Positions 1-32,000 of a DNA stretch of 32,000 nt are shown here, piece after piece. Every line of letters starts with the position of its first letter. Position 1 is the stretch's first letter. Source of the DNA: Vibrio vulnificus CMCP6 (GTDB lineage: Bacteria; Pseudomonadota; Gammaproteobacteria; Enterobacterales; Vibrionaceae). Made by a program: the position numbers and the translations under genes. Under the pieces are notes generated by a model. It had not been told where the DNA came from and did no database searches. It saw nothing but the letters and a program-made list of their open reading frames with translations. The DNA is taken from assembly GCF_000039765.1 (NCBI RefSeq), contig NC_004459.3, positions 180,001 to 212,000 of the forward strand, given 5' to 3'.

Positions 1-623
<623 letters not shown>

Positions 624-857
624 TTATACCGAAGCTCACTGCCTACTGGGCTATGCCCCACGGTAAGTTTCGGTATAAGTGTTCTTCAAATTGACAATAA
701 AACAGGCGTGCACATTACACGCCCGATGATTTTGTTTCAAGTCGGCATTCTAACACACTATTTCTCGTTCTAGAGTCAGTTAAGACTAAAGAATGTTCAA
801 GCTCTCACAAATCGCTTTGGAAACCATCATTTTTTTGCATGTTGAATGCCGATACAT

Positions 858-886
858 ACAAAAAGCCCGCAAATGCGAGCTTTTTG
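858..886 (-). terminator. intrinsic terminator downstream of htpG
   Basis: Minus-strand hairpin AGCTCGC-ATTT-GCGGGCT (864-881, one G.U pair) followed by TTTTTG, about 20 nt after the htpG stop. Confidence 0.7.
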
Positions 887-901
887 GTGATTTTAGCCTT
901 A

Positions 902-2806
902 TTAGCCCTTAGTCAAAAGCGAGTTAATGGCCGTTAAGAACTGGCTAGGATCTTCCATTGAGCCACGCTCTGCAAGCATTGCTTGACCCAGTAATACCTC
1001 TACCCAGCGGCCAAACGCTTCTTCATCCGTCTCATCCGCCATTTGCTTAACAAGCGTATGATTTGGGTTGATCTCAAAAATGTACTTCACTTCAGGAACA
1101 GCCTGCCCTGCTGCCGCCAGTAGCTTCGCCATCTGTGTGCCCATTTCGAAATCATCGGTCACCACCACCGCTGGGGTATTCGCTAGCTTAAAGGTGGTAC
1201 GCACCTCTTTCACACGATCACCCAAGTAGCTCTTGGTGCGCTCAACCACGGACTGGAACTCTTGTTCCGTTTCTTTCTGCTTCTCTTTCTCTTGCTCATC
1301 TTCAAATTGGCTAAGATCAAGGCCCGCTTTCGTGATTGACTGGAACTGCTTACCATCAAACTCTGTTAGGTAGTTCATCAACCATTCGTCAATACGGTCA
1401 AACATTAAGATAACTTCAAGACCTTTGGCTTTAAACTGCTCTAGGTGAGGGCTGTTTTTCGCTGCCGCATAGCTGTCTGCTGTGAGGTAGTAGATCTTGT
1501 CTTGGCCTTCTTTCATGCGCTCAACATAAGACTCAAGAGAAACGGTCTGCTCTGCAGAGTCCACTTCTGTCGAGGCAAAGCGTAACAACGACGCCACTTT
1601 CTCGCGGTTGGCGTAATCTTCGGCTGGACCCTCCTTCATCACCAAACCAAATTCTTTCCAGAAAGTTTGGTATTTATCTGTGTCATTTTTCGCCAAGCGC
1701 TCGAGCATGGTTAAAACACGTTTAGTGCACGCACCGCGTAGCGATTGAGTCACCTTGTTGTCTTGCAAGATCTCGCGAGAGACGTTGAGCGGCAGATCGT
1801 TGGAGTCAATCAAACCGCGGACAAAACGCAAGTAAGATGGCATAAATTGCTCAGCGTCATCCATGATGAAAACGCGCTGAACATAGAGTTTAAGACCAGA
1901 TTTATGGTCACGGTTCATCATATCCCAAGGCGCTTTCGATGGAATATAAAGGAGGCTGGTATAGTCGTTTTTGCCTTCTACTCGGTTGTGACTCCAAAGT
2001 AATGGGTCAGCAAAATCGTGAGAGACATGCTTGTAAAACTCTTGATACTCTTCGTCTGAGATATCGGATTTATTGCGCGTCCAAAGTGCTTGGGCTTTAT
2101 TGATTTGCTCCCACTTCACTTCTTCTGTTTCTTTGCCTTCTTCATCGCGAACACGGGTTTGAATAGAAACAGGAATGCCAATGTGATCGGAATACTTACC
2201 AATCACATCACGTAAACGCCATTCGTTGAGGAACTCTTTGCCGTCTTCACGCATGTGCAGAATAATATCAGTACCACGTGATTCTTTGGTAATGTCTTCA
2301 ACGGTGTATTCACCTTCACCTGCAGAATGCCAAAGTACCGCTTGGTCTGCGCTAAGACCCGCCGCTCGAGTTCGTACCGTCACTGCATCAGCCACAATGA
2401 AGGCTGAATAGAAACCAACACCAAACTGACCAATCAGCTGAGAATCTTTTGATTGCTCTTGAGATAGTTTAGAGAAAAACTCCGCCGTACCAGATTTGGC
2501 AATGGTGCCCAAATGCGAAATCACCTCTTCGCGGCTCATACCAATCCCGTTATCGGAAATCGTCAGCGTGTTATGTTCTTCGTTAAAAGAAAGCTTCACG
2601 CCCAATTCTGCATCATTTTCATAAAGAGCAGGATTGGACAACGCTTGAAAACGCAGTTTATCGGCTGCGTCGGAGGCGTTGGAGATCAACTCACGTAGGA
2701 AGATTTCTTTATTGGAATACAGTGAGTGGATCATCAGATGGAGAAGTTGTTTTACCTCTGACTGAAAGCCACGAGTTTCTTTGTTATTTGCTACTGTCTC
2801 GTTCAT
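902..2806 (-). CDS. htpG: Hsp90-family chaperone HtpG
   Basis: ORF 902-2812. [44 protein letters not shown] is the HtpG N-terminal ATPase signature. Start moved to ATG 2806 because GGAG (complement of 2813-2816) directly abuts the GTG at 2812 but lies 6 nt before the ATG. Confidence 0.95.
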
Positions 2807-2859
2807 TTTCACTCCAAAGTTCTCTAATTGGGTGGGAAATCAATCGCTTGTTACGTAAC

Positions 2860-2886
2860 ATATGGCTGACAAATGTAAATTCAAGG
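2860..2886 (-). promoter_or_regulatory. candidate sigma32 heat-shock promoter of htpG
   Basis: Minus strand reads CCTTGAA-N14-CCATAT (consensus CTTGAAA-N13-15-CCCCATNT), about 50 nt upstream of the htpG ATG. Confidence 0.5.
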
Positions 2887-3038
2887 TCAATTGTGGTAAA
2901 AACGCTGTTTTTTTAGATAAATTTAATTATCCTATTGAGCTAAATACATCTAAAGAAGCATAAGAGATGTTGGTCTAAGCGCTTGTTGCGCAAATAAGCA
3001 CCAAAAAACGCTGAATCATCGATATAAAGAAGAACCTC

Positions 3039-3911
3039 ATGAGTAATATCGGCACTAAGTTTGTAATCGCACAGCGATTTGTTTTCGATCCTAACAGCAA
3101 CACATTACTTGATCAGGCTGTCAACAATGAAGTGACTCGATTAGGTAGCAATGAAAGTCGAATTTTACTTCTGTTATCAGAAAAACCTAACGAGGTATTA
3201 ACTCGTAACGAGTTGCATGAGTTTGTTTGGCGCGAACAAGGTTTCGAAGTCGATGATTCCAGCCTAACTCAAGCGATTTCTACCTTACGCAAAATGCTCA
3301 AAGACTCTACAAAGTCCCCTGAGTTTGTGAAAACGGTTCCAAAACGTGGTTATCAGTTGATCTGTTCGGTTGAGCGCATTAACCCGCTCCTGTCAGATTC
3401 AACCAACAACGTGAATGACGCAGCTTCTGAAGCATTAGATCAAGAAGAATTAGAAAACGAAATCAGTACTGACGCGGTTCAAACATCCTCGTCAGAAATT
3501 GGTAGAGATGTCGCGCATAATGCTGGCACGTCAACAAAGATGGCCGCGTCACAAAAAAATTGGCTAATTAAAGGGCTATTCTTGTTAGCCGCACTGCTGC
3601 CACTTTGCGTTGTCTTGCTCACCAATCCGTCGGAGTCTAAGTTCCGTTTACTGGAAAATGTCAATGGTGTGGAAGTGCTCACTCCACTGAATCATCCACC
3701 ATTACAAGCTTGGATGCCTTCTATTAGGCAGTGTGTTAATAAGTATGCAGAAACGCATACTGGCGATTCTGCTCCAGTAAAAGTGATCGCGACAGGTGGC
3801 CAGGGTAATCAGTTGATCCTCAATTACATCCACACACTTCCACATTCAAACGAGAACGTGACGCTGAGAATTTTCTCAGAACAAAACGATCTTGGCTCTA
3901 TCTGTAAATAA
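3039..3911 (+). CDS. toxR: transmembrane transcriptional activator ToxR
   Basis: N-terminal OmpR-type winged helix (LGSNESRILLLLSEKPNEVLTRNELHEFVWREQGFEVDDSSLTQAISTLRKMLKDSTKSPEFVKTVPKRGYQL), a low-complexity tether, one TM helix (WLIKGLFLLAALLPLCVVLL) and a periplasmic domain with two Cys. toxS follows immediately. Confidence 0.95.
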   Translation: MSNIGTKFVIAQRFVFDPNSNTLLDQAVNNEVTRLGSNESRILLLLSEKPNEVLTRNELHEFVWREQGFEVDDSSLTQAISTLRKMLKDSTKSPEFVKTVPKRGYQLICSVERINPLLSDSTNNVNDAASEALDQEELENEISTDAVQTSSSEIGRDVAHNAGTSTKMAASQKNWLIKGLFLLAALLPLCVVLLTNPSESKFRLLENVNGVEVLTPLNHPPLQAWMPSIRQCVNKYAETHTGDSAPVKVIATGGQGNQLILNYIHTLPHSNENVTLRIFSEQNDLGSICK

Positions 3912-3923
3912 ATGAGGTGCACA

Positions 3924-4442
3924 ATGAAACTTCGAATTGCTTCTGTTGTTTTGGCTGCATCGGCTGTGTTTAGTGGGTGGCTTTATTGGGGTAGCGACCT
4001 CAAAGTTGAGCAGGTTTTGACTTCCAAAGAGTGGCAGTCCTATATGGTGACGGTCATCACGGATGATCTGCAAAATGAAGGTTCCGTCGGACCGCTGCGC
4101 AAAGTCACTTTAACGTCGAACGTTAAGTATCTGCCCAATGGCAATTACGTGCGCGTTTCGGTGTTGAAGCTTTACTCAAATGAGTCCTCTCAAGAGGTAG
4201 TGATCAACATTTCTGAATCAGGCACTTGGGACGTCAGCGACAATTATCTGCTGGTGACGGCAAAAGAGTTTAAAGACATCTCTTCTTCGCAATCAAAAGA
4301 TTTCAGTGATGCCCAACTCAAACTCATCACGAAAGTGTTCAAAATGGATGCACAACAAAGCCGTCGCATCGACATCGTCAATGACCAAACATTATTGCTG
4401 ACCAGCCTAAACCACGGCTCATCAGTACTGTTTTCCAACTGA
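3924..4442 (+). CDS. toxS: ToxR-stabilising periplasmic partner ToxS
   Basis: ORF 3912-4442. MKLRIASVVLAASAVFSGWLYWGSDLKVEQVLTSKEWQS matches the ToxS N-terminus. Start moved to ATG 3924, which has GAGGTG 6 nt upstream. Confidence 0.9.
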   Translation: MKLRIASVVLAASAVFSGWLYWGSDLKVEQVLTSKEWQSYMVTVITDDLQNEGSVGPLRKVTLTSNVKYLPNGNYVRVSVLKLYSNESSQEVVINISESGTWDVSDNYLLVTAKEFKDISSSQSKDFSDAQLKLITKVFKMDAQQSRRIDIVNDQTLLLTSLNHGSSVLFSN

Positions 4443-4464
4443 CGATCGTTTAGTCATCGAATAA

Positions 4465-4484
4465 GGGAGCGGGATGCTCCCTTT
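4465..4484 (+). terminator. weak hairpin after toxS
   Basis: GGGAGC-GGGAT-GCTCCC followed by only TTT. It lies 10 nt before the next start codon. Confidence 0.35.
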
Positions 4485-4493
4485 GGTGTATAT

Positions 4494-5249
4494 ATGGATT
4501 GGATTTCAACACTGTTTCTCTTCTTCGGCTCTCTAATTGCCAACACACTCGCCTCTCTTGCTGGCGGAGGTGCAGGTTTGCTGCAATTTCCTCTGCTCAT
4601 TTTTCTTGGCTTGCCATTTGGTGTGGCGCTAGCGACCCACAAACTGGCCAGTGTTGCCTTAGGGGTTGGTGCCGCCTATAGCCACTTTCGTTCAGGTAAA
4701 ATTCCACTATCGGTGGCTGCCTATTTGGTTTTCACCGGCAGCATTGGCGTTGTGATTGGCGCTCACTTAGTGTTAATGATCCCAAGCGACATTGCAGAAA
4801 TACTGTTGGGTACGATGATCCTTGCTCTGGGTATTTACTCGCGTTTCAAAAAGCAATTAGGTCAACACGAGCAACCTCGTAATAGGCATCTTCAAGGTTG
4901 GCTATTCGGAGGCATTGGCCTGATGCTCATCGGGGTGATCAATGGCTCGTTGACTGCGAGCTCTGGCTTATTAGTGACCTTGTTTTTGGTCCGTTGGTTT
5001 GGTTACGATTACAAGCAAGCCGTTGCTCTTACGCTAATATGCGTCGGTTTCTTTTGGAACGGTATTGGTGGTATTGCAGTAGTGCAAGCTGGCGCACCTG
5101 TTCATTGGCCTTGGCTACCCATTCTTCTCGCAAGCTCTTTTTTGGGTGGCGCACTTGGCGCATGGATGACGAATCGCTACAGTAATCGAACGGTAAAAAT
5201 TGCCTTTGAATTGCTGACTTTTGCCGTTGGGCTCAAATTGTTATTTTAA
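4494..5249 (+). CDS. TauE/SafE (DUF81) family anion permease
   Basis: 251-aa polytopic membrane protein with Gly-rich helices (LAGGGAGLLQFPLLIFLG, GSLTASSGLLV) typical of TauE/SafE sulfite-exporter-like proteins. Confidence 0.7.
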   Translation: MDWISTLFLFFGSLIANTLASLAGGGAGLLQFPLLIFLGLPFGVALATHKLASVALGVGAAYSHFRSGKIPLSVAAYLVFTGSIGVVIGAHLVLMIPSDIAEILLGTMILALGIYSRFKKQLGQHEQPRNRHLQGWLFGGIGLMLIGVINGSLTASSGLLVTLFLVRWFGYDYKQAVALTLICVGFFWNGIGGIAVVQAGAPVHWPWLPILLASSFLGGALGAWMTNRYSNRTVKIAFELLTFAVGLKLLF

Positions 5250-5258
5250 GGATTGACG

Positions 5259-5537
5259 ATGCTCAAAGCGAAAATTGAGATCTATTACTGCCGCCAGTGT
5301 AACTGGATGCTTCGCTCGACTTGGTTGAGCCAAGAGTTATTGCATACATTCAGTGAGGAGATTGCCTCTATTACCCTCTATCCCGATACTGGTGGGCGTT
5401 TTGAGATCCACTGCAACGATGAGCTGATTTGGGAGAGAAAGCGAGATGGTGGTTTTCCTGAAGCAAAAGAGCTCAAACAAAGAGTCCGCGATATCATCGC
5501 CCCCGAAAGGGATCTTGGTCACGTTGACAAAAAATAA
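5259..5537 (+). CDS. Rdx/SelW-SelT-like small thioredoxin-fold protein with CxxC motif
   Basis: KIEIYYCRQCNWMLRSTWLSQELL and FEI..N..LIWERKRDGGFPEAKELKQRV resemble the SelW/SelT/Rdx family. ATG 5259 has AAGGA 6 nt upstream (the ORF track starts at TTG 5253). Confidence 0.65.
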   Translation: MLKAKIEIYYCRQCNWMLRSTWLSQELLHTFSEEIASITLYPDTGGRFEIHCNDELIWERKRDGGFPEAKELKQRVRDIIAPERDLGHVDKK

Positions 5538-5560
5538 GGCAGTGGTGACTGCCTTATTTG
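5535..5560. terminator. bidirectional terminator between convergent genes
   Basis: Perfect 9-bp stem TAAGGCAGT-GGTG-ACTGCCTTA, flanked by an A run on the left and TTTG on the right. Confidence 0.75.
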
Positions 5561-5572
5561 ACGTGCTGGATT

Positions 5573-6130
5573 TTAGCCACCAATTTGGCAGGAGTGTAAC
5601 AGCTCACCTTGTAATGAAATGACGGACAAGGTGCCATTTTCAAAGAGGCCATAGCTAGCCAGTTGATTTTCCCGAGGAAAAGTCACAGAGCCCGGATTAA
5701 AAACGACGATCTCCCCTTGCGGCTCCGCTAGCGCTACATGGCTATGCCCATGCGCCAAAATATCCCCGGCTTTCAACGCAGGTTGTTGTTTGGCATTGTA
5801 CAGATGACCATGAGTGAGAAAGAGTCGAGCGCCTGATTCAAGCAATACCCAACTGTAATCCATCATCATTGGAAAAGAGAGCAACATCTGATCCACTTCA
5901 CTATCGCAATTGCCTCTGACCGCGATAATTTGGTTGGCGTACTGATTTAATTTCTCAGCCACTTGAGGTGGATTATAAGACGAAGGAACAGGGTTCCTTG
6001 GTCCATGATTGAGTATGTCCCCCAGTAAAATGAGGTGATCCGCTCCTGATTGTTCAAATAACGCCAATGTTTGCTCTGTCGCCTCTAGGCTGCCATGCAA
6101 ATCCGAAGCAAAAAATAATTTCACAAGCAC
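5573..6130 (-). CDS. yfcE: YfcE-type Mn-dependent metallophosphoesterase
   Basis: FASDLHGS, LILLGDILNHGPRN, IAVRGNCDSEVDQMLL, FLTHGH, GHSH and FNPGSV align with E. coli YfcE motifs. The start could be GTG 6130 or GTG 6124. Confidence 0.85.
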   Translation of the reverse strand: MLVKLFFASDLHGSLEATEQTLALFEQSGADHLILLGDILNHGPRNPVPSSYNPPQVAEKLNQYANQIIAVRGNCDSEVDQMLLSFPMMMDYSWVLLESGARLFLTHGHLYNAKQQPALKAGDILAHGHSHVALAEPQGEIVVFNPGSVTFPRENQLASYGLFENGTLSVISLQGELLHSCQIGG

Positions 6131-6170
6131 TTCCCCCTAAAAATACTAGGGTATTCTAACGCTGCAAAGA

Positions 6171-6578
6171 CTACTCGTCATCCCGAGCCATGGCATTGAT
6201 CACAATATTGTTGTAGCTGACCATACCAATCACTTCACCATTCTCAATCACTGGTGCTCGGCTAATGCCAAAACGCTCAAACAAACGTGCGCAGTATTTT
6301 ACGTTCATATCCGGCGAAACACACAACGCAGGCTTGGTCATGATTTCATAAATATTGGTGCGATTGGGCGAGCGATTTTTTGCCAGAACTTTTTTGGCGA
6401 TATCGTTCATCAAAACGATACCGAATTCATCATCCTCGTGACGCTTATTCACCACCAGCGCTTTCACCTGATGTGCGCGTGCCAGTGTGATCCCTTGGTG
6501 CACCGTCGTAAGGCCATCCACCACGACAAAGGTGTTGGCCATTACGTCTCTCACTCGAATTTTATCATGGCTATTCAT
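6171..6578 (-). CDS. stand-alone CBS-pair domain protein
   Basis: 135 aa with two CBS repeats (VRDVMANTFVVVDGLTTVHQGITLARAHQVKALVV and IYEIMTKPALCVSPDMNVKYCARLFERFGISRAPVIENGEVIGMVS). Its ATG overlaps the upstream stop as ATGA at 6575-6578. Confidence 0.85.
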   Translation of the reverse strand: MNSHDKIRVRDVMANTFVVVDGLTTVHQGITLARAHQVKALVVNKRHEDDEFGIVLMNDIAKKVLAKNRSPNRTNIYEIMTKPALCVSPDMNVKYCARLFERFGISRAPVIENGEVIGMVSYNNIVINAMARDDE

Positions 6579-6925
6579 ATTTCATCCTCAACCACTTTGG
6601 TCAACTTGGCAACTTGATGCGCCACACCTACGGCATCTTCTATGTCGATTTGAATGGCGATTCCTTGCCCAGATTCGGTATCAAACTCCCCTACTTCACT
6701 GATGGTTTCCAATATATGTCGCGATAAGTGCTCCTCAACCACGAACAGTACGACATCTTTCTGCACTTCCAGCGTGAGGCCAAAAAAAGTGCGTTTTTGA
6801 TTCAAACCTTGACCGCGCGCGTTGTTAATCACGGTCGCTCCAGTAGCCCCCGCTTCTCGCGCAGCATCCAACACCACATCCGTTTTACTGTCTTCCACGA
6901 ATGCTAGAATCAATTTAAATCGCAT
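6575..6925 (-). CDS. P-II-fold (GlnB-like) signal transduction protein
   Basis: About 116 aa with a beta-alpha-beta, loop, beta-alpha-beta layout ([38 protein letters not shown]...VVLFVVEEHLSRHILETISE...GQGIAIQIDIEDA). Three consecutive ATGs lie at 6931, 6928 and 6925. AGGAGG (complement of 6932-6937) favours the third. Confidence 0.7.
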   Translation of the reverse strand: MRFKLILAFVEDSKTDVVLDAAREAGATGATVINNARGQGLNQKRTFFGLTLEVQKDVVLFVVEEHLSRHILETISEVGEFDTESGQGIAIQIDIEDAVGVAHQVAKLTKVVEDEI

Positions 6926-7709
6926 CATCATCCTCCTGTGACGAATAGCGGCGATTGAACCACTGCGTTATTTGCGCGTAGCCCATCACAGATATCATCG
7001 GAAAAAGGCTGGCAAAAGCAATTAAGCCAAACCCATCAATTAATGGGCTTCTGCCAGGTACGGTTGAAGCAAGCCCAAGCCCTAGCGCGGCAACCAACGG
7101 CACTGTCACGGTGGATGTAGTCACACCACCAGAATCATAAGCTAAGGGGATAATCATTCTTGGGGCAAAGTAGGTTTGAATGACCACAATAATGTAGCCA
7201 GCAATAATGTAGTAATGGATGGGATCACCGACGACAATTCGGTAGCTGCCAAGGGCGATGCCCACTGCCACCCCAATGGCAACAGCCACGCGCAGCCCCG
7301 TTACGCCGATACTGCCGCCTGAAACTTGGTTAGCTTTGATGGCGACAGCAATAAGAGAAGGCTCTGCAATGGTAGTGCTAAAGCCGATAAAAAACGCAAA
7401 CAGATACACCCAGTAGTAATCCACCCATTGCAACTGCTGACCTAAACTGATTCGCACTGCTTGTAGAAATGCAGGCTCCGTCAGTTGTATCGCCATCGTC
7501 TCACCCAATGGAAAAAGTGCGAGATCCAAGCCAATCAAAAATAAGGCTAAACCAATGATCACGTAACCAAAACCAAGCAACACTTTCAATGGATTGGTAA
7601 TTGGCTTGCGTAAAATGGCAAATTGAAAGCCAAAAATGATCACCGCTATGGGGACAACATCCAATACGGTGGTGGTTAAAGTGTCGGTAAAGCGTTCGAA
7701 CTCAATCAT
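6915..7709 (-). CDS. DUF1538-like polytopic membrane protein, paralog B
   Basis: 264-aa multi-TM protein with motifs [34 protein letters not shown] and [15 protein letters not shown], and an acidic tail SSQEDDDAI. Its start overlaps the stop of paralog A (ATGA at 7706-7709). The DUF1538 assignment is from memory. Confidence 0.65.
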
Positions 7710-8440
7710 GCCACCACCATGCCGTAGATCATGACGAACATCATGGGCAATAAGGAGGCAAACGCAATTAAGCCAAAACCATCAATCATCGGGTTTCGCC
7801 CCTTAATGGATGAAGCGAGCCCCACCCCCAACGCCGTCACAAGGGGAACAGTGATGGTCGACGTCGTGACGCCTCCCGAATCGTATGCGATGCCGATAAT
7901 GGTTTCCGGAGCAAACCCCGTCAGCACCACCACGCCAATGTAGCCACCAATAATCAAATAGTGAATCGGCCAACCTTTTAAGATGCGCAGTACGCCAAGT
8001 ACTATCGCAGCCCCAACTGACAACGCTACGGTTAAACGCAAGCCGTTGGCATACTCTTCCATAGAGTCTTCTGTATGGGCGATCATGCCGCCTTCCGCCG
8101 CGACTTCTGCCGCTTCATTGGCGACCGCGGTCAAGGCGGGCTCTGCGATCGTCGTACCAAAACCAAGACAAAACGCAAAAACCATCAACCAAAACACACT
8201 GCCTTTTCTCGCAAAAGCTTGCGCCATCGATTCACCAATGGGAAAGAGCCCCATTTCTAACCCAAAGATAAAAAAGGTCAAACCGAGGATCACAAGAACA
8301 AGACCAAAGCCGATGGACAAAATATTGGGTAATGGCTCTTTGAGTACAACGATTTGAAAGAAAACAATCACCACAACAATGGGCAACAAATCTCTCGCAC
8401 TTGCCGCAAACGCTTTAAGTAACGCTATGATTGCATTCAT
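7706..8440 (-). CDS. DUF1538-like polytopic membrane protein, paralog A
   Basis: 244-aa multi-TM protein with motifs [34 protein letters not shown] and [20 protein letters not shown] lies 6 nt before ATG 8440. Confidence 0.65.
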
Positions 8441-8653
8441 CCGCTGTCCTTAGTGTGATTGTCCTTGTTGTAATCATTGCAGAGTTTTTTTCGTTGCGAT
8501 GTGATTCGTGTGAAAAGCACAGTAATAATTGGTTACATTTTGACAGGAATGTGACCTTACTCAGAAACAAGGGCAAGATGAACCATTGAACTATCATAGG
8601 GTTGGCTGCGTACTTATCTGTGCCATATACTAAATGCAGGTATGGAGGCGTGC

Positions 8654-9568
8654 ATGAAAATACTATTGACTGGTGGAACAGGTTTTATCGGTTCGGAACT
8701 GCTGAAAACTTTGTCTTCTCATCAGATCCTACTGCTCACTCGTAACATCGAAGCGGCAAAGAATAGTCTGAGTTTTGCAGACTTAGGCAACATTCAATAT
8801 CTTGATGACCTCTCTTCTCTGCAAGATTTGAACGATATCGATGCCGTGATTAATTTGGCTGGCGAACCTATCGCCGACAAACGCTGGAGTGCAGCGCAGA
8901 AAAAAGCCATCTGCGACAGTCGATGGCAAATGACCGAAGCTTTGGTCGAGCTGATTCACGCCAGTGCTAAACCCCCAGCCGTTTTTATCAGCGGATCGGC
9001 GGTAGGTTACTATGGCGATCAACAAGCTCATCCATTTGATGAGTGTTTGCACGTTCACAGCGCCGGATTTACTCATACGGTTTGCGCTCATTGGGAGCAA
9101 ATTGCTAAGCGGGCGCAATCAGACCTGACGCGTGTTTGCTTATTGCGCACTGGCGTGGTTCTAGCCCCTCACGGGGGGGCACTCAAAAAAATGTTAATGC
9201 CCTACCAATTTGGCTTAGGCGGCCCTATTGGCAGTGGCAAGCAATACCTACCTTGGATACACCTGCAAGATATGGTGAGAGCGATTGTTTTTCTTCTCGA
9301 AACACCTCACGCTCAAGGTGAATACAACGTCTGTGCACCGCATCCGGTAAGCAATAAAGAGTTTAGCCGCGCCTTGGCCAAATCCCTTCATCGTCCTCAT
9401 GTTCTCTGGACGCCCAAGTGGGTGATGAAACTCATGATGGGAGAATCGTCTTGCCTGCTATTTGATAGCATTCGTGCCAAGCCAAAACGCTTGACCGAAC
9501 TTGGCTTTACGTTCCACTTTTCTCGAATTGAACCCGCTTTAAATCACTTATTGAAAGCCAAACACTGA
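8654..9568 (+). CDS. yfcH: YfcH-type NAD-dependent epimerase family protein
   Basis: MKILLTGGTGFIGSEL Rossmann N-terminus and a C-terminal DUF1731-like region. ATG 8654 has GGAGG 5 nt upstream (the ORF track starts at 8642). Confidence 0.75.
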   Translation: MKILLTGGTGFIGSELLKTLSSHQILLLTRNIEAAKNSLSFADLGNIQYLDDLSSLQDLNDIDAVINLAGEPIADKRWSAAQKKAICDSRWQMTEALVELIHASAKPPAVFISGSAVGYYGDQQAHPFDECLHVHSAGFTHTVCAHWEQIAKRAQSDLTRVCLLRTGVVLAPHGGALKKMLMPYQFGLGGPIGSGKQYLPWIHLQDMVRAIVFLLETPHAQGEYNVCAPHPVSNKEFSRALAKSLHRPHVLWTPKWVMKLMMGESSCLLFDSIRAKPKRLTELGFTFHFSRIEPALNHLLKAKH

Positions 9569-9608
9569 CTCTCAAGCGGTTAACATCGAATTTATTTAAG
9601 GACTAATC

Positions 9609-10436
9609 ATGACCAAATGGGTCTTAATCACAGGCTGCTCGAGTGGTATTGGGTACGTCTGTGCGCACGCACTGCAAAAAAGCGGCTTTGAAGTCATTGC
9701 TTCTTGTCGAAATCTCCGTGATGTTGAGCGCTTGCAAAGCGAAGGACTCACGTGCATTCAACTCGATTTAGCCGATAGCAACAGCATTTCTCTTGCCGTT
9801 CAACAAGCCCTAGAGATCAGCGACGGGCAACTCTATGGGCTTTTTAACAATGGTGCCTATGGACAACCTGGTGCACTGGAGGATCTCCCCACTGACGCAT
9901 TGAGAGCCCAGTTTGAAAGCAACTTTTTTGGTTGGCATCAATTGGTACGTGAAATATTACCGATCATGAGAAAGAACAAGCAGGGGCGCATTGTGCAAAA
10001 TAGCTCCGTGTTAGGATTCGCTGCGATGAAATATCGCGGAGCCTATAACGCCTCTAAATTCGCGATTGAAGGTTGGAGCGACACCCTCAGGCTTGAGCTC
10101 GATGGCACGAATATTCACATTGCCATCCTCGAACCGGGTCCGATCGAAACCCGTTTTCGTTACAACGCACTGCAAGCCTTTTTGCAATGTATTGATATTG
10201 AAAACAGCCCTCACCGAGAGAGCTACTTGGCGCAAAAAGACCGCCTAGAGAATACCAACTCGAAGAGCAGTTTCGTCTTACCTGCAGAGTCTTGTATTGA
10301 GCCAGTGTTGCACGCGCTAACCAGTCAGAAACCGAAAATACGTTACCGAGTGACCACGCCAACTAAGCTGTTTGCTGTATTCAAACGGATTCTACCAACG
10401 CGCTGGCTAGATGAAATATTAAAAAGAGCGGCGTAA
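9609..10436 (+). CDS. ybbO: short-chain dehydrogenase/reductase, YbbO-like
   Basis: VLITGCSSGIGY, NNGAYG, the catalytic YNASKFAIEGWSD motif and EPGPIETRF align closely with E. coli YbbO. Confidence 0.8.
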   Translation: MTKWVLITGCSSGIGYVCAHALQKSGFEVIASCRNLRDVERLQSEGLTCIQLDLADSNSISLAVQQALEISDGQLYGLFNNGAYGQPGALEDLPTDALRAQFESNFFGWHQLVREILPIMRKNKQGRIVQNSSVLGFAAMKYRGAYNASKFAIEGWSDTLRLELDGTNIHIAILEPGPIETRFRYNALQAFLQCIDIENSPHRESYLAQKDRLENTNSKSSFVLPAESCIEPVLHALTSQKPKIRYRVTTPTKLFAVFKRILPTRWLDEILKRAA

Positions 10437-10628
10437 TTTATTGCTGATAATGTAATCAATTCGTCACAAATGGATGATAATTTACTCATCACCACAAAAT
10501 CTCGGTCATTTTCACTGCTAACAAAACGAGCACCTAGTTCATGTCATTAAATCAATTAAACTGGCTAAGTGTGGGTGTGGTGCTGACAATATTTATACTT
10601 ATTTAGGCACTTTCGCTTGCCACTCGAC

Positions 10629-10656
10629 AAAACGCTGCACTCTGCAGCGTTTTTTG
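10629..10656 (+). terminator. strong intrinsic terminator with no ORF immediately upstream
   Basis: Perfect stem AACGCTGCA-CTC-TGCAGCGTT (10631-10651) followed by TTTTTG. It lies 195 nt after the ybbO stop. Confidence 0.8.
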
Positions 10657-10724
10657 TGCTTGAAAAACCAGGCTCTCTACCCAATATCTTGTTGAGATAA
10701 GACTGTCTTGATAAGGATCCCAAA

Positions 10725-11579
10725 ATGCAATCTCCATACATTGTTGATATCAATGAGCAAAATTTTCGTGAAATCATCGAACGCTCAACACAAACACCAA
10801 TAGTGGTACATTTTTGGGCAAATGCTTATCCTGAGAGCACCGAACATCTCCCTGCTCTCCGCCAACTCGCCCAGCAATATCAAGGCGCGTTTGTCTTAGC
10901 GCTACTCGATTGTGAACAACAAGGCCCCATCGCCGCACAGTTTGGCGTACAAGTGTTACCAACCACCGCATTGTTCATCAATGGGCAAGCAGTCGATGGT
11001 TTAGGTGGTCCTCATCCGTTGGAAAAAATTCAGGCCATGCTTGACAAACACTTACCATCACAAGATGAGTTGCTGTTGAAAGAGATCAACGAGTTTATCC
11101 AGCAATCTCGCCATACTGAGGCGTTGGAGAAAATCGCGTTGTTGTCTGAGGCCATCGCACAACGAGGTGATGTCAAGTTGGCTCACGCCAATTGCTTATT
11201 AGAGCTTCATCAACTCGACTTAGCAGAGCAACTACTGTCAAGCATCCCCTTAGAATATCAGGACAATTACTATAAAGGCTTGATCGCGAAACTCGACCTA
11301 CAAAAACAGGCCTCCAACAGCCCGGAGATCCAAAAACTGGAGCAGCAACACCAAGCGAATCCAGAAGATCACACTATCACCTGTGAGCTAGCGATCCAGT
11401 ATCAGCAAGTCGGTAGAGAAGAGGAAGCGCTGGCGCTACTCTGGTCACAATTGAAAGTTAATTTAAGCATTGGCGATGGTGAAGTACGTAAAACCTTCAT
11501 GGATATTCTTTCCGCATTAGGACAAGGAAATGCTGTAGCCAGTCGCTACCGTCGACAACTCTACTCCATCCTTTACTAA
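10725..11579 (+). CDS. cnoX: thioredoxin-fold/TPR chaperedoxin CnoX (YbbN)
   Basis: N-terminal thioredoxin-like domain without CxxC (VVHFWANAYPES), then a TPR-like C-terminal half. It sits next to the qmcA-ybbJ and ybbO homologs, as in E. coli. Confidence 0.8.
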   Translation: MQSPYIVDINEQNFREIIERSTQTPIVVHFWANAYPESTEHLPALRQLAQQYQGAFVLALLDCEQQGPIAAQFGVQVLPTTALFINGQAVDGLGGPHPLEKIQAMLDKHLPSQDELLLKEINEFIQQSRHTEALEKIALLSEAIAQRGDVKLAHANCLLELHQLDLAEQLLSSIPLEYQDNYYKGLIAKLDLQKQASNSPEIQKLEQQHQANPEDHTITCELAIQYQQVGREEEALALLWSQLKVNLSIGDGEVRKTFMDILSALGQGNAVASRYRRQLYSILY

Positions 11580-11612
11580 ATTAGCTTCAACTTACTATCA
11601 AATCAATTACTT

Positions 11613-11640
11613 AAGGCTGGTTTAATCCGGCCTTTATTCT
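11613..11640 (+). terminator. terminator after cnoX
   Basis: AAGGCTGG-TTTAAT-CCGGCCTT (one G.U pair) followed by TATTCT. Confidence 0.5.
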
Positions 11641-11742
11641 GTCAGAAACTGGCGTCAATTCGCATTTATTACATTGTTTTACTTATCATTCTGCGCAAAA
11701 ATAAACCAATTGCATATCTTATTTATTCAGAAGGATGGAATT

Positions 11743-12666
11743 ATGCCAATTGACTCGTTAGTCACTATCGCGGTACTCGTTTTTGTTGCGATTACCTTTA
11801 TTGCCTCAGCAGTAAAAACCGTACCACAAGGACACAACTGGACGGTGGAACGCTTTGGTCGCTACACTCAAACACTCAAACCAGGTCTTAACCTGATCGT
11901 CCCTTTCATCGATCGTATCGGCCACAAAATCAATATGATGGAACAGGTTCTCGATATCCCTGCTCAAGAAGTTATTTCTAAGGATAACGCTAACGTGGTG
12001 ATCGATGCTGTCTGTTTTGTCCAGGTCATTGATGCAGCCAAAGCCGCTTATGAAGTCAGTGAGCTACAACATGCCATCCGCAACCTCACCCTCACCAACA
12101 TGCGTACGGTATTAGGTTCTATGGAGCTGGATGAAATGTTGAGCCAGCGCGATATGATCAACACCAAACTGCTGTCAATTGTTGACCAAGCGACCAATCC
12201 TTGGGGGGTCAAAGTCACACGTATCGAAATTAAAGACGTTCAACCACCAGCAGATCTTACCGCAGCGATGAACGCACAAATGAAAGCGGAACGTAACAAG
12301 CGCGCGGAAGTGCTAGAAGCCGAAGGGGTGCGCCAAGCTCAAATTCTACGCGCAGAGGGTCAAAAGCAATCTGAAATCCTCAAAGCAGAAGGGGAAAAAC
12401 AAGCTGCGATTTTGCAAGCAGAAGCCCGTGAACGTGCGGCTGAAGCAGAAGCAAAAGCGACAGCAATGGTTTCTGACGCTATCGCCAAAGGTGACATGCA
12501 AGCAGTGAATTACTTCATTGCACAAGGCTATACTGAAGCATTGAAGACCATTGGCCAAGCCGAAAATGGGAAAATCATCATGCTCCCACTTGAGGCTTCT
12601 GGCCTAATGGGTTCAATTGCTGGTATTGCTGAAATGTTCAAGCAAAGCGGCGATTCACAAAAATAA
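11743..12666 (+). CDS. qmcA: SPFH/band-7 (stomatin-like) membrane protein QmcA
   Basis: N-terminal TM helix, SPFH core ([32 protein letters not shown]) and a C-terminal AEG-rich coiled repeat. ATG 11743 has AAGGATGG upstream (the ORF track starts at 11674). Confidence 0.9.
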
Positions 12667-12675
12667 GGAGGCGCT

Positions 12676-13128
12676 GTGATTGAGTTATTAGATGGCATCA
12701 ATCACTGGCATTGGCTAGCTCTCGGGCTAGCCTTATTGGCAGTGGAATTGTTGGGCACCGCAGGTTACTTTCTTTGGCTTGGTTTGTCGGCTTTACTGGT
12801 TGGTCTGTTGCTGTCTCTTATCCCTATGAGTTGGCAACTGCAGTGGAGCGCGTTCGCAGTGTTCTCACTCGTGACGACTTGGCTTTGGTGGCGCAAACAG
12901 CTTGCAAAAGATCAGCAAGATGATTCATCACGCGATCTTAATCAGAAGCAAAAACAACTGGTTGGCCAAGAAATTATTCTAAAAGAGGATATCCATGCTG
13001 GCATGAATCGAATTCAAGTGGCAGACACCACTTGGTCAGCACATTCCGATATTGATATTCCAGCAGGCAGTAAAATTAAAATTATCGCCTTAGATGGAAT
13101 TGTGTTGAAGGTTGAAGTGAGCGCTTAG
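12676..13128 (+). CDS. ybbJ: NfeD-family membrane protein (YbbJ)
   Basis: GTG start 9 nt after the qmcA stop, with AAGGAGG upstream. Three TM helices plus a C-terminal OB-like soluble domain, the classic SPFH partner. Confidence 0.8.
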   Translation: MIELLDGINHWHWLALGLALLAVELLGTAGYFLWLGLSALLVGLLLSLIPMSWQLQWSAFAVFSLVTTWLWWRKQLAKDQQDDSSRDLNQKQKQLVGQEIILKEDIHAGMNRIQVADTTWSAHSDIDIPAGSKIKIIALDGIVLKVEVSA

Positions 13129-13261
13129 CTGTTAATAGCGTGGACAGTTTGAGGCCTTATTTTCCCAGAGAGCCTCTTTCTGTACTCAAGTAATATTGCT
13201 AACAAATGACAAACACAATGTGTTACTGAACGATCGCCACGTCAAAGCTCTGTAACTTTAT

Positions 13262-13630
13262 CTAACGAAAACGATAGAAATCTGCACCCAAGAAGGCATC
13301 CCATCCTCTTTGCCATTCCGCTTTAATCATCGCCTCATTCGCATACGCACTACATTGTCCCGTGTAGCGAATCCCTCTAATGCCTTTTTCAAAAGCATGA
13401 AAAGGGTCGCAGTATTCTTTCTTCCCTTTTTCATACCCCTGAATATATGCATTCTGCTCAAAGGGAACTTTTTCCTTAATTGCACTTAGTGACTCTGACT
13501 CTTGTTGATAACCATGAACGCCAAATCGATATCCTTGATTAAACCAAAACTCTTCCGAAGTCATTGGCGTAGAGGATGTACAACCAGTAATAGATGCGAA
13601 ACACAGTGCTGCCAAACTATAATTTTTCAT
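13262..13630 (-). CDS. small lipoprotein (DUF2799-like)
   Basis: Lipobox SITGC at residues 13-17 and repeated G(Y/F)xxGxxGY-type motifs. AGGAGG lies upstream of ATG 13630. Confidence 0.7.
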   Translation of the reverse strand: MKNYSLAALCFASITGCTSSTPMTSEEFWFNQGYRFGVHGYQQESESLSAIKEKVPFEQNAYIQGYEKGKKEYCDPFHAFEKGIRGIRYTGQCSAYANEAMIKAEWQRGWDAFLGADFYRFR

Positions 13631-13644
13631 GTTGCCTCCTAGAA

Positions 13645-13675
13645 AAGAAAAAAGCCGAGCACTTAGTGCTCAGCT
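13645..13675 (-). terminator. intrinsic terminator after the porin gene
   Basis: Minus strand AGCTGAGCAC-TAA-GTGCTCGGCT (one G.U pair) followed by TTTTTTCTTTTC. Confidence 0.8.
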
Positions 13676-13701
13676 TATTAGGCAGTTATACTCGGTTCAA
13701 C

Positions 13702-15051
13702 TTATTTTACGTTGAAAGGAATCGCTAGAATCAACTTGAAATCAGTCTCATCTTGGAACGCGTTTGCATAACCAGTCCAGTTTGGAGCGTCAGAATCATT
13801 GAAGTATTGAGTGTAGTGGAATGCTACAGTCGCATCTTTCAATGCACCAGCTTGAATTGCGTAGTTAGCAAACATACTGTACGCGTATTCTGTTAGATCA
13901 TCGTAGCCTGCAACTGAAGCACCAGTACCAAGAGCAGCACTCACACCAGCACTAAACCCTGTGCCGCCAATATCAGAAAAGTCACGAGATACAGAACCGA
14001 AAACTGCTAGCTCTTCATGATGGTTAAAGTCTGAACGGTTGTTCCACCAAATTTCATATGCACCATTTGAGCCGCCGTAACCTGCTGTAGGACGGTATGC
14101 AAACCAGTTTCCATCTTCGTCAGCAGAAGTATAGGTTGCTTCAGCACGGAAAGAATAAGCACCAGCAGAGAAGCTAGACAAAAACGCCAACTGGTAGCCT
14201 AGATCATCATTTGTATATTGGTTTTCATCTTGAACGATATAAAGTTGTGGAGACCAGTAGAAGCCACCATCAGTTGTGCCTTTCACTTTAAAGTGAGCCG
14301 TTGTACGCTCATCCAACTTAGAAAGAGCACCGTCTAGGCTAATGCCGTTATCTAAAGTATAACGAGCACCTAGAGAGAACAAAATCTCATCATCGCCGTC
14401 AACACCTTTGAAAGCGTCAGTTTCTTTATACCAAGGCGCTTTGTATTCATCAGCAACCACGAAACCTAAATCAAGCTTGCCGAATGTACCACCAATTTCA
14501 CCGCCACGGTAAGTACCAGGAGCAAACGACCAGTTTACACCTAAACCGCTTGCAACTGATGGCTGGAAGTAACCTAGTTTAGCGCGTACATTATCACCAA
14601 ACTTAAACTTAGCAGCTGCTGTTGCAAAAGAAACACCACCTTTTTCTAGGTTGTTCCAACAACCAGCAGACGCAGGACCATCACAGTCAAGGAAGTTCAT
14701 TTCATGACCAGCACCAACTGAATCATTCCACATATCCCAAGTGCTATAGATAACGAAATCCGCACCAACGACATCATTAACGTAACCCGAATTAAAACCG
14801 AGGTTGATAAACAAGCTGCCGTGGTTCAGGTTTGTCTCTTTCTTAGTATCGTTACCGTTTGCATCAACGTTGCCGCGATCACGAGCACGCATCCACATGT
14901 TAAAGTTACCGCTGATGGTTGATTCAGCAAAAAACTCAGAAACCTCACCAGCATACTGTGGACCTACTTGGTCCGCTGCTGAAGCTGGAGCTGCTGCGAT
15001 TGCGCCTACCATTGCTGCAGTTATGGCAGATACTTTAAAAAATTTGTCCAT
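13702..15051 (-). CDS. outer-membrane substrate-specific porin, OprD-like
   Basis: Sec signal peptide (AAAPASA/ADQ). A 449-aa beta-barrel-type sequence rich in alternating aromatic/Gly/Asp, with OprD-like N-terminal blocks (GNFNMWMRARDRG, LGFNSGYVNDVVGADF). Confidence 0.75.
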   Translation of the reverse strand: MDKFFKVSAITAAMVGAIAAAPASAADQVGPQYAGEVSEFFAESTISGNFNMWMRARDRGNVDANGNDTKKETNLNHGSLFINLGFNSGYVNDVVGADFVIYSTWDMWNDSVGAGHEMNFLDCDGPASAGCWNNLEKGGVSFATAAAKFKFGDNVRAKLGYFQPSVASGLGVNWSFAPGTYRGGEIGGTFGKLDLGFVVADEYKAPWYKETDAFKGVDGDDEILFSLGARYTLDNGISLDGALSKLDERTTAHFKVKGTTDGGFYWSPQLYIVQDENQYTNDDLGYQLAFLSSFSAGAYSFRAEATYTSADEDGNWFAYRPTAGYGGSNGAYEIWWNNRSDFNHHEELAVFGSVSRDFSDIGGTGFSAGVSAALGTGASVAGYDDLTEYAYSMFANYAIQAGALKDATVAFHYTQYFNDSDAPNWTGYANAFQDETDFKLILAIPFNVK

Positions 15052-15483
15052 GGAAAAACTCCTAAAAATGGATATAGCTGTATTTTTTCATTCTCACCTT
15101 TAGTTGGCCGCCGAAGGGAGAAATCATTTCCTACGAAAAAACCTAATTAATCCTAATTTTGGTTTTTTTATTTCCTGCATACACCGTGTGTATCCATGGC
15201 TCATAGACTAACTTCGCAGCGTAAAACATCCAATAGGAACTTATTTTTTTTCTAAAAAAATATGAGCAAGCCCAAACTTCCTCAAATCAACATGATCTAG
15301 ATCTTATTTTCCACCCAAAGCAGAAGAAACGAACAAACCCTTTAAAAACAACAAATTAAGCATATCAATTTGAACCTCATCGCATTATATGTTTCTGCGT
15401 AAAGCATTTAGTCAGCACACGATCTGGCTCACGGAATAATTTCTATCGTTATTTTCATTCGTTAACCAGTATTTATTTCACAT

Positions 15484-15519
15484 AAAAAAATAACCCTCTA
15501 AACGTCAATTTAGAGGGTT
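15484..15519 (-). terminator. terminator after ligA (could act in both directions)
   Basis: Perfect 11-bp stem AACCCTCTAAA-CGTCAA-TTTAGAGGGTT (15492-15519), flanked by an A run (15484-15490) and a T-rich run. Confidence 0.85.
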
Positions 15520-15545
15520 TTAGTTTTTATTTTATCTTTTTTAGG

Positions 15546-17570
<2,025 letters not shown>

Positions 17571-17577
17571 TCACGAT

Positions 17578-17601
17578 AAAAAAGGGCTCCGCTGGGAGCC
17601 C
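17578..17601 (-). terminator. hairpin/terminator between zipA and ligA
   Basis: Minus strand GGGCTCC-CAGC-GGAGCCC followed by TTTTTTAT. It lies in the 64-nt zipA-ligA gap. Confidence 0.65.
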
Positions 17602-17619
17602 TGTTGGGATATTGGAAGC

Positions 17620-18555
17620 TTAAGCGTTTGCCGCTTTGAACTCAACTATTTGCCTTCTGTAACCCGCAAGGCGATCTGGCGTCATAAGATTGCGCTTATC
17701 ATCAAGCACATTACCACCGAGATCATCCGCTATTTTTTGCGCGGTTTTTAGCATCAAGTTAAAGTTCTGGTCAGCCTCACCATAACAAGGCAAGGTCATA
17801 AAGAAAGAGATACCTTTGGTCGAGAATTCCGCTGGATCATCATGTTTTAGCGTGCCTGGATGCATCATATTTGCAACACTAAACAGCACTTTACCAGTAC
17901 CCGACATATCAAGATGTCGATGGAAAATATCCATTTCGCCATACACTAGGCCATTTTGTTGCATGCTATCAAACAGCTTGGTGCCAACAAAGGGAGAATC
18001 ACCAGCACAATGTACATTAAGAACAATAACTTGCAGTTCTGGCTCTACTGTTTGTGACATCGGCTCATCGAGCTCTACGATGGTCTCTTCACCTGAAAAC
18101 GCGTCAATCTCGTCAGGATGATGAGTAAGAGGTTCATCTATTTCCTGAGGTTGCTCAACCCAAGCAGGCGCATCCTGCTCAATCGAAGCGGCTGCTTCTG
18201 CCTCTGCGACCGTAATATCATCATCAAATTTAGGTTGTGAGAACTTATTCTCTTTATCTTGTCCGCTATGAAGATCATCAATCAATGGATCGCCAATAAC
18301 ACCACTCGTAGAAAAGGGCTTCTCGTCTTCAAACGCGGGTTCTTTACGCTCTTTTCGAATAATTTCGTAATCATCTTCAGGGGCAACATACATCTCGCTC
18401 TCTTTAGGTTCGCTTTCTCCCAAATCAAGCTTGCTTAATGGTTTATCACCAAATTTTGCCTTCCCTTCTTTTTTACTCGTCCAAAGTCCGTGAAACAGCA
18501 GCGCCATGATGGCTAATGCGCCAACCACAATGAGTACGAATCGCAATTCCTGCAT
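17620..18555 (-). CDS. zipA: cell division protein ZipA
   Basis: N-terminal TM anchor ([22 protein letters not shown]), an acidic linker and a conserved FtsZ-binding C-terminal domain ([14 protein letters not shown]...ISFFMTLP). Confidence 0.9.
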
Positions 18556-18757
18556 TATTTACTCTCATAATCCCAGAGACACACAAGGGTCTGTGAATCT
18601 ATCAACCTAAAATATCTGGTTACTTTACCAAAGTTATCGAAAGAGTTAGAACAAATTAATGTTAGAAGTTCAAAGATTGGTGTGATTTCTTGCACGCTTT
18701 TTTTCTTTCCTCAGTTGGGTACAATGAGTTCATTCATTTCTTAAGCAGAACAATAAG

Positions 18758-19498
18758 ATGAACACAACGTACACAAAGCGTAGCGGATTTGGTTATTTTT
18801 TCTATGGATTGGAACTGGCGTTATCACCCGGCGTGAAACGATTCATACTCATGCCACTGCTTGCAAACATCCTCCTAGTTGGAGGAGCACTCTATTATTT
18901 ATTCTCTAACCTTAATCTCTGGATTGAGGGGTGGATAGGTCAATTACCCGATTTTCTTTCTTGGCTGAGTTACCTGTTGTGGCCGCTATTGGCACTGACG
19001 ATCATCGCGACCTTCTCATATTTCTTCAGTACCTTGGCCAATTTCATTGCAGCGCCATTTAATGGCCTCCTTGCGGACAAAGTGGAAGAAAAACTGACGG
19101 GGCAAAAAAGTAACAACGATGGCTTTTCTGATGTCATTAAAGATGTACCTCGCGTCTTGGCTCGCGAATGGCGAAAACTGCTTTACGTACTCCCTAAAGC
19201 AATAGGTTTATTCTTACTGCTACTTATCCCCGCTTTAGGCCAAACCGTCGCGCCTCTTCTGTGGTTTATTTTTACCGCTTGGATGCTAGCAATTCAGTAT
19301 TGTGACTACCCATTCGACAACCACAAAGTCTCCTTTCATGAGATGAGAAACACTTTGAAACAAAACCAATCTAAAGCCTATACCTTCGGCGCTATGGTAT
19401 CCCTGTGTACTTCCATCCCTATTCTTAACTTGATCGTGATGCCTGTTGCCGTTTGTGGCGCGACGGCCATGTGGGTCAATGAGTTTAAGCGAGGATAG
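18758..19498 (+). CDS. cysZ: sulfate transporter CysZ
   Basis: 246-aa membrane protein with CysZ-like blocks (GFGYFFYGLELALSPGVKRFILMPLLANILL, YCDYPFDNHKVSF). Adjacent to cysK. Confidence 0.85.
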   Translation: MNTTYTKRSGFGYFFYGLELALSPGVKRFILMPLLANILLVGGALYYLFSNLNLWIEGWIGQLPDFLSWLSYLLWPLLALTIIATFSYFFSTLANFIAAPFNGLLADKVEEKLTGQKSNNDGFSDVIKDVPRVLAREWRKLLYVLPKAIGLFLLLLIPALGQTVAPLLWFIFTAWMLAIQYCDYPFDNHKVSFHEMRNTLKQNQSKAYTFGAMVSLCTSIPILNLIVMPVAVCGATAMWVNEFKRG

Positions 19499-19506
19499 TT
19501 TAAGCA

Positions 19507-19539
19507 CTTGCCACCTTAATGATGGGTGGCAAGTTTTTT
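19507..19539 (+). terminator. terminator after cysZ
   Basis: Perfect 9-bp stem CTTGCCACC-TTAATGATG-GGTGGCAAG followed by TTTTTT. Confidence 0.85.
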
Positions 19540-19653
19540 CCGAGTAGAAACATCACTCTCATAAGATATAACTATTTAATCCTTTTCCCTTTGAATTATC
19601 AGTCATATCCTTCTATTCCGTATTCACTAAACGTGTAATGAAGGAACATCACC

Positions 19654-20623
19654 ATGAGCAAAATCTACGAAGACAACTCTCTGACTATTGGCAATACTCC
19701 ACTGGGTTCGTTTGAACAAAGTGAGTAACGGTAAAGTGCTCGCGAAAATCGAAGCACGCAACCCTAGCTTCAGTGTTAAGTGCCGTATCGGTGCAAACAT
19801 GATTTGGGAAGCAGAAAAAGAAGGCAAACTGAAACCAGGTGTTGAATTGGTAGAGCCAACCAGTGGTAATACTGGTATTGCGCTGGCATTTGTTGCAGCT
19901 GCTCGTGGTTACAAGCTGACACTGACGATGCTTGAGTCCATGAGTCTAGAGCGCCGTAAACTATTGAAAGCACTCGGTGCAAATCTAGAGCTTACTGAAG
20001 CGGCGAAAGGCATGAAAGGCGCAATCGCTAAAGCAGAAGAAATTGTTGCTAGCAACCCTGAAAAATACCTACTTCTTCAACAATTCAATAACCCAGCAAA
20101 CCCAGAAATCCACGAAAAGACCACTGGTCCAGAAATCTGGGAAGCCACAGATGGCGCTATCGATGTCTTTGTTGCTGGTGTAGGTACTGGTGGTACCATT
20201 ACTGGTACCAGCCGTTACATCAAAGGTGAGAAAGGGAAACAAATTCTTTCCGTTGCTGTTGAGCCAACAGAATCTCCTGTAATTTCTCAAGCGCTGGCAG
20301 GTGAAGAAATCAAGCCAGCACCACACAAAATCCAAGGTATCGGCGCAGGTTTCATTCCTGGTAACCTCGATTTGTCACTGATTGACCGTGTTGAGAAAGT
20401 GACATCGGAAGAAGCGATTGAAATGGCTCGTCGCCTAATGGAAGAAGAAGGTATCTTGGCGGGTATTTCATCAGGTGCTGCCGTGGTGGCGGCAAACCGC
20501 CTTGCTGAACTCCCTGAATTCGAAGGAAAAACCATTGTTACCGTACTACCTAGCTCTGGTGAACGTTACCTAAGTACGGCCCTATTTGCTGGCATCTTTA
20601 CTGAGAAAGAGAACCAGCAGTAA
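19654..20623 (+). pseudogene. cysK: O-acetylserine sulfhydrylase A (CysK), reading frame broken by a 1-nt insertion as sequenced
   Basis: ATG 19654 gives [17 protein letters not shown], then GSFEQSE and stop (TAA 19726-19728). The remaining 300+ aa of CysK ([29 protein letters not shown]...) run in the +1 frame from 19706. Deleting one G of the GGG run at 19704-19706 restores the frame. The gene identity is near certain; whether the lesion is real or a sequencing error is open. Confidence 0.7.
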
Positions 20624-20650
20624 TACGGGTTCAAATCAATTTTTCGTTCA

Positions 20651-20676
20651 AAAAAGCCCCATTCAGGGGCTTTTTT
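20651..20676 (+). terminator. terminator after cysK
   Basis: AAAAAGCCCC-ATTCA-GGGGCTTTTT followed by TGTTG. Confidence 0.8.
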
Positions 20677-20917
20677 GTTGATCCTTGCCTCACCTTTGGT
20701 AATATCAGGGTGTTTTATTTTTAGCTTCAAAATAAAGAAGCGATAAAGAAAGTTTTTTGACATTTATGCAACAAAGCATAAAGCGTATTACATAAACTTT
20801 TGACTCGTATCTGCTTCAACACGCTTGCTCCCCTCGTGCTCTGGCGCGGTTCAAGTAAAGCGGTTAAGCTAAAACGAGTCTTGACTAACAAAAATACATT
20901 CAATTGGGGTATATCAC

Positions 20918-21175
20918 ATGTACGAGAAGCAAGTAGAAATCACAGCAGAAAACGGCCTTCACACTCGCCCAGCTGCTCAATTCGTAAAAGAAGCTAAAGC
21001 TTTTGACGCGGATATCACTGTGACTTCTAACGGCAAAAGCGCAAGCGCTAAGAGTCTGTTCAAACTACAAACTCTAGGTCTTGTAAAAGGCACTGTAGTT
21101 ACAATCTCTGCTGAAGGCCCACAAGCACAGCAAGCAGTTGATCACCTAGTTGCTCTAATGGATCAACTACACTAA
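20918..21175 (+). CDS. ptsH: phosphocarrier protein HPr
   Basis: 85 aa with the [15 protein letters not shown] active-site His15 block and [13 protein letters not shown]. Confidence 0.97.
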
Positions 21176-21188
21176 TCAATGTATTCCT

Positions 21189-21220
21189 CAAAGCCATTTA
21201 GCTCACACTAAATGGCTTTG
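21189..21220 (+). promoter_or_regulatory. intercistronic ptsH-ptsI stem-loop
   Basis: 12-bp stem CAAAGCCATTTA-GCTCACAC-TAAATGGCTTTG with a poor T tail. Probably a partial terminator or mRNA-stability element. Confidence 0.5.
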
Positions 21221-21311
21221 TTCAAAGTACAACCGATTAGTCAGCTACAATTTTTCGTTAGCGATTTAGTCACACATTCCCGTTTACGTTTGACCAACTT
21301 AAGGTAAGGCT

Positions 21312-23036
21312 ATGATTTCAGGCATCCTGGCATCTCCTGGTATTGCAATTGGTAAAGCACTACTACTTCAAGAAGATGAAATTGTCCTAAACACTAACAC
21401 TATCACAAAAGCTCAAGTAGAAGCTGAAGTTCAGCGTTTCTACGACGCGCGCAGCAAATCTTCTGCACAGCTAGAAACAATCAAGCAGAAAGCGCTAGAA
21501 ACTTTCGGTGAAGAGAAGGAAGCGATCTTCGAAGGTCACATCATGCTTCTTGAAGATGAAGAGCTAGAGGAAGAAATCCTAGCACTCATCAAAAAAGAGA
21601 AGATGACTGCAGACAACGCGATTTACACTGTTATCGAAGAGCAAGCAACCGCTCTAGAATCTCTTGATGATGAATACCTGAAGGAACGCGCAACGGATAT
21701 CCGTGATATCGGTTCTCGTTTTGTCAAAAATGCTCTTGGTATCAACATTGTTTCGCTAAGTGATATCAACGAACAAGTTATCTTGGTGGCTTACGACCTC
21801 ACTCCATCTGAAACTGCGCAAATCAACCTAGATTACGTTCTTGGTTTCGCTTGTGACATCGGTGGTCGTACATCTCATACTTCAATCATGGCTCGCTCAC
21901 TTGAGCTTCCTGCGATTGTTGGTACAAACGACATCACAAAGAAAGTTAAGAATGGCGATATGCTGATTCTTGACGCAATGAACAACAAAATTATCGTTAA
22001 CCCTTCTGAAGCTCAAATTGAAGAAGCGAAAGCTGTGAAAGCTTCGTTCCTAGCAGAGAAAGAAGAGTTGGCGAAGCTGAAAGACCTACACGCAGAAACA
22101 CTAGATGGCCACCGCGTAGAAGTATGCGGCAACATCGGTACAGTAAAAGACTGTGATGGCATCATCCGTAATGGTGGTGAAGGTGTTGGTCTCTACCGTA
22201 CTGAATTCCTCTTCATGGATCGCGACGCGCTACCAACAGAAGAAGAACAGTACCAAGCATATAAAGAAGTTGCAGAAGCAATGGAAGGTCAAGCTGTCAT
22301 TATCCGTACAATGGATATCGGTGGTGATAAAGATCTACCATACATGGATCTTCCAAAAGAGATGAACCCATTCCTAGGCTGGCGTGCAGTTCGCATCAGC
22401 TTAGATCGTCGCGAAATTCTTCGTGACCAGCTACGTGGTATCCTACGTGCTTCAGCACACGGTAAACTACGTATCATGTTCCCAATGATCATCTCTGTTG
22501 AAGAAATTCGCGCGCTGAAAGAAGCGATCGAAGAGTACAAAGCAGAACTTCGCGCAGAAGGTCTTGCATTCGACGAAAACATCGAAATCGGTGTGATGGT
22601 TGAAACGCCAGCTGCAGCAGCAATCGCTCACCATTTAGCGAAGGAAGTTTCTTTCTTCTCTATCGGTACTAACGACTTAACTCAGTACACACTCGCCGTA
22701 GACCGTGGTAACGAGATGATTTCTCACCTTTACAACCCACTGTCACCAGCTGTACTAACGGTTATCAAGCAAGTGATTGATGCTTCTCACGCAGAAGGTA
22801 AATGGACTGGTATGTGTGGTGAGCTAGCAGGTGATGAGCGTGCTACCCTTCTACTATTGGGTATGGGTCTAGATGAATTCTCTATGAGCGGTATTTCTAT
22901 TCCTAAAGTGAAGAAAGTGATCCGCAATGCAAACTTTGCAGCAGTGAAAGCAATGGCAGAAGAAGCGCTATCATTGCCAACAGCGGCTGAAATCGAAGCT
23001 TGTGTAGAAAAGTTCATCGCAGAGCACTCTAAGTAA
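21312..23036 (+). CDS. ptsI: PTS enzyme I
   Basis: 574 aa with [21 protein letters not shown] (active-site His), the PEP-utilising domain and [15 protein letters not shown]. Confidence 0.97.
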
Positions 23037-23156
23037 TCTGCTGACCAATTTTCGAGCCTATATAATATGTTAGGCGGCTAAAAAAAGTCGTCTAACTGCT
23101 CGGATTGGTATACTATAATTCGACAGAATAAAACTAAACCTTAGGAGCATGACACA

Positions 23157-23666
23157 ATGGGTCTGTTTGACAAACTTAAGAAGCTTGTATCTGATGACAG
23201 CGCTAGCGCCGGTGCAATCGAAATTATCGCACCTTTGTCTGGTGAGATCGTGAACATCGAAGATGTGCCAGATGTTGTTTTTGCTGAGAAGATCGTTGGT
23301 GACGGTATTGCTATCAAACCAACAGGCAACAAAATGGTAGCTCCTGTAAACGGTACTATCGGTAAGATCTTTGAAACTAACCACGCATTCTCTATCGAGT
23401 CTGACGATGGTGTTGAACTGTTTGTTCACTTCGGTATCGACACAGTTGAACTAAAAGGCGAAGGCTTCACTCGTATCGCTGAAGAAGGTCAAACTGTTAA
23501 AGCTGGCGACACTGTAATTGAATTCGATCTTGCTCTTCTTGAAGAGAAAGCGAAGTCAACACTAACTCCAGTTGTTATCTCTAACATGGACGAAATCAAA
23601 GAGCTGAACAAGCTTTCTGGTTCTGTTGTTGTTGGTGAAACACCAGTTCTACGCGTAACTAAGTAA
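23157..23666 (+). CDS. crr: glucose-specific PTS EIIA (Crr)
   Basis: 169 aa with [39 protein letters not shown] (both His residues present) and a GGAG RBS. Confidence 0.97.
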
Positions 23667-23700
23667 TTACTACTTAGTTAGCAGAAAAACAGTTAACAGA

Positions 23701-23727
23701 AAAACGCTGCCATTGGCAGCGTTTTTT
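23701..23727. terminator. bidirectional terminator between crr and the last flagellin gene
   Basis: AAAACGCTGCC-ATT-GGCAGCGTTTT, with an A run upstream and a T run downstream. It serves convergent genes ending at 23666 (+) and 23743 (-). Confidence 0.85.
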
Positions 23728-23742
23728 GTTTTTGTGAGCAAC

Positions 23743-24870
23743 CTAAGATAGCAATCCAATTGCACTGCCTGGGGCTTGCTTGGCTTGAGCCAGCAAGGCA
23801 GAGGTAGCCTGTTGCAATACCTGAGACTTCACTAAAGCGGTTGATGCTTTCGCAAAATCGGTATCCCATATTCGCCCTTTTGATTCAGTGACATTGCGAT
23901 TGATACTTTGCAAATTGTCCATCGTCCCCTCTACCCGATTTTGAAAACTGCCGATTTCACTTCGGTGAGAATCCAGATATTGAATTGCAGTATCAACAAC
24001 AGCAATCGCCAATTGAGCACCACCCACACTACTGATATCGAGTTCATCGAGCGTCACTTGTCCTTGCGGTTCAAAGTCTAGCTCTCCCTCCAAGCTTCCT
24101 GAGATATTTAAACCATCAGGAGCGTGACGATTAGCGACATAAAACTGCAATCGCCGATCATCCGTCACCGAGGACTCCACAACATTTTGCTGTGAATTGA
24201 TATACGTAGCGACTTCTTCGAGACTGTCTCCAGGCTTAAGCGAGATCTTAATGGATTGATCATCCCCTTCGCTATCTCGAAAAGTAAAGCTAAGTTGCCT
24301 TGATTCCTTGTCAACTTGCCAATCCTCATCCGCTGGCTCCGAGGCAAGGTAATGATACCCGCCCATCTCAGGAACGTGAGTCCGCATGTTTTTGAGTTGC
24401 AAAGAAATGGAATTAGAATTTGCCCCAAGATGAAAACTTTTTGAACCATAACTTCCATCAAACAGATTTTTACCCGCAAATGTGGTTGTCCTGGCTATTC
24501 TTTCCACTTCATCTTTCAATACCACCACTTCCAACTGCAAACTTTGCCGATCCTCATCAGAATTCGATCCGTTTGCGGCTTGAAGAGAAAGAGATCGCAA
24601 TCTCTGCAGTATTTCACTGCCCTCTTCCAACGCCCCTTCCGCTGTTTCTGCAACAGCATAAGCACTATGAGCGTTAGTTAATGCCACATCCAAACCACGG
24701 GTTTGGACGTGAAGCGTATTCGCTATCTGCATTCCAGCGGCATCATCGCTGGCACTATTAATTCGGAATCCGGAACTTAGATTTTTTTGGGTTTCAGCTA
24801 CCTGACTTGCCGCTGTGCTCAGATGCCTCTGAGCGACCATCGCAGACACGTTGGTATTGAGTGAAACCAT
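23743..24870 (-). CDS. polar flagellin, divergent paralog
   Basis: 375 aa with flagellin N-terminal (NTNVSAMVAQRHL...INSASDDAAGMQIA) and C-terminal (QNRVEGTMDNL...[18 protein letters not shown]) domains. It is visibly more diverged than the other two copies. GGAGAGGGA RBS. Confidence 0.9.
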   Translation of the reverse strand: MVSLNTNVSAMVAQRHLSTAASQVAETQKNLSSGFRINSASDDAAGMQIANTLHVQTRGLDVALTNAHSAYAVAETAEGALEEGSEILQRLRSLSLQAANGSNSDEDRQSLQLEVVVLKDEVERIARTTTFAGKNLFDGSYGSKSFHLGANSNSISLQLKNMRTHVPEMGGYHYLASEPADEDWQVDKESRQLSFTFRDSEGDDQSIKISLKPGDSLEEVATYINSQQNVVESSVTDDRRLQFYVANRHAPDGLNISGSLEGELDFEPQGQVTLDELDISSVGGAQLAIAVVDTAIQYLDSHRSEIGSFQNRVEGTMDNLQSINRNVTESKGRIWDTDFAKASTALVKSQVLQQATSALLAQAKQAPGSAIGLLS

Positions 24871-24962
24871 TTAATCGATATCCCTCTCCTGTTTCAATTC
24901 CGTTCATTCGGCAATAACGAGAAAACCGTCAAACTATGCCGAGAACATCTTGCGTCGAGGAT

Positions 24963-24996
24963 ATTAAACAAAGAGCCAGGTAAGACTACCTGGCTC
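24963..24996 (-). terminator. terminator after the middle flagellin gene
   Basis: Minus strand, perfect 10-bp stem GAGCCAGGTA-GTCT-TACCTGGCTC followed by TTTGTTTAA. Confidence 0.85.
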
Positions 24997-25030
24997 CTGC
25001 TTACCGAAATTAACCGCTGCTGCTCAGAGA

Positions 25031-26164
25031 TTAGCCTAGTAGACTTAGCGCTGAGTTTGGCGCTTGTTTCGCTTGCGCAAGAATGGAACTTGATGCTTGC
25101 GATAGAATTTGTGTCTTGGTCAACTGAGTCGTTTCTTTCGCGAAGTCGGTATCTTTGATTCGGCTCTTCGACGCGTTCACGTTCTCGTTGATGTTGTCCA
25201 AGTTGCTGATTGCATGGTTGAAACGGTTCTGGAATGCACCCAGCTCTGCACGGTGGCTGTCTACGTATTTCAGTGCCGCATCCACAATCGCTACCGACTC
25301 TTGCGCACCTTGTACGGTTGTCACGTCAATCGTGTCTACCGTGACGTTTTTGCCTTCGCCTAGGCCAAGTTCACCAGCTAGGCTACCTGAGAAAGCAATT
25401 TCACCTTGAACTTTGTTGTTACCAGCAAAGATCTGTAGCTTGCCGCCTTCACCCACTGACGCTTTTACAAGGTCAGTTTGACCGTTGATGTACGTCGCTA
25501 GCTCTTCGATGTCATCGCCCGCTTTCGCGTTGATTTCGATCTCTTGCTCGTTACCAAAGCTGTCTGTCAGTGCAATCGTCAAGTCGTTGTCGCCTGCGGC
25601 CACATTCCAGTTCTTGTCTTTGCCTTCTTCAGCTTGGTAGCTCACGCCGCCCATCATCACGTTGTCAGAGCGCATGTCTTTGAGTGACAGCATGACCGCT
25701 TCACCGTTATCCGCACCAATTTGCATTGCTTTCGTGCCGTAAGTGCCGTTGAGCAGTTTGTTACCACCAAAAGACGTGGTTTCTGCGATACGGTTTAGCT
25801 CGTCGTTCAATGCGGTGATCTCTTCTTGAATCGCCACGCGCTCTGATTTTGAGTTTGAGCCGTTCGCTGATTGCAGAGATAGGTCACGCATACGTTGTAG
25901 GATGTTGGTGGTCTCGTTCATCGCACCTTCTGCGGTTTGTGCGATTGAGATACCGTCGTTGGCGTTACGTACCGCAACGTCTAGACCGCGACTTTGCACG
26001 TTCAAGCGGTTAGAGATTTGCAGACCGGCTGCGTCATCTTTTGCACTGTTGATTTTGAAACCTGAAGACAGACGCTCCATCGAAGTTTGTTGTGCGCTGT
26101 TTGCGTTATTCAGGTAACGCTGTGCTGTCATTGCTGCTACGTTTGTATTTACATTCACTGCCAT
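25031..26164 (-). CDS. polar flagellin (sigma28-type copy)
   Basis: [18 protein letters not shown]...[46 protein letters not shown]. Start moved from 26221 to ATG 26164, the canonical flagellin N-terminus with a GGAGAA RBS. Confidence 0.93.
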
Positions 26165-26245
26165 GATGAATTCTCCAATTGATTTTCCGATATTACGGTT
26201 TCCGACGTCTCGGAAAACCAAGTAGTTCTCTCAAAGTTACTTCTA

Positions 26246-26273
26246 TTAACGGCTCAGCTTGAAAATCCTTTAG
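26246..26273 (-). promoter_or_regulatory. sigma28 (FliA) promoter for the middle flagellin
   Basis: Minus strand reads CTAAAGGAT-N11-GCCGTTAA (consensus TAAAGTTT-N11-GCCGATAA), about 80 nt upstream of ATG 26164. Confidence 0.75.
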
Positions 26274-26523
26274 AGGAAAAAGACGATTTTTTTGAGAAAA
26301 GTTCATTTGGTGAGAAATTCGTGACCAAAGCAGGAAAAAGAGGAAAAAAGCGAAAATAACGCTAAAGTTTTGCGCATCTTTGCCATAGGAGCAGAAGGTA
26401 GAAACCATCTCATCCAGATGAGGGGCATGAAATTGCCACAATAGAAAAAGGTCATCGACAAAGCGATCAAAAAGCGAGATGGAATCGTGGTAGGTGCACA
26501 TCGGTATAAAAACGCGTTTGTGC

Positions 26524-26565
26524 AGAAAAAGAAAAAGCCCCTATTCCTTTGAGAGAACCGGGGCT
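26524..26565 (-). terminator. probable terminator about 190-230 nt downstream of the first flagellin
   Basis: Minus strand AGCCCC..(18 nt with an inner TTC/GAA pairing)..GGGGCT followed by TTTTTCTTTTTCT. The large loop lowers confidence. Confidence 0.5.
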
Positions 26566-26752
26566 AGGTTGGTAGCCAGAGCCAATGTGGAGATCAAGAG
26601 AAATGAACACATTTCCGGCACCGAGCAACTTTACACGAATAATGTCAGGCAGGTGAGAGATGAGAGAGCCCTTCATTCACGGTAAAGCTGCTTGCCAAGT
26701 TATCCTGCATCTATAAGCTCACGTCTGAACCACAGCAGACACAGGATTACTA

Positions 26753-27910
26753 TTAGCCCTGCAATAGTGACATTGCAGAGTTTGGCAATTGTTTTGCTTG
26801 AGCAAGAATAGAAGTACCTGCCTGTTGCAAAATCTGTGCTTTCGTCATTTGCGTCGTTTCCTTCGCAAAATCAGTATCTTTAATACGGCTGTTCGATGCA
26901 TCAACGTTTTCTTGAACGTTCGCCAAGTTATTAATACTGTGGCTTAAACGGTTCTGTTTTGCACCTAAGTCCGCACGTTGTGAATCAACGTACTTCAATG
27001 CCGCGTCAATAACGCTAATTGCGTTCTGAGAACCTTGTACGGTACGCAGATCCAAATCTTGTACTGTTGTCGCAATCGGTTCGTCACTCAAACCCAGTTC
27101 AGAGGCAAGGCTACCCGAAATCGAGATATCGCCTTTCACATTTGGTTGAGCAACAAAGATTTGCAGCTTGCCATCTTCACTTACCGATGCGTTGATGTAG
27201 TCCGATTGACCATTGATGTACGTTGCCAATTCTTCAATATCATCACCGCTTTTCGCCATGATGTTGATTTCTAAATCGATAACATTGCCATCTTCATCTT
27301 CACCCATCTCTGGCAATACGATGTTCAGCTCTGCGTTATCCGCGCTCACTTCCCAATCTTTGTTTTTGCCATTTTCAGACTGGAAGGTCGTGCCACCCAT
27401 ACGGAAATCATCGGCACGGATGCTGGTTAAGCCCATAATCATCGCTTCACCAGAGTTAGAACCAATCTGGAATGCTGCATCACCAAAGGTGCCATTCAGT
27501 AGACGGCGTCCACCAAACGATGTGGTTTCAGCAATACGGTTAATTTCGTCTTGTAGAGCACTCGCTTCTTCATGAATCGCTTGGCGCTCAGACGTTGAGT
27601 TAGTACCGTTCGCGGATTGAATCGACAAGTCACGCATGCGCTGCAAGACTGCCGTCGCTTCATTCATCGCCCCTTCGGCGGTTTGAGCGATAGAGATACC
27701 ATCGTTGGCATTACGCATCGCCACATCTAGGCCACGAGACTGAGCGGTTAAGCGGTTAGAAATTTGCAAACCGGCCGCATCATCTTTGGCGCTATTAATT
27801 TTATGACCAGATGACAAACGTTCCATTGAGGTGTTTAACTCATCTGTCGCTTTGTTTAGATAACGTTGCGCAGTCATCGCGGATACGTTAGTGCTTACTG
27901 TTACAGCCAT
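26753..27910 (-). CDS. polar flagellin (flgL-proximal, sigma54-type copy)
   Basis: [18 protein letters not shown]...[46 protein letters not shown]. Start moved from 27934 to ATG 27910, which has AAGGAGAG upstream. Confidence 0.93.
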
Positions 27911-28048
27911 TTTGCTCTCCTTTCGAGTTCGCAAGCTTGTGCGAAGCGGCCAGCTTTACTCTCTTATGGAAAAGCACTGACCGTAATTACTTGCTAAAAC
28001 CGCCGGTGGCAGTTTTTAGAACCGGTAAATCATTTCTGATTTAGTAGA

Positions 28049-28065
28049 TTCAATTTGTGTGCCAA
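28049..28065 (-). promoter_or_regulatory. candidate sigma54 promoter for the flgL-proximal flagellin
   Basis: Minus strand reads TTGGCAC-ACAAA-TTGAA with exact -24/-12 spacing. The -12 element is TTGA rather than TTGC. It lies about 140 nt upstream of ATG 27910. Confidence 0.6.
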
Positions 28066-28176
28066 CTTTTTAAAATAAGACTGTTACCTGCCTTATTTCT
28101 AAGAAAACATACACTTACAAAGTGATATTTTCCTTCAACTTCTTCAACCTCTTTGTTTTGCTCTCTATCTACTGGC

Positions 28177-28200
28177 ATTGCCACTTTGCCGCTTTGCCGC
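28177..28200. repeat. three tandem 8-bp direct repeats
   Basis: ATTGCCAC TTTGCCGC TTTGCCGC, plus an inverted copy GTGGCAA at 28223-28229. The cluster is 110-180 bp upstream of the sigma54 element. Confidence 0.8.
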
Positions 28201-28365
28201 TTTTAGAGACATCTGCCGGAAGGTGGCAAGGTTTTTCTGCTTATCCGCACTTAAGGCATGGCTCATAAGGCATCAATGTTGAAAAACCAACAAGAGGTTT
28301 CCTAAAGTCTGTTGTGCACACTCACGATACCGTCATCTCATTCAGAGGCGGTTCGCTCTTGCTCA

Positions 28366-29559
28366 CTACAAGTAATTAAATAATGTGAGATCTTTCGTTT
28401 TACCAAATGCGAGCTGCGAAGCTTGCAACGCGCGTGAATTCTCATTGAATTCAATAATTGCCTTGGAGTAATCCAAGTCTTCAAAATTGCTCTTCGCTTT
28501 CGCTAAAGAGAGATTGAAATCTTCATGTTGCTGCTCTTGGATATCCAGTGTACTTAGGCGAGCACCAATGTCGGTGCGCGCTTTGTTGAGATGGATAAAG
28601 GCAGCATGAAACTCTTCCGTTACTTGGTGCAACTTCGCCGTGGCATTGGCATCAGACACCGACGCTTCAGAGTATTTCTCTGCATTTTTGAAGCTATCGA
28701 AAATAGAAAATGTTTCTCTTGGCTTTAGCTCAATCACGTCACCTTTCTGGATCTGGCCTTTGAGCTGAATCGTAAGATCTTCATACTGGATGCCTGTTGA
28801 TGGGTTGAACTCATCAGCGGCAACCACACTGCCATCTTTTTCTAATTGGTATCCCCAGCGACCATTACTCATATCAACCATAGTGACGCGATAAGTCGCT
28901 TTATCGAAATAGTCTTCGTTGACTGCTTTTTCGAGCAACAACTCAGAAGCATTTTGCAACTGATATTCTGGTTCGTAATCGCCAAAGGGATTCGGAATAT
29001 CCATAAACAACTTACTGCCAGGATCATTCATCGCCATTTCAAGATTGGCCGACACTCGCATTTTGCGTTGGTAGTCATCCCCTGCATAAGTCACCGTGCC
29101 ATCATAGTCACGGAAAAACGGCTGCGATTTTGGCTTGGTGCCAGCGAAGGTATAGTTGCCGGATTCATCTTGTGCATTGGCAAGGTAGAGGAAATTGGTG
29201 GCCAGTTCCTCAATTTCACGTCGTTTCGCGCGGCGATCTTCCGGTGATAATGCACCGTTAATCATTTCCATCACGGTACGTTTCGCCTCGTCTGCAAACT
29301 GCTCTTGGTTAGCCACATTCACTTCATGCTGCTCAAGACGGTTGCGTACTAGGACGATCGCATCAAGATACTGTTTTAACTGCTCAGATTGCTGACCAAT
29401 ATTTTGAATGTAGTGTGTTGCAAGGGGGTCATCACTCGGTGATAACAACTTCTTGCCAGACGCCAACTGCGCTTGGTTGTGATGGATTTTATTTTCCATG
29501 CGGCGCAAATCGTTTTGCACCGACTGATAGTTGTGGAAACTGGCGATACGGCTAATCAT
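28366..29559 (-). CDS. flgL: flagellar hook-filament junction protein FlgL
   Basis: 397 aa. The N-terminus (MISRIASFHNYQSVQNDL...SGKKLLSPSDDPLA) and C-terminus (EFNENSRALQASQLAFGKTKDLTLFNYL) are typical of FlgL, and it follows flgK. Confidence 0.9.
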   Translation of the reverse strand: MISRIASFHNYQSVQNDLRRMENKIHHNQAQLASGKKLLSPSDDPLATHYIQNIGQQSEQLKQYLDAIVLVRNRLEQHEVNVANQEQFADEAKRTVMEMINGALSPEDRRAKRREIEELATNFLYLANAQDESGNYTFAGTKPKSQPFFRDYDGTVTYAGDDYQRKMRVSANLEMAMNDPGSKLFMDIPNPFGDYEPEYQLQNASELLLEKAVNEDYFDKATYRVTMVDMSNGRWGYQLEKDGSVVAADEFNPSTGIQYEDLTIQLKGQIQKGDVIELKPRETFSIFDSFKNAEKYSEASVSDANATAKLHQVTEEFHAAFIHLNKARTDIGARLSTLDIQEQQHEDFNLSLAKAKSNFEDLDYSKAIIEFNENSRALQASQLAFGKTKDLTLFNYL

Positions 29560-29572
29560 TTACCTGCTCCCT

Positions 29573-31489
29573 CTATCTCAATTGCAAAATGGTGTTAAAG
29601 GTGTCATTGGCCGCCTGCATAATGCGTGACGAAGCCATATAAGCTTGCTGGAAACGCATCATGTTTGCCGCCTCTTCATCGAGGTTAACACCTGAAATCG
29701 ACGCGATGCGTTCTTGAGCGGCTTCATTCTCATGCTGAGCAATATTGGCCAATCGCGTTGCGGTGGAATTGCGCAATCCCACATTGGTATTCAAGTTATG
29801 ATAAACATCTATGATGGTGGATTGATTACCATCCATCTTTTTATCCAATTGAATTTGCTGCATTTTACGCAAGTTACCGTTATCACCTTCAGACGGAACA
29901 AGGTTGGCGGTAAACTTGTCGTTTGCCCACGCGCCAGCGGTCAATTCAAAGACGGTCTCTTTACCCTCTTTATAACTGGGATGCGATGATGGCAAAGTCA
30001 CTGAAACCGGACCTTTGGGTGGATAAGGTTCCGGGCTTCGTACCACATTGCCTTTAGTATCAATCACCGCAAACTGATCGCCTTGGGGTGACACAATCAC
30101 TTCAAACTCGCGCAAATCACCCGCGGCCAAAATGTTAAATTGAGCGGTTCCTTGAGCAAAACTGGTGGAGGCTTCATAGCTTTGTGCGGCAATCATACTC
30201 GCATCATTCGTTGCGACTTGCATTTGCGCGGCCGAGTTACGCGTTGGGCGTAATAAGATTTTTTCGCCCGCTTTGGGCTCATTTCTCACTTCAACACGCA
30301 TACCATCCATGTAAAACGCAGACTTAGCTGAATCTAAAGAGACGGAGACCGTTTCGCCCGATGGCTTGGTCACTGTATAGTTACTGCCGTCATAACGAAG
30401 CGCATATTCACCACCTTTGAGCGACGCTAAATCGTTAATAAAAACGGCCACTTCGGCTTGCGAATCTGGCGCCGTCACGGCTCTTGATTTGGCGATCACC
30501 TCGGCATTTACATCGGTAAAAATCACACCACCAATATTGCCGCGTAAATCCAGACCTTGTTTTTGCAGCTTGTTCACTTCATCAGAAAATCCGGCTGCCA
30601 TGCGGCCAAGTTCATCCATCACATAGGGGATTTGGTTGTCACGCATGTCAAGCATGGCGCCGAGTTTGCCGTCTAGACCAACGCTTTTAATCGGTTTTAA
30701 TGACTTTCCTTCGTAGATCGCTAGGCGACGTTGATGAACGTCTGGGTAGCCATCAATCATCTTAAGTTGGCTTGCTTCCGTGCCTGAGACGAGCGTATGG
30801 CCATTGCCGATATGCACGTTAAAACCTTCCGCGTTTTTCCGCGGAGTCACGGTCACTTTAGTGTATTCAGAAAGCTCTTTGACCAGCTTTTCGTGTTGGT
30901 CCATCAAATCGTTATGAGGACCAGGCGTGCGCATCATCAAGCGGTGAATATCACGGATTTCAACCGCAATCTGGTTGATACGCTCTATACCCATATCGAG
31001 TTTTTTATTGGTGACATCGTATTGCTGACGAATGGTTTCATGAAAGCCATTAACGGTTTCACTGATGATTCGCGCTTTTTCCAGTAGAACTTTTCGCGCG
31101 CCAATATCGTTTGGGCTGTCCGCCAAGGTTTTTAGCGCATCGAACCATTCATTAAGATTTTCAGGAATTTTTTTCGACGCAACAGAAGAAAGCATGCTTG
31201 AAAGCATTTCTAAGTTCGCTTCGACATCCCCTTTGTTGGCAAAGTTGGTGGTGGAAAGATTAAGCTCATTAACGGCAAATTGGTCCCAAGAGCGGCGAAC
31301 ATTTTCCACATGCACGCCCATACCGTAGGTAGAACCACCAAACTGACGGGGATCATTGGTCGCTTGAATGACCGACTGACGGCTATAACCTTCTGTATTT
31401 ACGTTAGAAATGTTATGACCGGTAGTATTTAATTGTCTCTGAGCTGTCAGTACGCTCTGAGTACCTACATTCAGAAGATCCGACGCCAT
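29573..31489 (-). CDS. flgK: flagellar hook-associated protein FlgK
   Basis: 638 aa with MASDLLNVGTQSVLTAQRQLNTTGHNISNVNTEGYSRQ and the C-terminal VNLDEEAANMMRFQQAYMASSRIMQAANDTFNTILQLR. Confidence 0.93.
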   Translation of the reverse strand: MASDLLNVGTQSVLTAQRQLNTTGHNISNVNTEGYSRQSVIQATNDPRQFGGSTYGMGVHVENVRRSWDQFAVNELNLSTTNFANKGDVEANLEMLSSMLSSVASKKIPENLNEWFDALKTLADSPNDIGARKVLLEKARIISETVNGFHETIRQQYDVTNKKLDMGIERINQIAVEIRDIHRLMMRTPGPHNDLMDQHEKLVKELSEYTKVTVTPRKNAEGFNVHIGNGHTLVSGTEASQLKMIDGYPDVHQRRLAIYEGKSLKPIKSVGLDGKLGAMLDMRDNQIPYVMDELGRMAAGFSDEVNKLQKQGLDLRGNIGGVIFTDVNAEVIAKSRAVTAPDSQAEVAVFINDLASLKGGEYALRYDGSNYTVTKPSGETVSVSLDSAKSAFYMDGMRVEVRNEPKAGEKILLRPTRNSAAQMQVATNDASMIAAQSYEASTSFAQGTAQFNILAAGDLREFEVIVSPQGDQFAVIDTKGNVVRSPEPYPPKGPVSVTLPSSHPSYKEGKETVFELTAGAWANDKFTANLVPSEGDNGNLRKMQQIQLDKKMDGNQSTIIDVYHNLNTNVGLRNSTATRLANIAQHENEAAQERIASISGVNLDEEAANMMRFQQAYMASSRIMQAANDTFNTILQLR

Positions 31490-31544
31490 AATGCCCCCAA
31501 AAACTCAATCAAATCAGTAAAAACTGATCACCTGACGGTAAAAA

Positions 31545-31560
31545 TGCAAAAGATATGCCA
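31545..31560 (-). promoter_or_regulatory. sigma54 promoter for flgKL
   Basis: Minus strand reads TGGCAT-ATCTT-TTGCA, a full match to the TGGCAC-N5-TTGCA spacing and core, about 55 nt upstream of ATG 31489. Confidence 0.8.
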
Positions 31561-31607
31561 ACAAAAACACATGACTGATATAGAAAGGATTTAAGGGTTA
31601 AGGAAGG

Positions 31608-31639
31608 GTAAAAAAACGGCCTATTTTTAGTAGGCCGTT
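31608..31639 (-). terminator. terminator after flgJ
   Basis: Minus strand, perfect 9-bp stem AACGGCCTA-CTAAAAA-TAGGCCGTT followed by TTTTTACCC. Confidence 0.8.
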
Positions 31640-31645
31640 GGGAGA

Positions 31646-32000
31646 TTACATGTTGTCGATACGTTGCTGCACTTTGAGCACTTTGTCGGCGTATTCAGGA
31701 TCCGTCGCATAACCTGCACGATGAATACCGCGAATAAAGCTTTCAGAATCGCCATTGTGCTGAAGTGCGGTCTGATAACGCGGATTGTTATTTAAAAACG
31801 CTACGTAATCATTAAAGCTGTCGGCAAACGAATCGTATGAACGAAACGCTGCCGTTTCCTTCACTGGCGTATTGTCGTGGAACTCTAAAGTTTGCGTAGT
31901 AACTTTGTCACCCGCCCAACTGCGATCCGCTTTGATGTTGAAGAGGTTATTGCTGCTGCCACGAGCATTTTTCACCACTTTCTGCCCCCAGCCTGTTTCC
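31646..32000 (-). CDS. flgJ: flagellar peptidoglycan hydrolase FlgJ, C-terminal part (5' end outside window)
   Basis: Open to the window edge. The glucosaminidase-domain tail reads NLFNIKA...FRSYDSFADSFNDYVAFLNNNPRYQTAL...IHRAGYATDPEYADKVLKV. Confidence 0.85.
   Translation of the reverse strand, partial: ETGWGQKVVKNARGSSNNLFNIKADRSWAGDKVTTQTLEFHDNTPVKETAAFRSYDSFADSFNDYVAFLNNNPRYQTALQHNGDSESFIRGIHRAGYATDPEYADKVLKVQQRIDNM

Follow-up and report, generated by a model that had tools for sequence, protein, structure and literature searches.

The window, the whole stretch of 32,000 nucleotides from Vibrio vulnificus CMCP6 that was analysed, contains five open reading frames on the minus strand, each located where the original prediction had placed it (Table 1). 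Four of them, encoding two DUF1538 membrane proteins (A and B), a P-II-like protein and a CBS pair, are linked through overlapping start and stop codons, while the fifth encodes a YfcE-type phosphodiesterase. The junctions were all confirmed on reading the sequence: A and B overlap as ATGA at 7706-7709, the P-II stop overlaps the CBS start as ATGA at 6575-6578, and the codons of B for QEDDDAI contain an AGGAGG together with three consecutive ATGs (6923-6931). The P-II protein is 116 residues long, not about 118, and since nearly all of the 120 relatives listed share this length, its translation should start at the third ATG (6925), 6 nt from the Shine-Dalgarno sequence. The terminator 3' of yfcE combines a 12-bp stem with a U-run (-16.9 kcal/mol, z = -3.69), and none of 200 shuffled sequences folded as well. 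No Rfam match at E <= 1 was obtained across 5000-9200, hence no known regulatory RNA in the leader, and the minus strand within the leader holds no match to the sigma-70 consensus.

Table 1. Genes and signals of the V. vulnificus locus, in positions of the window.
Feature	Position	Strand	Description
umpA-like gene A	7706..8440	-	244 aa DUF1538 membrane subunit; predicted 7 crossings, N-in/C-out
umpB-like gene B	6915..7709	-	264 aa paralogous DUF1538 subunit; predicted N-out/C-in, with charged cytoplasmic C-terminal tail
AGGAGG Shine-Dalgarno of P-II gene	6932..6937	-	Within the last codons of B; read from the sequence
P-II-like gene	6575..6925	-	116 aa; dedicated partner of the DUF1538 transporter
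Stand-alone CBS-pair gene	6171..6578	-	135 aa; second accessory subunit
yfcE-type Mn-phosphodiesterase gene	5573..6130	-	Judged a synteny neighbour, not a component
Leader/promoter region	8441..8641	-	Between A and a divergent yfcH-family gene
Intrinsic terminator	5532..5559	-	Ends the transcription unit; common to a convergent SelT/W/H-family gene

This gene arrangement is far beyond chance, as 75 of 80 independent loci share the order A-B-P-II-CBS; among the five others, three are cut by contig ends and two lack only the CBS gene. When complete gamma- and betaproteobacterial loci are considered, the proportion is 75 of 77, and the cassette also occurs in Halomonas, Alkalilimnicola and Kocuria. 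The overlap between the P-II and CBS genes is retained as ATGA or GTGA in about 68 of the 75 loci. Outside Vibrionaceae the flanking genes differ and are unrelated, and no third gene that might act as an output is conserved beside the cassette in different lineages. The original prediction had offered a confinement of the P-II and CBS genes to this lineage as grounds for abandoning it; the neighbourhood analysis found both to be conserved neighbours of the membrane pair far outside that lineage. The recurring order bears out a single, translationally coupled unit, which is very likely composed of these four genes.

Profile searches recovered the expected DUF1538, P-II and CBS families, and placed the fifth gene in Metallophos_2/YfcE. 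Both membrane subunits match the Pfam DUF1538 profile (PF07556) over its full length, with E values of 1.8e-70 for A and 9.5e-66 for B. The proposed paralogy of the two, with long common blocks, holds at 50% identity (E 3e-69). A is 100% identical to V. vulnificus proteins and has a longer loop III-IV; B has an insertion in loop II-III and the tail [13 protein letters not shown]. The best NCBIfam matches are UmpA for A (384.7 bits, E 1.3e-115) and UmpB for B (348.6 bits, E 1.9e-104), which lie under the equivalog cut-offs of 490 and 500 bits, respectively. Judged by these profiles, A and B are homologs and not equivalogs of UmpA and UmpB, so that the substrate of the Halomonas pair is not guaranteed to be theirs.

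These models and published experiments make the earlier statement that DUF1538 has no assigned function outdated. In 2017, UmpAB of Halomonas zhaodongensis was identified experimentally as a two-component Na+(Li+,K+)/H+ antiporter (Meng et al., PMC5484666). It is the sole tested and characterised DUF1538 pair: it gives E. coli KNabc tolerance to Na+, Li+ and alkali, it catalyzes antiport in everted vesicles and its two subunits co-immunoprecipitate, while proteins of Vibrio ezurae and V. xiamenensis were named as homologs (PMC5484666). The assignment comes from heterologous complementation and vesicle assays of one laboratory, in which only umpA and umpB were expressed; P-II, CBS, membrane orientation and fusions are absent from the paper (PMC5484666). 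Since UmpAB is active in E. coli without P-II and CBS, neither is needed for basal activity. The Vibrio and Halomonas pairs are alike in being adjacent overlapping DUF1538 paralogs, one A-type, shorter and with a long loop III-IV, the other B-type, longer, with extra residues inserted in loop II-III and with a hydrophilic C-terminus. Besides its scores, the Vibrio transporter differs from the published account in being accompanied by two dedicated soluble partners and in its predicted antiparallel arrangement.

The latter emerges from the distribution of positive charges. In A, the K+R bias puts the N-terminus and loops 2, 4 and 6 inside, and the bias of B is reciprocal. Over 81 A and 78 B orthologs, the mean K+R counts of A and B are 1.44 and 0.10 at the N-terminus, 0.12 and 3.23 in loop 1, 2.04 and 0.81 in loop 2, 0.26 and 0.97 in loop 5, and 0.01 and 4.33 at the C-terminus. 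The same pattern is found within single chains: in 123 fused proteins, the first half is A-like and the second B-like in K+R, and the linker between them is short (median 23 aa, range 10-36) and poor in K/R (mean 0.39). Each half has an odd number of TM segments and is connected to the other with no additional TM linker, giving a 7+7 inverted repeat. Given the reciprocal positive-inside bias, A and B, predicted as 7-TM paralogs of opposite insertion, should form an antiparallel heterodimer, the two-gene equivalent of such an inverted-repeat carrier. This arrangement is new in the present analysis and refines the pseudo-symmetric heteromer of the original prediction. According to Rapp and von Heijne, antiparallel heterodimers reportedly arise from dual-topology ancestors, as in paired SMR proteins (EbrAB/YdgEF), Fluc/CrcB and DUF606 pairs. 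The DUF1538 genes resemble these in being adjacent and homologous with opposite K+R bias, and in having fused versions that form an inverted repeat; they differ in the much larger size of their units, with seven TM segments and two broken helices each. DUF1538 was not found listed among the families derived in this way.

In the AF2 model (pLDDT >90 over the membrane part), the helices break at AEP and VTTST in both halves. The conserved Gly/Ser/Thr blocks, which had been singled out as special loops, fall at these breaks of the confident model, and invariant acidic residues are located at them. Each subunit would thus have two membrane helices broken exactly at the TTIAEP and [10 protein letters not shown] motifs, where the invariant E100 and D187 are likely candidates for an ion/proton site. 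The membrane fold as a whole gave no significant match among solved structures or transporters.

The P-II assignment is supported at several levels. The protein scores 42.7 bits against the Pfam P-II profile (PF00543, gathering cut-off 25), its own profile matches solved P-II/GlnK proteins with E values of 5e-8 to 1e-5, and the fused P-II domain of homologs, taken as a predicted structure, matches GlnK, SbtB and PII structures with a Foldseek probability of 1.00. Co-occurrence with the transporter was counted in three independent samples of 77, 12 and 77 loci. P-II lies downstream of the DUF1538 genes in 75 of the 77 close loci and is present at all 12 distant ones, that is, at five of five from Clostridia and Alphaproteobacteria plasmids and at seven of seven others (Alkalilimnicola, Halomonas sp. 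328, Kocuria and metagenome-assembled genomes). It is also found at 74 of the 77 loci from a gut/anaerobe clade that is very divergent, its proteins being 25-33% identical to A. P-II is a family-wide partner of DUF1538 transporters, across phyla, and comes as a single domain, as a tandem of two or three, or fused to the C-terminus of the transporter. Natural fusions account for six of 150 representatives, P0122 included; the fusion clusters have several independent members, and the P-II domain is attached to the C-terminus of B.

In the Vibrio P-II, most of the canonical side chains that bind MgATP and 2-oxoglutarate (in the numbering of E. coli GlnB: R38, Q39, K58, K90, R101 and R103) are missing. 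Profile alignment to solved P-II proteins revealed no equivalents of K90, R101/R103 or R38/Q39: the GDG(K/R)IF motif has become GxGIAF, the C-terminal positions carry no basic residues, and the base of the T-loop reads RGEG, after which comes a residue that is not conserved. The K58 equivalent (K/R56) and the glycine scaffold are all that is retained. Because these side chains are missing, the ligand may not be ATP, ADP or 2-oxoglutarate.

The T-loop, the nucleotide-dependent 'valve plug' of SbtA and AmtB, offers a precedent for how such a protein could act. As in GlnK-AmtB and SbtB-SbtA, a small P-II-fold protein is encoded beside a transporter and co-inherited with it, and the T-loop region is conserved (consensus ...KTFFGL...). 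Several features differ. DUF1538 is an unrelated family whose only tested member is a cation/H+ antiporter, with no tie here to nitrogen or carbon uptake, and in place of a homotrimer the transporter forms a hetero-pair or an inverted repeat. The Vibrio P-II has a shorter T-loop in addition to its lost side chains, the partner occurs once, twice, three times or fused, and the cassette adds a second sensor, the CBS protein.

The latter scores 62.3 bits against Pfam CBS, its two tandem CBS motifs making up one module. The gene is present in 75 of the 77 close loci, and further copies occur in Alkalilimnicola, Halomonas sp. 328, Kocuria and locus L092 (profile E 1e-28 to 1e-30); the CBS partner is clade-restricted and, within its clade, co-inherited throughout. 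CBS modules are known to gate transporters, for example MgtE, OpuA and ClC. The Vibrio protein, a CBS pair of about 130 aa, is comparable to these modules and to that of CBS-CP12, but is stand-alone, fused to neither a transporter nor CP12, and its gene is translationally coupled to that of P-II. Among solved structures, the protein is most similar to the CBS pair of CBS-CP12 (5nmu, E 1.1e-23): residues 8-127 align along the full length of that pair, with 36.7% identity over 120 residues. By ITC, the CBS-CP12 pair bound AMP and showed no binding of ADP, ATP or cAMP, and it regulates a soluble enzyme, not a transporter (PMC6142219). By homology, the Vibrio CBS protein would most likely sense the adenylate (AMP) state. 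The 'nucleotide-gated' character put forward in the original prediction is plausible for CBS, whose nearest solved relative binds AMP, and uncertain for P-II, where most canonical ATP/2-oxoglutarate contacts are lost.

The four-gene operon probably encodes an antiporter of the UmpAB (DUF1538) family that exchanges monovalent cations for protons and is regulated, with P-II and CBS as its putative gating partners. Taken separately, the exchange of a monovalent cation for H+ by Vibrio A/B is, from homology, slightly favoured, and the gating of the transporter by P-II and CBS is evenly balanced. According to this model, the charged C-terminal tail of B would face the cytoplasm and the dedicated, divergent P-II would dock there, presumably as a trimer and via its conserved T-loop, to open or plug the cytoplasmic side in the manner of GlnK on AmtB and SbtB on SbtA. 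A simple trimer-on-trimer picture fails to explain the number of P-II domains, which varies by clade from one to two or three per transporter. The CBS pair would provide a second input, and antiport would be throttled at low energy or when ion or pH conditions change. No paper was found describing a link of P-II or CBS to a DUF1538 transporter, and the operon hints at an undescribed way to switch ion export by metabolic state.

Alternatively, the true substrate could be a metabolite or ion of carbon or nitrogen status (bicarbonate, ammonium or another small ion), with the antiport of UmpAB as a side activity. We consider this unlikely, although every well-studied P-II/transporter pair (AmtB-GlnK, SbtA-SbtB) carries a nitrogen or carbon species. 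The hosts of the cassette point both ways: many are chemolithoautotrophs or methylotrophs (Thiomicrorhabdus, Thiobacillus, Gallionellaceae, Sedimenticola, Beggiatoa-like organisms, Methylophaga), but heterotrophs such as Vibrio, Colwellia, Shewanella, Kocuria and gut Clostridia are common, and the fused transporter clade is rich in haloalkaliphiles. Genes near DUF1538 loci encode Na_H_Exchanger together with a cation P-type ATPase, MgtC, a ClC exchanger and KefC-like proteins; these are cation/pH-homeostasis functions, and no carboxysome, RuBisCO or nitrogen-assimilation genes were seen among the neighbours. Together with the haloalkaliphiles, they place the family in a context of ion homeostasis. 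The scores of A and B under the equivalog cut-offs leave room for another substrate, which, given the lack of a significant fold match among solved transporters, is not readable from the fold; the invariant acidic residues at the helix breaks would nevertheless suit cation/H+ binding, and the antiport data for UmpAB are direct and experimental (PMC5484666).

The signal could also run in reverse. The membrane pair would then be a sensor or anchor, recruiting P-II (perhaps CBS as well) to the membrane according to ion flux and thereby acting on other cytoplasmic targets. Sequestration of the P-II protein GlnK at the membrane by AmtB is an established signalling mode, and both the activity of UmpAB in E. 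coli without its partners and the action of the CBS-CP12 module on a soluble enzyme would agree with it. Covalent fusions of transporter and P-II and the strict one-operon coupling argue for the transporter itself as the target, and the lack of a conserved output gene across lineages adds to making this reversal quite improbable.

A broader view can be offered tentatively, at a little less than an even chance. Amt and SbtA would be joined by DUF1538/UmpAB as a third major family of transporters whose P-II partner is obligate and has co-evolved with them; this family spans Proteobacteria, Actinobacteria and Firmicutes. Its P-II, whether single, double, a triple single-chain pseudo-trimer or fused, would gate an antiparallel 7+7 cation/H+ antiporter of a fold unseen among solved structures, and an AMP-sensing CBS protein would be the second regulatory subunit in many lineages. 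P-II signalling would then reach beyond carbon and nitrogen assimilation and also cover the control of ion and pH homeostasis by the energy state.

YfcE (NCBIfam PRK09453, 259.5 bits against a cut-off of 117; Pfam Metallophos_2) is a bystander and not part of the machine. Its inclusion in the five-gene system of the original prediction, in which it would hydrolyse the nucleotide to which P-II and CBS respond, is very improbable, as yfcE adjoins the cassette in only 27 of 75 loci, all from Vibrionaceae except one Psychromonas, and was found at none of the 12 distant or 80 divergent loci. The gene upstream of A belongs to the yfcH family, and in E. coli K-12 yfcE and yfcH are divergent neighbours without a DUF1538 cassette, so that inherited synteny explains the adjacency. 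The distance between the CBS gene and yfcE ranges from -29 to 441 nt in the 27 loci and amounts to 179-441 nt in five of them. In most Vibrio loci about 45-50 nt separate the two genes, which makes co-transcription likely in the genus. In V. vulnificus, the NCBIfam YfcE profile begins at residue 3, so the start is probably the GTG at 6124 and the gap 40-46 nt; as originally predicted, it holds no significant hairpin (z = -0.24) and thus no terminator, and yfcE is probably co-transcribed by read-through.

The two membrane proteins of the cassette, A and B, share 50% identity, and several NCBI entries from V. vulnificus match A at 100% identity. The original prediction regarded DUF1538 as a family without assigned function, which is outdated, as UmpAB of Halomonas zhaodongensis was characterized in 2017 (PMC5484666). 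In that organism, umpA and umpB are two overlapping DUF1538 genes whose co-expression rescued E. coli KNabc (NaCl, LiCl, alkaline pH); everted vesicles showed pH-dependent Na+(Li+,K+)/H+ antiport, and UmpA and UmpB co-immunoprecipitated (PMC5484666). The best NCBIfam match of A is "Na,Li,K/H(+) antiporter subunit UmpA" (384.7 bits, below the equivalog cut-off of 490) and that of B is "UmpB" (348.6 bits, below the equivalog cut-off of 500). A physiological substrate different from cation/H+ is considered unlikely for the pair. The DUF1538 family comprises 3,019 representative clusters at E <= 1e-3, and a sequence search with A returned no homolog among solved structures at E <= 10.

In the window, the five minus-strand ORFs, the ATGA overlaps, and the AGGAGG with three ATGs in the final codons of B were found by ORF and sequence checks to be as first described. 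Relatives of the P-II protein are nearly all 116 aa long; the real start is therefore taken to be the third ATG, 6 nt past the Shine-Dalgarno sequence. ToxR and ToxS are encoded near the cassette. A riboswitch or leader RNA 5' of A was considered and rejected, as the region 5000-9200, including the 200-nt leader, gave no Rfam match at E <= 1.

Coordinates of the window features and of the compared loci (L-numbers)
Feature	Position	Strand	Description
A	7706-8440	minus	244 aa; Pfam DUF1538
A/B overlap	7706-7709		ATGA
B	6915-7709	minus	264 aa; Pfam DUF1538
P-II gene	third ATG 6925	minus	maximal ORF 118 aa; Pfam P-II
P-II/CBS overlap	6575-6578		ATGA
CBS gene	6171-6578	minus	135 aa; Pfam CBS
YfcE gene	5573-6130	minus	Pfam calcineurin-like phosphoesterase
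YfcH-family gene	8642-9568	plus	oxidoreductase, 5' of A
Permease gene	4494-5249	plus	TauE/SafE-like
SelT/SelW/SelH-family gene	5253-5537	plus	94 aa
Hairpin	5532-5559		bidirectional terminator
Thiomicrorhabdus, Thiosulfatimonas	L032:7583-10097, L052:3482-3850		A-B-P-II
Metagenome-assembled genome	L044:6714-7528		B split
Alkalilimnicola ehrlichii MLHE-1	L086:1-6273		P-II, transporter, P-II, CBS
Triple P-II proteins	L089:5920-7095, L091:6133-7242		391 aa, 369 aa
Double P-II proteins	L081:5335-6009, L084:5310-5978, L085:4410-5078		~222-240 aa
E. coli K-12 yfcE/yfcH	L093 (K-12 2419234-2422601)		

Conservation was assessed in a close sample, in which one genome per species was scanned and 80 loci with A at least 70% identical were retained. 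These span many gammaproteobacterial families and betaproteobacteria (Thiobacillus, Gallionellaceae, Accumulibacter). The order A-B-P-II-CBS is found in 48 loci, and a further 27, from Vibrionaceae and one Psychromonas, carry YfcE in addition; A-B only is seen in three, all cut by contig ends. The P-II stop and CBS start overlap (ATGA or GTGA) in ~68 of 75 loci. Beyond Vibrionaceae, the flanking genes are unrelated, being nadC and ampD in one lineage and different genes elsewhere, so that the four genes behave as a self-contained module. Two loci, from Thiomicrorhabdus and Thiosulfatimonas, have retained A-B-P-II and lost CBS; a convergent gene for a KefB/KefC-like K+/H+ antiporter, found in five loci, comes next. 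In one metagenome-assembled genome (L044), B is split into four short ORFs with A, P-II, and CBS intact, reflecting either assembly frameshifts or a pseudogene.

The output of the four-sequence alignment and of profile search A1 was filled by relatives at least ~70% identical; distant taxa were reached via plasmid tblastn, a profile of fused forms, and a metagenome scan. All distant plasmid and chromid DUF1538 loci (28-39% identity) have a P-II gene directly downstream, which usually overlaps the transporter gene. Methylocystis and Chelativorans encode a DUF1538 pair and a P-II of 112-122 aa. In Vescimonas, Peptoclostridium, and Paraclostridium, the transporter is a fused protein of ~500 aa with a ~222-aa partner; the partners in Clostridia are tandem double P-II proteins. 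The clade recovered with the fused-form profile is rich in haloalkaliphiles (Alkalilimnicola, Aquisalimonas, Ectothiorhodospira, Alkalispirillum, Nitrincola, Natronocella, Halomonadaceae, Kocuria, Citricoccus, Arthrobacter). Halomonas sp. 328 (fused form), Kocuria, and locus L092 show the order transporter, P-II, CBS, and one contig of this clade carries a transporter-P-II fusion with CBS absent. Alkalilimnicola ehrlichii MLHE-1 has an extra P-II gene upstream of the transporter, and Na_H_Exchanger and cation P-type ATPase genes adjoin; this neighbourhood is an ion-homeostasis cluster. Profiles built from the gamma/beta cassette match the single-domain P-II and the CBS proteins of these distant loci at E = 1e-23 to 1e-30, which places them in the same dedicated subfamilies.

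The clade obtained in the metagenome scan, at 25-33% identity to A, stems mostly from gut and anaerobic samples and comprises 80 loci (L094-L173), 77 of which have enough downstream DNA. A P-II partner lies immediately downstream in 74 of these 77, mostly in tandem duplicate (a double P-II protein in 58), and cassette-type CBS was found in none of the 77. Double-P-II loci of Clostridia and of gut and anaerobe metagenomes combine two P-II domains per fused transporter with no CBS. Locus L102 has two consecutive single-domain P-II genes in place of the double P-II protein, and three loci (L109, L129, L131) have space downstream of the transporter gene with no detectable P-II gene. Two proteins directly 3' of long DUF1538 transporters (L089, L091) comprise three tandem P-II domains each and could be single-chain pseudo-trimers of the normally homotrimeric fold. 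P-II is the family-wide partner of DUF1538, and CBS is clade-restricted.

Natural fusions point to the same partnership. Of 150 family representatives, 79 fuse two DUF1538 halves, six have a fused P-II, one has a cytidylate-kinase-like domain instead, and none has a fused CBS. The fusion evidence relies on three family proteins (P0121, P0122, P0123) verified by cluster membership; the clusters of fused proteins contain several independent members or are located on long contigs. In P0123 (724 aa, 689-kb contig), a C-terminal cytidylate-kinase-like/AAA_18 nucleotide-binding domain replaces P-II in an A-B fusion, a swap which suggests that the family recruited nucleotide-binding modules repeatedly. 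Three other candidate A-B fusions were discarded. The reading frame of P0271, a frameshift chimera, switches midway through the YDSGGV motif, and the remaining two, P0272 and P0273, are truncated. Because of these artefacts, fusions from single metagenomic gene calls need checking. Many long proteins of 600-800 aa (P0160, P0164, P0222, P0230, and others) have 60-200 aa inserted between or around the halves, and these inserts gave no family match.

The cassette P-II is a divergent superfamily member (Pfam, 42.7 bits) with no match in NCBIfam. As a single sequence it found no solved structure at E <= 0.01; only the profile reaches solved P-II proteins (best 9p1x, E 4.7e-8, then archaeal GlnB/GlnK at ~1e-6). 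The cassette P-II retains the glycine scaffold (GAxGxT, RGxG, GxG), and the position equivalent to K58 is still K/R. GxGIAF is found where the canonical motif is GDG(K/R)IF, the arginines at the C-terminus have been lost, and the T-loop is shortened by a few residues. Judging from these motifs, the protein seems unlikely to bind MgATP/2-oxoglutarate in the canonical manner. TFFGL, the core of the T-loop, is near-invariant across the gamma/beta clade, as would be expected of a docking element. Among solved structures, the CBS protein is by far closest to the CBS pair of the cyanobacterial protein CBS-CP12, with which it shares 36.7% identity over 120 residues (E 1.1e-23). In isolation, that pair is a dimer, and by ITC it binds AMP and not ADP, ATP, or cAMP (PMC6142219). 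Homology to this AMP-binding pair makes AMP sensing by the cassette CBS a concrete hypothesis. Most gammaproteobacteria are not known to have diadenylate cyclases, and c-di-AMP was set aside as a likely Vibrio ligand on this ground.

The architecture of the transporter was modeled with AF2 on a natural A-B-P-II fusion (24 aligned sequences), giving pLDDT above 90 for the membrane part and a pTM of 0.73. Both halves contain two helices broken exactly at A-E-P of TTIAEP and at VTTST after YD(S/L)GG, and E100, D187, and D220 vary little or not at all among divergent members. Broken helices with conserved acidic and hydroxyl residues would be typical ion sites of secondary transporters. In Foldseek searches against solved structures, the membrane domain had no significant match, and the C-terminal domain of the fusion matched P-II, GlnK, and SbtB structures with probability 1.00.

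Lys+Arg residues were tallied loop by loop in 81 A and 78 B orthologs, and the counts are reciprocal, alternating by segment. By the positive-inside rule, A is predicted to be N-in/C-out with seven crossings and B N-out/C-in, which would make them an antiparallel pair. Seven transmembrane segments per subunit were also predicted for UmpAB (PMC5484666). The halves of 123 fused proteins show A-like and B-like patterns, and the linker joining them is short, with a median of 23 aa and few Lys/Arg residues; this is consistent with the linker being periplasmic and with the C-terminus of B, the site of P-II fusion, being cytoplasmic. The pseudo-symmetric heteromeric carrier originally envisaged is thereby refined to a predicted antiparallel pair.

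Lys+Arg counts by segment in the A and B orthologs
Segment	A	B
N-terminus	1.44	0.10
Loop 1	0.12	3.23
Loop 2	2.04	0.81
Loop 4	1.99	1.00
Loop 5	0.26	0.97
Loop 6	1.91	1.00
C-terminus	0.01	4.33

Taken together, the best-supported reading is that of an UmpAB-type cation/H+ antiporter controlled by P-II, often with CBS. A dedicated P-II would control the cytoplasmic face of the antiporter, and a CBS-pair adenylate sensor would act alongside it in many Proteobacteria and Actinobacteria. A precedent is the P-II T-loop acting as a "valve plug" in SbtB-SbtA and GlnK-AmtB. P-II-regulated transport is common to these systems and the proposed one, but the transporter family and function differ, and the extra CBS subunit and unusual multi-P-II formats set the latter apart. 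A reversed signal flow, in which the transporter is the sensor and captures P-II, is quite improbable.

Few signalling proteins are as widespread as P-II proteins, and among transporters only two classes, Amt and SbtA, are known as established direct P-II targets. If P-II control of UmpAB-type antiporters is true, Na+/H+-type antiporters would be a third class, with a dedicated P-II partner across phyla and often CBS in addition, and pH and sodium homeostasis would be tied to energy or metabolic state in marine pathogens (V. vulnificus, V. cholerae), haloalkaliphiles, and gut anaerobes. In full-text searches, none of the six papers that mention DUF1538 or of the ten that mention UmpAB links them to P-II or CBS, and the P-II "valve plug" paper mentions neither antiporters nor CBS. 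Annotation shows "P-II family nitrogen regulator" beside "DUF1538 domain-containing protein", a link that appears never to have been analysed. In the UmpAB study, umpA and umpB only were cloned, P-II, CBS, and membrane orientation are unmentioned, and neither the paper nor its supplement list describes the region downstream of umpB (PMC5484666). Since this sole published characterization omitted both partner genes, UmpAB regulation becomes newly testable. The poorly understood family would also gain an architecture open to testing, in which an antiparallel heterodimer contains four broken helices. Structural work could draw directly on the natural fusions and on the single-chain forms with multiple P-II domains as constructs.

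The proposal of a five-gene system with YfcE as a functional member is very unlikely, as both the phylogenetic distribution and the E. coli yfcE/yfcH synteny speak against it. The divergent gene 5' of A encodes a YfcH-family oxidoreductase (341 bits, cut-off 207). In E. coli K-12, yfcE (minus) and yfcH (plus) are divergent neighbours 1.9 kb apart, the interval is occupied by yfcF-yfcG-folX, and the DUF1538 cassette is absent at that locus. The Vibrio cassette therefore lies inside an older yfcE/yfcH synteny block, whose interior looks to vary by lineage, and YfcE is a bystander. The gap between CBS and YfcE ranges from -29 to 441 nt across YfcE-bearing loci; in the window it holds no meaningful hairpin, as first noted, and a strong terminator lies 3' of yfcE. 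Transcription in V. vulnificus likely reads through into yfcE, which is not proof of component status.

On the opposite strand, the TauE/SafE-like permease gene is followed after 4 nt by the SelT/SelW/SelH-family gene, whose product has a CRQC motif with Cys replacing selenocysteine. This conserved pair adjoins toxRS in many Vibrio loci, and the hairpin is common to the 3' ends of yfcE and the SelT/SelW/SelH-family gene.
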